Shown here piece after piece: positions 1 through 54,189 of a DNA stretch of 54,189 bases (within the stretch, counting starts at the first letter, position 1; the number at the start of each line of letters is the position of its first letter). The notes under the pieces were generated by a model. The model was not told where the DNA came from. It worked only from the letters and a program-made list of their open reading frames with translations, and did not search any database. The stretch is from Escherichia coli (lineage in GTDB: Bacteria > Pseudomonadota > Gammaproteobacteria > Enterobacterales > Enterobacteriaceae). A program made the position numbers and the translations under genes. Location of the stretch: assembly GCF_003334335.1 (NCBI RefSeq), contig NZ_QOWQ01000032.1; one strand, written 5' to 3'.

Positions 1-19490: not shown

Positions 19491-21452
19491 TTACCCTTTT
19501 CGCTTCGGCAATGTTTTCAGCAGCTCATCCGGACTTACGGATGCCACTACGCTTCCCGGTAACGGCATTTTCAGTATGTGATTTTTGATTTTGCCAATGA
19601 CGTGCATCTCGCATGGGCGGCAATCAAACTTTAGCGTTAATACTTCATCGCCGTTAACCAGTTGCATTGGCGTCGCCTTCCAGCTTTTGATATTGCCTTT
19701 CGCCTGTTTCGGGCACAGATTAAAGGCAAAGCGCAGACAATGCTTGGTGATCATCACCGGGACTTCGCCCTTCTCTTCATGTGCTTCATACGCCGCGTCA
19801 ATCAGCTGCACACCATAGCGATGATAAAATTCACGCGCTTTCTGGTTGTATACGTTCGCGAGGAAACTCAGATGCGTTTGCGGATAAACCGGCGCAGGAT
19901 CAGCAACCGGTTTACGGCTGCCGCGCTGGTAACTGGCAAGACGCGCAGCATCCAGCATGTCAGCAGCTTCACGGCGGAACTGGTTTAACAGACTGTTTGG
20001 TACAAACAGCGCCCCCGGCAAATTAATTTGCACATCGCGGGCGTAATAGAGGGTTTGCCCCAGTTTTGCCAGACCATCCTTCAGATTGTTCATTGCTTTT
20101 TCGGCGTTATTGGCTTCGTCGAACTGCCCGTCCAGCGTATGCGTGATGCTGACACCCTCTTCACTGGTGAGGGTCAGAATCAGTTGTTCCTGCCAGCCGC
20201 CCAGTTCAATGTCTACCGCCACCCGACGTTCGCTGGAGGTTTTTGTCAGTGCCTGCTGCCAGTTATGATCAAGATTACGGTTTAGTGGGTGATGTGGACG
20301 AATTTTGTGCAAATCTGCTGGCATTTCATTGGGCCAGACGCGGTACTGATTTTCTCCGGTTTTCTCGACCGTATTGGCACGAAAACCGACGACTTCACGT
20401 TTAATCAACACGTTCAGGCCATCGCCATTTGCCAGTGGCTCGGTAACGGCAACATCGAGATGATCTTTCGCCACTTTCACTACTTCGCCTACCGGCAGGC
20501 CGATAAATTTCGGCGAATCGAACGCGCCAATATCGCCTTTACGGGCATTCACAAAATAATCTGTGCTACCACGGTGGAAAGTCTTTTCCGTCGATGGAAC
20601 AAAGAAATGTTCAGTACGACCTGATGAAGCGCGCGCCAGATCGCCACGTTCTTCAATAATGGCATCAAGCATCTGGCGATAATGGGCGGTGATATTCTTC
20701 ACGTAGCTCATATCTTTGTAACGCCCTTCAATCTTGAAGGAGCGTACACCAGCATCAATCAGCGCGCCGAGGTTGGCAGTCTGATCGTTATCTTTCATCG
20801 ACAGCAGATGTTTTTCATAGGAAACCACCCGCCCCTGATCGTCTTTCAATGTGTATGGCAAACGGCACGCCTGCGAGCAATCGCCACGGTTGGCGCTACG
20901 CCCTGTTTGCGCATGAGAAATGTAGCACTGACCCGAATAGGCCACGCACAGTGCCCCATGAATAAAGAATTCAATGGTCGCGTCCGTAGCCTGGTGAATC
21001 GCGCGGATCTGATCAAGATTCAGCTCTCGCGCCAGCACAATCTGCGTGAAGCCAACATCAGAGAGGAACTTCGCTTTTTCAACTGTACGAATGTCGCACT
21101 GCGTACTGGCGTGCAGTTCAATCGGCGGAATATCAAGTTCCAGAATCCCCATATCCTGAACAATCAGCGCATCGACACCGGTCTGGTAGAGGTCAGTAAT
21201 CAGCCGTTGCGCGGGTTCCAGCTCATCATCATGCAAAATGGTGTTAAGCGTGACGAAAATTTTTGCACCATAACGATGGGCAAACGGCACCAGCTCGGCA
21301 ATATCTTTCAAGCTATTACTGGCATTATGACGGGCACCAAAACCAGGGCCGCCGATATAAACAGCATCGGCACCGTGCAAAATAGCTTCGCGGGCAATGG
21401 CGGCATCGCGTGCCGGGCTTAACAGTTCAAGTCGATGAGAAGATACGGTCAC
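19491..21452 (-). CDS. rlhA: U32-family protein; 23S rRNA 5-hydroxycytidine C2501 synthase
   Basis: Peptidase-U32 fold. Track ORF is 667 aa from a GTG at 21494; the GTG at 21452 gives the 653 aa I recall for YdcP/RlhA. Start is ambiguous by 14 codons. Confidence 0.85.
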   Translation of the reverse strand: MTVSSHRLELLSPARDAAIAREAILHGADAVYIGGPGFGARHNASNSLKDIAELVPFAHRYGAKIFVTLNTILHDDELEPAQRLITDLYQTGVDALIVQDMGILELDIPPIELHASTQCDIRTVEKAKFLSDVGFTQIVLARELNLDQIRAIHQATDATIEFFIHGALCVAYSGQCYISHAQTGRSANRGDCSQACRLPYTLKDDQGRVVSYEKHLLSMKDNDQTANLGALIDAGVRSFKIEGRYKDMSYVKNITAHYRQMLDAIIEERGDLARASSGRTEHFFVPSTEKTFHRGSTDYFVNARKGDIGAFDSPKFIGLPVGEVVKVAKDHLDVAVTEPLANGDGLNVLIKREVVGFRANTVEKTGENQYRVWPNEMPADLHKIRPHHPLNRNLDHNWQQALTKTSSERRVAVDIELGGWQEQLILTLTSEEGVSITHTLDGQFDEANNAEKAMNNLKDGLAKLGQTLYYARDVQINLPGALFVPNSLLNQFRREAADMLDAARLASYQRGSRKPVADPAPVYPQTHLSFLANVYNQKAREFYHRYGVQLIDAAYEAHEEKGEVPVMITKHCLRFAFNLCPKQAKGNIKSWKATPMQLVNGDEVLTLKFDCRPCEMHVIGKIKNHILKMPLPGSVVASVSPDELLKTLPKRKG

Positions 21453-21524
21453 ATTCTTATCCAGTAGCTGAAAAATGGCGGCTATTTTAGCCACAAGCGC
21501 GACGTTGCGAAATAGTTTTCCCGC

Positions 21525-22061
21525 TTAACTGCGCGGGTAATGGATGAGGGAATGAAAATGTACGGTTTGCTCCCCACCATTACGATAGATATGCGTGACG
21601 TCTGCAGCAAATCGAACGCCTTCCCCACAATTAAGGGTCTGCCATTCCCCATCAACGCACAGATCAAGTTGTCCATCAATGACGACGACATGTTCGATTA
21701 CCCCCTTCTCATGGGGCGTCGATTCGCTTATTGCACCAGATGCCATCTGAATCGAGAAGTGTTCAAAGCAGAGTTGTGGATCATAAGGAAACAGCGAAGT
21801 GATCACCATCGCCTGCTGTTGTGGATCATAAACTGAAGGCGTAGCGGACTGCGGCGGAGAAATAAATGTTGAAAATGGTACGTTCAACCCGGTGGCAATT
21901 TTCCATAATGTCGCGACCGTCGGACTGGACTCATTACGCTCAATCTGCCCTAACATTGCTTTAGAAACGCCCGTCGCTTCTGCCAGTCGCGAAAGACTCC
22001 AGCCGCGCTGCTGGCGTAGTTGTTTAAGTGTGGTGGATAAAAAGCGAGCGAGATTTTCCAT
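21525..22061 (-). CDS. ydcN: XRE-family HTH regulator with C-terminal cupin domain
   Basis: 178-aa ORF with N-terminal HTH (LSRLAEATGVSKAMLGQIERNESSPT) and C-terminal cupin-like region. Confidence 0.85.
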   Translation of the reverse strand: MENLARFLSTTLKQLRQQRGWSLSRLAEATGVSKAMLGQIERNESSPTVATLWKIATGLNVPFSTFISPPQSATPSVYDPQQQAMVITSLFPYDPQLCFEHFSIQMASGAISESTPHEKGVIEHVVVIDGQLDLCVDGEWQTLNCGEGVRFAADVTHIYRNGGEQTVHFHSLIHYPRS

Positions 22062-22152
22062 GCGACTCCTCCGGCAAAACGGAAGTTTATCACTTGTGCG
22101 TTATAACGGACAAATGCTACGGTGCCTGTACGCTATAACGCACGAGGTGACT

Positions 22153-23328
22153 ATGCGTCTGTTTTCTATTCCTCCACCCACGCTACTGGCGGGGTTTCTG
22201 GCGGTATTAATTGGCTACGCCAGTTCAGCGGCAATAATCTGGCAAGCAGCGATTGTCGCCGGAGCCACCACTGCACAAATCTCTGGCTGGATGACGGCGC
22301 TGGGGCTGGCAATGGGCGTCAGTACGCTGACTCTGACATTATGGTATCGCGTACCTGTTCTCACCGCATGGTCAACGCCTGGCGCGGCTTTGTTGGTCAC
22401 CGGATTGCAGGGACTAACACTTAACGAAGCCATCGGCGTTTTTATTGTCACCAACGCGCTAATAGTCCTCTGCGGCATAACGGGACTCTTTGCTCGTCTG
22501 ATGCGCATTATTCCGCACTCGCTTGCGGCGGCAATGCTTGCCGGGATTTTATTACGCTTTGGTTTACAGGCGTTTGCCAGTCTGGACGGTCAATTTACGT
22601 TGTGTGGAAGTATGTTGCTGGTATGGCTGGCAACCAAGGCCGTTGCGCCGCGCTATGCGGTAATTGCCGCGATGATTATTGGGATCGTGATCGTCATCGC
22701 GCAAGGTGACGTTGTCACAACTGATGTTGTCTTTAAACCCGTTCTCCCCACTTATATTACCCCTGATTTTTCGTTTGCTCACAGCCTGAGCGTTGCACTC
22801 CCCCTTTTTCTGGTGACGATGGCATCGCAAAACGCACCGGGTATCGCAGCAATGAAAGCAGCTGGATATTCGGCTCCTGTTTCGCCATTAATTGTATTTA
22901 CTGGATTGCTGGCACTGGTTTTTTCCCCTTTCGGCGTTTATTCCGTCGGTATTGCGGCAATCACCGCGGCTATTTGCCAAAGCCCGGAAGCGCATCCGGA
23001 TAAAGATCAACGTTGGCTGGCCGCTGCCGTTGCAGGCATTTTCTATTTGCTCGCAGGTCTGTTTGGTAGTGCCATTACCGGGATGATGGCTGCCCTGCCC
23101 GTAAGTTGGATCCAGATGCTGGCAGGTCTGGCGCTGTTAAGTACCATCGGCGGCAGTTTGTATCAGGCGCTGCATAATGAGCGTGAGCGAGACGCGGCGG
23201 TGGTGGCATTTCTGGTAACGGCAAGTGGATTGACGCTGGTCGGGATTGGTTCTGCGTTTTGGGGATTAATTGCCGGAGGCGTTTGTTACGTGGTGTTGAA
23301 TTTAATCGCTGACAGAAACCGATATTGA
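22153..23328 (+). CDS. ydcO: BenE-family (benzoate-type) membrane transporter
   Basis: Track ORF 21892-23328 is over-extended from a GTG. ATG at 22153 gives MRLFSIPPP... of 391 aa, multi-TM. Stop codon abuts the IS609 end. Confidence 0.85.
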   Translation: MRLFSIPPPTLLAGFLAVLIGYASSAAIIWQAAIVAGATTAQISGWMTALGLAMGVSTLTLTLWYRVPVLTAWSTPGAALLVTGLQGLTLNEAIGVFIVTNALIVLCGITGLFARLMRIIPHSLAAAMLAGILLRFGLQAFASLDGQFTLCGSMLLVWLATKAVAPRYAVIAAMIIGIVIVIAQGDVVTTDVVFKPVLPTYITPDFSFAHSLSVALPLFLVTMASQNAPGIAAMKAAGYSAPVSPLIVFTGLLALVFSPFGVYSVGIAAITAAICQSPEAHPDKDQRWLAAAVAGIFYLLAGLFGSAITGMMAALPVSWIQMLAGLALLSTIGGSLYQALHNERERDAAVVAFLVTASGLTLVGIGSAFWGLIAGGVCYVVLNLIADRNRY

Positions 23329-23334
23329 CATCCT

Positions 23335-23354
23335 CCACGCCCTGAAGGACGTGG
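23335..23354. repeat. IS609 subterminal hairpin (tnpB-proximal, RE-like)
   Basis: ccacg-ccctgaagga-cgtgg, lying 14 nt beyond the tnpB stop codon. Confidence 0.5.
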
Positions 23355-23367
23355 ATCCCTGCTACGT

Positions 23368-24576
23368 TCAGGCTGTCGCCTGAATCATTTCGGTGGGTTC
23401 CTGCTTCAACGGGCGGCCTGACTGCACCATCTCTCCACAGGCAAGAACGGCGTGCCCCGCCGCTAAAATGTTGCGAGCGCCATTTACATCGGCGTTCGCT
23501 GTATATCCACATACCTGGCATCTGAATTTACTTTGTGACAGGCGGTTCTCTTTCGCTGTATGACCACAGTACGCGCAACGCTGGCTTGTATACGCTGGCG
23601 GAACAGCAAGCACCTGACCGCCACGCCAGAGCTGCTTGTACGCAAGCTGGCGGCGCATTTCATACCAGCCCTGATCCAGTATCGAACGGTTTAAACCTGA
23701 TTTTGCCCGGACATTGCGCCCCGGCTGGCTGACCGTACCCGCTGCTGACTTTGACATGTTGCTGACCTTCAAATCCTCAATGACTATCATTGCGTGGTTT
23801 TTGCTGACGGCCGTTGTGACTTTGTGAAGGTAGTCCCTGCGGATATTTGCGATACAGGAATGCAGTCGCTGTATTTTGCGTTTCTGCTTTTGCCAGTTGT
23901 TGCTGAATTTGACCTTGCGGCTTAACTGTCGCTGAAGTCTCGCCAGCTTCTTCTGGTTTTTCTGAAAACTGTTTACAGGCTCAAAGACTGTGCCATCTGA
24001 CAGCGTGGCGAGTTTAGCCACGCCAGCATCCAGCCCGACCATTGATGCTGAAGGGTGAACCGGAGTTGATACTTCACTTTCTGTCTGAATACTGATGTAC
24101 CACTTACCGCAGGACTGGCTGACAGTGACATTTTTCACAACACCCGTGACCTGACGGCTGTTCCGGTAGCGCATCCAGCCCAGTTTCGGCAGAAAAATAC
24201 GGCTGTTTTCCTGATCGAGCTTAACGCCCTGCGGGTAGCGGAATGCATCATTCTGTCCCCGCTTTTTGAATCGGGGAAAAGCAGCCCGCTTCCGGAAGAA
24301 GTTTTTGTAAGCCCGCTCAAGGTCTTTCAGTGACTGTTGCAATGGCTGTGAGGGAGAATCTTTAAGCCATTGCGTTTCAGTGGCATTTTTCCACTCAACC
24401 AGCCAGGAAGCCATTTTCCCGTAAGGGATGTATTTATTACCGGCCTCATGATTCTCATTCTGACGTGCCAGAGCACGATTGAAAACGAAACGACATGCGC
24501 CTGCGAAGCGCCTCATTTCACACTCCTGTTGACCACCGGGTCTTAACTGGAATTTAAATGCCTGTAATCGTTTCAC
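23368..24576 (-). CDS. insQ: TnpB (IS605 OrfB family, RuvC-like RNA-guided nuclease)
   Basis: 402-aa ORF with RuvC-I GLDAGV, Ruv[11 protein letters not shown], zinc finger CAYCGH...CQVCGY and RuvC-III DVNGARN all present. Annotated start may be the internal Met at codon 21 (382 aa). Confidence 0.85.
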
Positions 24577-24583
24577 AGGTCAA

Positions 24584-25090
24584 ATGATACTTTGGTCTGT
24601 GAAAAAAGAAACCGATATCCGGCGTGGAAGGCATTGTGTTTTCCTGATGCATGTTCACCTGCTCTTTGTCACCAGATACCGACGCCAGATTTTTGACCAT
24701 GACGCGACAGAAAAACTACGCACTTACTTTTCAAATGTATGTGCTGATTTTGAAGCTGAACTGGTTGAAATGGATGGCGAACCAGATCACGTCCATTTGT
24801 TAATTAACTATCCTCCCAAACTGGCGATATCCAGTCTGGTAAACAGCCTCAAAGGCGTATCGGGTAGGTGACTGCGACGAGATCGACCAGATATTGCATT
24901 CAGGTATTACTACAAAGGCGTTTTGTGGAGTCCTGGCTATTTTGCCAGTAGCTGCGGAGGTGCGCCAATATCCGTCATCCGCCAATACATTGAACAACAG
25001 CAAACACCTGGTCAGGTGGAAAACCGCGCCTTATATCCCCGCCCTGAAGGATGGGGTTTTACGGCGCACCGGATAAAAAGCGCCATCTAA
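24584..25090 (+). pseudogene. insP: IS200/IS605 TnpA (Y1 HuH transposase), frameshifted
   Basis: Frame 1 (24584-24871) encodes the HuH region (PDHVHLLINYPPK) and stops after ...KGVSGR. The C-terminal part with the catalytic Tyr (GVLWSPGYFASSCGGAPISVIRQYIEQQ) continues in the +1 frame to 25088-25090. Needs a 1-nt correction near 24869-24872. Confidence 0.7.
25037..25056. repeat. IS609 subterminal hairpin (tnpA-proximal, LE-like)
   Basis: ccccg-ccctgaagga-tgggg, with the same loop and orientation as the hairpin at 23335-23354, 1702 bp away. Confidence 0.5.
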
Positions 25091-25099
25091 CGATGGCGC
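25075..25099 (-). terminator. intrinsic terminator of ydcL
   Basis: Minus strand reads gcgccatc-gtta-gatggcgc followed by ttttt. Lies just outside the IS609 end. Confidence 0.5.
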
Positions 25100-25107
25100 G
25101 TCTGGAA

Positions 25108-25776
25108 CTACTTTTTGTTAACGTCAAACATGGTGGCATCGGTCGCCATGTCATCAATAACTTGTTTAATATTTTCGAAAGCCATTGGCGTACTTTCGTT
25201 ATTCAGGTCTTTACCTTCGCCCTGACGAACGACTTTGATAACCGGTTTATTAGTCGCTGCATCAATCAGCTCACCTTCAAAATAGAGGCGAGTATCCATG
25301 GTACGGTGGCCTGTAGCCATTTGCGTCCCCGCAACCACTAATGCAACAGGAACCACTTCATAGAATTGCAGCCCTTCTTTGCTGGTATCTACACCGGTAA
25401 TGGCCCCACGGAAAATCAGACTACGCGGCCCAGCGGTGGTAACCAGTGGTTTACGCTGCGCTATCGCTTCTTTCATTTCGGTGTTGGTATAGTTCAAAAT
25501 TTTATCCAGAACTTTCTGCCCTACCTGGGTCGACGGTTTCGGTACCGGATAATAAGTGATTGGGTTCCAGACGATGCTGTCATATTTGCTTTGATCAAAA
25601 CTCGGGTCTACCCAACGTAAAACAGGTTTACCTGTAGCCGAGGTTGTTTCTTTTAAATCAGAGTAATTGTTTAAAAAACCAGAATATTTATCTGGCTGGG
25701 TGATTTTAGAGGCACAACCAGACAGAGCCAATAAGCCGCATAAAGCTGCAACTTTCGCAAATGATGTGGTACGCAT
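25108..25776 (-). CDS. ydcL: lipoprotein (DUF3313)
   Basis: 222-aa ORF with lipobox LALSGCAS in the signal peptide. Matches YdcL. Confidence 0.85.
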   Translation of the reverse strand: MRTTSFAKVAALCGLLALSGCASKITQPDKYSGFLNNYSDLKETTSATGKPVLRWVDPSFDQSKYDSIVWNPITYYPVPKPSTQVGQKVLDKILNYTNTEMKEAIAQRKPLVTTAGPRSLIFRGAITGVDTSKEGLQFYEVVPVALVVAGTQMATGHRTMDTRLYFEGELIDAATNKPVIKVVRQGEGKDLNNESTPMAFENIKQVIDDMATDATMFDVNKK

Positions 25777-26077
25777 GAATAGTTTCCTGAGATGATTATA
25801 TTACTTTCTAAGTTATAGCAAAAAGCGCCGCTTCGTGTTGTGGCAAAAAAAGTGTTGGTGAAAATAAATTTTTCAGCCCCTTTTCAGACGACATAGTCAA
25901 TGCCGAAAAAGGGGCTAAGTCAATCATCAGTACTTAAATTTCAGTAAGTTAAGCTGCTAAAAACTTCGACTACTGTGATTAATTTCACATCCCTTCGATA
26001 AAAAATATGCTTACCGAAAAGAAGAACAGTAAATCATCTCAGCGTGGGGAATTTTCACGCGTTTTGTGCTTACCGGG

Positions 26078-26671
26078 TCATTTTTTACGTGCCAGCATCG
26101 TGGCGAAACGCAGTTTAATACGATTACCGTTGGCGTCGGTGCGGTGCAGCTCGCCGACGTCTTCATTGTATTTCACCCTCTCCCAGCCTTCGTAATATCG
26201 ACGTAATTCTCCCTCTTTGAAGGCAAACGGGAAGCCGACGGTACATGGATAATCAGCGGTATCCATCGCCGCCACAATCAGGTTGTAACCACCAGGTTTA
26301 GTGCAACGTTGCATATTGGCAATCAACCCGGGGATGGTTTTAGCCTCAAGGAACATCAGCACCACAGTCGAAAGAATAAAATCGTACTGTCTATCAAATG
26401 TGAGGTTATTCAGATCAACGACTCGGGTGTGTAAATTATCCAGATTTTCAATGGATTTAATGCGCTCGACGTTGGCGATACTCATGGCATTTTTATCCCA
26501 TGCGTCAACATCATAACCATTGGCTGCCAGGTAAAGACTGTTACGACCATTGCCACAGCCCAGATCCAGCGTTTTACCCGGTTTAACCACTTTCACCGCT
26601 TCCAGTACTTCAGAGTGTGTGCGGGTTAATTCATATTTATCAGTAAAATAGTTTTCGTCACGAATGATCAT
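26078..26671 (-). CDS. tehB: tellurite resistance SAM-dependent methyltransferase
   Basis: 197-aa ORF with SAM motif [15 protein letters not shown]. Start overlaps the tehA stop by 4 nt. Confidence 0.9.
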
Positions 26672-27660
26672 TCTTTGTCCTCTGCTTTCATTAAAACGGC
26701 GCGCTCGGTTCTGACTAACAATTTTCCCTGCATCAGAAGCGCAAAAGTACGGATGAGCAGTATTGCAATAATAAAATTGGTAAAGATAAACAGCGGCACC
26801 GCCAGCGTATGGAAAAATCCATTATCGCTGCCACTCCCCAGATGCAAACCGGTGGTTGCCAGTGCAGATACGCCGAACGAGAAACTCCAGAATGAAGCAT
26901 TAAATGGCTGGGAGAGATACCATGGCATCAGACGTAGCATAAACAGCAGTTGCAGCAGTCCATAACCGAAAAGCATTTTCGCCAGCGTGTCACCCTCGCC
27001 GCCGTTGACGCTCAGCCAGGCACTACAAGCCACCAGCGCAGGAGCGAGCTGAATGCCGAGTGATGTCCGCAGTGCCGTGGGTAATTCTCCCGAACTGCGC
27101 AGACGCTGCAAGATCACCGGTTCAAGGCTTAGCCATGAGAAAACGCCTGCGCCTAAAAACACCAGACCGGCGTCGGTGTAGCCCAACGCACCACAGGCCA
27201 TTGCGCTGATAAAGTTGTTGGCAACTGTCGGCAGATACAGTCCAGGCGTGGTAGCTTCTTCAGGGTGAGATCCGCGCCATAATCCCGCAGTTTGCCAGGC
27301 GGCATAAGCCAACTGAACCACGACACCAAAACTGAACAGGCACACCGCCAGTGGGCGAAACCACGGAACAAAACCAATCGCCACCAGCATCGTCGTTGCC
27401 GGAAACAAACTCACAAAACTGCTCAGCACTGGATGGCGAACTTCCGCCAGCACGCTATGCGGAAAGCGTATGAGTCGGGCAATAAATGCGCTAGTCAATA
27501 ATCCCCAGATGATCATCGCCAGAATCACCAGCCCATCCCCTAACCAGTGGCTGACCTGCCAAACCTGGCTGGCATAGCGCCAGGCAAATCCCATCCCTAT
27601 CGTCCCCAACACAATACCAAAGTAGCCTGCCGGCAAATTGAGCACTTTATCGCTCTGCAT
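26668..27660 (-). CDS. tehA: tellurite resistance / dicarboxylate-type membrane transporter
   Basis: Track ORF is over-extended by 36 codons. ATG at 27658-27660 gives [14 protein letters not shown]... of 330 aa, 10-TM. Confidence 0.9.
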
Positions 27661-27783
27661 CTTCTTACTCATTTTGTTTAATTTATAAAGTATATTTGAA
27701 ATGCATTTTATGGAATTTTCTCGAGCATAGCCAGAGCCGCAGAATTTGCTACGGTTATAGTAAGTCACCTGTGGGAAAACGCT

Positions 27784-28764
27784 ATGCGCAAATATCGTCT
27801 AAGTGAAGAACAGCGAGCCTTTAGTTATCAGGAAGATGGCACTAAAAAAAATGTGTTATTACGGCAGATTATCGCCATTAGCGATTTTAACGATGTGATA
27901 GCAGGAACCGCTGGCGGCTGGATCGATCGCGAAACGGTGTTAGCACAAGAAGGAAATTGCTGGATTTACGACCAGAATGCTATTGCGTTCGGCGGAGCGG
28001 TGATTTCCGGTAATACGCGTATCACCGGCACCAGCGTGCTGTGGGGAGAGGTTTACGCAACGGATAACGTCTGGATCGATAATAGTGAAATCAGCCAGGG
28101 TGCATATATAAGTGACAGCGTCACCATTCATGACTCATTAGTTTACGGGCAATGTAGAATATTTGGTCACGCCTTAATTGATCAACATTCTATGATCGTC
28201 GCCGCACAAGGCTTAACGCCCGACCATCAACTCCTGCTCCAAATTTATGATCGCGCAAGGGTTAGCGCCTCGCGTATTGTCCACCAGGCACAAATTTATG
28301 GCGATGCCGTCGTCCGGTATGCTTTTATTGAACATCGCGCCGAAGTTTTTGATTTTGCCAGTATTGAAGGTAATGAAGAGAACAATGTCTGGCTATGCGA
28401 TTGCGCTAAAGTCTACGGTCACGCGCAGGTGAAAGCTGGCATAGAAGAAGATGCCATTCCGACGATTCATTACAGTTCGCAGGTGGCGGAATATGCCATT
28501 GTGGAAGGTAATTGTGTGTTAAAACATCATGTCTTGGTTGGCGGAAATGCCGTGGTACGTGGCGGACCGATTCTGCTCGACGAGCACGTTGTCATACAAG
28601 GTGAGAGCCGTATTACAGGTGCGGTGATAATTGAAAACCATGTGGAGTTAACCGACCACGCCGTCGTTGAAGCCTTTGATGGCGACACGGTTCATGTCCG
28701 TGGTCCAAAAGTCATTAACGGCGAGGAGCGCATTACGCGAACGCCGCTGGCAGGGTTATTGTGA
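27784..28764 (+). CDS. ydcK: left-handed beta-helix (hexapeptide-repeat) protein
   Basis: 326-aa ORF with repeated hexapeptide-like motifs. Matches YdcK. Confidence 0.85.
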
Positions 28765-29295
28765 ATCGATAATACGCGCGTATAAGTTCACATCATCATA
28801 GGCATCATTCAGGAACTCAGCCTGTTTCAGGCAACCTTCAAGGATAAAACCATTGCGCAAAGCGACCTGGTTGCTTTGCGGATTGTCCACCCGACATTTG
28901 ATCACGAAGCGTCTAAGTTCACCAGACTGGGCGTAATGATGAATCAATGCCTGCAGCGCCTGAGAAATGATCCCCTGCCCCTGATGAGATTCGTCCAGCC
29001 AGTAGCCTATTTCAGCGGTTTTATTCAGTGGTTCAATACGATTAAACGAGATAACGCCGATAAGTTCATCTTCTTTGAAAATCATGAACATTTTGGCATA
29101 GCCGCGTTGATGCAACATCACATTACCCTGCACCGTTTTTCGCGTGTCCTCTTCACTTTGAACAAACTGCGGCCAGTTTAGCGACTGCTGTAACCAGGTT
29201 TTATTTTTACAGATTAACTGATAAAGAGGTTTGACGTGATTTTCTGCAACAGCATGTAATTCAAGTGATTCGCTTACTTTTATCGTTTCAGTCAT
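28756..29295 (-). CDS. rimL: ribosomal-protein L7/L12 serine N-acetyltransferase (GNAT)
   Basis: Track ORF starts at a TTG at 29310. ATG at 29295 gives MTETIKVSE... of 179 aa matching RimL. 3' end overlaps the ydcK 3' end by 9 bp. Confidence 0.85.
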
Positions 29296-29324
29296 CTTAT
29301 CTCCAGTCAATCCATGCAGTTGTT

Positions 29325-29349
29325 AAAAAAGCCGCCTGGCTGGCGGCTT
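29325..29349 (-). terminator. intrinsic terminator of ydcH
   Basis: Minus strand reads aagccgcc-agcca-ggcggctt followed by tttttt. Confidence 0.5.
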
Positions 29350-29357
29350 AGGAAAGT

Positions 29358-29582
29358 TTACACCTCTTTGACGCTCTCCTGCTGCAGGATTTTGAGCATC
29401 TCATCTTTTAACTGTAGCTTTTGTTTTTTCATGCGGACCACTTCCGCATTGTACCCTCGACCGTCGGAACCTTCCTTTCTGGCAATTTCATGATCAAGTT
29501 TATTGTGTTTATCGAACAAGGACATAAAGCGAGGATTTTCGTTTTTCAGACGGGATATTAAATCTCGGTATTCTGGAAACAT
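29358..29582 (-). CDS. ydcH: small DUF465 protein
   Basis: ATG at 29580-29582 gives MFPEYRDLISRLKNENPRF... of 74 aa. Track ORF is extended by 2 codons from a GTG. Confidence 0.8.
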   Translation of the reverse strand: MFPEYRDLISRLKNENPRFMSLFDKHNKLDHEIARKEGSDGRGYNAEVVRMKKQKLQLKDEMLKILQQESVKEV

Positions 29583-29685
29583 ACGCACTCCCTGTTAGTG
29601 GCTGACAAGGTGTATCTGAAATACACACCATCAGATTACTCATTTAACTTAGGGAAAAATGCGAGCGGGATCGTGTTTAACCAGA

Positions 29686-29718
29686 CGGCACCTCCCGAAG
29701 AAGGTGCCGAAGAAAAAA
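29686..29718 (-). terminator. intrinsic terminator of opgD
   Basis: Stem cggcacc / ggtgccg with a 10-nt loop, followed on the minus strand by a U-run (plus-strand aagaaaaaa). Confidence 0.5.
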
Positions 29719-29721
29719 CGA

Positions 29722-31377
29722 TTAACTCATCACGCGGTCGTCAACATACTGACGTTTATCCGGCGCTGGCGGGAAATACTGATACAGCCATGTTTCACTG
29801 ATAGCGTCCCCCTGACAACGTAGATACATCCGCATATCGACCGGATCAGTGGAGTCCGAAGTCGGATACCAGTCAAACTGAATACGATAACCATCGATGG
29901 GTTCAATATAGAGAATTTCGATTTGCTTCGCTTCCCCACTGGAAAGCGTAATCACCGGCTCAATGCCTTTTGGCGCGGCAGCTTTCAGATCACCACCAAC
30001 GAAATCGACGGCAAAACGACGCGCCCATTTTTCGGGATAGTGTTCACCTGGCGCCCAACCTTCCGAGAAACCGCCCATGCCGGTACGCGTCGCCATAACG
30101 CGCGCTAATGGGCAATGAACAGGCGGTTGCGCACTCCAGTACAGACGATACTGGAATGCAAACTCATCACCTGCTTTTACAGCTTTTTCTGGCTGCCAGA
30201 AGCAGACAATGTTATCCAGCGTTTCGCCCGTTGTTGGGATTTCCATCAGGCCGATGGTGCCCTTACCCCACTTGTTACGCGGTTCCACCCACAGACTTGG
30301 GCGTTTGTTATACCAGCCCATAATGTCCTGATAATGGGAGAAGTCACGATCCAGTTGCAATAAACCAAACCCTTTCGGGTTGTTGTCGGTGTAAGCATTG
30401 AACTGCAATTTTTGCGGATTATTCAGCGGACGGCAAATCCACTCGCCGTTGCCCCGCCACATGGACAGACGATCAGAGTCATGAATTTGCGGATGAATTG
30501 TATCGCACATCCGACGTTCATTAGTACCGCAGCTGAACATACTGGTCATCGGCGCAATGCCCAGCTGTTTAATGTCTTTGCGCGCATACAGGTGATTTTC
30601 CACATCCATAATCACCTGACTTTTCTCACAATGGATAGTGAACTTATAGGCACCAGTAATGCTGGCGCTATCGAGCAACGCATAAACGGTAAAGGTAGTT
30701 GCCCCCGGTTTTACCGTATCAAACCAGAAGGCGGTAAAGTCGGGGAACTCTTCTTTACTGTCGGTGTAAGTGTCGATCGCCAGGCCGCGGGCCGACAAAC
30801 CGTATTGATATGTATCATCAACGGCGCGGAAATAACTCGCGCCGAGAAATGATACTACATCACGGCGCGCCAGTTCGGGGGCTTTAAACACGCGAAAACC
30901 GGCAAAGCCGAGATCGCTTTGCCCTTCTAATTGTTTTGTATCAACACCTGCATCGTTGTATTTGAACAACTCCGGGCGAAAGTGAATTTCACGCGCCAGA
31001 TGTGTTGCTGGATCTACAGAAAACATACGAACGCGGCGACGGAATCCCATTCCCATATGGAAGAACTGAGCGTCCAGTTGACGGTTCTCAACGTTATGCC
31101 AGAGCGATTTTTCGGCGTCGTATTGAATACTGTTATAAGCCTGCGGCGTCATTGTCGCCAGCGTGTCAGGTAACGGACGAGGCGCACCACGCCACGCTGT
31201 TTGCGCTAAGTCGTGCGCCATTGACTGTAGAATGGAGAAGTCAAAACGCTGGGTTTGCCCGTCGGCAATATCAGAATCTGCCGCGAATGCCGCCTGAGAA
31301 AAAAGAGAAGCAATGCCGCTGGTACCGCACACGGCGGCCATAGCCATTGAACCTTTAATAAATCGTCTACGATCCAT
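29722..31377 (-). CDS. opgD: osmoregulated periplasmic glucans biosynthesis protein D (Tat-exported)
   Basis: 551-aa ORF with twin-arginine signal [23 protein letters not shown]. Matches OpgD/MdoD. Confidence 0.9.
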
Positions 31378-31601
31378 ACCTGAAAGTGAGTCCTTCTGGT
31401 GTTGTGAATGGTCCCGCGCTGGTCGTTTTCAGCGGCAAGAAAGTGCTTATTTATGACCGCTCACTCTAGACAATATTTATTAATAATCCAATTGTTGAAC
31501 TGAGAGAATATGCATAAATCGGCATTTTTTTTATGTCGATGGGATGAGCCTGATTCGTTTGTAAAATCAGGCAAATTTTTGCAAAGGCGGATGGTCAGAT
31601 T

Positions 31602-32945
31602 TTAAAGCAAACCACAGCGACGTTTACTGCGTTCTTCCGCTTCCTGGTAAAGCTGGAACTCATCCAAAACCGGACAACCCAACGCCTGCTCAAATGCTTC
31701 GCGACTGGCATTACCGTGACTGCGTGTCTGCGTTTCATTACCCAGATTTGACTGGAAGATCCCCGCCGCGCTAACGGGCAAGAAATCTTCATAGGTGATG
31801 GGTTGCGCCACTACCCAACCACGTTCAATTAAGGGCTGTGGATCGTCTCCAGGATGAATCGCCTGACGATGCGCCTCACCCGAAGGCGTCAGACGGTACC
31901 GGAACCATGCCAACCCTTGCTGACGCATTAAAAACTCACTGTCAGGAAAAGTGCGGAAGGTTTCCTGTAAATGCATTTGGTGAGTGAGATTATCCTGCCC
32001 GGTTCCAGCGTTACGCAGAAGATCATCATACAGTTGTCGCCCTTTCGGCGTTAATGCCACGCCACGCTGCTCAATTTCACCAAAGCGCGCGGTATGCGTG
32101 CCCTGTTTCTGCCCCGCAAACAACACCGTCTCTTCCAGTGCTTTAAAGCTGGTCTGGCGTAGTAAAATCGGTACCTCGCGGCGCGGCGGCCCCTCGATGA
32201 GAATTTTGGGTTCAATTCCGCATTCAGGCATCATCGACTGCACCCGGTCAATATCCAGCGTACGTGGCGTCAGGTGGTTGATATGGCATCCAGGAAAACA
32301 GACCACATCAGCAATCAACCGATGTTCGTTGTGCAATGCGCGATAGGTTTCTTCATCTACCGTTGCTGACTGGTGCCAGCGAAACGTTTCCAGGGCTTCC
32401 TGCACAAACTCCTGTGCCTGTGTTTCGTTAAAACCGCCCTGCTGCTCATATTCCTCTAACAGTTGTCGACAACGTGGGGTGAAGATATCGCGCTGACGCA
32501 GAATCTCCGCCGCTTTCTGGCGCAAAATTTCGTTCTCGATAAGCTCAAGGCGGAGTAAGGAGGTAAAAACGCGGAAGGGATTACGCGCCAGAGAAGCATC
32601 ATCAATGGGCCGAAATGCTGTCGAATGTACCGGCACCCCTGCCTGCGAGAGATCGTAATAGCTCACCGGGTACATCCCCATAATGGCAAACATCCGCCGA
32701 AGAGTAGCAAGCTCTTGTGCAGTCCCAACGCGAATCGCCCCATGACGTTCAACATTCAGTCGCGCCAGCTCGTCTGCATTTACCATTTTTTCGTGCAGTT
32801 GAGGATTGTTTTCCAGCACAGCCAGATTCACATCAGCTACCAGTTCCAGCAGCGTGCCATATTGCGGAACTTCTTGCTGGTACATGGCTGACATTGCCTG
32901 CGAAAACTGTTCCCGAATCTCATCCGCCGTGATGCTGTTCGCCAT
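31602..32945 (-). CDS. ydcJ: DUF1338 protein (HglS-like 2-oxoadipate dioxygenase/decarboxylase family)
   Basis: 447-aa ORF matching YdcJ. Confidence 0.85.
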   Translation of the reverse strand: MANSITADEIREQFSQAMSAMYQQEVPQYGTLLELVADVNLAVLENNPQLHEKMVNADELARLNVERHGAIRVGTAQELATLRRMFAIMGMYPVSYYDLSQAGVPVHSTAFRPIDDASLARNPFRVFTSLLRLELIENEILRQKAAEILRQRDIFTPRCRQLLEEYEQQGGFNETQAQEFVQEALETFRWHQSATVDEETYRALHNEHRLIADVVCFPGCHINHLTPRTLDIDRVQSMMPECGIEPKILIEGPPRREVPILLRQTSFKALEETVLFAGQKQGTHTARFGEIEQRGVALTPKGRQLYDDLLRNAGTGQDNLTHQMHLQETFRTFPDSEFLMRQQGLAWFRYRLTPSGEAHRQAIHPGDDPQPLIERGWVVAQPITYEDFLPVSAAGIFQSNLGNETQTRSHGNASREAFEQALGCPVLDEFQLYQEAEERSKRRCGLL

Positions 32946-33161
32946 AGTGTCTGCCTCCAGTGGTCAGTAATCTGGAGTGTAGGTAACCGCATTCACTCTT
33001 GCGGGAAGAATTTACAAACTGTGATCTCGCCGCGAAAACATCAATATTATCCATTTTGCTGTAACATAATTGCTTTAATTGTTAATAATATTTTGCAATC
33101 AAGTTATCATAATCAAACAACTTCACTTGTCAGCGACACCGCTTCGTTTTTAACATCGCTT

Positions 33162-34085
33162 ATGGAAAAAAATAGTCTGTTTAGTCAGCGCATCCGTTTG
33201 CGCCACCTTCATACATTCGTAGCTGTCGCACAACAAGGAACTTTGGGGCGCGCGGCTGAAACCCTTAATTTGAGTCAACCTGCGCTCTCTAAGACATTGA
33301 ATGAACTGGAGCAGCTGACTGGCGCTCGCTTGTTTGAGCGTGGTCGTCAGGGGGCGCAACTTACCTTACCCGGCGAACAATTTTTAACGCATGCAGTCAG
33401 AGTTCTTGACGCCATCAACACTGCCGGACGGTCGCTTCATCGTAAAGAAGGTCTTAATAATGATGTCGTCAGGGTTGGTGCACTACCTACTGCGGCACTG
33501 GGGATATTACCTTCGGTTATAGGTCAGTTTCATCAGCAACAAAAAGAGACGACCTTGCAAGTTGCGACAATGAGTAACCCTATGATTCTGGCGGGTTTAA
33601 AAACCGGGGAAATCGATATCGGCATTGGTCGGATGTCAGATCCTGAACTGATGACCGGGCTTAATTACGAACTGCTGTTTCTTGAATCGTTGAAGCTGGT
33701 TGTCCGCCCTAATCACCCGCTACTTCAGGAGAACGTAACGCTAAGCCGGGTGCTGGAATGGCCGGTCGTTGTATCACCAGAAGGCACTGCGCCACGCCAG
33801 CATTCAGATGCATTAGTGCAGAGCCAGGGCTGTAAAATTCCTTCGGGTTGTATCGAAACGCTGTCTGCTTCGCTATCTCGTCAACTTACGGTTGAATACG
33901 ATTACGTGTGGTTTGTCCCTTCTGGCGCTGTAAAAGACGACCTGCGTCATGCCACGCTGGTGGCCCTGCCTGTTCCGGGACATGGTGCAGGCGAACCGAT
34001 TGGAATACTGACCCGCGTAGATGCGACGTTCTCTTCTGGTTGCCAGTTGATGATTAACGCTATTCGAAAATCAATGCCGTTCTGA
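33162..34085 (+). CDS. ydcI: LysR-family transcriptional regulator
   Basis: Track ORF is over-extended by 47 codons. ATG at 33162 gives MEKNSLFSQRIRLRHLHTFVAVAQQGTLGRAAETLNLSQPALSKTL... (LysR HTH), 307 aa. Confidence 0.85.
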   Translation: MEKNSLFSQRIRLRHLHTFVAVAQQGTLGRAAETLNLSQPALSKTLNELEQLTGARLFERGRQGAQLTLPGEQFLTHAVRVLDAINTAGRSLHRKEGLNNDVVRVGALPTAALGILPSVIGQFHQQQKETTLQVATMSNPMILAGLKTGEIDIGIGRMSDPELMTGLNYELLFLESLKLVVRPNHPLLQENVTLSRVLEWPVVVSPEGTAPRQHSDALVQSQGCKIPSGCIETLSASLSRQLTVEYDYVWFVPSGAVKDDLRHATLVALPVPGHGAGEPIGILTRVDATFSSGCQLMINAIRKSMPF

Positions 34086-34092
34086 AAGGTGA

Positions 34093-34116
34093 AGGGATCT
34101 GTCGATCCCTCCTTGA
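34093..34116. terminator. hairpin between convergent ydcI and trg
   Basis: agggatc-tgtc-gatccct inverted repeat. Confidence 0.45.
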
Positions 34117-34122
34117 ACATTT

Positions 34123-35763
34123 TCACACCGTAGCGAAACTAACTGGTTCACCCGCTCCGCGAGGTTCTGCCGACACAGAATGTTTGTGCAGACGGAATAC
34201 ATCCACCGCCTCAGTTAATCGTGCCGCCTGTTCTTCAAGGGACACCGCCGCCGCTGAGGCCTCTTCTACCAGAGAAGCATTCTGTTGCGTCACCTTATCC
34301 ATTTCAGAAATCGCCTGGCTAACCTGCGTTATGCCTCTACTTTGTTCATCCGAGGCGGCGGCGATTTCCTGCATGATATGTGTGACACTCGCGACGGCAT
34401 CAACAATAGTGCTCATGGTTTTCCCGGCCGTTGCCACCTCATCCGACCCCAGGTCAATTAACCTGACTGATTCACTGATCAAGCCTTCAATCTCTTTCGC
34501 CGCCTGAGCGCTGCGACTTGCGAGTGTCCGTACTTCGCTGGCGACAACGGCAAATCCACGCCCTTGCTCACCCGCTCGCGCGGCTTCAACGGCAGCATTC
34601 AGTGCCAGAATATTCGTCTGGAAAGCAATACTGTTGATGACGGCGGTGATCTCAGAAATTTTCTTCGAACTCGTGGAGATAGCGCCCATCGTTTTTACTA
34701 CACCGGAAACCGTCTGCCCGCCATCGCTGGCTTTAATAGAAGCCTCTTGCGCCAGTTTGCTGGCATGATGCGCGTTATCCGCATTCTGTTTCACCGTCGC
34801 AGTGAGTTGCTCCATGCTGGCGGCAGTTTGTTCGATAGCCGCCGCTTGTTCTTCGGTGCGAGATGACAGGTCCGCATTGCCAGCTGAAATTTCGCTGGTG
34901 CCACGATAAATCTCTTCCGCGCCCTGTCGAACAGTCCCTACTGTCATCCCCAGTGAATGCTGCATTTGCTGTAAATGACGACTTAAGCGACCGATTTCAT
35001 TACGACCCGCCGGTTCATCATTCATCGTCAGATCGCCACTGGCGATTTTTTCAATCCGTTGTGCGGCATGTTGCAGTGGACGAATGACGATCCGACGTAG
35101 CACCATAAATGTTATCAGCGTCATGACCAGGGCAAGCACAAACGCGCCAATCATGAACATCCCACCCAGGCGGGTGCGCTGATGGGCCAGTTCCGCCAGT
35201 TGGTTGGCTCTGGTGCTACGTATCTTAACGGCTTTGTTCAAAATATCGGTATAAGCATTATCCAGCGGTCGGATCTGCTCACTTTCATGATTGATAATCG
35301 CTTCAAACATGCCATTTTTGGCATATTTCAACATAGGTTGCATACCCGTGATATAAGCCTGAAAGCGTTGATTTAATTCAGTGTCGAGGGCTTCATCAGC
35401 AGGTGTTTTCACCGGTCGATTCTGATAAGCACGATAACCTTGCTGCGACTGTTTAATCTCCGATTCGGCTTGCGCAATATTTCGCTTCATTGCTTCCATT
35501 TCCGCAATACGACTCGCAGCCCCGGCCTGAATCATATTGATCCGGGCTGAACGCAAAAAATCTGAACTGTTCGCTAACCCGGTCCGAATCTCAATCTCCG
35601 CAGTAACATCACGCTGATCGCGATCGGCCTGCCAGAGGAAATAGCCAGCCAGGGCTGAACTTAATGCGAATAGAACTAAGATACCGCCTAGAATGCAGGC
35701 AAATAACGGAACCAACCTGATGTGATGCAAAAAACCTAATCGCTGTGAGGGAGTTGTATTCAT
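34123..35763 (-). CDS. trg: methyl-accepting chemotaxis protein III (ribose/galactose)
   Basis: 546-aa ORF with two TM segments, HAMP domain and highly conserved MCP signalling domain (methylation sites EEQAAA, QQNA). Confidence 0.9.
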
Positions 35764-35802
35764 TACCGTTGTCTCTCGTCCAGGTTTACTCCTGATAGAA
35801 AG

Positions 35803-35829
35803 TCATCGGCACTTGACGGTAATTACTTA
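35803..35829 (-). promoter_or_regulatory. sigma28 (FliA) class-3 flagellar promoter for trg
   Basis: Minus strand reads TAAGTAAT-N11-GCCGATGA against consensus TAAAGTTT-N11-GCCGATAA, about 40 nt upstream of the trg ATG. Confidence 0.5.
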
Positions 35830-36039
35830 TGACCAAAAACCTCTTTGCGTCACATTTTTACAACAATTATTGCATAGAAAATTAATGCTATTGGAATGAA
35901 GAGAGTAACGAATGGCTAAACTGGCTAACCCGAATGACGAAAAATTCTGGAAAACAGCACGCAATTTCGTGAAGTGATTATTTTCGTCCCTAAGGAAACC
36001 TTATAGGATGCCTGCGGGTGCCTGAGACTTTCTGTTTTC

Positions 36040-36103
36040 AGGCTAACCGGGAATCAGAAAGACGAAGGCCCCGACCGATATTTCTATCAACCGAGGCCAA
36101 CGA

Positions 36104-36130
<27 letters not shown>
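36040..36130 (-). ncRNA. sokB: expected SokB antisense RNA overlapping the mokB/hokB leader (boundaries approximate)
   Basis: Inferred from hok/sok family architecture. Not independently delimited from sequence. Confidence 0.3.
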
Positions 36131-36311
<181 letters not shown>

Positions 36312-36317
36312 GGGCAA

Positions 36318-36342
36318 GCGCGGGGATTTTCCCCGCGCATTT
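36318..36342 (+). terminator. intrinsic terminator after hokB
   Basis: gcgcgggg-atttt-ccccgcgc followed by attt. Confidence 0.5.
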
Positions 36343-36382
36343 GACTAGCAGATTCATTTTCTCATGGCACCCCTTTTACACT

Positions 36383-36556
36383 TCAGTTAGTGCATGTTTT
36401 TTTCGATGCACTAATAGAACCATCATTACAGACAAATTTGCCGCCTGCCGTACAGTGTGAGATCCCCCCTTTCGAACCAGAACAGGGTTTGCGCCCGGCA
36501 TCGGCATAAAAGGAAACAAGCGTTCCCATAAACAAAATAAGTGCCAGTTTTTTCAT
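36383..36556 (-). CDS. ydcA: small secreted Cys-rich protein (57 aa)
   Basis: Manual translation of minus strand: MKKLALILFMGTLVSFYADAGRKPCSGSKGGISHCTAGGKFVCNDGSISASKKTCTN. Below the ORF-track cutoff. Confidence 0.75.
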   Translation of the reverse strand: MKKLALILFMGTLVSFYADAGRKPCSGSKGGISHCTAGGKFVCNDGSISASKKTCTN

Positions 36557-36726
36557 ATAACCTCCATGGTTTATCGAATCTTATGTTCGATTTGAACGTT
36601 ATACGCTGGTTTATTTTGATACCGTTGATGAGATCAAAGATCGGGTGAATTGATTAAAAATAAGCCAGATGGACGTATGGGCAAGGATTATGGTTTTATT
36701 TATCATACAAATAAATATAATAGGCG

Positions 36727-36790
36727 CTTCCGATGTAGACCCGTATTCTTCGCCTGTACCACGGGTCGGTTTTAGTACAGGCGTTTTCTT
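36727..36790 (+). ncRNA. rydC: RydC Hfq-binding small RNA (64 nt)
   Basis: cttccgatgtagacccgtattcttcgcctgtaccacgggtcggttttagtacaggcgttttctt matches RydC as I recall it. Pseudoknot-capable pairs gacccg/cgggtc and cgcctgtac/gtacaggcg, U-tract terminator, and tataat -10 element 6 nt upstream at 36716-36721. Confidence 0.8.
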
Positions 36791-36800
36791 TAAATATCCT

Positions 36801-37331
36801 TCAGGAACGTTTACGCGGCATCATGCGTAGAAGTGTGTTGTCCTTCCAGAAATAGTGGTGTGCCAGTGCAGCCGCAGCGTGCAACCCGATGACAAAATAT
36901 CCCAGATTCGCCAGCGTTTCATGCCACGACTTTAAGCTATCTACCCGTTCGAAATTGGCCTCTGAAGCGTAAGGCATCGTCAAACCAAACGCAAACCACG
37001 GGTTGCCCCGGTTATACATCATCACCAAACCAATCACTGGCAGCGCAATAAACAGGAGATAAATCACCAAATGTCCCAAATGCGCCAGTCCCGTCATCAT
37101 CGGTTTTGGCTTAGGTATAATCGGCGGGGTTGGGTATTTCAGCCTTAACAAAAGACGAACGACCATCAGCACGAGAATTGAGATGCCACAGGAAACATGA
37201 ATCATGTTGATGAGTGGCCGATCGCTACGTGGGAAGAAACCACGAAACTCCATTGCGCAATACGCTGCGATAACCAGTAAAAAGACCAGCCAGTGAATGC
37301 TGATTTGTAACCTTGAATATTTATTTTCCAT
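36801..37331 (-). CDS. cybB: cytochrome b561
   Basis: Track ORF is over-extended by 12 codons. ATG at 37329-37331 gives MENKYSRLQISIHW... of 176 aa with 4 TM helices and haem-ligand histidines. Confidence 0.9.
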   Translation of the reverse strand: MENKYSRLQISIHWLVFLLVIAAYCAMEFRGFFPRSDRPLINMIHVSCGISILVLMVVRLLLRLKYPTPPIIPKPKPMMTGLAHLGHLVIYLLFIALPVIGLVMMYNRGNPWFAFGLTMPYASEANFERVDSLKSWHETLANLGYFVIGLHAAAALAHHYFWKDNTLLRMMPRKRS

Positions 37332-37507
37332 AACATTTCCTGCTTTAACATAATTTTCCGTTAACATAACGGGCTTTTCTCAAAATTTCATTAAATATTG
37401 TTCACCCGTTTTCAGTACGTTACGTTTCACTGTGAGAATGGAGATTGCCCATCCCGCCATCCTGGTCTAAGCCTGGAAAGGATCAATTTTCATCCGAACG
37501 TTCCTGA

Positions 37508-38520
<1,013 letters not shown>

Positions 38521-38527
38521 CGCGCAC

Positions 38528-38555
38528 AGGCGGAGGAAAAAACCTCCGCCTCTTT
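38528..38555. terminator. bidirectional terminator between gapC and aldA
   Basis: aggcggagg-aaaaaa-cctccgcct followed by cttt. Confidence 0.5.
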
Positions 38556-38561
38556 CACTCA

Positions 38562-40001
38562 TTAAGACTGTAAATAAACCACCTGGGTCTGCAGATATTC
38601 ATGCAAGCCATGTTTACCATCTGCGCCGCCAATACCGGATTTACGCCATCCGGCGTGGAAGCCTTGCATAGCTTCGAAGTTTTCACGGTTGATGTAAGTT
38701 TCACCAAACTTCAGCCCTTTAATGGCTTTCATCGCGACGTTCAGATTTTGGGTATAGATTGATGAGGTCAGGCCGTAATCACTGTCATTAGCCATTGAGA
38801 TAGCATCTTCCAGCGTGTCAAATGCGACAACTGGCAGCACCGGGCCAAAGGTTTCCTCATGCATAATCGACATTTCCTGGCGAACATCCAGCAGCAATGT
38901 CGGCGGATAATAATATCCTTTCCCCTCTACCGCTTTGCCACCGAACGCCACTCTCGCCCCTTCTTCTACTGCGCGCGCCACTTTTTGCTCGACCCTTTCC
39001 AGCGCCGCGGCGTTAATCAACGGCCCCATCGCAATGTCGTTGCGTTCAGCGGGGTTACCAAATTGAACCGCCTGCATCGCTTCACCCAGCCGATTGACGA
39101 ACTGATCATAAATGCCTTTCTGTACATAAACACGTTCTGCACAGTTACACACTTGCCCACTATTAATGACGCGTGAATCAACGATGGCTTTGACTGCCAG
39201 TTCAAGATCGGCATCGTCCATTACGATAGCTGGTGCTTTACCCCCCAATTCCAGACACACTTTGGTGATGTTTTTTGCCGCAGTCGCCATGATCTTCTCA
39301 CCTGCAGAGACGCTGCCTGTCATACTGACCATTGCGACCTTTGGGTTACCCGCCAGTTCTTGCCCAACGGTTTCACCACGCCCCAGTACAAGGTTAAACA
39401 CGCCGCGCGGAAGGCCTATTTCATCGACGATTTTGGCGAATGCAATCGCATTGTTTGGCGTAAATTCACTAGGTTTAATGACGATGGTATTACCGGTCAA
39501 AAGAGCGGGAGCCATTTTGCGGGCAATGAGGAAGAACGGGAAGTTCCACGGCAGAATGCCGGTAGTCACACCAAGCGCACGTTTAAACAAAAGAATATTT
39601 TCTCCTGGACGATCGCTTTGAATAATCTCGCCCTCGTAACGCCGTGCCCACTCCGCCATGTAATCGATATAGTCGGCAGTAAAAGCCACTTCGACTTCAG
39701 CCAGCTGCTGGATCTTGCCCCCTTCTTCAACAATCAGCGCACTGATTTCACTGGCGCGTTCGCGGATCCCGGCGGAGATTTTGCGCAACCAACTGGCGCG
39801 TTCAATAGCAGGCAACGCTTCCCATTCTGGTTGTGCACGTTCTGCTGCATCGATTGCCTTACGGGCATCCTCGGCCTGACCATCGGGTATGCGGGAAATG
39901 ACAGCCTCTGTAGCAGGGTTTACCACATCAATCCATGCGTCTCCACGCCAGGTAACAAACTGTCCATCGATATACATAGGATGTTGAACGGGTACTGACA
40001 T
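38562..40001 (-). CDS. aldA: lactaldehyde dehydrogenase (NAD-dependent aldehyde dehydrogenase A)
   Basis: 479-aa ORF with ALDH motifs (LELGGKAP, catalytic Cys in GQVCNCAERV). Confidence 0.9.
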   Translation of the reverse strand: MSVPVQHPMYIDGQFVTWRGDAWIDVVNPATEAVISRIPDGQAEDARKAIDAAERAQPEWEALPAIERASWLRKISAGIRERASEISALIVEEGGKIQQLAEVEVAFTADYIDYMAEWARRYEGEIIQSDRPGENILLFKRALGVTTGILPWNFPFFLIARKMAPALLTGNTIVIKPSEFTPNNAIAFAKIVDEIGLPRGVFNLVLGRGETVGQELAGNPKVAMVSMTGSVSAGEKIMATAAKNITKVCLELGGKAPAIVMDDADLELAVKAIVDSRVINSGQVCNCAERVYVQKGIYDQFVNRLGEAMQAVQFGNPAERNDIAMGPLINAAALERVEQKVARAVEEGARVAFGGKAVEGKGYYYPPTLLLDVRQEMSIMHEETFGPVLPVVAFDTLEDAISMANDSDYGLTSSIYTQNLNVAMKAIKGLKFGETYINRENFEAMQGFHAGWRKSGIGGADGKHGLHEYLQTQVVYLQS

Positions 40002-40197
40002 GGGCGACTCCTGTGATTTATATGTTTGTTTTCGGTGAATACATTGTTAATTAACATCAATCATCAGAGAGACGGCATCGTGAAAGGACAATTCTGTGAA
40101 GGGCTTCATAAAAACAAGTGTAAAAGGAATAAAAGGCAGAAATAAAAGTCAGGAGTCATGCCCGTTTGCAAACAAGTGGTTCACAAACGGGCAATTT

Positions 40198-40998
40198 TTA
40201 ACGTAACGAGCGACTTTCCATCGCCTCGATGAGCACCGCATCATGTTTCAGCGTTTGCCATGCATGGATGACTTCTGCCGGAAAATCAACGTGAACGATA
40301 AAATCTCGCCCGCGGGGACCGTAGCCATCGCTATCATCGCGTAAACGCGGCAGCTCGCCAGTGAGTAGTGAGAGATAACGCTCAACTGGCCATAATCCTT
40401 GTAACTGATTAATAAAGATTACACTGTCTGCGTTATTTCCTAACTGAGGAACGAATCCGGGATAACTTAACCAGCGTGGTGCATCGGGATTGTCCCCAGT
40501 CATACGGCGGAACGTCGCCATCGTGCGCCGCTGCATGGTGGGGTCCTGAACAACGATAGCCGTATGAACTCGTTCTACGGCCTGATTCAATAGCGCGATG
40601 CTAAAGCGTGCGTTTTCACCGCAGTTTGTTGACTGGTCTTCAATCCAGATTTTTTCATGCGGAATGTGCCAGAACTGATGAGCGATATCCGCCAGGATGG
40701 TCGCTTCTGCTCTGCCAGTGGTGCGGATAGTGTTGTAGTGCGGATGCTGTGCGATGGCGCTATACAAAAAAGTTGTCGAGTGACCGATACCACCACTAAT
40801 CAGTAAAGGAATTTGCTGATCGCGGGCAATCTTACATGCCGCATCGATAGTCGGCATAACCGCATTGCCTGCAAGGATCACGCAATCGGCCTGATACGGC
40901 ACCTCACCGGAGAAATCATCCTGCGCCAGCCACTGTCCGATAACATTTATGGCATCTATAGTTGCCGGCGAAAGCGTCGGAAACGGGTTAATGTTCAT
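40198..40998 (-). CDS. ydcF: DUF218 (YdcF) family protein
   Basis: 266-aa ORF matching YdcF. Confidence 0.85.
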
Positions 40999-41212
40999 GG
41001 TTCCTCCTTATCGTTCCCTTAAGAATACTGCGTGAGATAATAGTGAGAAGCGGAGCACTCTGAAAGGAGGAAATCGTATGTCCTTAACCGCCACTCCGCA
41101 AGCCTGACATATCTTTTAAGGAAATGCTGTAGATAAACATTATTCATCTTGCAGCAGAGAATTGTATTTTTCTGAATTCCTGAATTTTTACCCTTACCGT
41201 TTTAGAATTAAT

Positions 41213-41247
41213 AAAAAACCCGGCGCTAAATGCTTACCGGGTTTTTT
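41213..41247 (-). terminator. intrinsic terminator downstream of hrpA
   Basis: aaaaaacccgg...ccgggtttttt: stem flanked by an A-run and a T-run, so it may act in both directions. Confidence 0.55.
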
Positions 41248-41269
41248 CTTTATCAGGCAAATAGCAGGG

Positions 41270-44200
41270 TTAACCGCTAATCTGCTCCATCGCCTGCAAA
41301 ATACGCTTATCTGAAATCGGATAAGGCGTACCAAGTTGTTGAGCGAAGTAACTAACGCGCAACTCTTCTATCATCCAACGGATCTCTTTCACGTCTTCAT
41401 CCTCACGACGTGCGGGCGGCAGTTTGTTGATCCATTGCTGCCACGCCTGCTGGACGTTTTCGACTTTCAGCATCTGCGCACGGTCGCGATGTGGATCAAC
41501 CGCCAGTTTTTCCAGCCGTTTTTCAATCGCCTGCAAATATCGCAGCGTGTCGCCCAGCCGTTTGAAGCCGTTACCAGTGACAAAACCGCGATATACCAAC
41601 CCGCCCATCTGCGCTTTAATGTCAGAAAGCCCCAGCGCCATGGTCATATCCACCCGCCCTTTCAGACGTTTGTTGATATTGAACACTGCCGTAAGGATTT
41701 GCTCGACCTGCTTCGCAATATCCACCACCGTGTCGTTCAGTTCGGCACGCACTTTTTCATGCAGCGCAGCAAAGCCTTCTTCCGTCCAGACCGGGCCACC
41801 ATTGGCGTCGATCAATTTATCCACACCGCAGGAGATACAGTCGTCGATCAGCTCCAGCACTTTGCCATACGGGTTAAAGTACAGTCCCAGCTTGGCTTTG
41901 TTCGGTAACTTTTCATGTAAATATTTGATTGGCGATGGAATATTCAGCAGCAGTAGACGGCGAAGACCGTTCCACATTGCCTGCTTTTGCTCCAGCGGGT
42001 TATCAAACAGTTTGATCGCCACACTGTCGCGCTCATCCACCAGCGCCGGCCACGCCTTCACTTTGTAGTTGCCACGCTTCTGTTCGTAGCTTTCCGGCAG
42101 CTGACCAAAACTCCAGATATGTAAGCCGCTCTGCTCGATACCGTCATCCGCCACCGCAGATAGCGTTTCCTGCACTTTGCCTTTCAGCGCATCTTTCAGA
42201 TCTTGTAGCGAGCGCCCTTCTTTTAGCTTCTTGTTTTTGTCATCCACCACGCGGAAGGTAATTTTCAGGTGATCGGGCACCTGATCCCAGTGCCAGTCTT
42301 CGCGGTCAACGGTAACGCCGGTCATCCGCCGTAACTCGCGCTCAAGGCTGTCGAGCAACGGTAACTCCAGCGGTTTGACGCGGCCTAAAAACGCTTCGGC
42401 ATAGTTTGGCGCGGGTACAAAATTACGGCGTACCGGTTTCGGCAACGATTTAATCAGAGCAATCACCAGTTCGCGGCGCAGACCGGGGATCTGCCATTCA
42501 AACCCGCTTTCCTCAACCTGGTTAAGTAACGGCAGCGGAATATGTACGGTCACACCGTCAGCATCCGCGCCGGGCTCAAACTGATAGCTCAAACGCAGCT
42601 TGAGATTGCCCTGATGCCAGAAGTTCGGGTAATCCAGCTTGCTGATTTTTTCTGCGCCCTCTTTGATCAACATGCTTTTTTCAAAGTTGAGCAAATCAGG
42701 CGTTTCGCGGCTGACTTTTTTCCACCAGCTGTCGAAGTGGCGAGCGGAGATTACATCGTGGCTGATGCGCTGGTCGTAGAACTCAAACAACGTTTCGTCA
42801 TCAACCAGAATATCGCGGCGACGTGATTTGTGTTCCAGCTCTTCTACTTCCGCCCGTAGTTTCAGGTTTTCACGGAAGAATGCGTGACGCGTCTGCCAGT
42901 CACCTTCCACCAGCGCGTGGCGAATAAAGAGTTCACGACATAACGCCGGATCGATCTGGCTGTAGTTGACCTTGCGCGCGGCAACAATCGGCAAACCATA
43001 AACAGTGACTTTTTCCGTTGCCATCACCGCGCCCTGCGCCCGTTCCCAGTGCGGTTCGCTGTAGGTGCGTTTAATCAAATGCTGAGCAACTGGCTCCACC
43101 CATTCCGGGTCGATACGCGCAGCAATGCGCCCCCACAGGCGGCTGGTTTCTACCAGTTCCGCCACCATTACCCATTTAGGCGGTTTTTTGAATAAACCAG
43201 AACCGGGGAAGATGGAGAAACGCGCGTTACGTGCGCCGGTATATTCTTGTTTATCGGCATCTTTCATGCCGATATGGGAAAGTAAACCGGTCAGCAACGC
43301 AATGTGAATTTCGCGATACTCCGCCGGTTCGCTGTTAACCGGAATGCCAAGTTCTTTCACCACCTGACGCAACTGGGTGTAGATATCCTGCCATTCGCGC
43401 ACGCGCAGATAGTTGAGATAATCGGTACGACACAGGCGACGGAAGGCGTTGGAAGAAAGCGCCTTTTGCTGCTCGCCAAGATAATTCCACAGATTCACAA
43501 ACGCGAGAAAGTCAGACTCTTTGTCGTGGAAGCGACGATGTTTTTCGTCCGATGCCTGCTGTTTGTCCATCGGACGTTCGCGCGGATCCTGAATGGAGAG
43601 CGCGGACGTGATAATCATCGCCTCACGCACGCAGCCATGTTTTTGCGCTTCCAGCACCATACGCGCCAGACGTGGGTCGACAGGCAACTGCGAGAGCTGG
43701 CGACCGAGCGGCGTCAGTTTATAGGCGCTGGCCTGTTCATCAGTGGTGATCGCGCCCAGCTCTTCGAGCAGACGCACGCCATCCTGGATATTGCGTTTAT
43801 CCGGTGCTTCGACAAACGGGAACGCAGCGATATCGCCCAGCCCCAGCGCGGTCATCTGCAAAATAACCGAGGCCAGGTTGGTACGCAGAATCTCCGGATC
43901 GGTAAACTCCGGGCGCGAGAGGAAATCGTCTTCGGAATAGAGACGAATACAGATCCCTTCGGACACACGACCACAGCGGCCTTTACGCTGATTGGCAGAC
44001 GCCTGGGAAATCGGCTCAATCGGCAAACGCTGCACTTTGGTGCGATAGCTGTAGCGGCTGATACGCGCTGTACCGGGGTCGATAACGTATTTAATCCCCG
44101 GTACGGTCAGCGACGTTTCCGCGACGTTGGTCGCCAGCACAATGCGCCGTCCGCTGTGCGACTGGAATACCCTATTTTGTTCGCTGTTCGAAAGCCGCGC

Positions 44201-45172
44201 ATAAAGCGGCAAGATTTCGGTATGGCGTAAGTTCAGCTTGTTCAGCGCATCGGCGGTATCGCGGATTTCCCGCTCGCCGCTCATAAAGATCAGAATGTCG
44301 CCATGGCTTTCCTGACTCAGTTCGTCTACGGCGTCAAAAATCGCCTGCAACTGATCGCGCTCGGTGTCATCGGCTTCTTCAACAATCGGGCGATAGCGCA
44401 CTTCCACCGGATAGGTCCGACCGGAGACTTCAATAATCGGCGCATTATTAAAGTGGCGCGAAAAGCGTTCCGGGTCGATAGTCGCGGAAGTGATAATGAT
44501 TTTTAGGTCAGGACGCCGCGGCAGCAACTCTTTCAAATAGCCGAGCAAAAAATCGATATTCAGGCTGCGTTCGTGCGCTTCGTCAATAATGATAGTGTCG
44601 TACTGCATCAGCAGGCGGTCTTGCTGGATCTCCGCCAGCAGGATACCGTCGGTCATCAGCTTGACCATCGTGTTATCACTTACGTGATCGCTGAAACGCA
44701 CTTTGTAACCGATGCAACCGCCCGGCTCCGTTTTCAGCTCTTCCGCAATACGGTTCGCCACTGTTCTTGCCGCCAGACGACGCGGCTGGGTATGGCCGAT
44801 CAGTCCTTTAATCCCGCGCCCCAGCTCCATACAGATTTTCGGTAACTGAGTCGTTTTACCAGAACCCGTTTCCCCGGCGACGATCACCACCTGGTGATCA
44901 CGAATCGCTTCGAGAATGTCCTGTTTTTTCTGACTAACCGGTAAATTGTCAGGATAAGTAATTTCCGGTCGTGCCGCTTCACGCAGCAGGACTTTCCCTG
45001 CCGCCTGGTCAATCTCTTTCGCCATCTCCTGGAAAATGGCCTGTTGTGCATCAGGATTTTTAACCTTCTTCACGCCGTGCAGACGGCGAGAAAAACGCAG
45101 TCTGTCACGCAGCATCAGCGAATCCAGCCGCTGCTGCAAGGCCGTAAAGGTCAATTTTTGTTGTTCTGTCAT
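41270..45172 (-). CDS. hrpA: ATP-dependent RNA helicase HrpA (DEAH-box)
   Basis: 1300-aa ORF with Walker A GETGSGKTTQ and DEAH box IIIDEAHERSL. Confidence 0.9.
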   Translation of the reverse strand: MTEQQKLTFTALQQRLDSLMLRDRLRFSRRLHGVKKVKNPDAQQAIFQEMAKEIDQAAGKVLLREAARPEITYPDNLPVSQKKQDILEAIRDHQVVIVAGETGSGKTTQLPKICMELGRGIKGLIGHTQPRRLAARTVANRIAEELKTEPGGCIGYKVRFSDHVSDNTMVKLMTDGILLAEIQQDRLLMQYDTIIIDEAHERSLNIDFLLGYLKELLPRRPDLKIIITSATIDPERFSRHFNNAPIIEVSGRTYPVEVRYRPIVEEADDTERDQLQAIFDAVDELSQESHGDILIFMSGEREIRDTADALNKLNLRHTEILPLYARLSNSEQNRVFQSHSGRRIVLATNVAETSLTVPGIKYVIDPGTARISRYSYRTKVQRLPIEPISQASANQRKGRCGRVSEGICIRLYSEDDFLSRPEFTDPEILRTNLASVILQMTALGLGDIAAFPFVEAPDKRNIQDGVRLLEELGAITTDEQASAYKLTPLGRQLSQLPVDPRLARMVLEAQKHGCVREAMIITSALSIQDPRERPMDKQQASDEKHRRFHDKESDFLAFVNLWNYLGEQQKALSSNAFRRLCRTDYLNYLRVREWQDIYTQLRQVVKELGIPVNSEPAEYREIHIALLTGLLSHIGMKDADKQEYTGARNARFSIFPGSGLFKKPPKWVMVAELVETSRLWGRIAARIDPEWVEPVAQHLIKRTYSEPHWERAQGAVMATEKVTVYGLPIVAARKVNYSQIDPALCRELFIRHALVEGDWQTRHAFFRENLKLRAEVEELEHKSRRRDILVDDETLFEFYDQRISHDVISARHFDSWWKKVSRETPDLLNFEKSMLIKEGAEKISKLDYPNFWHQGNLKLRLSYQFEPGADADGVTVHIPLPLLNQVEESGFEWQIPGLRRELVIALIKSLPKPVRRNFVPAPNYAEAFLGRVKPLELPLLDSLERELRRMTGVTVDREDWHWDQVPDHLKITFRVVDDKNKKLKEGRSLQDLKDALKGKVQETLSAVADDGIEQSGLHIWSFGQLPESYEQKRGNYKVKAWPALVDERDSVAIKLFDNPLEQKQAMWNGLRRLLLLNIPSPIKYLHEKLPNKAKLGLYFNPYGKVLELIDDCISCGVDKLIDANGGPVWTEEGFAALHEKVRAELNDTVVDIAKQVEQILTAVFNINKRLKGRVDMTMALGLSDIKAQMGGLVYRGFVTGNGFKRLGDTLRYLQAIEKRLEKLAVDPHRDRAQMLKVENVQQAWQQWINKLPPARREDEDVKEIRWMIEELRVSYFAQQLGTPYPISDKRILQAMEQISG

Positions 45173-45363
45173 AACGTTAGTGGGCAGTAGTCTGCCTGAT
45201 TAATTTTCTTTTAAATGATAGATATAGAGTACCACATCGCGGCTTTCTATGCGTTGTTCAATAAATTCGAACATAGGCTTCGATTTATTGCGCTATCTCT
45301 GTGGCAGGATTGTGAATAAAGTGTCAACAAGCAACGGGGCATCGCCCATTCAAACATCTATAA

Positions 45364-45978
<615 letters not shown>

Positions 45979-45995
45979 CCGGACACGGTCTTGAT

Positions 45996-46019
45996 GTGGA
46001 CTGTAGATATTCAGTCCAC
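45996..46019. terminator. hairpin between convergent azoR and ynbD
   Basis: gtggactg-tagatatt-cagtccac. Weak U-tract. Confidence 0.4.
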
Positions 46020-46031
46020 ATCTCAATCCAC

Positions 46032-49095
<3,064 letters not shown>

Positions 49096-49110
49096 TTTCT
49101 CTATTTTCCT

Positions 49111-50007
49111 TCAGTAACAGCAGTAGCGTATAAAATAAAAAAATACCGGAGCGGTGAAAATTAATGAGTCAATCCTGTCAAGGAGTCCGCCATGTCCTGG
49201 CAATAGTTTTCCGCTATCTTTAACACCAATATCTCGTTTGATGGCTGACATCACGACATCGCCGCAAAAACCACTAATACCAATTAACAAACCCGCTAAT
49301 AATGCCTGTAATGTATTTAGCGGTGTCAGTAACGGTCCGATAATCAGTGACGCAATCATGATGGTGATGACGCCGCCCATCAGACCTTCCAATGTTTTTC
49401 CCGGGCTGACTTTAGGGACCACTTTTCTTCTGCCGCAGGATTTTCCCCATAAATACTGTGCAATATCGTTTGACTCGGTTAATGCCAAAAGAAATAACAC
49501 CAGTAACGCCCCGCCCTGGATATTTGTGGTTGGCAACATTAATAACCAGGCGGCATGACTCAAGGCGAAAACGGTCATTATCCAGCCCCAAAAAATGGCG
49601 CTCACGGTATGCAGAAAACCAGAGGGGTCACCCACTAAAACTTGCCCAGTGGCTAATATCAGAAACCCAGCCAAAGGTATAAATAACAGAAACAGCTCAA
49701 AGCAATTAAAACCGATAAGCAAATAGTTAAGAGGAATACCCCAATATAACCAACGCGGAAAATGTACAGATATAAGCGTACAATATTCTTTCAATGCCAG
49801 AAAACTTATCAGCGCAAAAAACGTCAACGTCATCCAGCGTGGACCTGAAATCACCATTGAAAAACAAATGACGATGCCCCACCAGGTACGAATACGTAAT
49901 GTAACCTCACCCCCTTTTCTCTCCGGTAACCGCCATAGCAGAAAACGGTTTATCAGCGTTGCTAAAATTAACAACGCGAAAAGTGTTGCCAGAGATTTTC
50001 CCAGCAT
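49111..50007 (-). CDS. ynbB: CdsA-paralog CDP-diglyceride synthase-like protein
   Basis: 298-aa ORF with the cytidylyltransferase signature SAIKRDIGVKDSGKLLPGHGGLLDRIDS. Confidence 0.85.
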   Translation of the reverse strand: MLGKSLATLFALLILATLINRFLLWRLPERKGGEVTLRIRTWWGIVICFSMVISGPRWMTLTFFALISFLALKEYCTLISVHFPRWLYWGIPLNYLLIGFNCFELFLLFIPLAGFLILATGQVLVGDPSGFLHTVSAIFWGWIMTVFALSHAAWLLMLPTTNIQGGALLVLFLLALTESNDIAQYLWGKSCGRRKVVPKVSPGKTLEGLMGGVITIMIASLIIGPLLTPLNTLQALLAGLLIGISGFCGDVVMSAIKRDIGVKDSGKLLPGHGGLLDRIDSLIFTAPVFFYFIRYCCY

Positions 50008-50612
50008 TATATTTCAGCGCTCATAAGAAGCACACTCCGACAACGATTAATCGCAGTCCAGAGAAGCAGAATTGAAGCAATGCTCCATAAAAGATTATTC
50101 CACTGCATCCACTGTGGATAAATGGCAACGGCCAGACCCCACAGACCAAATATTAACGCGCGATCGCTTTTGCCAAATGGACCGGCATAACTGCGAACAC
50201 CGTTAATCGTCTGCGCGAGTAAACCGCAAAACTCGGTCAATATGGTGCAAAATAACATGAGTATCACGAGTGATGCGTTACTTTCCGGTAAAAATAAAAA
50301 TGGTAAATAGAGCGCAATATCGGAAATAACATCGCCAGTCTCATTCAAAATCGCCCCCAGACGTGTTTGCTGGTTGCACTCACGCGCCAACATGCCATCC
50401 AGCGCATTGAGCGCCATACGGATAAAAAGCACGATGGGCAATAGCAAAAAGAGGATGGGTTGTGCCGCCAACATCAACAGCAATCCGGTAAGAAGAGAAA
50501 GCGCCAGTGCAGCAAGAGTGATGTGATTCGCTGTAACGTGGTGCTTATAAAGCCAAAACATCGTCGGCCTTAACAGCGACTGAAAGAGCGGTTTTATCTG
50601 GTAGAGCGTCAT
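50007..50612 (-). CDS. ynbA: CDP-alcohol phosphatidyltransferase family protein
   Basis: DGMLAR...G...D...D motif. ATG at 50610-50612 gives MTLYQIKPLFQ... of 201 aa. Confidence 0.85.
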   Translation of the reverse strand: MTLYQIKPLFQSLLRPTMFWLYKHHVTANHITLAALALSLLTGLLLMLAAQPILFLLLPIVLFIRMALNALDGMLARECNQQTRLGAILNETGDVISDIALYLPFLFLPESNASLVILMLFCTILTEFCGLLAQTINGVRSYAGPFGKSDRALIFGLWGLAVAIYPQWMQWNNLLWSIASILLLWTAINRCRSVLLMSAEI

Positions 50613-50782
50613 TATCAATCCTTGATAATTCGGTTTGCGCTATGGTGCATCAATTCCCCTGACGGAGATATCGCAACACGCCGTTTCATTAAAAATTCAG
50701 AATATATCAAGGTATTGGGGACTCACTGTCAGGAATGATTATCCCCAATTAATCAGATAGTTAAAAAACATTACGTTGTGGA

Positions 50783-53089
50783 TCAATACAACTCATCAAG
50801 TTTTCTCATCGCTTGTTCCCGTATTGCGCGCGTCTTACCGTTAAGCGCCAGCTGGCGGACTAAATCCAGTTCAGGGTTAACAAGCTCTAACGCCAGCAAA
50901 GGATCACGTTTCAGCCTCGCCTTTAATACATCAACTGGAAAACGGGGATTATTCATCGCCACAATCCACCACTCGGGATCAATTTCTGCCGCCAGTACTG
51001 CAGGCGGTGTGTGGCGGTTGTTAAGTGCGCCGAACTTGAAAAATGTGAGATTGCTTTTCGCCAGTGTACTCCACCATATACGATCCGGTTGTTTTGCCAG
51101 TACATCCAGTTGTGCTAACGCATCGGGGTCTAGTGCATAATAAACACGTAACGCTTCGTCAACCTGCGCACGGGAACTGTTTTCCTGCCTCAGAAAAAAC
51201 TTCGCCCAAATATCATTGCGTGGCGTGTTTTGCTGTAATTCCTTGAGAACAACAGCGGGTAAATTATCCCAACTAATTAATGCACTCTCTAAAAAGTCCC
51301 AGTCGTCCGAACGTATCAGGGCGGTGGCATTTAATAGCATCTGGTCATCAACTTCGCCGTGGCTAATCAGCTCAGACAAAATCATATCAGCGCTGGTTTC
51401 ATATGCATCTGAATCTGCTTTCGGATTATTTTTCCGATGCGATAAAGCACGTTGCCAAATTTTTTGTTTCATCGACGTGCTCAGATACTGATTTTTCGCC
51501 AGATTACTCCACCCTTCAGGATCGTTGAAACGTGTCAATAACCGTTGTAAAGCAGCGTCAGAGTGAATTACCTGCATATCCCGACAGCAAAAGTAGGCCG
51601 GGGATTTTTTCTCCATCCTTTTAACAAAATTAAACTGTAAGTTATCTGGCAATGCTAAAAATAACACACGTATTAGATCATCGTCATTCTCGAATTTTTG
51701 GTATAAATAGCCTGCAACTTTGTCACTCTCTTGTGGCGTCATCCGCAACAATTGACCATGGTGTTTCATCTCTGCCAGCTTGAACGCTAAGCTTGTGACA
51801 ACATTGTTTGATGAATCGTTCGCCAACTGCATTGCCTGATTGTAGGTGAGTTGTCCTCCAGCACCGACCTGACGAATAGAGGAATCATCACTGCGGATAT
51901 AGCCATCAATAATGGATTCAGGCAATAACCACGCATCTTTATAAAGCTCCTGAATGATCATATCCCAATCTCTTTTCGCCAGAGTCATGACGATATCCAG
52001 AGGGAGATTTTCACGTAGCGCAAGATTCAACGGACCGACACCATCAGGTAGACGACTCATTCGCGTCATTATTTCGACAGAGAGCGGTTCACGGTCGAGC
52101 AACCCCAGAACAACAGGCTGGTAACCCAATTGCTGATCGGTCAACTCCAGAATCTCATTGTCAGGCATATATCTCGCCATACTTTCAATCGTTTGTTCAT
52201 CATTGCTATTAATAAGTTGTTTGCGTAGGTTAGCTGAAATTCCTTTAAGCCTTGGGAGAGTTCGCATTACGGCAAGATCAAATGTCGCAATGTCTCGTCC
52301 TTCAAATGCAGCAACTTTGCCTTCATCCAGCATTTGCAATTCTTGCACTAACTCAGGAGAAGGCTTAGGGCGAAACAGCGCTTCTTTTTTCATCTGATTA
52401 CAGACATTCCCTGCCATGCGAATATTGCTTCGCTTAAAAATTTCTTTCAGAGCATCTTCATCATTAATTAGCCCCCAATAATATGCATCAGGATTTATTA
52501 TCATCAGCGCTTTTTTGACATTTTCAGTGTCATGTTTGTCACTCGCACGGACCATGAATTCACTATTTGTCGAAGACGCAACAACAGGTGCAATTATGTC
52601 ATTGATAAATATCCCACGCGCATTAATACTCCCCTTAATCGTAGACGGATTATCGTAATATGAGTCGATAAATACCAGTCCACTTGCATTTATCGAACCG
52701 GTAATTAACAGTGGTGAATCCGCAACTATATTCGTTGCCGTCACGTTACCGAGAATAACCCATGGATTAGAAAGAGAGAAAGTGGAAATATTACCTTTGA
52801 CTGTCAAATTCCCAAGAACAATCAATTTTTGATTACTCTCTATATTACCTTCTACCACTAAATCGCCACGATGCACTTTCCAGTTCGATGCAGATAAACC
52901 GAAGGGGACAAGATTCACGCTACTGTTGATAGCTTGTTCAACTTGTTGTTTATCTTCAGCGGTAGCCGCAGAAAAAAATGATTCAATATCAACTGCATTT
53001 GCAACACATCGAAGTTCCGCCTGTACTGGTAGACTCAGCATAAACAGGGGCAGTAAACGTATCCAGCCGCAATTCCTGGCCTTAAACAT
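50783..53089 (-). CDS. ydbD: large secreted protein of unknown function
   Basis: ATG at 53087-53089 gives MFKARNCGWIRLLPLFMLSLPVQA (signal peptide), 768 aa. Confidence 0.85.
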   Translation of the reverse strand: MFKARNCGWIRLLPLFMLSLPVQAELRCVANAVDIESFFSAATAEDKQQVEQAINSSVNLVPFGLSASNWKVHRGDLVVEGNIESNQKLIVLGNLTVKGNISTFSLSNPWVILGNVTATNIVADSPLLITGSINASGLVFIDSYYDNPSTIKGSINARGIFINDIIAPVVASSTNSEFMVRASDKHDTENVKKALMIINPDAYYWGLINDEDALKEIFKRSNIRMAGNVCNQMKKEALFRPKPSPELVQELQMLDEGKVAAFEGRDIATFDLAVMRTLPRLKGISANLRKQLINSNDEQTIESMARYMPDNEILELTDQQLGYQPVVLGLLDREPLSVEIMTRMSRLPDGVGPLNLALRENLPLDIVMTLAKRDWDMIIQELYKDAWLLPESIIDGYIRSDDSSIRQVGAGGQLTYNQAMQLANDSSNNVVTSLAFKLAEMKHHGQLLRMTPQESDKVAGYLYQKFENDDDLIRVLFLALPDNLQFNFVKRMEKKSPAYFCCRDMQVIHSDAALQRLLTRFNDPEGWSNLAKNQYLSTSMKQKIWQRALSHRKNNPKADSDAYETSADMILSELISHGEVDDQMLLNATALIRSDDWDFLESALISWDNLPAVVLKELQQNTPRNDIWAKFFLRQENSSRAQVDEALRVYYALDPDALAQLDVLAKQPDRIWWSTLAKSNLTFFKFGALNNRHTPPAVLAAEIDPEWWIVAMNNPRFPVDVLKARLKRDPLLALELVNPELDLVRQLALNGKTRAIREQAMRKLDELY

Positions 53090-53110
53090 ATGCACTCCAT
53101 GCCATTAAAA

Positions 53111-53141
53111 AAGAAAAAAAGGGAAATGCATCTTTCCCTTT
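53111..53141 (-). terminator. intrinsic terminator of ydbC
   Basis: aaagggaaa-tgcatc-tttcccttt with a U-run on the minus strand. Confidence 0.5.
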
Positions 53142-53151
53142 TGTATATTCG

Positions 53152-54012
53152 TTATTCTCGCGAAATACCATCCAACGTAGACAACACTTCCTCAGAAAGA
53201 TGCAATTTTTCAGCAGCCATATTCTCCCGTAAATGCGCAACCGAAGACGTCCCTGGGATCAGCAAAATATTCGGTGAACGCTGTAACAGCCACGCCAGCG
53301 CCACCTGCATTGGTGTTGCACCCAGGCTCGCAGCAACATCGGAAAGTGTGGACGATTGCAGCGGTGTAAAGCCCCCGAGCGGGAAGAACGGCACGTAGGC
53401 AATGCCATCGTGGGCCAAAGCATCAATCATTGCATCATCAGCACGGTGCGCGATGTTGTATTCGTTTTGCACACAGACAATTTCGGCAATCTTGCGCGCC
53501 TCTGCAACCTGCGTCGGTGTGACGTTGCTCAGGCCAATATGTTTTACCAGGCCTTGTTGTTGCATCTCTGCCAGCACGGTCAGGCTGGCCTCAATCGATC
53601 CTTCCGCTGGGCCATGACCATCCCCCATCATAACGCGCAGGTTAACCACATCCAGCACGTCCAGCCCGAGATTACGTAGATTATCGTGCACCGCTTTTTG
53701 CAGCTCTGCCGGAGAAAATGCGGGCAACCAGGATGCGTCCTCTCCACGCCGCGCACCAATTTTAGTGACAATTGTCAGGTCGTCAGAGTAAGGATAAAGC
53801 GCTTCGCGGATAATCTGATTGGTGACGTGCGGACCATAAAAGTCGCTGGTATCAATATGATTGACGCCCAATGCCAGCGCCTCACGCAGCACGGTTATAG
53901 CGACGTGGCGATCTCGTGGGGGGCCAAAAACTCCAGGACCTGCCAGTTGCATCGCGCCATAACCAAGACGGTTAACGGATTTTGTACCGAGAGTAAATGT
54001 ATTGCTGCTCAT
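53152..54012 (-). CDS. pdxI: aldo-keto reductase (pyridoxine 4-dehydrogenase PdxI)
   Basis: 286-aa ORF with AKR fold (GINHIDTSDFYG) matching YdbC. Confidence 0.85.
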   Translation of the reverse strand: MSSNTFTLGTKSVNRLGYGAMQLAGPGVFGPPRDRHVAITVLREALALGVNHIDTSDFYGPHVTNQIIREALYPYSDDLTIVTKIGARRGEDASWLPAFSPAELQKAVHDNLRNLGLDVLDVVNLRVMMGDGHGPAEGSIEASLTVLAEMQQQGLVKHIGLSNVTPTQVAEARKIAEIVCVQNEYNIAHRADDAMIDALAHDGIAYVPFFPLGGFTPLQSSTLSDVAASLGATPMQVALAWLLQRSPNILLIPGTSSVAHLRENMAAEKLHLSEEVLSTLDGISRE

Positions 54013-54189
54013 CGCACCCTGCCCTGTAATAAAACGGATTAAGAAAAATCAGTATAGAAACGAAAAGAGATAAATAATGCGAAGGTGTAAACAAGATTAC
54101 TGGATGAGTTGCGAGCCTGTACATAGATTTGTGTAATTGCCTGATTTTGATATGTTCAATCCAGCATCAAATGAAGGTTAATTTATGGA

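Follow-up and report, generated by a model that had tools for sequence, protein, structure and literature searches.

The regulator gene sutR (ydcN) and the divergently transcribed transporter gene ydcO of Escherichia coli probably work together as a module for sensing and transport, built on a local repressor of the XRE-cupin type, with a two-box palindromic operator in the spacer between them. The pair is real, ordinary, and in outline already known; what this analysis adds to the published picture of SutR is the conservation of the two-box operator and of the gene pairing across Proteobacteria. Both genes were analyzed within a 54,189-nt stretch of E. coli contig NZ_QOWQ01000032.1, here termed the window (Table 1).

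Table 1. Features of the sutR-ydcO region, in coordinates of the window
Feature	Position	Strand	Evidence
sutR (ydcN), 178 aa, XRE-type HTH and cupin sensor domain	21525..22061	-	ORF, Pfam, RefSeq WP_000429155.1 / b1434
Divergent sutR/ydcO spacer, 91 bp, with both operators and both predicted promoters	22062..22152	.	Sequence, genomic SELEX, ChIP-exo
Shine-Dalgarno of sutR, GGAGGAG on the minus strand	22066..22072	-	Sequence reading
Predicted extended -10 for sutR, minus-strand TGaTAAACT	22084..22092	-	Inference
Predicted -35 for ydcO, TTGTGC; shares bases with the left arm of box 1	22094..22099	+	Inference
SutR box 1, GTGCGTTATAACGGAC, 1 mismatch to GTGCGYTATARCGCAC	22096..22111	.	Inverted/direct repeat, pattern search, conservation
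Predicted extended -10 for ydcO, TGcTACGGT, 18 bp downstream of its -35	22115..22123	+	Inference
SutR box 2, GTACGCTATAACGCAC, 1 mismatch to GTGCGYTATARCGCAC; ends directly 5' of the ydcO Shine-Dalgarno	22128..22143	.	
Shine-Dalgarno of ydcO, GAGG	22144..22147	+	Sequence reading
ydcO, 391 aa, BenE-family membrane transporter	22153..23328	+	ORF, PF03594, TIGR00843, RefSeq b1433
ydcO codons 7-9, Pro-Pro-Pro	22171..22179	+	Sequence

The DNA of the stretch is 100% identical to that of E. coli K-12 MG1655, for which the RefSeq annotation names sutR, ydcO, insQ, and rlhA, and at least 80% of the stretch is present in 5408 of 5426 complete E. coli genomes. This identity, together with the position of sutR between rlhA and ydcO, places the encoded protein (WP_000429155.1 / NP_415951.1) in the SutR orthologous group (E. 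coli b1434). The original prediction of an HTH-cupin gene ydcN and a BenE-family gene ydcO, divergent and 91 bp apart, agrees with the coordinates and the Pfam domains; the regulator gene has already been studied, as SutR (Yamamoto 2015), and its binding to the spacer is on record. The ydcO reading frame opens with the ATG at 22153, closes with the stop at 23328, and encodes 391 aa; a 478-aa ORF beginning at 21892 was regarded as a mechanical extension. In vitro translation has revealed severe peptidyl-tRNA drop-off at the PPP of the YdcO N-terminal peptide, in a study of relief by EF-P (PMC8934632). A direct repeat of 25 nt (21997/22172) and several long-range inverted repeats (I3-I5) fall inside coding regions and were treated as chance.

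SutR carries an XRE/Cro-C1-type HTH at its N-terminus (PF01381 HTH_3, residues 12-64, E 1.5e-16) and a cupin beta-barrel sensor at its C-terminus (PF07883 Cupin_2, residues 105-171, E 3.9e-10), and its relatives in the PDB include the cupin-domain structure 6b8w (E 1e-37) and the full-length structure 1y9q (E 8e-37). Among 38 SutR orthologues, 18 positions of the cupin domain (residues 105-177) are at least 90% conserved, as are 18 of the 19 positions of the HTH segment TGVSKAMLGQIER.ESSPT, a near-invariance that fits the invariance of the operator described below. Conserved columns of this alignment include S114, H117, E123, H124, W140, R150, F151, D154, H157, Y159, and N161. SutR scores 41 bits against the NCBIfam PuuR model, far under the cut-off of 211, and thus represents an orthologous group apart from PuuR. 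YdcO is a full-length BenE protein, covering positions 3-378 of the 378 in PF03594 (E 8e-162) and scoring 703.8 bits against TIGR00843 (cut-off 203.4).

The 16-bp palindrome GTGCGYTATARCGCAC occurs twice in the spacer, with starts 32 bp apart. A pattern search for the box returned 3 sites in the window versus 0.23 expected; the third (15408-15423, 3 mismatches, at the ydcT/ydcS junction) is without a ChIP-exo peak and was treated as chance. Because a first homologue search yielded little beyond near-identical proteins of E. coli and Citrobacter, conservation was assessed with YdcO relatives taken as 50%-identity representatives. In 36 of the 80 closest YdcO loci, a divergent gene directly upstream encodes a SutR homologue (43-76% identity), and the palindrome is present in the spacer of every one of these paired genome loci (36/36), in two copies in 35 of them, across Enterobacterales, Halomonadaceae, Legionella, and alpha- and beta-proteobacteria. 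The spacing between boxes ranges from 27 to 45 bp across loci, which makes cooperative binding in a fixed helical phase unlikely. YdcO loci among these 80 that have no regulator also have no palindrome, with three exceptions: a truncated contig (L014), a locus with a decayed sutR (L029), and a locus with two box-like sites and no detectable SutR gene (L034). Outside of the Enterobacteriaceae, conservation of the locus is confined to these two genes, and all other neighbours change.

When metagenomes were scanned with nothing but the two-box pattern, 80 loci were retrieved; in 67 of them the two genes diverge on either side of the boxes, and a further 5 are interrupted by contig ends. The analysis gathered roughly 150 boxes in all. 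In five metagenome loci the two-box operator faces DUF2000, AlaX-like, or YbaK-like genes, with a SutR-like gene in four of the five; the AlaX-like and YbaK-like genes resemble aminoacyl-tRNA editing proteins, while for DUF2000 no solved structure was matched by sequence and a literature search returned nothing. The arrangement is also found in Vibrio cholerae, where VC1968 (PDB 1Y9Q) has a divergent BenE gene across a 93-bp spacer with two boxes. Counted from the printed alignment, VC1968 is ~45% identical to SutR over 170 residues and its recognition helix is nearly identical; 1Y9Q is a SutR-clade orthologue. Neither the two-box conservation nor ydcO as the main target is described in the SutR sources consulted, the 2015 primary paper aside, and the definition of the SutR box may already stand in Yamamoto 2015.

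That SutR binds this spacer has been published, from genomic SELEX and from ChIP-exo (PMC8464067), and its autoregulation is likewise on record. YdcN was renamed SutR, for 'sulfur utilisation regulator', in 2015 (Yamamoto, Nakano and Ishihama, Microbiology 161:99). Genomic SELEX identified 17 binding sites and 13-15 target operons, and the SELEX targets listed include 'ydcO/ydcN', yagR, xseB, ynfG, pfkB, fliZ, tdcF, and yjcS. A palindromic motif has already been reported for YdcN, and the RegulonDB regulon, as quoted in the source consulted, consists of cysE, fliAZ-tcyJ, and sutR, with ydcO absent. In vivo, ChIP-exo yielded 62 SutR peaks, of which the peak in the ydcN spacer has a signal-to-noise ratio (S/N) of 1344.75 and is flagged as RNAP-bound, the runner-up at dppA has an S/N of 140.6, and all remaining peaks are at or below 31 (Gao et al. 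2021, PMC8464067). By that peak list the spacer is the top in vivo site of SutR by a factor of ~10. The original prediction had proposed an EMSA of YdcN on the intergenic region, a question in effect answered by the published SELEX and ChIP-exo; because both already put SutR on the spacer, the assay would be largely redundant.

When transferred to the window, the ChIP-exo peak falls at about 22120-22152, centred on box 2. This mapping relies on an offset between NC_000913.2 and NC_000913.3 that we take to be 1976 bp and that was checked only indirectly. As a check on the offset, the centre of a YcjW peak lies at most 2 bp from an AAACGATT core. Weaker SutR peaks, at dppA and caiF, both have a degenerate box at their centre, which provides a further, indirect check.

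These binding data also bear on an alternative in which SutR is chiefly a multi-target regulator of sulfur utilisation, with a scope of sulfate generation and reduction, cysteine synthesis, Fe-S enzymes, and tRNA thiolation, and in which ydcO is an incidental or at most a minor target. The name given to SutR reflects such a role, and the many SELEX targets and operons, the RegulonDB entries cysE and fliAZ-tcyJ, and the number of ChIP-exo peaks are consistent with it. However, occupancy is dominated by the spacer, the fliA peak has an S/N of only 2.9, and cysE is not among the 62 peaks (PMC8464067). Further, conservation of the operator and of the BenE-family partner extends far past E. coli, no sulfur gene is a conserved neighbour, and no strong extra box was detected outside the spacer in the 80 genome loci of ~9 kb each. 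We consider this alternative improbable. A role in sulfur utilisation and a module with ydcO are nonetheless compatible, and an effector that is a sulfur-containing amino acid would reconcile the two.

How binding in the spacer would control the module depends on where the promoters lie. A generic sigma-70 scan detected no promoter in the spacer, and the promoter model is based instead on conserved TGnTAnnnT elements. Of 38 orthologous spacers, 31 have such an element in the interval separating the two boxes, beginning, by eye, 2-3 nt past box 1, and a 'TT' precedes box 1 in most of the aligned spacers, as judged by eye and not counted. The transcription start of ydcO is predicted near 22130, within box 2, and that of sutR at about 22077. 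For sutR, the -35 of the predicted promoter would sit in the right arm of box 1; at the predicted sutR -10 position TGnTAnnnT is present in only 10 of the 38 spacers, mostly enteric, so this promoter is placed more tentatively.

In the module favoured here, SutR dimers would occupy the two palindromes (consensus GTGCGYTATARCGCAC) of the 91-bp spacer. Box 1 would span the -35 and the spacer of the predicted extended -10 promoter of ydcO and, in enteric bacteria, also the predicted mirror-image promoter of sutR, while box 2 would cover the predicted start of ydcO transcription; with the boxes so placed, bound SutR would be expected to shut off both sutR and ydcO. Binding of a small molecule in the cupin pocket would then release SutR, and YdcO, a BenE-family secondary carrier, would be made and would move the ligand or a close relative across the inner membrane, in a direction that is likewise conjectural. 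Repression of ydcO is suggested by the position of the operator relative to the predicted promoters and by precedent in the family. EcoCyc grades SutR a 'dual regulator', and given this label it is possible that SutR acts as an activator. A search of the literature found no experiment on a SutR-dependent change in ydcO expression. The original prediction of a self-contained module for sensing and transport is well backed by the ChIP-exo and SELEX binding and by the conserved pair and operator; the regulation of ydcO by SutR is something we infer.

With respect to what is sensed, our leading guess, on leads that are weak, is an amino acid resembling D-methionine rather than benzoate. The cupin pocket of 1Y9Q, the V. 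cholerae orthologue from the same BenE-paired, two-box clade, contains D-methionine (PMC7901475). Additionally, the two-box operator faces DUF2000, AlaX-like, or YbaK-like genes in the five metagenome loci, the second-strongest in vivo site of SutR is upstream of the dipeptide-uptake gene dppA, and the published SutR phenotype concerns sulfur utilisation. Because of these four observations, we tentatively raise the possibility, without attaching much confidence to it, that the SutR clade senses D-methionine-like or other non-cognate amino acids, that YdcO carries them, and that the module belongs to a widespread response to unusual or D-amino acids.

The alternative that follows from the transporter family is an aromatic-acid module, where SutR senses benzoate or a similar aromatic carboxylate and YdcO is a benzoate:H+ symporter like the BenE proteins of bacteria that degrade aromatics. 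YdcO does fit the BenE models over their full length, and RefSeq and other sources call its homologues 'benzoate/H(+) symporter BenE family'. Support for the alternative is limited to this family name, which was also the sole basis on which the original prediction described the transporter as aromatic-acid-type, a description that the genomic context does not bear out. Neither in V. cholerae nor among the 80 closest YdcO-like loci did neighbour clustering, combined with inspection of ~20 named neighbours, identify a recurrent aromatic-catabolism cluster, that is, the kind of genomic link to benzoate or catechol catabolism known from the founding BenE proteins. The named neighbours are housekeeping or unrelated genes (rlhA, gshA, kup, gshB, mutS, mutL, lolA, rarA, and men genes). 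YdcO-like genes that lack SutR have neighbours without a common theme, except for a lineage-specific gshA-kup-BenE-gshB arrangement; a guess at the substrate from these neighbours was rejected as too weak. Further, no ligand other than D-methionine has been seen in the pocket of an orthologue, and where a like regulator and operator face other genes, these are of the aminoacyl-tRNA-editing type and not aromatic-acid genes. E. coli K-12 is not known to possess a pathway for degrading benzoate, which also argues against an aromatic-acid role. We regard an aromatic-acid module as very unlikely. Literature searches, including for 'BenE family', found no functional or transport study of YdcO.

The interest of the pair lies in that ydcO is among the E. 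coli genes still without a known function, while the pair, together with its precise two-box operator, has been kept from Vibrio through Legionella to the beta-proteobacteria. The combination of this conservation with a ligand-bound crystal structure from the SutR clade replaces the vague label 'putative benzoate transporter' with a hypothesis that can be put to a sharp test. For biosensor work, SutR and its operator also offer a ready-made pair of repressor and operator that is probably orthogonal. In other respects, sutR-ydcO is unremarkable, a local module of regulator and transporter of a kind that is well described.

The closest characterised systems are the XRE-cupin repressors of Pseudomonas aeruginosa and E. 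coli PuuR, with which SutR has the two-domain architecture in common. The P. aeruginosa set consists of ErfA, PsdR, PauR, PA0535, PA1359, PA1884, and PA4987, of which those characterised are all repressors that bind the intergenic region adjoining their own gene; six of the seven regulate the adjacent gene, and most of the regulons are very small and local (Trouillon et al. 2021, PMC7901475). Their targets are often transporters, as with the repression of the RhtA-like exporter gene PA1360 by PA1359, some are autoregulated, and ligand release mediated by the cupin domain is expected, as with E. coli PuuR, which leaves DNA upon sensing putrescine; models of the Pseudomonas proteins were built on 1Y9Q (PMC7901475). 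SutR likewise binds palindromic DNA in the spacer adjoining its own gene, as evidenced by the published SELEX and ChIP-exo and by the two palindromes, but its partner gene, of the BenE family, and the sequence of its operator differ from those of the P. aeruginosa repressors and PuuR. By sequence, YdcO is a full-length member of the family that includes the BenE benzoate:H+ symporters of aromatic-degrading bacteria (TC 2.A.46; PF03594), yet the YdcO clade is not embedded in a ben operon and instead probably has an XRE-cupin regulator in control. And while the published account of SutR stresses a sulfur-utilisation regulon, the analysis presented here emphasizes the pairing with ydcO and the conserved operator.

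The sutR-ydcO locus is real, but it is an annotated and partly characterised E. coli locus. The 178-aa product of sutR (ydcN) matches HTH_3 (E 1.5e-16) and Cupin_2 (E 3.9e-10) in Pfam, while the 391-aa YdcO gives a full-length BenE match (E 8e-162) and scores 703.8 bits against NCBIfam TIGR00843 (cut-off 203.4). The window DNA matches E. coli K-12 MG1655 at 100% identity, RefSeq gives the order rlhA - sutR - ydcO - insQ, and at least 80% of the stretch is present in 5408 of 5426 complete E. coli genomes. Because the open reading frames, domain matches and RefSeq annotation agree, the original prediction of a divergent HTH-cupin regulator and BenE-family transporter with a 91-bp gap was right in every sequence detail. 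IS609 lies directly 3' of ydcO (window ~23325-25072), and its annotated end, in coordinates converted from NC_000913.3, runs over the final 4 bases of ydcO and with them the stop codon. Codons 7-9 of ydcO (22171-22179) encode Pro-Pro-Pro, at which the YdcO N-terminal peptide suffered severe peptidyl-tRNA drop-off during in vitro translation in a study of EF-P relief (PMC8934632); YdcO synthesis may therefore be EF-P-dependent.

Features of the sutR-ydcO region (window coordinates) and of metagenome loci with alternative box-facing genes (locus coordinates)
Feature	Position	Strand	Remarks
sutR (ydcN) ORF	21525-22061	minus	178 aa
sutR-ydcO spacer	22062-22152		91 bp
ydcO	ATG 22153 to stop 23328	plus	391 aa
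SutR box 1, GTGCGTTATAACGGAC	22096-22111		spacer palindrome
SutR box 2, GTACGCTATAACGCAC	22128-22143		spacer palindrome, 32 bp downstream of box 1
Third box-like site, GTACGTCATAAAGCAC	15408-15423		3 mismatches; ydcT/ydcS junction; probably chance
Predicted PydcO -35	22094-22099
Predicted PydcO extended -10 TG	22115-22116
Predicted PydcO -10, TACGGT	22118-22123
Predicted ydcO transcription start	near 22130		inside box 2
Mirror-image extended -10, TGaTAAACT	22092 to 22084	minus	E. coli and some enteric relatives
insQ (IS609)	23368-24576	minus	intact, TnpB-type
tnpA/yncK pseudogene (IS609)	~24584-25015		decayed tnpA
Box-facing alternatives	L115 438-872; L120 2437-2859; L132 209-1133; L150 6425-7096; L158 612-1781		metagenome loci

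An incremental addition of this analysis is a defined two-box operator in the spacer. When the whole 54-kb window was searched with GTGCGTTATAACGCAC (up to 3 mismatches), the two palindromes and one weak third site were recovered, against 0.23 matches expected from shuffled sequence. The third site coincides with none of the 62 listed YdcN ChIP-exo peaks and is therefore probably a chance match. In 2015 Yamamoto, Nakano and Ishihama gave ydcN the name SutR, for 'regulator of sulfur utilisation', and the RegulonDB regulon, as quoted in the literature, comprises cysE, fliAZ-tcyJ and sutR. In vivo ChIP-exo gave 62 YdcN peaks and a palindromic motif; the peak assigned to ydcN, flagged RNAP-bound, has a signal-to-noise ratio of 1344.75, followed by dppA at 140.6 and all others at 31 or less (Gao et al. 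2021, PMC8464067). Genomic SELEX also placed SutR and YdcO among the targets of PlaR (YiaJ) (PMC6958661), and SELEX with minor-sigma-factor holoenzymes gave a peak under flagellar sigma at genome position 1504230, within ydcN (PMC5493296). Binding of SutR to the spacer, the test proposed with the original prediction, had therefore already been passed in published work. In the literature other than Yamamoto 2015, no evidence was found for SutR control of ydcO expression, a SutR effector or a YdcO substrate.

The spacer occupies 1506081-1506171 in NC_000913.3, and the ChIP-exo coordinates refer to NC_000913.2; the offset between the two here is taken to be 1976 bp. With this assumed offset, the ydcN peak (1504105-1504137) maps to window 22120-22152, its centre on box 2. 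The mapping and the motif are supported indirectly by three further peaks: that of dppA, centred within 1 bp on GAACGCTAAAACGCAC (3 mismatches to the box; NC_000913.3 3708116-3708131, L087 217-232, upstream of dppA and outside the window); that of caiF, centred on a box-like site with 5 mismatches; and that of YcjW, centred no more than 2 bp from an AAACGATT core. The dppA site suggests that SutR may have dipeptide uptake as a genuine secondary target.

The second addition is that the operator and its BenE-family partner are conserved together at depth. Thirty-three diverse BenE-family proteins were aligned and the alignment was used to query 100,044 species genomes; in 36 of the 80 closest loci a SutR homologue (43-76% identity) lies directly upstream of, and divergent from, the transporter gene (Enterobacterales, Halomonadaceae, Legionella, Sneathiella, Massilia, a Rhodocyclales genome, Tolumonas, Amphritea and Marinobacterium). 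All 36 spacers contain GTGCGYTATARCGCAC (up to 3 mismatches), 35 of them twice with a start-to-start distance of 27-45 bp, and none of these loci has a strong match (up to 2 mismatches) outside the spacer. Among the 80 loci, those lacking the regulator also lack the upstream motif, except for a truncated contig (L014), a locus whose sutR has decayed (L029) and one with two box-like sites and no detected SutR gene (L034). Paired transporters fill most of a rough neighbour-joining tree, in which regulator losses are scattered and a Burkholderiales/actinobacterial branch has no regulator at all. Outside Enterobacteriaceae, no further conserved gene was found around the pair in these loci or V. 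cholerae. Six Burkholderiales loci without a SutR partner (L043, L052, L054, L055, L061 and L069) share the order gshA - kup - BenE-family - gshB, placing glutathione synthesis genes beside YdcO-like genes, which may be merely lineage-specific synteny; in L035, the gene directly upstream is homocysteine S-methyltransferase-like.

As an independent test, metagenome contigs were scanned with the two-box DNA pattern alone, for which chance matches are negligible because it carries ~49 bits of information by our estimate. The pattern occurred in at least 120 stretches and at least 80 loci; among the 80 listed, SutR-like and BenE-family genes diverge around the boxes in 67, five are cut by a contig end (including L132, which also faces a DUF2000 gene), four have the transporter but no adjacent regulator, three have a SutR-like gene but DUF2000- or AlaX-like genes opposite the boxes, and one has neither gene. 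The four loci lacking an adjacent SutR-like gene (L113, L117, L146 and L160) carry a YeiB-like (DUF418) gene on the other side of the boxes, and their regulator may be encoded elsewhere in the genome. In five of the loci listed, what the boxes face is not a BenE transporter but DUF2000, an AlaX-like gene or both; a SutR-like gene is present in four of the five. DUF2000 (PF09391, E 7e-41) occurs in four of the five, and downstream genes are AlaX-like or YbaK-like in three: AlaX-like in L150 and, after DUF2000, in L158, and YbaK-like after DUF2000 in L132. The AlaX-like and YbaK-like genes resemble aminoacyl-tRNA editing proteins, and their NCBIfam matches are sub-threshold (AlaX-like 126-133 bits vs cut-off 300; YbaK-like 58 vs 153). 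The box-facing genes of these five loci, DUF2000 included, have the look of a second class of SutR-clade targets.

A third addition is the assignment of a solved structure to the module. The closest full-length PDB relative of SutR is 1Y9Q, V. cholerae VC1968 (E 8e-37; ~45% identity counted from the printed alignment), with a nearly identical recognition helix. The native protein (P0271) was recovered with its genomic context: its gene and a divergent BenE-family gene (386 aa) are separated by a 93-bp spacer containing GTGCGTAATAGCGCAC and GTGCGTTATAGCGCAC, 33 bp apart, and 1Y9Q is therefore a true member. Across 38 orthologues, the HTH segment TGVSKAMLGQIER.ESSPT is nearly invariant (18 of 19 positions at least 90% conserved), as are 18 cupin positions at the same level, a pattern that fits one shared operator and, judged from these sequences, probably one shared effector class. 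In V. cholerae (L083 1-3715), the BenE-family gene converges on a four-gene run (alpha/beta hydrolase, enoyl-CoA hydratase family, MenC-like and AMP-binding Pfam domains) that resembles, with names read from domains, menH, menB, menC and menE, menaquinone genes handling o-succinylbenzoate; the adjacency was seen in no other taxon compared.

The 38 spacers, aligned on their boxes, suggest how the operator might act. By eye, 'TT' precedes box 1 in most, forming a -35-like TTGTGC, and 31 of 38 have the extended -10 pattern TGnTAnnnT between their boxes, starting by eye 2-3 nt past box 1. A generic promoter scan of the spacer found no promoter, so these elements remain predictions. At their predicted positions, box 1 would cover the -35 and spacer and box 2 the +1 region, an apparent repressor layout; the end of box 2 directly precedes the ydcO Shine-Dalgarno sequence. 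In E. coli, as in some of its enteric relatives, box 1 could also occlude a sutR promoter with a mirror-image extended -10, a weaker prediction because only 10 of 38 spacers have the pattern.

The original prediction described YdcO as an aromatic-acid-type transporter with an undefined substrate, with benzoate among the compounds to test. The BenE family name is the only basis for this label, which is unsupported: no recurrent aromatic-catabolism cluster appears among neighbouring genes in V. cholerae or in the 80 closest YdcO-like loci, as judged from neighbour clustering and about 20 named neighbours. Four leads, all weak, point away from benzoate: D-methionine in the cupin pocket of 1Y9Q (PMC7901475), which could be an expression or crystallisation artefact; the DUF2000/AlaX-like targets; the dppA site; and the published SutR phenotype, which concerns sulfur compounds. 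In stationary phase, V. cholerae is a producer of extracellular D-methionine at millimolar levels. On the strength of these leads and this release, an amino acid, possibly D-methionine-like, is judged a likelier SutR effector than benzoate, though still a long shot.

YdcO belongs to the BenE family by sequence, whereas a genomic link to benzoate catabolism is absent from the YdcO loci examined. E. coli PuuR leaves its site on sensing putrescine. It is not orthologous to SutR, which scores 41 bits against the NCBIfam PuuR cut-off of 211. The P. aeruginosa XRE-cupin regulators are all inhibitors with binding sites adjacent to their own gene; most have one or two local targets, often transporters, and they are thought to sense metabolites via the cupin domain (Trouillon et al. 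2021, PMC7901475). In architecture and binding, the closest kind for SutR is this XRE-cupin local repressor, and by analogy SutR would repress its targets and release them upon binding a ligand.

Follow-up and report, generated by a model that had tools for sequence, protein, structure and literature searches.

A chromosomal IS609 copy between ydcO and ydcL of Escherichia coli with an inactivated transposase gene and a seemingly intact TnpB/omega-RNA module

The window analysed here, a stretch of 54,189 nucleotides from Escherichia coli (contig NZ_QOWQ01000032.1, assembly GCF_003334335.1), carries between ydcO and ydcL a complete insertion sequence of 1748 bp (23325..25072, minus strand), which is the known single IS609 copy (IS200/IS605 family) of K-12-type genomes. 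Its intact tnpB gene, insQ, and its tnpA pseudogene are already annotated in RefSeq at identical coordinates, and correspond to insQ/ydcM and to the pseudogene insP/yncK of the K-12 element, from which the window copy shows no substantive difference; over 1931 bp a single nucleotide, at a synonymous base (23638), separates the window from W3110. The window copy shares 97.8% identity with the O157 copy, whose TnpA carries the RefSeq name “IS200/IS605-like element IS609 family transposase” and which was used as a proxy comparison for IS609 identity. The original prediction of an IS609-like member of the IS200/IS605 family, with hairpins replacing inverted repeats, is borne out by the RefSeq annotation, the W3110 match, the ends and the hairpins. 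The element is ordinary and represents no discovery: K-12 IS609 has been described as a single, non-transposing copy (PMC5009759, PMC2891674), and its immobility and the stop codon that its transposase gene carries have been published previously. IS609/insQ is part of the annotation of every K-12 record. A search of the literature on insQ, ydcM, ydcO and yncK in connection with TnpB found no study of a K-12 omega-RNA or of InsQ activity; one paper includes an IS609 TnpB among nine purified candidates.

The ends of the element were set by comparing occupied and empty sites. The minus strand is the top (active) strand, on which 25072 is the left end and 23325 the right end; an empty site reads ...CCGATA/ATAAAAAGCG... 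and the occupied one ...CCGATA/TTGACATCC...CACCGG/ATAAAAAGCG (slashes mark the joints), with no target-site duplication. Identical ends are found at three other E. coli loci, and position 23325 is also the limit of homology with about 45 related loci in at least 12 different flanks, the TnpB relatives in this comparison being drawn from viral contigs. Directly 5′ of the left end lies the pentanucleotide 5′-TTTAT (25073..25077, minus strand), which exists in the empty site and is part of the flank, not of the IS; this target or transposon-adjacent motif is the same at three independent E. coli insertions, and reads TTTAT, GTTAT, ATTAT, ATTAC or TTTAC in relatives. Insertion 3′ of a conserved motif (TTAT/TTAC in relatives) without duplication is the behaviour of the IS200/IS605 family. 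The right end terminates in ...GGATGTCAA on the minus strand. Of the extent initially proposed, 23325-25099, the left boundary coincides with the homology limit, whereas the right boundary lies 27 bp further in, at 25072, in the empty-site comparison: the target motif takes up positions 25073-25077, and the sequence at 25080-25099 is not that of the IS but the hairpin of the ydcL intrinsic terminator (GCGCCATC-GTTA-GATGGCGC followed by TTTTTAT, 25080..25099, minus strand). This terminator is unchanged in the empty site and lies outside the IS, and the target motif falls within its T-tract.

As in other IS200/IS605 elements, terminal inverted repeats are absent and a subterminal hairpin of like orientation is present at each end. 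The sequence CCCTGAAGGA occurs at 23341-23350 and 25043-25052 in direct orientation, 1702 bp apart, with complementary arms around each occurrence. The shared loop sequence, spacing and orientation that had been proposed all stand, but 5-bp arms closing a 10-nt loop do not, and the minus-strand reading is the better one, with a TTCA tetraloop on stems of 9 bp (right) and 8 bp (left) that include one T.G wobble. The right-end hairpin, TCCACGTCC-TTCA-GGGCGTGGA (23334..23355, minus strand; 9 bp with the one T.G), emerges from both the DNA fold and covariation: its stem is helix 9 of the consensus structure, with compensatory changes at 5 pairs, and it is also drawn by the sub-threshold Rfam alignments of sot0042 and HgcC. 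The last 9 nt of IS609, GGATGTCAA, follow it directly. The left-end hairpin, CCCCATCC-TTCA-GGGCGGGG (25037..25056, minus strand), is given by the DNA fold and the alignment of copies; it contains an A.C mismatch because of a T at 25052, which is common to all copies at the ydcO locus, while copies at other loci have a C and a perfect G-C pair. The hairpins stand 9 nt (right) and 16 nt (left) from the ends of the element.

The tnpA pseudogene (24584..25015, plus strand), identified by alignment to the intact O157 tnpA and by the NCBIfam model NF033573, encodes a Y1 HUH transposase interrupted by an in-frame TGA at 24869-24871 (codon 96, TTA to TGA, Leu96 to stop), downstream of the HUH motif (His69/His71) and upstream of the catalytic Tyr135. 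The 1-nt frame correction previously thought necessary is rejected, since the alignment with the intact O157 IS609 gene contains no indel and the lesion is a nonsense codon; the open reading frames 24584-24871 and 24923-25090 share one frame, split by the TGA. The O157 reference encodes an intact TnpA of 143 aa ending in TAG (25013-25015), and the frame in the window stays open to 25090 because CAG replaces that stop. The truncated ORF scores 99 bits against NF033573 (transpos_IS200) and the intact O157 allele 146 bits, and TnpA aligns to solved IS200/IS605 transposases with the HUH at 69-71 and Tyr135 matched. The lesion agrees with the stop codon reported to inactivate the K-12 IS609 transposase (PMC2891674). 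Because tnpA is dead, the element is unable to move by itself. An inverted repeat at 24571-24604, which covers the start codons of both genes, was considered as a regulatory hairpin and rejected, as it is not kept in relatives with the same layout.

By contrast with tnpA, the divergently oriented insQ/tnpB (23368..24576, minus strand; GTG start, 402 aa) is intact in the ORF list and in the RefSeq CDS. The encoded protein keeps the full RuvC triad, D183 (24028-24030), E267 (23776-23778) and D363, and the zinc-finger cysteines C334, C337, C353 and C356, as was originally proposed. It scores 380 bits against NCBIfam guided_TnpB (NF040570; cutoff 100), matches the Pfam families HTH_OrfB_IS605, OrfB_IS605 and Cas12f1-like TNB, and is matched by the ISDra2 TnpB structure 8exa at E=2e-54 with the catalytic residues aligned. 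The gene therefore looks intact, and the description of an immobilised element with a potentially active nuclease agrees with these data, in that the transposase is inactive and TnpB looks intact as judged from its residues. The TnpB of IS608 (HpyTnpB) was inactive in interference assays (bioRxiv 10.1101/2023.03.14.532601), therefore an intact sequence is no guarantee of activity. A consensus promoter scan of the minus strand returned no promoter-like site for tnpB or for an omega-RNA.

The predicted omega-RNA scaffold, of about 147 nt (23325..23471, minus strand, read from 23471 to 23325), takes in the final 104 nt of tnpB together with the right end. Its helices (23471-66/23333-28, 23463-58/23452-47, 23441-37/23404-00, 23433-26/23417-11, 23388-78/23373-64 and 23355-47/23342-34) come from an alignment of 21 relatives, in which 19 of the 50 consensus pairs show compensatory changes and 95.8% of the cells at paired positions are paired, against 37-46% when the partners are slid; none of 500 shuffles matched the observed values, and folding of the single sequence gives z=-3.1. 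In the window copy one helix contains an A.C mismatch (23432/23412). The Rfam matches on the minus strand (HgcC, RAGATH-18, sot0042) are all below the gathering thresholds; they are consistent with a minus-strand RNA and are no evidence alone. This strong covariation supports a structured omega-RNA across the 3′ end of tnpB and the right end, which would be expressed from the minus strand. A 16-nt guide, TATCGGTTTCTGTCAG (23309..23324, minus strand), is predicted just outside the IS from the TnpB/omega-RNA architecture, which was reportedly set out by Karvelis in 2021. The same architecture is described by Meers 2023 (bioRxiv 10.1101/2023.03.14.532601). Such a guide would run antisense to the last ydcO codons, in line with the earlier suggestion that it derives from the ydcO 3′ end, and TTTAT followed by TATCGGTTTCTGTCAG reproduces the joint of the empty site as read on the minus strand.

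The tnpB-proximal end had been described as abutting the ydcO stop codon. The position of this TGA (23326..23328, plus strand) is correct, but the element does more than abut it: the terminal TTGA of the IS supplies the stop. In empty-site strains a TAA lies one codon earlier, and YdcO ends in ...DRNR*, one residue shorter than the ...DRNRY* found with the IS, which adds one Tyr to the protein.

Across 5426 complete E. coli genomes, the ydcO/ydcL junction is occupied in 3265 (about 60%) and empty in 2044 (38%), and the element recurs with identical ends at several unrelated loci, plasmids and phages included. Among 15 sampled copies at the ydcO locus, tnpB is intact in every one and none has a living tnpA, which was lost to three different nonsense mutations (Glu62*, Tyr76*, Leu96*); one copy disrupted by IS66 distorted the tnpA alignment, and the lesions counted are those that recurred in separate comparisons. 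Comparison of the tnpB genes of these copies gives a dN/dS of about 0.35 (22 synonymous against 27 nonsynonymous changes; binomial p=4e-4), and in a subset of nine copies dN/dS is 0.30 for tnpB and 0.20 for the neighbouring ydcO, the latter computed without one locus carrying an indel. A dN/dS of about 0.3 is here a crude count from few alleles, and gene conversion from other IS609 copies could also explain it. The new detail of this locus is that tnpB has been kept intact, at a dN/dS of about 0.3, while tnpA died repeatedly.

The best explanation of these data, to which we give a probability of roughly 80%, is a chromosomal IS609 copy whose tnpA is dead and whose tnpB and omega-RNA scaffold are seemingly intact, with a nuclease that would act against loss of the element. 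In this explanation IS609 entered by single-strand peel-and-paste transposition, 3′ of the TTTAT in the ydcL terminator T-tract and without target duplication, its right end taking over the ydcO stop codon. The nonsense codon, which precedes the catalytic Tyr, blocks self-movement, which fits the zero new IS609 insertions in mutation-accumulation lines of K-12 (PMC5009759). TnpB, with an omega-RNA that carries the 16-nt ydcO antisense guide, would cut TTTAT followed by TATCGGTTTCTGTCAG; since this combination is confined to the empty ydcO/ydcL site, the nuclease would oppose loss of the element, and the occupied site would be protected because the guide match there follows the right end instead of the target motif. 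In other elements TnpB is known to cleave the donor joint (bioRxiv 10.1101/2023.03.14.532601), and other TnpBs have been shown to counteract such loss.

An alternative with a minor but real share of the probability is that the copy is a fully decaying relic, in which tnpB and the RNA are idle and intact merely for want of time. It would account for the death of tnpA in all 15 sampled copies and for the failure of K-12 IS609 to transpose (PMC5009759); the tnpB dN/dS of 0.3-0.35, with 27 amino-acid changes over 11 alleles, exceeds that of many core genes, and some copies at other loci do have a damaged tnpB, one with a premature stop and another with an 11-bp deletion. However, in the same sample the 432 bp of tnpA took three nonsense mutations, two frameshifts and the IS66 insertion, and the 2.8-fold longer tnpB took none; moreover, synonymous tnpB changes are in excess (p=4e-4), the dN/dS resembles that of the host gene ydcO, and the scaffold helices are retained. 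Far less probable is the domestication of TnpB for a host function, either a TldR-like RNA-guided regulation or a control of ydcO/ydcL expression. The constant place of the copy on the chromosome in 60% of E. coli genomes, the conservation of tnpB after tnpA loss, the altered ydcO stop codon and the separation of ydcO from its terminator by the insertion could be read in its favour, but the RuvC triad is intact, unlike that of the nuclease-dead TldR, the same element and ends recur at unrelated loci, plasmids and phages, the site is empty in 38% of genomes, and an occupied genome is by construction without a motif-flanked guide match. The loss of RuvC residues together with a fixed host target gene, which characterizes TldR-like proteins, is not seen for the window TnpB. 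Finally, the view of the two hairpins as chance repeats, REP-like elements or terminators can be discarded: taken alone, a direct repeat of 12 nt in 2 kb of sequence is just mildly improbable, and a genuine terminator hairpin does adjoin the left end, but each hairpin keeps a fixed distance to an end set by the empty site and several independent insertions, and the right-end stem covaries among relatives.

Within the preferred reading of a nuclease acting against loss, it is a tentative proposal, more doubtful than the reading itself, that the TnpB/omega-RNA pair is under selection at ydcO/ydcL despite at least three separate tnpA knockouts and the absence of any other IS609 transposase in K-12. 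A possible route could be an anti-loss (addiction-like) module, cutting the empty alleles that arise from excision or from recombination with IS-free strains. If this were true, TnpB could sustain a natural insertion polymorphism without a transposase. The tnpB-intact, tnpA-dead pattern offers an inexpensive natural way to ask whether a retention function of its own maintains TnpB after loss of the transposase. The ends, the TTTAT motif, the 147-nt scaffold, the 16-nt guide and the empty-joint target also provide a useful anatomy for experiments in K-12.

In ISDra2 of Deinococcus radiodurans, the RNA reaches over the 3′ end of tnpB and the right end and takes its guide from the flank, and the target motif is TTGAT. 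IS609 resembles it in the structured RNA over the same region and in the flank-derived guide, both predicted here from sequence, and the proteins align over their full length (PDB 8exa, 8h1j) and share the D-E-D triad and the CxxC...CxxC; unlike ISDra2, the motif of IS609 is TTTAT/TTAT and its tnpA and tnpB are divergent. A Y1 HUH transposase, subterminal imperfect hairpins, lack of duplication, an AT-rich motif and a right-end TCAA are features of the Helicobacter pylori elements IS605 and IS608, and all of them recur in IS609. The divergent tnpA/tnpB layout is shared with IS605, while IS608 differs in its motif (TTAC) and the TnpA similarity is distant (E about 1e-19). The ISGst elements of Geobacillus stearothermophilus follow the same logic, in which the TnpA target is the target motif and the scarless donor joint is what the guide matches; the TnpB2 of ISGst2 also uses TTTAT, and a working tnpA is absent from most members of the family (bioRxiv 10.1101/2023.03.14.532601). 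Unlike in ISGst, the donor joint of IS609 is present as a natural polymorphism, in the 38% of genomes with an empty site, and K-12 is without a TnpA to make it.

The stretch at about 23.3-25.1 kb of the window is the ydcO / insQ / tnpA' / ydcL / tehB region of a K-12-like E. coli, and a 1931-bp query spanning the element region matched 5424 of 5426 complete E. coli genomes, with a single base difference from K-12 W3110 (at 23638, synonymous in insQ). In RefSeq, the tnpB gene insQ (23368-24576, minus strand) is an "RNA-guided endonuclease InsQ/TnpB family protein", and tnpA, starting at 24584, is a pseudogene ("IS200/IS605 family transposase") interrupted by an internal stop; tnpA and tnpB are laid out divergently, as in IS605. 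The O157 copy, 97.8% identical to the window element, has an intact TnpA of 143 aa, to which RefSeq gives the name IS609. The element is real, but it is already known and annotated; the original prediction was right in outline and wrong as to the kind of tnpA lesion and the right boundary, and what is mildly new is only that tnpA was lost repeatedly, with tnpB retained, at one fixed locus.

The empty site of strain L003, which lacks the insertion, reads ...AACCGATA/ATAAAAAGCGCC..., and the occupied site of the window ...AACCGATA/TTGACATCC...GCGCACCGG/ATAAAAAGCGCC..., so that the element spans 23325-25072 (1748 bp), with no target duplication and in an unambiguous register. The left coordinate first proposed, 23325, is therefore exact, and the right one, 25099, lies 27 bp beyond the true end, 25073-25077 being flank and 25080-25099 the ydcL terminator hairpin. 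Three other E. coli loci (ytfB/TetR gene, nrdR/DUF3251 gene and hslO/yhgE) carry copies with identical ends, ATAAA adjoins 25072 at each of the three loci whose right-hand junction is intact, and in about 45 related loci homology to the window breaks off exactly at 23325, beside at least 12 different flanks. On the tnpB strand, 5'-TTTAT lies directly 5' of the element and the other end closes with ...GGATGTCAA; viral-contig relatives have TTTAT, GTTAT, ATTAT, ATTAC or TTTAC in the same motif place. Such ends and target features are defining properties of IS200/IS605 elements.

The element inserted in the T-tract of the intrinsic ydcL terminator (hairpin at 25080-25099, minus strand, GCGCCATC-GTTA-GATGGCGC-TTTTTAT), between the convergent ydcO and ydcL. 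Since the left end begins immediately past this T-tract (25073-25099), the TTTAT target motif is a piece of the terminator tail. The insertion cuts ydcO off from the terminator hairpin common to both genes. The proposed comparison of the ydcO C-terminus with strains lacking the IS showed CGA TAA (...DRNR*) at empty sites and CGA TAT TGA (...DRNRY*) at occupied ones, where the IS terminus supplies the stop codon.

As for the subterminal hairpins, the repeated CCCTGAAGGA is real (23341-23350 and 25043-25052, 1702 bp apart), but the structure is better drawn on the minus strand, as TCCACGTCC-TTCA-GGGCGTGGA at the right end (a 9-bp stem including one T.G, 9 nt inside the end) and CCCCATCC-TTCA-GGGCGGGG at the left (16 nt from the end). 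The T.G wobble becomes a C.A mismatch when read on the plus strand, a pattern that fits the minus strand as the active one. At 25052, T is common to every copy at the ydcO locus and puts an A.C mismatch into the left-end stem of the active strand; copies at other loci have C. This T might reduce the mobility of the window copy independently of tnpA.

The 1-nt frameshift originally proposed for tnpA is ruled out: the two ORFs that had been joined share one frame with a TGA between them, and the element has no indel anywhere relative to the intact O157 gene. The TGA, at 24869-24871, stands where O157 has TTA (Leu96), with the HUH motif (His69/His71) 5' of it and the catalytic Tyr135 3'. Codon 144 is a TAG stop only in O157 and CAG in the window and every other sampled copy, so the frame stays open across the left-end hairpin and on into the flank; past the codon 96 TGA it ends at a TAA (25088-25090). 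A dead tnpA in the window agrees with mutation-accumulation lines having gained no IS609 insertion (PMC5009759).

The ydcO junction is occupied in 3265 of the 5426 complete genomes and empty in 2044. In all 15 ydcO-locus copies sampled (the window copy and 14 further fetched ones) tnpB is intact at 402 aa, and in all 15 tnpA is dead, via three nonsense alleles, Leu96* (K-12 type), Tyr76* and Glu62* (compared across L004-L008 and L075-L082 at ydcO, and L009 at nrdR/DUF3251); sub-lineages carry extra tnpA lesions, namely a 5-bp deletion, a 1-bp deletion or an IS66 insertion. Exact 58-59-mers bearing these alleles occur, at any locus, in 2598, 1018 and 719 records, respectively, which makes the lesions common alleles and not sequencing errors. 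The 11 tnpB alleles differ by 22 synonymous and 27 nonsynonymous changes (dN/dS ~0.35, synonymous excess p=4e-4, by crude counting in a small sample), and in a 9-copy subset dN/dS is 0.30 for tnpB versus 0.20 for ydcO. The retention of tnpB against the loss of tnpA suggests, from crude counting over 15 copies, that tnpB may be under purifying selection after loss of its transposase, although the low dN/dS could also reflect recombination between copies. Tyr76* is also present at the nrdR/DUF3251 locus (L009), which suggests either that a copy with a dead tnpA was mobilised in trans or that the copies have undergone gene conversion. Other elements have entered IS609 at ydcO, an IS3-family element interrupting the copy of MS 196-1 (database match H1, NZ_CP146681.1) and an IS66-family element taking the place of tnpA, with insQ still intact, in Survcare253 (L082, NZ_CP076305.1).

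The RuvC triad and zinc finger of TnpB are intact, as predicted: ISDra2 TnpB aligns to the whole length of the 402-aa ORF (E=2e-54) with D183, E267, D363 and Cys334/337/353/356 in place. The ORF matches NCBIfam guided_TnpB over its full length (380 bits, cutoff 100), as well as Pfam HTH_OrfB_IS605, OrfB_IS605 and Cas12f1-like TNB. Among solved structures, InsQ is matched best by an "AI-designed RNA-guided nuclease" (9yyg, E=8e-63), which outranks natural ISDra2 TnpB. A 14-nt inverted repeat with a 6-nt spacer (24571-24604) covers both divergent starts (tnpB GTG 24576, tnpA ATG 24584) and shows no conservation in relatives; these retain CATAGACCAAAGTATAAT, a -10-like box situated 7-10 nt ahead of the tnpB start, where the window has TATCAT.

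For the predicted omega-RNA, the element's last 190 nt (minus strand) were aligned with 20 distinct relatives (TnpB identity 47-97%). The RNAalifold consensus has 9 helices and 50 pairs, with compensatory changes in 19; 95.8% of cells are paired, versus 37-46% with partners slid 1-3 columns, and 0 of 500 shuffles attain the observed values. Covarying helices lie inside the coding region (23463-58/23452-47) and across the tnpB stop codon (23388-78/23373-64), where DNA recognition by the transposase alone would hardly explain the covariation. The closing helix pairs 23471-66 with 23333-28 and thus delimits a predicted scaffold of ~147 nt (23471->23325). An Rfam search returned no family at threshold and only weak matches (HgcC, RAGATH-18, sot0042), all on the scaffold strand and drawing the same stems. 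The 16 nt that follow the scaffold, TATCGGTTTCTGTCAG (23324->23309), are antisense to the ydcO end and, by analogy with known TnpB architecture, would serve as the guide. The empty-site joint is exactly TTTAT then TATCGGTTTCTGTCAG; where the site is occupied, ...GTCAA and not the target motif stands before the guide match. Experiments on ISGst elements, among them one that likewise uses TTTAT, have demonstrated such donor-joint logic (bioRxiv 10.1101/2023.03.14.532601), and the window's TTTAT plus predicted guide, equal to the empty-site joint, would follow it.

Beyond this locus, IS609-like sequences are common in Klebsiella, Escherichia and Salmonella plasmids and in P1-like phage-plasmids. 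Derivatives without tnpA, with ~88 bp between their left end and the tnpB start, are frequent on plasmids and prophage/phage-plasmid contigs (relative loci L015-L020, L025, L045 and L065; phages RCS47 and SJ46, matches H96-H100).

Follow-up and report, generated by a model that had tools for sequence, protein, structure and literature searches.

The ydcK/rimL junction of Escherichia coli: an ordinary 9-bp convergent overlap that is very probably a product of compact packing

Ju and colleagues reportedly described in 2019 bidirectional intrinsic terminators that lie between convergent genes, and Peters and colleagues are said to have found in 2012 that Rho-dependent terminators can be located antisense within the downstream convergent gene. 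The junction of ydcK and rimL in Escherichia coli resembles the pairs of the former study in that the two genes converge and have their ends very close to each other, unlike those pairs, though, it carries no element of A-tract, hairpin and U-tract, which we looked for and found to be absent. For convergent genes with overlapping coding sequences, Lillo and Krakauer counted 58 cases in E. coli and found a predicted intrinsic terminator in only 20% of the genes involved (2007, PMC2174442). Like the pairs of that survey, ydcK and rimL are two real genes on opposite strands that have a few 3' bases in common and stop codons that are antisense of leucine or serine codons, and their phase (123:321) is the second commonest of three, accounting for 33% of convergent overlaps of at least 5 nt (PMC2174442). 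They differ from typical convergent overlaps only in the breadth of their conservation (about 20 genera) and in a clear codon signature in the last two ydcK codons. Convergent excludons, a concept from Listeria with antagonistic expression and RNase III processing as its defining traits, are opposite-strand neighbors with overlapping transcripts, and the exact pair rimL-ydcK is listed among the 165 convergent excludons of strain MG1655 by ExcludonFinder because its transcripts overlap in 50% or more of 58 RNA-seq sets from this strain (2025, PMC12288877). In contrast to other members of this group, the ydcK/rimL overlap is forced by the coding sequences and not by long untranslated regions, and it is known as a transcript overlap only. 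The locus also resembles the antisense Rho-dependent terminators of Adams et al. (2021, PMC7815308) in its sensitivity to bicyclomycin about 110 nt past the rimL stop, an RNA with more C than G and the lack of a discrete Term-seq end, a likeness that holds for the rimL direction only and comes with no defined rut site or exact release points. The pair is an ordinary member of a well-described class, and its main properties are already known: the overlap is annotated, a catalogue lists the overlap of the transcripts, and a published table contains the Rho-dependent termination of rimL.

The window that we analyzed is a stretch of 54,189 nucleotides of E. coli DNA (assembly GCF_003334335.1, contig NZ_QOWQ01000032.1). 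Its first positions (1-281) are part of a VgrG gene for type VI secretion, and the window therefore begins in accessory DNA beside the core yncH-ydc region. Further along, we noticed a frameshifted hicA toxin gene beside an intact hicB (18793-18947), an IS200/IS605 remnant in which an intact insQ of the TnpB family adjoins a truncated tnpA (23368-25009) and a frameshifted gap (gapC) gene (37520-38520). Our estimate of how frequent convergent overlaps are rests on the published count of 2007 and on the 12 convergent pairs that the window has in its first 50 kb, whose gaps measure 114, 35, 0, 96, 91, 39, 98, -9, 37, -23, 41 and 53 nt, so that two pairs overlap and one abuts without spacer. The second convergent overlap, of 23 bp, is formed by hokB (36162-36311, plus strand) and the tiny yncP (36289-36357, minus strand), a pair that is also on the published excludon list (PMC12288877). 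Moreover, ydcZ (plus strand, ending at 10373) and ydcY (minus strand, ending at 10374) converge with zero spacer and no room for an intergenic terminator.

Table 1. Features of the ydcK/rimL junction, in coordinates of the window.
Feature	Position	Strand	Basis
ydcK CDS, 326 aa, YdcK family left-handed beta-helix protein, function unknown	27784..28764	+	ORF list, RefSeq, NCBIfam, PDB, homologues
rimL CDS, 179 aa, ribosomal protein L7/L12-serine N-acetyltransferase	28756..29295	-	ORF list, RefSeq, NCBIfam, PDB
Dual-coding overlap TTATTGTGA, 9 bp; ydcK Leu-Leu-stop, rimL Ser-Gln-stop	28756..28764	both	sequence, conservation, codon enrichment
Untranslated 3' read-through of rimL transcripts, antisense to the final ~110 nt of ydcK	28646..28755	-	PMC7815308 and coordinate mapping
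Strong hairpin GCGCAAAGCGACC-UGG-UUGCUUUGCG in ydcK-sense RNA	28856..28880	+	repeat search and folding

The first-pass annotation had proposed that the two open reading frames share their last 9 bp on opposite strands, which is confirmed by the sequence and by RefSeq; both stop codons are included in the common stretch. Positions 28753-28770 of the plus strand read GGG TTA TTG TGA ATC GAT; ydcK ends there with ...AGLL-stop (TGA at 28762-28764), and rimL ends on the minus strand with ATC GAT TCA CAA TAA (...IIDSQ-stop), its TAA being the complement of the TTA at 28756-28758. The codons of the overlap are in register, with codon position 1 of the plus strand opposite position 3 of the minus strand. 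The same 9-bp overlap is found in the RefSeq/PGAP annotation of strains ET729, BL21 and K-12 MG1655, of which ET729 is 100% identical to the window with coinciding ydcK and rimL coordinates, and MG1655 carries rimL at 1498938-1499477 (plus strand) and ydcK at 1499469-1500449 (minus strand).

Both frames encode genuine proteins. The NCBIfam equivalog YdcK_fam covers positions 1-326 of 326 in YdcK and the equivalog PRK10151 covers positions 1-179 of 179 in RimL, and structures of the Salmonella proteins have been solved (YdcK, 2F9C and 2PIG; RimL, 1S7F, 1S7K and 1Z9U). In a comparison of 13 YdcK homologues with identities as low as 65%, every protein is 326 aa long and has the C-terminus RGPKVINGE-RITRTPLxGxL, conserved to the last residue. 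An annotation artefact, with one frame or end mis-called and no true overlap, could be suspected because some short overlaps are known to arise from mis-annotation, and the start of rimL is indeed ambiguous (TTG at 29310 vs. the annotated ATG at 29295), but this ambiguity lies at the 5' end of the gene and leaves the overlap at its far end unaffected. Curated models and crystal structures validate both frames end to end, and neither stop can be moved because it is fixed by its reading frame. A chance alignment of open reading frames is excluded because the overlap is conserved across the Enterobacteriaceae, where it recurs in 74 of the 76 loci with an adjacent rimL. Reassignment of a start or stop, which the first-pass annotation had named as what could remove the overlap, is therefore countered by the full-length family and structure matches, and we see practically no chance for an artefact, a reading that is already refuted. 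On the other side of ydcK, the divergently oriented tehA could be extended mechanically from its annotated start at 27660 to a GTG at 27768; this extension (27661-27768) is probably not real because it would cut the spacer between tehA and ydcK from 123 to 15 nt.

Of 5426 complete E. coli genomes, 5413 were matched by a query of 2 kb spanning the overlap, with 100% identity to ET729 and TUM12357, and as many (5413 of 5426) carry a single copy of the 100-nt junction, with an identity of at least 95% in all but one. In TUM12357 (NZ_CP134370.1), an IS1A element splits the match into two pieces and ydcK has two annotations; ydcK is insertionally disrupted in this strain and therefore dispensable. 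Across species, a scan with a YdcK profile over one genome per GTDB species returned 80 loci from roughly 20 genera of Enterobacteriaceae, including Escherichia, Citrobacter, Salmonella, Enterobacter, Kosakonia, Phytobacter, Lelliottia, Leclercia, Kluyvera, Pluralibacter, Pseudocitrobacter, Superficieibacter and Yokenella. One enterobacterial ydcK-rimL locus (L049, CACSKA010000006.1) is labelled "Chryseobacterium sp. 18061" and has almost the same layout as L058, which stems from the same project and is labelled "Citrobacter sp. 18056", and its assembly is probably mislabelled or contaminated.

For the tally of overlaps, both stops were located by script at each locus and the loci of two E. 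coli strains (L001 and L002) were added. rimL proved to be convergent and adjacent in 76 loci, two of them from these strains and the rest from other Enterobacteriaceae species. The overlap measures 9 bp in 45 loci (e.g., Escherichia and Citrobacter), 6 bp in 26 (e.g., Enterobacter, Lelliottia, Leclercia and Kluyvera), 4 bp (TTAA) in both Salmonella loci (L021 and L022) and 18 bp in one locus (L030); the two pairs without overlap have a 3-nt gap (L033) and a 281-nt spacer (L062). Altogether, there are 20 distinct overlap sequences, and each of the two genes uses all three stop codons across the loci. In five loci from some Kosakonia, Enterobacter and Huaxiibacter genomes (L035, L044, L057, L066 and L076), rimL was not matched downstream of ydcK, and YdcK ends there in isoleucine or leucine codons that are not antisense stops. 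At least two of these, L066 (CCTCTCCCCGTGCGGGGAGAGG) and L076, have a hairpin-forming sequence 3' of ydcK, and L044 has a possible REP-like sequence at this place. The junction is old and was very probably inherited from an early ancestor of the Enterobacteriaceae.

The conserved core of RimL ends with N-x-Y-A-R-I-I-D and is followed by a variable tail of two to five residues. In E. coli, the aspartate codon of this core directly abuts the ydcK stop, the subsequent serine codon TCA is antisense of the ydcK TGA and the rimL TAA is antisense of the penultimate leucine codon TTA of YdcK; in all 9- and 6-bp variants, the rimL stop is likewise antisense of a YdcK leucine or serine codon (TTA, CTA or TCA). 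These three codons make up 1.47% of ydcK codons elsewhere, yet 68 of 78 loci have one of them as the last or the penultimate codon (2.9% expected), a count that overstates the number of independent events since the loci share ancestry. At the last two positions, TTA and CTA together account for 52 of 90 leucine codons (vs. 16% elsewhere) and TCA for 16 of 20 serine codons (vs. 8% elsewhere). All three are absent from the last two ydcK codons in each of the five loci without a downstream rimL. Further upstream in ydcK, the nearest in-frame antisense stop is found at a median distance of 69 codons. We read this codon pattern as purifying selection on the last ydcK codons in their role as the rimL stop, directed against a long extension of RimL and not towards the overlap itself; the codon is kept for the stop that RimL requires at this place. 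The diversity of sequence states shows that this constraint has been satisfied repeatedly.

In a consensus scan of positions 27000-30000, neither strand showed a terminator of the hairpin-plus-U type near the junction, the only site being inside ydcK and unrelated to the junction. The hairpin at the junction itself, which contains a palindrome (28760-28792), has a dG of -6.6 kcal/mol (z -0.4) and is no better than shuffled sequence. Using RNAalifold on 22 species, we found no conserved structure past the stop in the ydcK-sense RNA (2 pairs, no covariation) or in the rimL-sense RNA (5 pairs, essentially no covariation). An intrinsic or bidirectional terminator just past the stops was rejected given that scan, fold and alignment were all negative, and a conserved RNA structure in either read-through RNA was rejected on the RNAalifold result. 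An Rfam gathering search of the whole window returned only sok (36016-36167, plus strand) and RydC (36727-36790, plus strand), both far from the ydcK/rimL junction. Since there is neither a spacer nor an intrinsic terminator, both mRNAs must continue into the neighboring gene in antisense orientation, as the first-pass annotation had anticipated, and the pair is indeed part of the published list of transcript overlaps. The same annotation had stated that neither gene has a terminator of its own, which stands insofar as the junction offers neither spacer nor intrinsic terminator but falls for rimL with its published Rho-dependent terminator inside ydcK.

The evidence for this terminator comes from the comparison of DirectRNA-seq with and without bicyclomycin by Adams et al., which was made in 800-nt windows so that positions are approximate and of low resolution (PMC7815308). 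A bicyclomycin-sensitive region of Rho-dependent termination is reported at MG1655 position 1499587 (plus strand) as "antisense ydcK", with upstream/downstream reads of 82/20 in untreated vs. 137/144 in treated cells, a Rho score of 4.31 and p of 1.5e-8 (PMC7815308, Supplementary file 2). Mapped via the MG1655 annotation, this position is 110 nt past the rimL stop and corresponds to about 28646 (minus strand) of the window; rimL has a Rho-dependent terminator that is embedded in the ydcK coding sequence. The curated Term-seq table of the same study contains no discrete 3' end between MG1655 1498878 and 1499799 (PMC7815308), which fits diffuse Rho-dependent ends and low expression. The nearest listed 3' end, at 1498877 (plus strand; about 29356, minus strand, of the window), is classified as "primary" and lies upstream of rimL, 2 nt after the stop of ydcH (PMC7815308); it has no obvious hairpin-U terminator, and the spacer between ydcH and rimL is 62 nt long. 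On the ydcK strand, neither a Rho region nor a 3' end is reported (PMC7815308), possibly since ydcK was poorly expressed in the conditions used, and we infer that the ydcK transcript undergoes Rho-dependent termination somewhere inside rimL. The supplements of SMRT-Cappable-seq mention neither ydcK nor rimL. In E. coli, the read-through RNAs of both strands have more C than G, a property that antisense RNA of coding sequences typically has and that is only weakly diagnostic; for rimL, the C/G ratio is 1.0-1.44 in 78-nt windows that begin no more than 100 nt after the stop, with values of up to 2.45 farther away from it. Across loci, C exceeds G in 59 of 73 ydcK-sense and 68 of 73 rimL-sense RNAs, as expected for the antisense of coding DNA.

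The ydcK-sense RNA contains a strong hairpin at 92-116 nt past the ydcK stop, inside the rimL codons for PQSNQVALR (Table 1), which has a dG of -18.8 kcal/mol (z -4.2) that none of 200 shuffles reached, keeping in mind that it was picked post hoc. Rho-terminated transcripts are, according to what Dar and Sorek reportedly found in 2018, often trimmed back to stems, which would count in favor of an embedded hairpin. The structure might, with low weight, be the 3'-end-protecting stem of a Rho-terminated ydcK mRNA or a product of chance. That a hairpin in the coding sequence, be it this one or the one at 28760-28792, would act as an intrinsic or bidirectional terminator or stabilize transcripts is suggested by the unusual stability of the former at about 100 nt past the ydcK stop and by the roughly 20% of E. 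coli genes in convergent overlaps with predicted intrinsic terminators within their partner (PMC2174442). However, the stable hairpin has no U-tract (its 3' sequence is GAUUGUCC), the consensus scan was negative there, and in an alignment of 22 genera or species its conservation is confined to E. coli and the nearest relatives, and covariation is absent. No Term-seq 3' end is reported at its MG1655 position (about 1499353; PMC7815308), and the junction hairpin does not stand out from shuffled sequence, so we consider such a terminator to be very improbable.

A more far-reaching alternative is that the overlap itself has been selected as a functional excludon in which convergent transcription makes the expression of ydcK and rimL mutually antagonistic, either by collision of RNA polymerases or by RNase III cleavage of the complementary 3' ends or both, which would link the acetylation of L12 to the role of YdcK. 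The listing of the pair in the MG1655 "excludome" (PMC12288877), the rimL transcripts that run about 110 nt antisense into ydcK (PMC7815308) and the retention of a spacer-free junction across about 20 genera all speak for this possibility. However, the listing is uninformative on antagonism because any expressed pair with overlapping coding sequences automatically has the overlapping transcript boundaries on which ExcludonFinder relies. Beyond coding constraints there is no conserved sequence or structure, the codon enrichment is fully explained by the requirement for a RimL stop and adjacency has been lost in several genera, with five loci lacking a downstream rimL and one having a 281-nt spacer. 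The literature that we searched contains nothing on anticorrelated expression, double-stranded RNA or RNase III cleavage for ydcK and rimL, and a search on the function of ydcK found nothing relevant. All in all, a functional excludon seems very unlikely. It is likewise quite unlikely, in a more specific form, that the zero-spacer junction is a selected convergent-transcription switch by which induction of ydcK would lower rimL and the acetylated L7 fraction of L7/L12, or the reverse, and in which the hairpin at 28856-28880 would set the 3' end of ydcK in E. coli.

We therefore favor the view that ydcK and rimL very probably form a compact tail-to-tail junction whose antisense 3' tails result from packing as a by-product. 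Between these two unrelated core genes, which are transcribed independently, all spacer DNA would have been lost, and the variable tail of RimL would run two to three codons into ydcK until a leucine or serine codon of YdcK (TTA, CTA or TCA) reads as a stop. The junction would leave no room for an intergenic hairpin terminator, and transcription would end in a Rho-dependent manner once the ribosome leaves at the stop codon, for which the published data document the case of rimL at about 110 nt into ydcK and which would apply to ydcK at some point within rimL. It counts for this packing scenario that a clear hairpin is found 3' of ydcK where rimL is absent, e.g., in L066 and L076, and it counts against it that a long-kept zero-spacer junction would also be expected from a selected regulatory coupling. 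The arrangement can be explained by packing without any regulatory function.

The finding matters little in itself and opens no new question, yet the locus could serve as a teaching case. It may also be a possible test locus for claims about excludons because the output of rimL is measurable as the ratio of L7 to L12. Above all, ydcK and rimL provide a clean textbook example of the end-to-end packing of two genes, in which the last codons of one double as the stop of its neighbor and Rho terminates transcription inside the neighboring gene.

Follow-up and report, generated by a model that had tools for sequence, protein, structure and literature searches.

In Escherichia coli, the LysR-type regulator gene ydcI and the enzyme gene ydcJ stand back to back, a layout that reads as a regulator facing its divergent target but is most likely a deletion scar. 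The protocatechuate 3,4-dioxygenase genes pcaHG, together with a palindromic box for YdcI, would once have stood between the two genes and would have been lost in the Escherichia lineage. This view follows from the PcaQ lineage of YdcI, the synteny of pcaHG with ydcI and ydcJ in other Enterobacterales, the results of a score matrix derived from the boxes near pcaH, and the presence of an unrelated, GcvA-like LysR gene beside hglS, the counterpart of ydcJ, in other bacteria. The account taken as a whole, namely that ydcJ encodes HglS, that YdcI is of PcaQ descent and was orphaned when pcaHG and the box were deleted, and that ydcJ now answers chiefly to stationary-phase and Csr signals, is probable, if by no means certain. 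The PcaQ lineage of YdcI, the pcaHG synteny and the box matrix are new here, while the in vitro activity of YdcJ and the ChIP-exo targets of YdcI were already known.

The locus and its two gene products

The window analysed here is a 54,189-nucleotide stretch of E. coli DNA. According to the open reading frame listing, ydcJ (hglS) occupies positions 31602–32945 on the minus strand and encodes 447 residues, and ydcI occupies positions 33162–34085 on the plus strand and encodes 307 residues from a conserved start (MEKNSLF...). The 216-bp spacer between them (32946–33161) consists of two separately conserved blocks in a 22-genus alignment. A GTG codon at 33021, which would lengthen the ydcI reading frame to 354 residues, is ruled out as the real start since the extension crosses a conserved non-coding block adjoining ydcI. 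The locus matches E. coli K-12 MG1655 at 100% identity and occurs in 5418 of the 5426 complete genomes of the species; RefSeq names ydcJ “2-oxoadipate dioxygenase/decarboxylase HglS” and ydcI a LysR protein, with opgD and trg as flanks. Taken as a genome feature, it is unremarkable and had been annotated before. The gene identities, the divergent orientation and the spacer length proposed in an earlier note on this DNA all agree with the reading frame coordinates on both strands, the RefSeq annotation and the Pfam and NCBIfam matches.

The product of ydcJ is a genuine HglS. This enzyme depends on Fe(II) and O2 and turns 2-oxoadipate into D-2-hydroxyglutarate; its identity is read from sequence and its activity from the literature. 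YdcJ matches the Pfam HGLS model PF07063 from position 1 to 386 of 386 (E 1.6e-161) and scores 743 bits against the NCBIfam equivalog NF049974, above the cut-off of 550, which bears out the HglS/DUF1338 family assignment made earlier. It is 59% identical over its full length to Pseudomonas putida HglS (6w1g), and in the alignment with 6w1g residues H68, R72, H224, E290, V391 and S392 of YdcJ are invariant; the His-His-Glu metal triad, the specificity arginine (HglS Arg74) and the Val402/Ser403 loop are all retained, the roles of the catalytic residues having been assigned in HglS (PMC7286885). With the purified E. coli protein, conversion of 2-oxoadipate to 2-hydroxyglutarate has been demonstrated in vitro (Thompson et al. 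2020, PMC7286885, Supplementary Fig. 5a), the same reaction as that of P. putida HglS (PP_5260), a DUF1338 2-oxoadipate to D-2-hydroxyglutarate synthase (Thompson 2019, 2020). The authors of the 2020 study remark that fold, metal site and arginine are shared by the YdcJ structure from Shigella, 2RJB (PMC7286885). The link to 2-oxoadipate drawn in the earlier note thus holds in vitro, whereas the enzyme assay that it proposed is out of date, the question having been answered in 2020 (PMC7286885).

In P. putida and in alpha- and beta-proteobacteria, hglS adjoins genes for an aminotransferase, an FAD-dependent D-2-hydroxyglutarate dehydrogenase and, often, an aldehyde dehydrogenase; the aminotransferase and D-2-hydroxyglutarate dehydrogenase genes are found beside it in Ralstonia, Variovorax, Agrobacterium, Paracoccus, Aureimonas and Methylobacterium. 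In E. coli, by comparison, ydcJ is a solitary gene flanked by ydcI and opgD, and such 2-aminoadipate-catabolism neighbours (aminotransferase, D-2-hydroxyglutarate dehydrogenase) are absent beside it. No route producing 2-oxoadipate is known for E. coli (PMC7286885). The known E. coli route to 2-hydroxyglutarate is the CsiD/LhgO (GlaH/LhgD) glutarate route of lysine degradation (Thompson 2020, PMC7286885), which like YdcJ is associated with stationary phase and leads from a lysine-derived C5/C6 acid to 2-hydroxyglutarate, but which relies on another enzyme family, starts from glutarate, yields L-2-hydroxyglutarate and is encoded at an unlinked locus.

YdcI is a LysR regulator which, on the evidence of its sequence, belongs to the PcaQ lineage. 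It combines an N-terminal HTH_1 domain with a C-terminal LysR_substrate domain (Pfam), and among the NCBIfam models TIGR02424 (PcaQ) fits it best, with a full-length score of 287 bits against 136 bits for the next family. While this score lies just below the curated TIGR02424 cut-off of 303.8 bits, the same is true of the pcaHG-linked enterobacterial orthologues of YdcI (297, 284, 276 and 240 bits), so that the cut-off fails to separate pca-linked from unlinked proteins; the PcaQ of Ralstonia solanacearum reaches 314 bits. A homology search with the YdcI protein returned relatives of at least 85% identity only and gave no distant context. By tblastn, the best matches outside Enterobacterales are annotated PcaQ proteins, and YdcI is 48% identical to R. 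solanacearum PcaQ, whose gene is divergent from pcaHG. A Pantoea plasmid carries the order pcaH-pcaG-LysR within a full pca cluster, this LysR protein being 50% identical to YdcI. PcaQ, the LysR activator of pca genes in Sinorhizobium, Agrobacterium and Ralstonia, is by far the closest family to YdcI.

The LysR proteins encoded beside hglS in other bacteria are of a different kind. In Ralstonia, Azospirillum, Paracoccus, Aureimonas and Methylobacterium, a GcvA-like LysR gene is adjacent to hglS and usually divergent from it, which is the arrangement that had been envisaged for E. coli. These GcvA-like proteins share 41–63% identity with one another over their full length, but only 30–39% with YdcI, confined to 56–146 residues of the HTH region. 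Orthology of YdcI to the hglS-linked LysR genes of alpha- and beta-proteobacteria was accordingly rejected, only the HTH region being similar. A GcvA-like LysR gene and an aminotransferase gene downstream of ydcJ in Enterobacter were likewise discarded as hglS-cluster partners (32–34% and 23–30% identity, respectively, the aminotransferase being YbdL-like).

Neighbouring genes, the candidate YdcI box and the spacer

Among 80 Enterobacterales loci, 21, from many genera, have pcaHG between ydcI and ydcJ, and 24 have quiA next to ydcI; in Pantoea, a gene for a pcaK-like transporter adjoins ydcI. No protocatechuate-pathway genes lie beside E. coli ydcI, and pcaHG is missing from 5422 of 5426 E. 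coli genomes. The direct divergent layout of ydcI and ydcJ is found in 44 of the 74 informative loci, the two genes being separated in the other 30.

Upstream of pcaH lies a palindrome, ATAAC-N5-GTTAT, and this box is present in every one of the 21 pcaHG loci, in 20 of the 44 direct loci and in 41 loci overall. In the form ATAAC(C)-N3-5-(G)GTTAT, it resembles the Sinorhizobium meliloti PcaQ site ATAaccgggggatTAT (PMC5002191). A score matrix was made from the pcaH-proximal boxes alone and compared with the published YdcI ChIP-exo targets, which include gltA, gltP, dtpA, lldP, nhaA and iraP. The top match falls within the promoter named by Gao 2018 at six of seven E. coli loci; five of six published target regions score at least 10.5 bits, a count reached by none of 2000 shuffles, and the matrix is enriched at the published target promoters (Fisher test, P = 1.3e-7). 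At gltP, the candidate YdcI box is ATAACAAATGGTTAT, at -219. This enrichment suggests, indirectly, that YdcI recognises ATAAC-N5-GTTAT, a T-N11-A box. The published E. coli targets (transporters, gltA and iraP) are unlike the pca genes controlled by PcaQ.

The two blocks of the spacer follow their respective genes. Block A (33076–33161, plus strand) comprises the ydcI promoter and 5' leader and stays with ydcI in all cases. Block B (32946–33026, minus strand) is the ydcJ-proximal control region, organised as GATCACA-N6-AAATTCTTCC ... CTACACT ... CACTGGAGG-N9-ATG, and it always travels with ydcJ, even where ydcI is 1.2–5.7 kb off or is not within 6 kb. Pantoea has ATCAC-N6-GTGAT at the place of GATCACA. 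The two blocks part whenever other genes intervene between ydcI and ydcJ.

Block A contains the ydcI promoter TTAATA-17-TATCAT (33082–33110, plus strand), the same promoter being named by RpoD SELEX (PMC3946193). On the opposite strand, a leftward promoter-like element, CTGACA-16-TATGAT (33106–33133, minus strand; 10 of 12 matches), has a -10 overlapping that of ydcI and has been given as the ydcJ promoter (PMC3946193). Its role as the main ydcJ promoter is doubtful because it lies inside block A, which is 1.2–5.7 kb away from ydcJ at 30 of the 74 loci. Within block B, conservation points to CTACACT (32976–32982, minus strand) as a candidate sigma-S-type -10 of ydcJ; the motif recurs as (T)CTAC(A/G)CT at almost every locus, and it fits the sigma-S -10 consensus KCTAYRCT. 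The GATCACA element was considered as a CRP site and rejected, being a single half-site whose other half is not conserved.

No good box was found in the Escherichia ydcI-ydcJ spacer. With the pcaH-box matrix, the best site in the K-12 spacer reaches 6.1 bits (P = 0.11 against shuffles), the palindrome being degenerate. This weak half-palindrome of the YdcI/PcaQ type, ATAATATTTTGCAAT (33085–33099), lies within the ydcI promoter, between its -35 and its -10, and not upstream of block B of ydcJ, and it is a candidate autoregulatory site; in 18 of 71 orthologous loci the same site reads ATAATATTTTGCTAT and scores 11.6 bits. The top match in the 54-kb window is a strong YdcI-type palindrome, ATTACCTTCGGTTAT (33506–33520; 15.3 bits), 345 bp inside ydcI. 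It was rejected as a conserved autoregulatory site: merely 10 of 71 orthologues retain it, and it may thus be a chance occurrence or lineage-specific.

Control of ydcJ in E. coli

Pattern matches, together with two mentions in the literature, indicate that sigma-S and CsrA may act at ydcJ. At the stationary-phase transition of O157, ydcJ rises 3.64-fold and ydcI 3.35-fold, and ydcJ is among the genes most strongly affected by the removal of CsrB and CsrC (PMC5389547). It could be that ydcJ expression is set mainly after initiation, by a leader hairpin or by CsrA bound over the Shine-Dalgarno sequence, with YdcI irrelevant to ydcJ, although this is rather doubtful. The strong response to CsrB and CsrC removal speaks for such control, as does an inverted repeat, CTCCAG-N11-CTGGAG (32954–32977, minus strand), which is conserved across genera and whose 3' arm serves as the Shine-Dalgarno sequence of ydcJ (CTGGAGG). 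The corresponding hairpin appears in the minimum-energy fold, but this fold is no more stable than those of shuffled sequences (z-score only -0.56), three of its pairs are broken by uncompensated substitutions in Kluyvera, and Rfam gives no match, for which reasons an RNA structure in the ydcJ leader is not supported; moreover, the 5' arm would be untranscribed if CTACACT is the -10. Post-initiation control also fits either account of ydcJ transcription, to which it would add and with which it does not truly compete.

Somewhat less probable, and on the whole unlikely, is the “classic LysR plus divergent target” that the earlier note saw in this locus, according to which E. coli YdcI would bind the 216-bp spacer, repress its own gene and activate or repress ydcJ, with 2-oxoadipate, D-2-hydroxyglutarate or a related acid as the signal. 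The divergent layout is indeed kept in the majority of the informative loci, but each of the two blocks moves with its own gene, independently of the other. While hglS clusters elsewhere typically have a LysR partner, that partner belongs to a different family, and YdcI is of the PcaQ type with aromatic-acid genes (pcaHG, quiA, pcaK-like) as its conserved partners. The weak box at 33085–33099 overlaps both predicted back-to-back promoters, and the strong box inside ydcI could be counted in its favour, but the spacer itself holds no significant box. The joint induction of ydcI and ydcJ at the stationary-phase transition would agree with a shared control; the main texts of the YdcI papers, however, list other targets and never mention ydcJ. 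The ChIP-exo peak list and the RNA-seq table of Gao 2018 may yet include a peak in the ydcI-ydcJ spacer or a change of ydcJ expression in the ydcI deletion strain. Taken together, a classic arrangement is not supported for E. coli.

An argument for YdcI acting on ydcJ comes from outside Escherichia: direct-layout loci of about 20 other genera carry a good box approximately 125 nt upstream of the ydcJ start codon. The fixed distance of this box from block B would make ydcJ a member of the YdcI regulon in those genera, and in E. coli perhaps a residual one. Judged from the box, YdcI control of ydcJ is plausible in those direct-layout genera that keep it.

A probable loss of pcaHG and its implications

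The reading preferred here, a deletion scar, starts from an Enterobacteriaceae ancestor with the order ydcI ← pcaG ← pcaH – box – → ydcJ, in which YdcI would have acted at the box before pcaHG and possibly on ydcJ too. The Escherichia lineage would then have lost pcaHG along with the box, a deletion that would have brought the two genes into their back-to-back position with a gap of 216 bp. Block A would have stayed with ydcI and provided its promoter, its leader and a weak autoregulatory half-site, and block B would have stayed with ydcJ and provided a sigma-S-like -10 along with a Shine-Dalgarno region, the latter a possible CsrA target. E. coli YdcI would now be an orphaned regulator acting on distant boxes (gltP, dtpA, iraP, lldP, gltA/sdhC and yobA), and ydcJ would probably respond mainly to stationary-phase and Csr signals and not to YdcI.

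This evolutionary direction, with ydcJ of E. coli no longer controlled by YdcI, is the most likely interpretation, the polarity (ancestral presence, then loss) being based on parsimony and correlated divergence and not on a dated tree. Among the observations against the preferred account are the parallel rise of ydcI and ydcJ in O157 and the enterobacterial gene order, pcaH-pcaG-ydcI on one strand, which is unlike the classical divergent pcaQ/pcaDCHGB layout. The opposite polarity, in which pcaHG was inserted between an originally divergent ydcI and ydcJ, the E. coli layout is ancestral and YdcI gained pcaHG secondarily, is quite improbable: the occupants of the site do vary from lineage to lineage (pcaHG, a family II pyrophosphatase gene, a pcaK-like transporter gene, a 5.7-kb cytochrome bd-like/SDR block), as an insertion hot spot would, and 44 of 74 loci are direct, but outside the family the proteins closest to YdcI are PcaQ proteins whose genes already adjoin pcaHG, the pcaH-side promoter and box can be aligned across Klebsiella, Kluyvera, Buttiauxella, Cedecea and Franconibacter, the divergence of PcaH and PcaG correlates with that of YdcI and YdcJ (Pearson r = 0.76–0.83), the 20 direct loci with a box but without pcaHG are expected after deletion, and C. 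sedlakii carries the pyrophosphatase gene together with pcaGH where its relatives keep the pyrophosphatase gene only.

If YdcI is an orphaned descendant of PcaQ, a wider reading may be put forward tentatively. E. coli YdcI would still read a PcaQ-type palindrome and probably sense a muconate-like or tricarboxylate-like acid, its regulon (gltA, gltP, dtpA, lldP, iraP) would be a rewired remnant, and pcaHG and hglS would once have been co-regulated through a shared box. Such a shared ancestral box, if real, hints at an unrecognised link between aromatic-acid and 2-oxoadipate catabolism in enteric bacteria. The inducers of PcaQ are beta-carboxy-cis,cis-muconate and gamma-carboxymuconolactone, and the placement of YdcI with PcaQ, together with a defined 15-bp box, yields concrete candidate ligands for YdcI and a means of predicting its direct targets. 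A tempting but probably wrong assumption about the regulation of ydcJ is also removed, stationary-phase and Csr control being the better leads. As for ydcI itself, loss-of-function alleles recur in several settings, having been seen in HipQ persistence, in acetate chemostats and, together with rho R109H, in 900-day starvation.

The ydcI-ydcJ locus and the enzyme YdcJ

The pair consists of ydcJ (hglS; window 31602..32945, minus strand; 447 aa) and the LysR-type regulator gene ydcI (33162..34085, plus strand; 307 aa), separated by a gap of 216 bp; ORFs, K-12 match and RefSeq annotation bear out in every detail the gene positions, divergent orientation and 216-bp spacer of the earlier note. This DNA matches E. 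coli K-12 MG1655 at 100% identity, occurs in 5418 of the 5426 complete E. coli genomes and is flanked in RefSeq by ydcH and opgD at one end and by trg at the other; RefSeq names the genes ydcI and ydcJ/hglS, the latter encoding "2-oxoadipate dioxygenase/decarboxylase HglS". The ORF listing prolongs ydcI to a GTG at 33021 (354 aa), a length also annotated in one public protein cluster (P0001, E. coli B7A), but since this extension crosses the conserved non-coding block A (described below) it is probably a mis-called start. In E. coli WEM25 (NZ_CP061530.1 2009946-2013063), the locus aligns as two separate segments, contains ~317 additional bases and bears two hglS-type annotations, which suggests an insertion in ydcJ or its disruption. 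The genes ydcI and trg are convergent, with stop codons 37 bp apart (window 34085-34123), and are listed among the "excludons" with overlapping transcription (PMC12288877); past trg, the K-12 region (locus L001, 10121-10801, RefSeq) carries the hokB type I toxin, the small protein gene yncP, cybB and a frameshifted gap (gapC) pseudogene.

The assignment of YdcJ to the HglS/DUF1338 family stands: Pfam HGLS PF07063 spans its whole model (E 1.6e-161) and the NCBIfam HglS equivalog is matched at 743 bits (cut-off 550). Structures in the Protein Data Bank include a near-identical protein of Shigella (2RJB) and HglS of P. putida (6w1g), the latter sharing 59% full-length identity with YdcJ. H68, H224, E290, R72, V391 and S392 of YdcJ, all invariant in this comparison, are the counterparts of the HglS metal triad, specificity arginine and substrate loop residues defined by Thompson et al. 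(PMC7286885). The activity on 2-oxoadipate that the earlier note proposed to assay for YdcJ was already published: the E. coli enzyme turns it into 2-hydroxyglutarate in vitro (Thompson et al. 2020, PMC7286885). The enzyme question is thus settled in vitro and the locus already annotated; the same authors raise, as possibilities, a further E. coli lysine route or another use of 2-oxoadipate.

YdcI and the pcaHG genes of related loci

Among NCBIfam families, YdcI best matches TIGR02424, "pca operon transcription factor PcaQ", with 287 bits over its full length; the curated cut-off is 303.8, and the second-best family reaches 136 bits. R. solanacearum PcaQ scores 314, and enterobacterial YdcI orthologues adjacent to pcaHG (protocatechuate 3,4-dioxygenase genes) score 297, 284, 276 and 240, so that by this measure E. 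coli YdcI is as PcaQ-like as the pca-linked copies. In a tblastn search of plasmids and chromids, almost all matches to YdcI outside Enterobacterales are annotated PcaQ, with identities of 48% in Ralstonia, 39-43% in Cupriavidus and Burkholderia, 38% in Pseudomonas and 35-37% in rhizobia. In R. solanacearum, pcaQ and pcaHG are divergent, and a Pantoea plasmid carries pcaH-pcaG-LysR within a complete pca cluster, its LysR protein being 50% identical to YdcI. Judged by sequence, YdcI is a PcaQ-lineage protein; a literature search found nothing naming ydcI and pcaQ together.

For YdcI, ChIP-exo gave 18 sites, with gltA repressed and nhaA, dtpA, lldP and gltP activated (Gao et al. 2018); later papers link ydcI to persistence, acetate adaptation, and gadBC expression and acid survival, ydcI figures in starvation evolution together with rho R109H, and iraP is an agreed target. 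Under severe acid stress, YdcI is reported to be controlled at the level of translation and not of mRNA (PMC10746267). The ydcI leader (~45 nt, window 33117-33161; CTTGTCA...GTTTTTAACAT) is nearly invariant across genera and could carry such control.

A comparative scan, with one genome per species, covered 80 Enterobacterales loci. About 74 have a ydcI orthologue upstream of ydcJ on the opposite strand, but only 44 of these show the two starts 213-379 bp apart; in the remaining 30, 1.2-5.7 kb of other genes separate them. The insert contains pcaH and pcaG, each exceeding its own NCBIfam cut-off, in 21 of the 80 loci, from genera including Klebsiella, Raoultella, Kluyvera, Buttiauxella, Pseudocitrobacter and Franconibacter, as well as Citrobacter sedlakii and a Cedecea; transcription runs pcaH, pcaG, ydcI, with ydcJ divergent from pcaH. 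Further genes accompany the locus: quiA (PQQ-dependent quinate/shikimate dehydrogenase) adjoins ydcI in 24 loci, a PcaK-like aromatic-acid transporter gene occupies the gap in Pantoea varia (L081), and a family II pyrophosphatase gene does so in the C. freundii group and, together with pcaGH, in C. sedlakii. Pairwise divergence of PcaH/PcaG correlates with that of YdcI/YdcJ (Pearson r = 0.76-0.83; YdcI against YdcJ, 0.88), as expected under co-inheritance. In E. coli, pcaHG is missing from 5422 of 5426 genomes. The only complete genomes with pcaH are JME64-67 (NZ_CP042843-CP042846), where the gene has ~70% identity to that of Klebsiella and another chromosomal position; their host field reads "not applicable", and they are thus probably engineered strains.

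The spacer, the box and the probable origin of the divergent pair

An alignment of 22 genera resolves the spacer (32946-33161) into two independently conserved blocks separated by sequence that does not align. Block A (~86 bp, 33076-33161, plus strand) is ydcI-proximal and contains the ydcI promoter TTAATA-17-TATCAT, found by pattern search and also by RpoD SELEX (PMC3946193). Block B (~81 bp, 32946-33026, minus strand) is ydcJ-proximal and reads GATCACA-N6-AAATTCTTCC ... CTACACT ... CACTGGAGG-N9-ATG. In every locus with inserted genes, block A travels with ydcI and block B with ydcJ; each gene thus owns a separate control region. An H-NS site is marked in the spacer (PMC3946193). At 33106-33111, two predicted -10 hexamers overlap on opposite strands, TATCAT of ydcI (plus) and TATGAT of a leftward promoter (minus), and RNA polymerase on one would bar the other.

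All 21 pcaH-ydcJ spacers contain a palindromic box, ATAAC(C)-N3-5-(G)GTTAT (T-N11-A), 35-61 nt upstream of the block B ATCACA, with a conserved promoter-like stretch following on its pcaH side. The box is similar to ATAaccgggggatTAT, the PcaQ site of S. meliloti as given in PMC5002191, and agrees with Gao's verbal description of the YdcI motif. A weight matrix built from 35 distinct boxes was used to scan E. coli K-12 loci fetched by coordinate. The promoter matches are ATAACAAATGGTTAT at gltP (19.8 bits; a second box, 11.6), ATAACCTTTCTTTAT at dtpA (12.8), ATAACTTTTATTTAT at iraP (12.5), ATAACATTTAGTTAA at lldP (11.5), ATGACGCGCAGTTAT at gltA/sdhC (10.7), ATAACCTTGTCTAAT at yobA (9.8) and TTAAGCTATGATTAT at nhaA (8.0). 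The locus-wide top match falls within the Gao-named promoter region in six of seven loci, nhaA being the exception; five of the first six regions reach at least 10.5 bits, a count attained in 0 of 2000 dinucleotide shuffles, and 6 matches fall among 3,010 promoter positions, compared with 3 among 84,574 others (Fisher P = 1.3e-7). This enrichment is good, though indirect, evidence for recognition by E. coli YdcI of the box found before pcaH in relatives.

Twenty of the 44 loci with ydcI and ydcJ directly back to back retain the box at unchanged distance, pcaHG and the pcaH promoter being gone; the box is missing from Escherichia, Salmonella, Citrobacter and the E. cloacae group, among others. 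The homologous place in K-12 holds only decayed sequence. The E. coli pair is best explained as the remainder of a deletion: an ancestral unit ydcI-pcaGH-box-ydcJ would have lost pcaHG and the box, leaving YdcI, a PcaQ-type regulator, to act elsewhere in the genome. The earlier note had instead seen the classic layout of a LysR regulator and its divergent target, with YdcI control of ydcJ as a possibility. Such control is plausible in genera retaining the box, but for E. coli the inference is probably wrong: the best match in the K-12 spacer (33085-33099, ATAATATTTTGCAAT) scores 6.1 bits and is not significant (P = 0.11), the main texts of the YdcI papers (Gao 2018 and later) do not mention ydcJ, and the LysR regulators linked to hglS elsewhere are GcvA-like, resembling YdcI in the HTH only. 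A literature search on ydcJ found no paper dealing with YdcI.

At the position of the candidate site 33085-33099, 18 of 71 other loci carry ATAATATTTTGCTAT (11.6 bits); the site is flanked by the -35 and -10 elements of the ydcI promoter, so a protein bound there would repress ydcI. The top match of the 54-kb window (15.3 bits) is ATTACCTTCGGTTAT at 33506-33520, inside the ydcI coding sequence (codons 115-120, ILPSVI), but no more than 10 of 71 orthologues retain it, those of Escherichia, Buttiauxella, some Cedecea and one Mangrovibacter. The runner-up palindrome, ATAGCATCTGGTCAT (51334-51348, 10.6 bits), lies within a 770-aa ORF (50783..53095, minus strand).

Control of ydcJ and hglS neighbourhoods

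Within block B, CTACACT is kept across loci as (T)CTAC(A/G)CT. The sigma-S -10 consensus is KCTAYRCT, and CTACACT, which fits it, is a candidate sigma-S -10 of ydcJ. At the stationary-phase transition in O157, ydcJ rises 3.64-fold and ydcI 3.35-fold. Conservation extends to the Shine-Dalgarno region CACTGGAGG; published work names ydcJ as strongly Csr-dependent (PMC5389547). A hairpin pairing CTCCAG with CTGGAG is predicted in the ydcJ leader; its stability is not above that of shuffles, compensatory changes are absent among the compared loci, and an Rfam search of the leader gave no match. The Enterobacteriaceae loci all share GATCACA at the upstream edge of block B; Pantoea (loci L080 and L081) has a perfect palindrome there, ATCAC-N6-GTGAT. 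This position may be the site of a ydcJ regulator.

On replicons of alpha- and beta-proteobacteria, hglS shares operons with a PLP aminotransferase and an FAD-dependent oxidoreductase, often with an aldehyde dehydrogenase, and a LysR gene adjoins it in five of the eight cases examined. The layout of LysR beside hglS noticed earlier thus holds for hglS generally, but with a regulator other than YdcI: the five proteins, 41-63% identical to one another, share just HTH similarity with YdcI. In most Enterobacterales, a carboxylesterase-like gene (~505-550 aa) directly follows ydcJ (L016-L081, about 7380-11000), and in many a GcvA-like LysR gene divergent from a YbdL-like aminotransferase gene lies 3' of ydcJ. 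Escherichia has lost all three genes, and ydcJ therefore abuts opgD.

Follow-up and report, generated by a model that had tools for sequence, protein, structure and literature searches.

The sequence directly upstream of trg in the analysed stretch of DNA (54,189 nucleotides of an Escherichia coli genome, contig NZ_QOWQ01000032.1; hereafter the window) is almost certainly the single functional promoter of this gene in E. coli, read by FliA (sigma28) and assisted by CRP. The membership of trg in the FliA regulon, with co-activation by CRP, is already published, and the promoter has been characterised in K-12 (trgp; Hollands 2010, PMC2859248; Fitzgerald 2014, PMC4183435; also Park 2001, as cited in Fitzgerald 2014); the finding is correct and ordinary. 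The window is identical to K-12 over the promoter, the CRP site and the leader. The elements and their conservation were read from the sequences, and the published experiments on the identical K-12 sequence show that FliA occupies the site, that trg depends on fliA, that CRP binds and activates, and where transcription starts. Judging from this identity, these experiments probably carry over to the window strain, which would then behave like K-12.

Locus and promoter elements

Matches to the 1-kb region of the locus occur in 5417 of 5426 complete E. coli genomes (annotated trg / hokB / yncP / ydcA), and the window shares with K-12 the gene order ydcI-trg-sokB-mokB/hokB-yncP-ydcA-cybB. Window positions (w) were converted to K-12 coordinates as NC_000913.2 = 1490494 + (35763 - w) and NC_000913.3 = 1492470 + (35763 - w). 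An alignment with K-12 MG1655 over 371 bases upstream of trg (window 36120-35750) shows a single difference, which lies outside the promoter. This difference, the sole one between trg and hokB, is a C-to-T substitution 200 bp upstream (window ~36002, plus strand CCTTATAGGATG) and corresponds to position -14 of the hokB promoter, the published hokB start being window 36016. The features are the following:

34123..35763, minus strand: trg, E. coli chemoreceptor gene, 546 codons (open reading frame list and translation; the trg annotation is that of K-12 and other E. coli)
35764..35796, minus strand: trg 5' leader, 33 nt from the mapped start to the base before the ATG, with a conserved GAGAG ribosome-binding stretch
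35803..35810, minus strand: sigma28 -10 element GCCGATGA, at -14 to -7 from the mapped start (sequence, ChIP-seq motif, conservation)
35811..35821, minus strand: spacer TACCGTCAAGT, whose 11-nt length fits the sigma28 consensus spacing
35822..35829, minus strand: sigma28 -35 element TAAGTAAT (sequence; the conserved part is the TAA and the A-rich tail only)
35836..35857, minus strand: CRP binding site AAATGTGACGCAAAGAGGTTTT (aer-like spacing; gel shift and lacZ data of Hollands 2010, PMC2859248; TGTGA conservation)
36114..36058, trg strand: sokB, upstream of trg, with a terminator-like hairpin at 36098..36067

The first-pass annotation had reported a sigma28 motif on the trg strand between 35764 and 35900, and it is present there when the minus strand is read: the order before trg is ...GGTCA TAAGTAAT TACCGTCAAGT GCCGATGA CTTTCTATCAGGAGTAAACCTGGACGAGAGACAACGGTA ATG, with the -35 octamer at 35829..35822, the spacer at 35821..35811 and the -10 octamer at 35810..35803. 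The motif had also been said to match the FliA consensus closely. Scored against TAAAGTTT-N11-GCCGATAA, this description suits the -10 octamer (7/8) but not the -35 octamer, which is poor (4/8); the overall match is a modest 11/16, which counts against the reading as a FliA/CRP promoter, and a consensus search of the window allowing up to 3 mismatches missed the trg site and returned two unrelated hits, a number not above the chance level. Several of the sites bound by FliA in ChIP-seq have a -35 element as weak as that of trg (Fitzgerald 2014, PMC4183435). Shifting the -35 octamer by 1 nt (ATAAGTAA, spacer of 12) gave no better match, and the orthologues hold the TAA-N16-GCCGAT register.

The canonical class-3 promoters (tar, tsr, fliC, motA) share with trg the two-block motif, the 11-nt spacer, a -10 element of the GCCGATAA type and a strong fliA dependence. 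They differ from it in having a near-consensus -35 element (TAAAGTTT, TAAACTTT), in their ChIP scores (57-110 versus 23 for trg) and in lacking direct activation by CRP.

Chance expectation and conservation of the motif

We built FliA weight matrices from the ChIP-seq sites of Fitzgerald 2014 (PMC4183435, Table 2), with trg excluded. With the matrix of the 51 other sites trg scored 14.7 bits (training median 16.7) and chance alone should give 0.58 equal or better sites in 54 kb, both strands counted; with the matrix of the 24 strong sites it scored 15.9 bits (training median 20.6), with 0.29 such sites expected. The match is moderate by sequence alone and at the scale of the window it lies within chance. 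Because 0.3-0.6 equally good sites are expected per 54 kb, the sequence alone is weak evidence. By arithmetic from the same rates, the chance that a site on the right strand within ~130 nt before the trg start reaches this score is ~3.5e-4 to 7e-4.

The trg site ranks second in the window by the FliA matrix. A site inside azoR (CAAATTTCACATCGGTAATGCCGATAAA, 45886..45859, minus strand) scores as well or better (14.6 bits by the matrix of all 51 sites, 16.9 by that of the strong sites), is the same in K-12 (NC_000913.3:1482347, antisense inside azoR) and is absent from the 52 published FliA ChIP-seq peaks (Fitzgerald 2014, PMC4183435). An unbound site of this score counts against reading the trg site as a FliA/CRP promoter, and the example means that sigma28 calls of this kind need support from position, conservation or experiment. 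For trg the case is settled by these three.

To follow the motif across species, a scan was made with the N-terminal 300 residues of Trg, each species being represented by one genome; it recovered 80 orthologous loci within the Enterobacteriaceae (Escherichia, Citrobacter, Enterobacter, Lelliottia, Leclercia, Kosakonia, Phytobacter, Siccibacter and others). Within the 300 nt upstream of trg the best matrix match averaged 14.2 bits over these loci, as against 2.1 on the opposite strand and 2.4 in coding sequence; it exceeded both controls in 79 of the 80 loci, always lay at the homologous position and had the 11-nt octamer spacing in all 80. When the sequences were anchored on the -10 element, the GCCGAT of that element was invariant (81/81 sequences, ~80 Enterobacteriaceae species) and the TAA of the -35 element was found in 80-81 of 81, while the other -35 positions vary save for the A-rich tail. 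The spacer is free to vary, with a mean of 0.50 bit per column versus 1.83 for the -10 octamer. The pattern recurs within the species: in divergent E. coli alleles (up to ~6% over 137 nt) both octamers and the upstream TGTGA are unchanged and the spacer and flanks vary. In preprints of the Wade laboratory on Salmonella and on evolution, the conservation of flagellar-related FliA promoters is put as a general statement, and their main text gives no trg-specific data.

Several variants of the region were seen. The 137-nt promoter region has no match in 926 of the 5426 complete E. coli genomes; a 2025 paper (PMC12623472) describes a truncated Trg-like protein (Tls) in phylogroup B2, with a deletion here. 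The trg leader of the Enterobacteriaceae outside Escherichia is ~13 nt longer, and past the start site these longer leaders hold a small conserved inverted repeat, GGCGTG-TTTT-CACGC, ahead of the ribosome-binding site (~10-45 nt past the -10 element), a repeat that Escherichia is without. In Enterobacter mori an insertion of ~190 nt lies between the trg ATG and the sigma28 promoter, which is conserved there, and gives a leader of ~240 nt.

Transcription start and FliA dependence

A genome-wide map of transcription starts (Cho 2014, PMC3923258, Tables S4/S6) places a trg start at NC_000913.2:1490461 (+), with 8 reads in stationary phase, and the upstream 51-mer listed for it ends in ...GCCGATGACTTTCTA. 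In the window this corresponds to the A at 35796. It follows the -10 octamer by 7 nt, which fits the ~6-8 nt of sigma28, and precedes the trg ATG (1490494, window 35763) by 33 nt; the comparison with a mapped start that had been proposed as a check was thus borne out, for K-12 and its identical promoter. The other use that the first-pass annotation had seen in the promoter, as a check on the start of trg, is borne out too: read upstream in frame from the ATG, the sequence meets a stop at the TGA within the -10 octamer, no ATG, GTG or TTG lies between that stop and the ATG at 35763, and AGAGAG-N9/10-ATG is kept in the 80 orthologous loci.

Occupancy by FliA was found by ChIP-seq (Fitzgerald 2014, PMC4183435): the trg peak is centred at 1490461 with a FAT score of 23, the centre of the motif lying 18 nt upstream of this point, and the motif given for it (TAAGTAATTACCGTCAAGTGCCGATGAC) is exactly the 28-mer of the window. 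Expression in a fliA mutant, the other check that had been proposed, agrees in three K-12 data sets: trg RNA fell from 108 in motile MG1655 to 4 in the fliA deletion, a change flagged as significant (Fitzgerald 2014, PMC4183435); a trg::lacZ fusion requires sigma28 (Hollands 2010, PMC2859248); and on microarrays trg changed -2.0-fold in the mutant and +2.2-fold upon induction of sigmaF (Zhao 2007, PMC1935009).

That the resemblance arose by chance, with trg transcribed from a sigma70/sigma38 promoter or from a far-upstream start near window 36349 and with an indirect dependence on fliA, seems to us extremely improbable. The expected number of equally good matrix matches in 54 kb is compatible with it, and so are two published observations, each of which also counts against the FliA/CRP promoter, as does the low number of reads (8, in stationary phase) of the mapped start. 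The transcription start map of Kim 2012 did not detect the start at 35796 and gave trg only one start, with 4 reads and 586 nt upstream, and sigma binding at the trg start is listed as D, S, F by Cho 2014 (PMC3923258), i.e. with ChIP-chip signals of sigma70 and sigma38 alongside sigma28. Against a chance match stand the position of the ChIP-seq peak, the mapped start 7 nt past the -10 element and the elements that are invariant across ~80 species around a variable spacer. The 4-read start lies beyond the terminator-like hairpin of sokB (36098-36067), and we judge the tables of Kim 2012 uninformative for trg, a gene with little expression in the cultures used there. The region with the sigma70 and sigma38 signals is only 220-320 bp from the hokB and sokB promoters, the hokB mRNA starting at 36016 on the strand opposite to trg. 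Because a scan for sigma70-like promoters over 35400-36400 found none, there is no support for a housekeeping promoter at trg. An Rfam scan of 35300-36700 recovered only the hok/sok family (36016-36167, plus strand) and no RNA element in the trg leader.

Co-activation by CRP and the comparison with aer

The first-pass annotation had called the motif consistent with class-3 regulation, and the occupancy by FliA and the dependence on it uphold this; the promoter is however not a simple class-3 promoter, as CRP co-activates it from a site that had gone unmentioned. In K-12, CRP shifts a trg fragment in gels and directly activates trg::lacZ, with the same spacing between the CRP site and the promoter elements as at aer (Hollands 2010, PMC2859248). 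The 22-mer of trg matches the CRP consensus at 13/22 positions; its left half, TGTGA, is perfect and its right half, GAGGT, is poor. Its centre lies at -50.5 from the mapped start at 35796, or at -49.5 if the start is placed as at aer.

At aer, a promoter that like that of trg depends on both sigma28 and CRP, the CRP site is centred at -49.5 and primer extension puts the start 6 bp past the -10 octamer (Hollands 2010, PMC2859248), while the trg start, 7 nt past it, comes from a genome-wide map. When the K-12 aer and trg promoters are aligned on their FliA motifs both consist of: the CRP 22-mer, 6 nt, the -35 octamer, 11 nt and the -10 octamer. The aer CRP site is the better one (17/22 versus 13/22 at trg), and the aer -35 element (TAAAGATA) is nearer to the consensus than that of trg, whereas its -10 element (GCCGACAT) is farther from it.

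The TGTGA is found in 81 of 81 orthologues in either of two registers 1 nt apart, most genera having it 1 nt farther upstream than Escherichia, and a TCACA-like right half-site occurs in none of the 81. Between the TGTGA and the -35 element lies a block of the form G-C/G-G-x-TTTT, 12 to 6 nt upstream of the TAA, with little or no variation among the 81 sequences; its TTTT run (in the region of window 35836-35843), which follows the conserved G/C-G and ends up 6-9 nt ahead of the -35 octamer, is itself invariant (81/81). One could speculate that this block is a dedicated docking element for the alpha-CTD or binds a second factor, so far undescribed, and that it defines the -49.5 geometry of CRP and sigma28, a proposal that we consider rather doubtful; alternatively, the block is merely a degenerate CRP half-site. 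In E. coli GPEC1176 the end of a Mu-like prophage lies inside the trg CRP site (positions 1-1520 of that locus), and the insertion deletes the TGTGA and leaves the sigma28 elements and trg intact, which makes it a natural knockout of the CRP site.

A plain class-3 promoter, for which FliA alone would be enough and no activator needed, was implicit in the first-pass annotation and is in our view very unlikely. The sigma28 elements are present and conserved as it would have them, CRP is not bound at most class-3 promoters, and in vitro the sigma28 holoenzyme opens aer without CRP at high polymerase concentration (Hollands 2010, PMC2859248). At trg, however, the lacZ fusion depended on CRP under conditions that separate this from the effect of CRP on FliA levels, the experiment in a crp deletion with plasmid-supplied FliA being among those reported (Hollands 2010, PMC2859248); the weak -35 element and the TGTGA half-site, kept at a fixed distance in all 81 orthologues, also speak against FliA alone.

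For the promoter read by FliA with the assistance of CRP the course is then the following. RNA polymerase with FliA recognises GCCGATGA as -10 and the weak TAAGTAAT as -35 element, 11 nt apart, and transcription begins at the A at window 35796, so that a leader of 33 nt precedes the ATG (35763); this places trg in the late (class 3) tier of the cascade from FlhDC to FliA. Because the -35 element is poor, the promoter would rely also on cAMP-CRP. This factor, bound ~49.5 bp upstream (35857-35836), would recruit the sigma28 holoenzyme in the unusual geometry of aer. The finding confirms the trg start at 35763 and that the window is ordinary E. coli chromosome; apart from the quality of annotation it has little value. 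For the organism, the CRP input would tie the expression of the ribose/galactose receptor to the quality of the carbon source, and trg would thus be under the flagellar cascade as well as catabolite control.

Follow-up and report, generated by a model that had tools for sequence, protein, structure and literature searches.

Does the short intergenic stretch between ydcA and cybB in this Escherichia coli window (the whole 54,189-nt stretch of DNA that was analysed) carry the small RNA gene rydC, and is the end of that gene tied to the end of cybB? The first-pass annotation had placed a 64-nt RNA with pseudoknot pairing and a U-tract terminator here, named it RydC, and proposed that a convergent 3′ overlap could couple the termination of rydC and cybB. 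The identity and coordinates of the element, its pairing and covariation, its promoter and operator elements and the seed-cfa complementarity come from the present analysis, and what is said of Hfq binding, repression by YieP, activation of cfa and the mapped 3′ end rests on published work with the identical K-12 sequence.

Identity and setting of the element

The whole window was scanned against Rfam 15 at gathering thresholds, which returned two hits in total. One of these, the only RydC match in the window, was to RF00505 at 36727-36790 on the plus strand, exactly where the first-pass annotation had put it and on the strand opposite cybB. It scored 92.5 bits (E = 4.4e-17) against a gathering score of 48 bits and covered the model from end to end (1-64/64). 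The first-pass annotation had named the lack of a RydC hit here as its refutation, and the hit is present. Moreover, the locus is 100% identical to that of K-12 MG1655 at every aligned base over 190 nt (window 36641-36830), a stretch that takes in ~90 nt upstream of rydC, where its promoter lies, and 40 nt beyond it towards cybB. In MG1655 this sequence is annotated as 'ncRNA rydC b4597, small regulatory RNA RydC' at 1491442-1491506, between cybB (b1418) and ydcA (b1419), and the ORFs of the window agree with that placement, as had been proposed. The K-12 annotation is of a 65-nt form, reaching window 36791. The two loci agree in the sequence and length of the RNA, in its orientation relative to cybB and ydcA, in its promoter, pseudoknot and terminator and in where its 3′ end maps; there is no difference between them, and they are one and the same gene. 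We put the probability that the feature is the known gene rydC, in its K-12 allele, at about 97%. The element in the window is thus ordinary and already explained, RydC being already known. Of 5426 complete E. coli genomes, 5417 matched a 1.2-kb query around rydC.

In the six-frame ORF list the cybB stop codon is at 36801-36803 on the minus strand. This leaves 10 nt (36791-36800) beyond the 64-nt form of the RNA, the distance originally given, or 9 nt beyond the 65-nt form. On the other side, the region between rydC and ydcA spans 170 nt and houses the YieP site described below. The gene is indeed invisible to an ORF track, as had been remarked: PGAP-annotated RefSeq genomes with identical DNA list no feature at the position of rydC. 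The practical value of the locus is one of annotation, since a reading of E. coli genomes by ORFs alone overlooks a working regulator of acid resistance and of the make-up of membrane lipids. As a discovery it matters little, RydC having been studied since the mid-2000s and its Hfq crystal structure, its main target cfa and its repressor YieP all having been defined. The features of the locus are collected in Table 1.

Table 1. Features at and around rydC. Positions are those of the window; nt numbers are those of RydC, and negative numbers are relative to the transcription start.
Feature	Position	Strand	Basis and remarks
sok (RF01794)	36016-36167	+	Rfam, 109.7 bits
mokB ORF, 55 aa	36104-36271	+	ORF list, K-12 annotation
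hokB ORF, 49 aa	36162-36311	+	ORF list, K-12 annotation
ydcA, 57-aa predicted periplasmic protein	36383-36556	-	ORF, annotation; divergent from rydC
Probable YieP (GntR/FadR-type) operator, palindrome ATTTATCATACAAAT, -29 to -15	36698-36712		YieP motif match, conservation
-10 hexamer TATAAT of the rydC promoter, -11 to -6	36716-36721	+	Sequence; kept in orthologous promoters
rydC, ~64-nt sRNA gene	36727-36790	+	RF00505, identity to K-12 b4597, Term-seq 3′ ends
Single-stranded 5′ seed, nt 1-11, CUUCCGAUGUA	36727-36737	+	Unpaired in Rfam consensus; seed function per PMC4337610
S1 5′ arm, nt 12-18, GACCCGU	36738-36744	+	Pairs with nt 35-41; invariant in 7 distinct orthologues; fixed by the search pattern
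S2 5′ arm, nt 25-33, CGCCUGUAC	36751-36759	+	Pairs with nt 49-57; 4 compensatory pairs; 100% of cells paired
S1 3′ arm, nt 35-41, ACGGGUC	36761-36767	+	Invariant in all orthologues, outside the search pattern
S2 3′ arm, nt 49-57, GUACAGGCG	36775-36783	+	With the 5′ arm, forms the terminator hairpin
U-rich 3′ tail UUUUCUU, terminator T-tract and Hfq proximal-face site	36784-36790	+	Sequence, Term-seq; Hfq binding per PMC4337610
cybB, cytochrome b561 / superoxide oxidase, 176 aa	36801-37331	-	ORF, K-12 and RefSeq annotation; convergent neighbour, outside the sRNA

Pseudoknot, covariation and 3′ end

The pseudoknot pairing that had been noticed in the 64-mer resolves into two crossing, perfect helices. 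Helix S1 joins nt 12-18 with nt 35-41 by 7 Watson-Crick pairs (-10.5 kcal/mol evaluated alone), and helix S2 joins nt 25-33 with nt 49-57 by 9 (-13.8 kcal/mol evaluated alone). As S1 and S2 cross, they form an H-type pseudoknot in which 16/16 pairs are Watson-Crick. When the 64-mer was shuffled, only 6 of 5000 shuffles contained a crossing pair of perfect helices with 6 bp or more in each. The minimum free energy fold of the 64-mer, computed with nested pairs alone, contains S2 but not S1 and is no more stable than shuffles (z = -0.48), a value that is uninformative because nested folding cannot represent a pseudoknot. The case beyond chance rests on the covariance-model score, the crossing helices, the covariation and the identity to K-12, and not on folding energy.

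Orthologues were sought with an exact 18-mer, CTTCCGATGTAGACCCGT, the first 18 nt of RydC, in one genome per species. The scan returned 11 loci in Escherichia, Salmonella and Citrobacter and one chance match that is not RydC. Rfam confirmed RydC in nine orthologous loci (65-90 bits), belonging to three Escherichia lineages, S. enterica arizonae and five Citrobacter species, and the RNAs are 63, 64 or 66 nt long. The chance match, in a metagenome-assembled genome of an uncultured Clostridia bacterium (L007, 583-600), has neither an Rfam RydC hit nor a pseudoknot context and lies in what appears to be G+C-rich coding sequence. Because the 18-mer fixed the seed and the 5′ arm of S1, the set leaves Klebsiella- and Enterobacter-type variants unsampled and puts covariation of S1 beyond reach.

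The covariation alignment held 10 sequences (7 distinct rows). Standard pairs filled 100% of the cells in both helices, as against 27-47% when the 3′ partners were slid by 1-3 columns. In S2, double-sided changes among Escherichia, Salmonella and Citrobacter were found at four pairs (G-C to A-U, U-A to C-G, A-U to G-C and C-G to U-A). Cells changed on both sides numbered 11 in S2, a count reached in none of 500 shuffles, and the slid controls gave 0-2. S1 is invariant and 100% paired across the 7 distinct rows and so carries no covariation information; what this comparison lends to S1 is conservation only. Both of its arms are highly conserved in the Rfam consensus, and mutations G37C/G39C destabilise RydC in vivo (PMC4337610).

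Two positions distinguish alleles. The K-12-type allele of the window has G42 (window 36768), whereas other Escherichia lineages, Salmonella and Citrobacter have U42; since G replaces U there, the optional eighth S1 pair of the Rfam model, A11-U42, is unformed in the window. At nt 58 (36784) the window has U, compared with C in the other Escherichia lineages and in four of the five Citrobacter species; U is also found in S. arizonae and C. koseri.

RydC shares with RybB and OmrA/B, which are 5′-seed, Hfq-dependent sRNAs of enterobacteria, a short primary transcript, a conserved single-stranded 5′ seed, a Rho-independent terminator and an Hfq-bound U-tail. It differs from them in that they are simple stem-loops whereas RydC is a compact H-type pseudoknot, and in that its best-known effect is activation (of cfa), unlike the repression exerted by sRNAs of the RybB and OmrA/B type.

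At its 3′ terminus RydC reads GGCG-UUUUCUU, the U-rich run following S2 immediately, which bears out the U-tract terminator that had been proposed. In MG1655 Term-seq data (PMC7815308 supplement) the primary rydC 3′ ends are the minus-strand positions 1491443 and 1491442, which score 1.25 and 2.4 million. These correspond to window 36790 and 36791, that is, to the end given in the first-pass annotation and to the end of the 65-nt K-12 form. Transcription would accordingly stop at 36790/36791 on an intrinsic terminator made of S2 as its stem and UUUUCUU as its tract. A simple terminator scan omits it, as the loop is 15 nt long and the scan is limited to 8. The same scan reported an internal hairpin at 36752-36766, which was treated as a chance finding.

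Promoter, candidate operator and targets

The expected start of rydC transcription is C36727, under a sigma-70 promoter that has a perfect TATAAT but lacks a recognisable -35 element. A generic promoter scan gave no rydC promoter, there being no -35 match, and the promoter has been described in the same terms, with a perfect -10 and no obvious -35 (PMC11340327). The hexamer is TATAAT in 10 of 11 orthologous promoters, the exception being C. koseri (TATACT). When the 11 promoters are aligned they diverge freely beyond ~35 nt upstream, and ATTTGTCATACAAAT and the -10 box are nearly invariant.

In the window the conserved block upstream of the -10 box reads as the palindrome ATTTATCATACAAAT, whose reverse complement, ATTTGTATGATAAAT, agrees with all high-information positions of the YieP motif atTTGTaTGAcaAAT. 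That motif was obtained by ChIP-exo by Nguyen-Vo et al., and rydC and ydcA are both among the YieP targets (PMC7642389). For the motif core TTGTNTGANNAAT, 0.21 occurrences would be expected in the 54-kb window, which has two. Each of 10 orthologous rydC loci from other species carries a single copy, placed at the equivalent point of the promoter. The second match in the window, TTGTTTGATGAAT at 51804-51816 on the plus strand, lies inside a 770-aa minus-strand ORF (50783-53095), has flanks that are not clearly palindromic and is probably due to chance.

Genetic work by Bianco et al., in which no binding site was defined, found that YieP represses rydC ~20-fold in E. coli and 7.5-fold in Salmonella (PMC11340327). 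In K-12, RydC was detected by northern blot only in a yieP deletion and was otherwise barely detectable (PMC11340327). Judged by motif and conservation, the palindrome at 36698-36712 is a probable YieP operator. Repression would act by occlusion, since the palindrome sits where RNA polymerase must contact the spacer and the -35 region. Its position at -29 to -15 in Escherichia, Salmonella and Citrobacter offers a concrete candidate operator for the YieP repression shown genetically in 2024. With the place of the -35 and spacer thus occupied, YieP would keep rydC almost silent under standard laboratory conditions, and relief of YieP, for example through repression of yieP translation by FnrS, would turn rydC on. 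Two variants of the palindrome were seen. One half-site in the window reads ATTTAT where most other lineages have ATTTGT, a G-to-A change shared with E. coli E69, and in C. koseri the centre of the palindrome is reversed in orientation (ATTTGTATGACAAAT).

Once transcribed as an independent gene, rydC would yield a ~64-nt, Hfq-dependent, trans-acting sRNA in which the H-type pseudoknot (S1 of 7 bp, S2 of 9 bp) leaves nt 1-11 single-stranded. The conserved seed CUUCCGAUGU agrees with the Rfam consensus at every position; its invariance across our orthologue set is circular, the search pattern having included the seed. RydC is recovered with Hfq, its stability requires both Hfq and the pseudoknot, and its half-life is lower in an hfq mutant (PMC4337610). 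In the Hfq-RydC co-crystal (3.48 Å) the 3′ U-tail lies in the proximal/central channel of Hfq, the loop steps U23/U24 and U46/U47 touch the Hfq rim and the 5′ seed is free (PMC4337610). These steps fall at window 36749-36750 and 36772-36773, respectively. Hfq bound to the U-tail and to the loop U-U steps would thereby present the 5′ seed to its targets.

A search of the K-12 cfa leader found that nt 3-11 of RydC (UCCGAUGUA) can form 9 contiguous base pairs, one of them G-U, with positions -107 to -99 from the ATG (-12.6 kcal/mol). An equal duplex energy was obtained in 13 of 1000 shuffled leaders. sRNAs of this kind commonly pair over so short a seed, and the match taken alone does not make a strong case. 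Apart from its effect on cfa, RydC is reported to repress yejABEF, a result attributed to Antal et al. in 2005. Experimentally, cfa is activated when RydC base-pairs with the long cfa mRNA isoform, an interaction that stabilises this mRNA and prevents Rho-dependent termination (PMC11340327). The seed would pair with this isoform ~100 nt upstream of the start codon and shield it from decay and from Rho-dependent termination, so that more cyclopropane fatty acid synthase is made. Repression by RydC has been described for trpE and pheA, where it is modest (PMC11340327), and for csgD (PMC3985669); in the proposed mechanism these three would be the other mRNAs that RydC modestly represses.

The convergent cybB gene and the wider neighbourhood

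cybB is convergent with rydC in the window and in all nine orthologous loci in which both genes were located. The distance between them varies widely, being 10 nt in the window and 8 nt in three Escherichia lineages, 37 nt in C. koseri, 48 nt in Citrobacter sp. Awk 4 and sp. R56, 80 nt in S. arizonae, 169 nt in Citrobacter sp. NCU1 and 1.65 kb in C. amalonaticus. In Citrobacter sp. Awk 4 the gap contains a canonical terminator on the cybB strand, GCCCCGCCTTTGCGGGGT then TTTTTCTTTG (that is, GCCCCGCCTTTGCGGGG then TTTTTT), and similar cybB-strand hairpins are visible in the gaps of Citrobacter sp. R56 and C. koseri.

The first-pass annotation had spoken of a convergent 3′ overlap that could couple the termination of rydC and cybB. 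The genes do not overlap but are separated by 9-10 nt. Mechanistic coupling through a shared, bidirectional terminator would nevertheless suit the closeness of the cybB stop codon to the end of RydC, and the complement of S2 on the cybB strand still folds into an 11-bp hairpin. The terminator scan, moreover, detected no separate intrinsic terminator for cybB between its stop codon and ydcA, with no minus-strand terminator-like site between 36800 and 36557. However, read on the cybB strand, the hairpin leads into AAGAAUA and not into a U-tract, so that by sequence it is a one-way intrinsic terminator. Under the conditions of the Term-seq dataset, no cybB-strand 3′ end was recorded at or after the hairpin (PMC7815308 supplement); the sole cybB-strand 3′ end named there for cybB/rydC, whose score of 1024 is weak beside the 1.25-2.4 million of RydC, is at K-12 1491416, equivalent to window 36817, inside the cybB ORF. 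The tight spacing is also specific to Escherichia, with dedicated cybB terminators in Citrobacter sp. Awk 4, sp. R56 and C. koseri, and in Klebsiella rydC does not adjoin cybB, being found between other genes entirely (PMC11340327). The locus thus resembles the bidirectional intrinsic terminators of convergent genes in having one hairpin in the short gap of a convergent pair, and is unlike them in having a U-tract on the rydC strand only and in that no cybB 3′ end maps there. Literature searches returned nothing relevant on rydC-cybB termination coupling or on a bidirectional terminator at this locus. We consider coupling very unlikely; it is neither needed for the termination of RydC nor conserved.

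The lack of a recognisable E. coli cybB terminator before rydC bears on two further readings. Read-through RNA from cybB would be fully complementary to RydC, and on the cybB strand a weak 3′ end precedes that of RydC by 26-27 nt, both of which would suit an RNA that is mainly cis-antisense to the read-through 3′ UTR of cybB, or a gene with which cybB read-through interferes, instead of a trans-acting regulator. Against this, RydC and the cybB coding sequence have no bases in common, conservation extends to the seed and the pseudoknot of RydC but not to its distance from cybB, and the trans targets have been verified by compensatory mutations (PMC4337610, PMC11340327). We find this reading highly improbable, and a cis-antisense role is at most an add-on to the trans function. 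Going by the gap sequence, cybB transcripts of E. coli may read through antisense to rydC. A speculative scenario, which we think unlikely, is that Escherichia cybB lost the terminator kept in Citrobacter and that its read-through gives rise to anti-RydC RNA or to head-on polymerase interference, linking cybB to RydC output. If true, expression of cybB, a superoxide oxidase, would be tied via RydC to cfa and membrane lipid remodelling, and such collisions, or processing of the duplex, could have left the weak 3′ end at 36817. A small protein, encoded by the plus-strand ORFs 36669-36830 (53 aa) or 36650-36775 (41 aa), can be given practically no credence. Both ORFs are present in the six-frame list, yet translation of either would have to begin before the transcription start (36727), within the promoter/operator, the lengths of the orthologues preserve no frame, and the variation takes the form of paired-base covariation and is not codon-like. 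The small-ORF reading was rejected on these grounds, and the trans-acting sRNA RydC is the reading that we retain.

The weak minus-strand 3′ end at 36817 falls 13 nt short of the cybB stop codon, which a transcript with this end would not contain. A small hairpin, UACGC-N8-GCGUA, is found just before it. The 3′ end may stem from degradation, from pausing or from interference by convergent transcription of rydC.

Several other observations concern the surroundings of rydC and cybB. In C. koseri NCTC10786 the cybB adjoining rydC (L011, 8765-9295) appears to be broken, tblastn recovering it in pieces (aa 1-52, 81-147 and 142-176). A fluoride riboswitch (RF01734, 50.2 bits) is present at 3981-4053 on the minus strand of the same locus, ~4.6 kb from C. 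koseri rydC, and is unrelated to it. In at least 8 complete genomes an IS1A is inserted upstream of cybB, between cybB and gapC, leaving rydC untouched; an example is E. coli RCAD0514 (L015, 1345-2042), and the equivalent region of the window, ~37400-37500, is without the insertion. Further on, gapC (glyceraldehyde-3-phosphate dehydrogenase) is a pseudogene at ~37520-38520 on the plus strand, its frame split into the ORFs 37520-37636, 37868-38272 and 38269-38520. RefSeq describes it as frameshifted with an internal stop, and in K-12 it is pseudogene b4493.

On the other side, just beyond ydcA, is the hokB/mokB/sokB type I toxin-antitoxin locus (36016-36311), which is annotated likewise in K-12. 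The window and K-12 each have one sok/hok-type hit near rydC, compared with two in E. coli E69, where they stand in tandem (L005, 1742-1894 and 2238-2389; 108.7 and 111.4 bits), which suggests that the hok/sok module of E69 has been locally duplicated.
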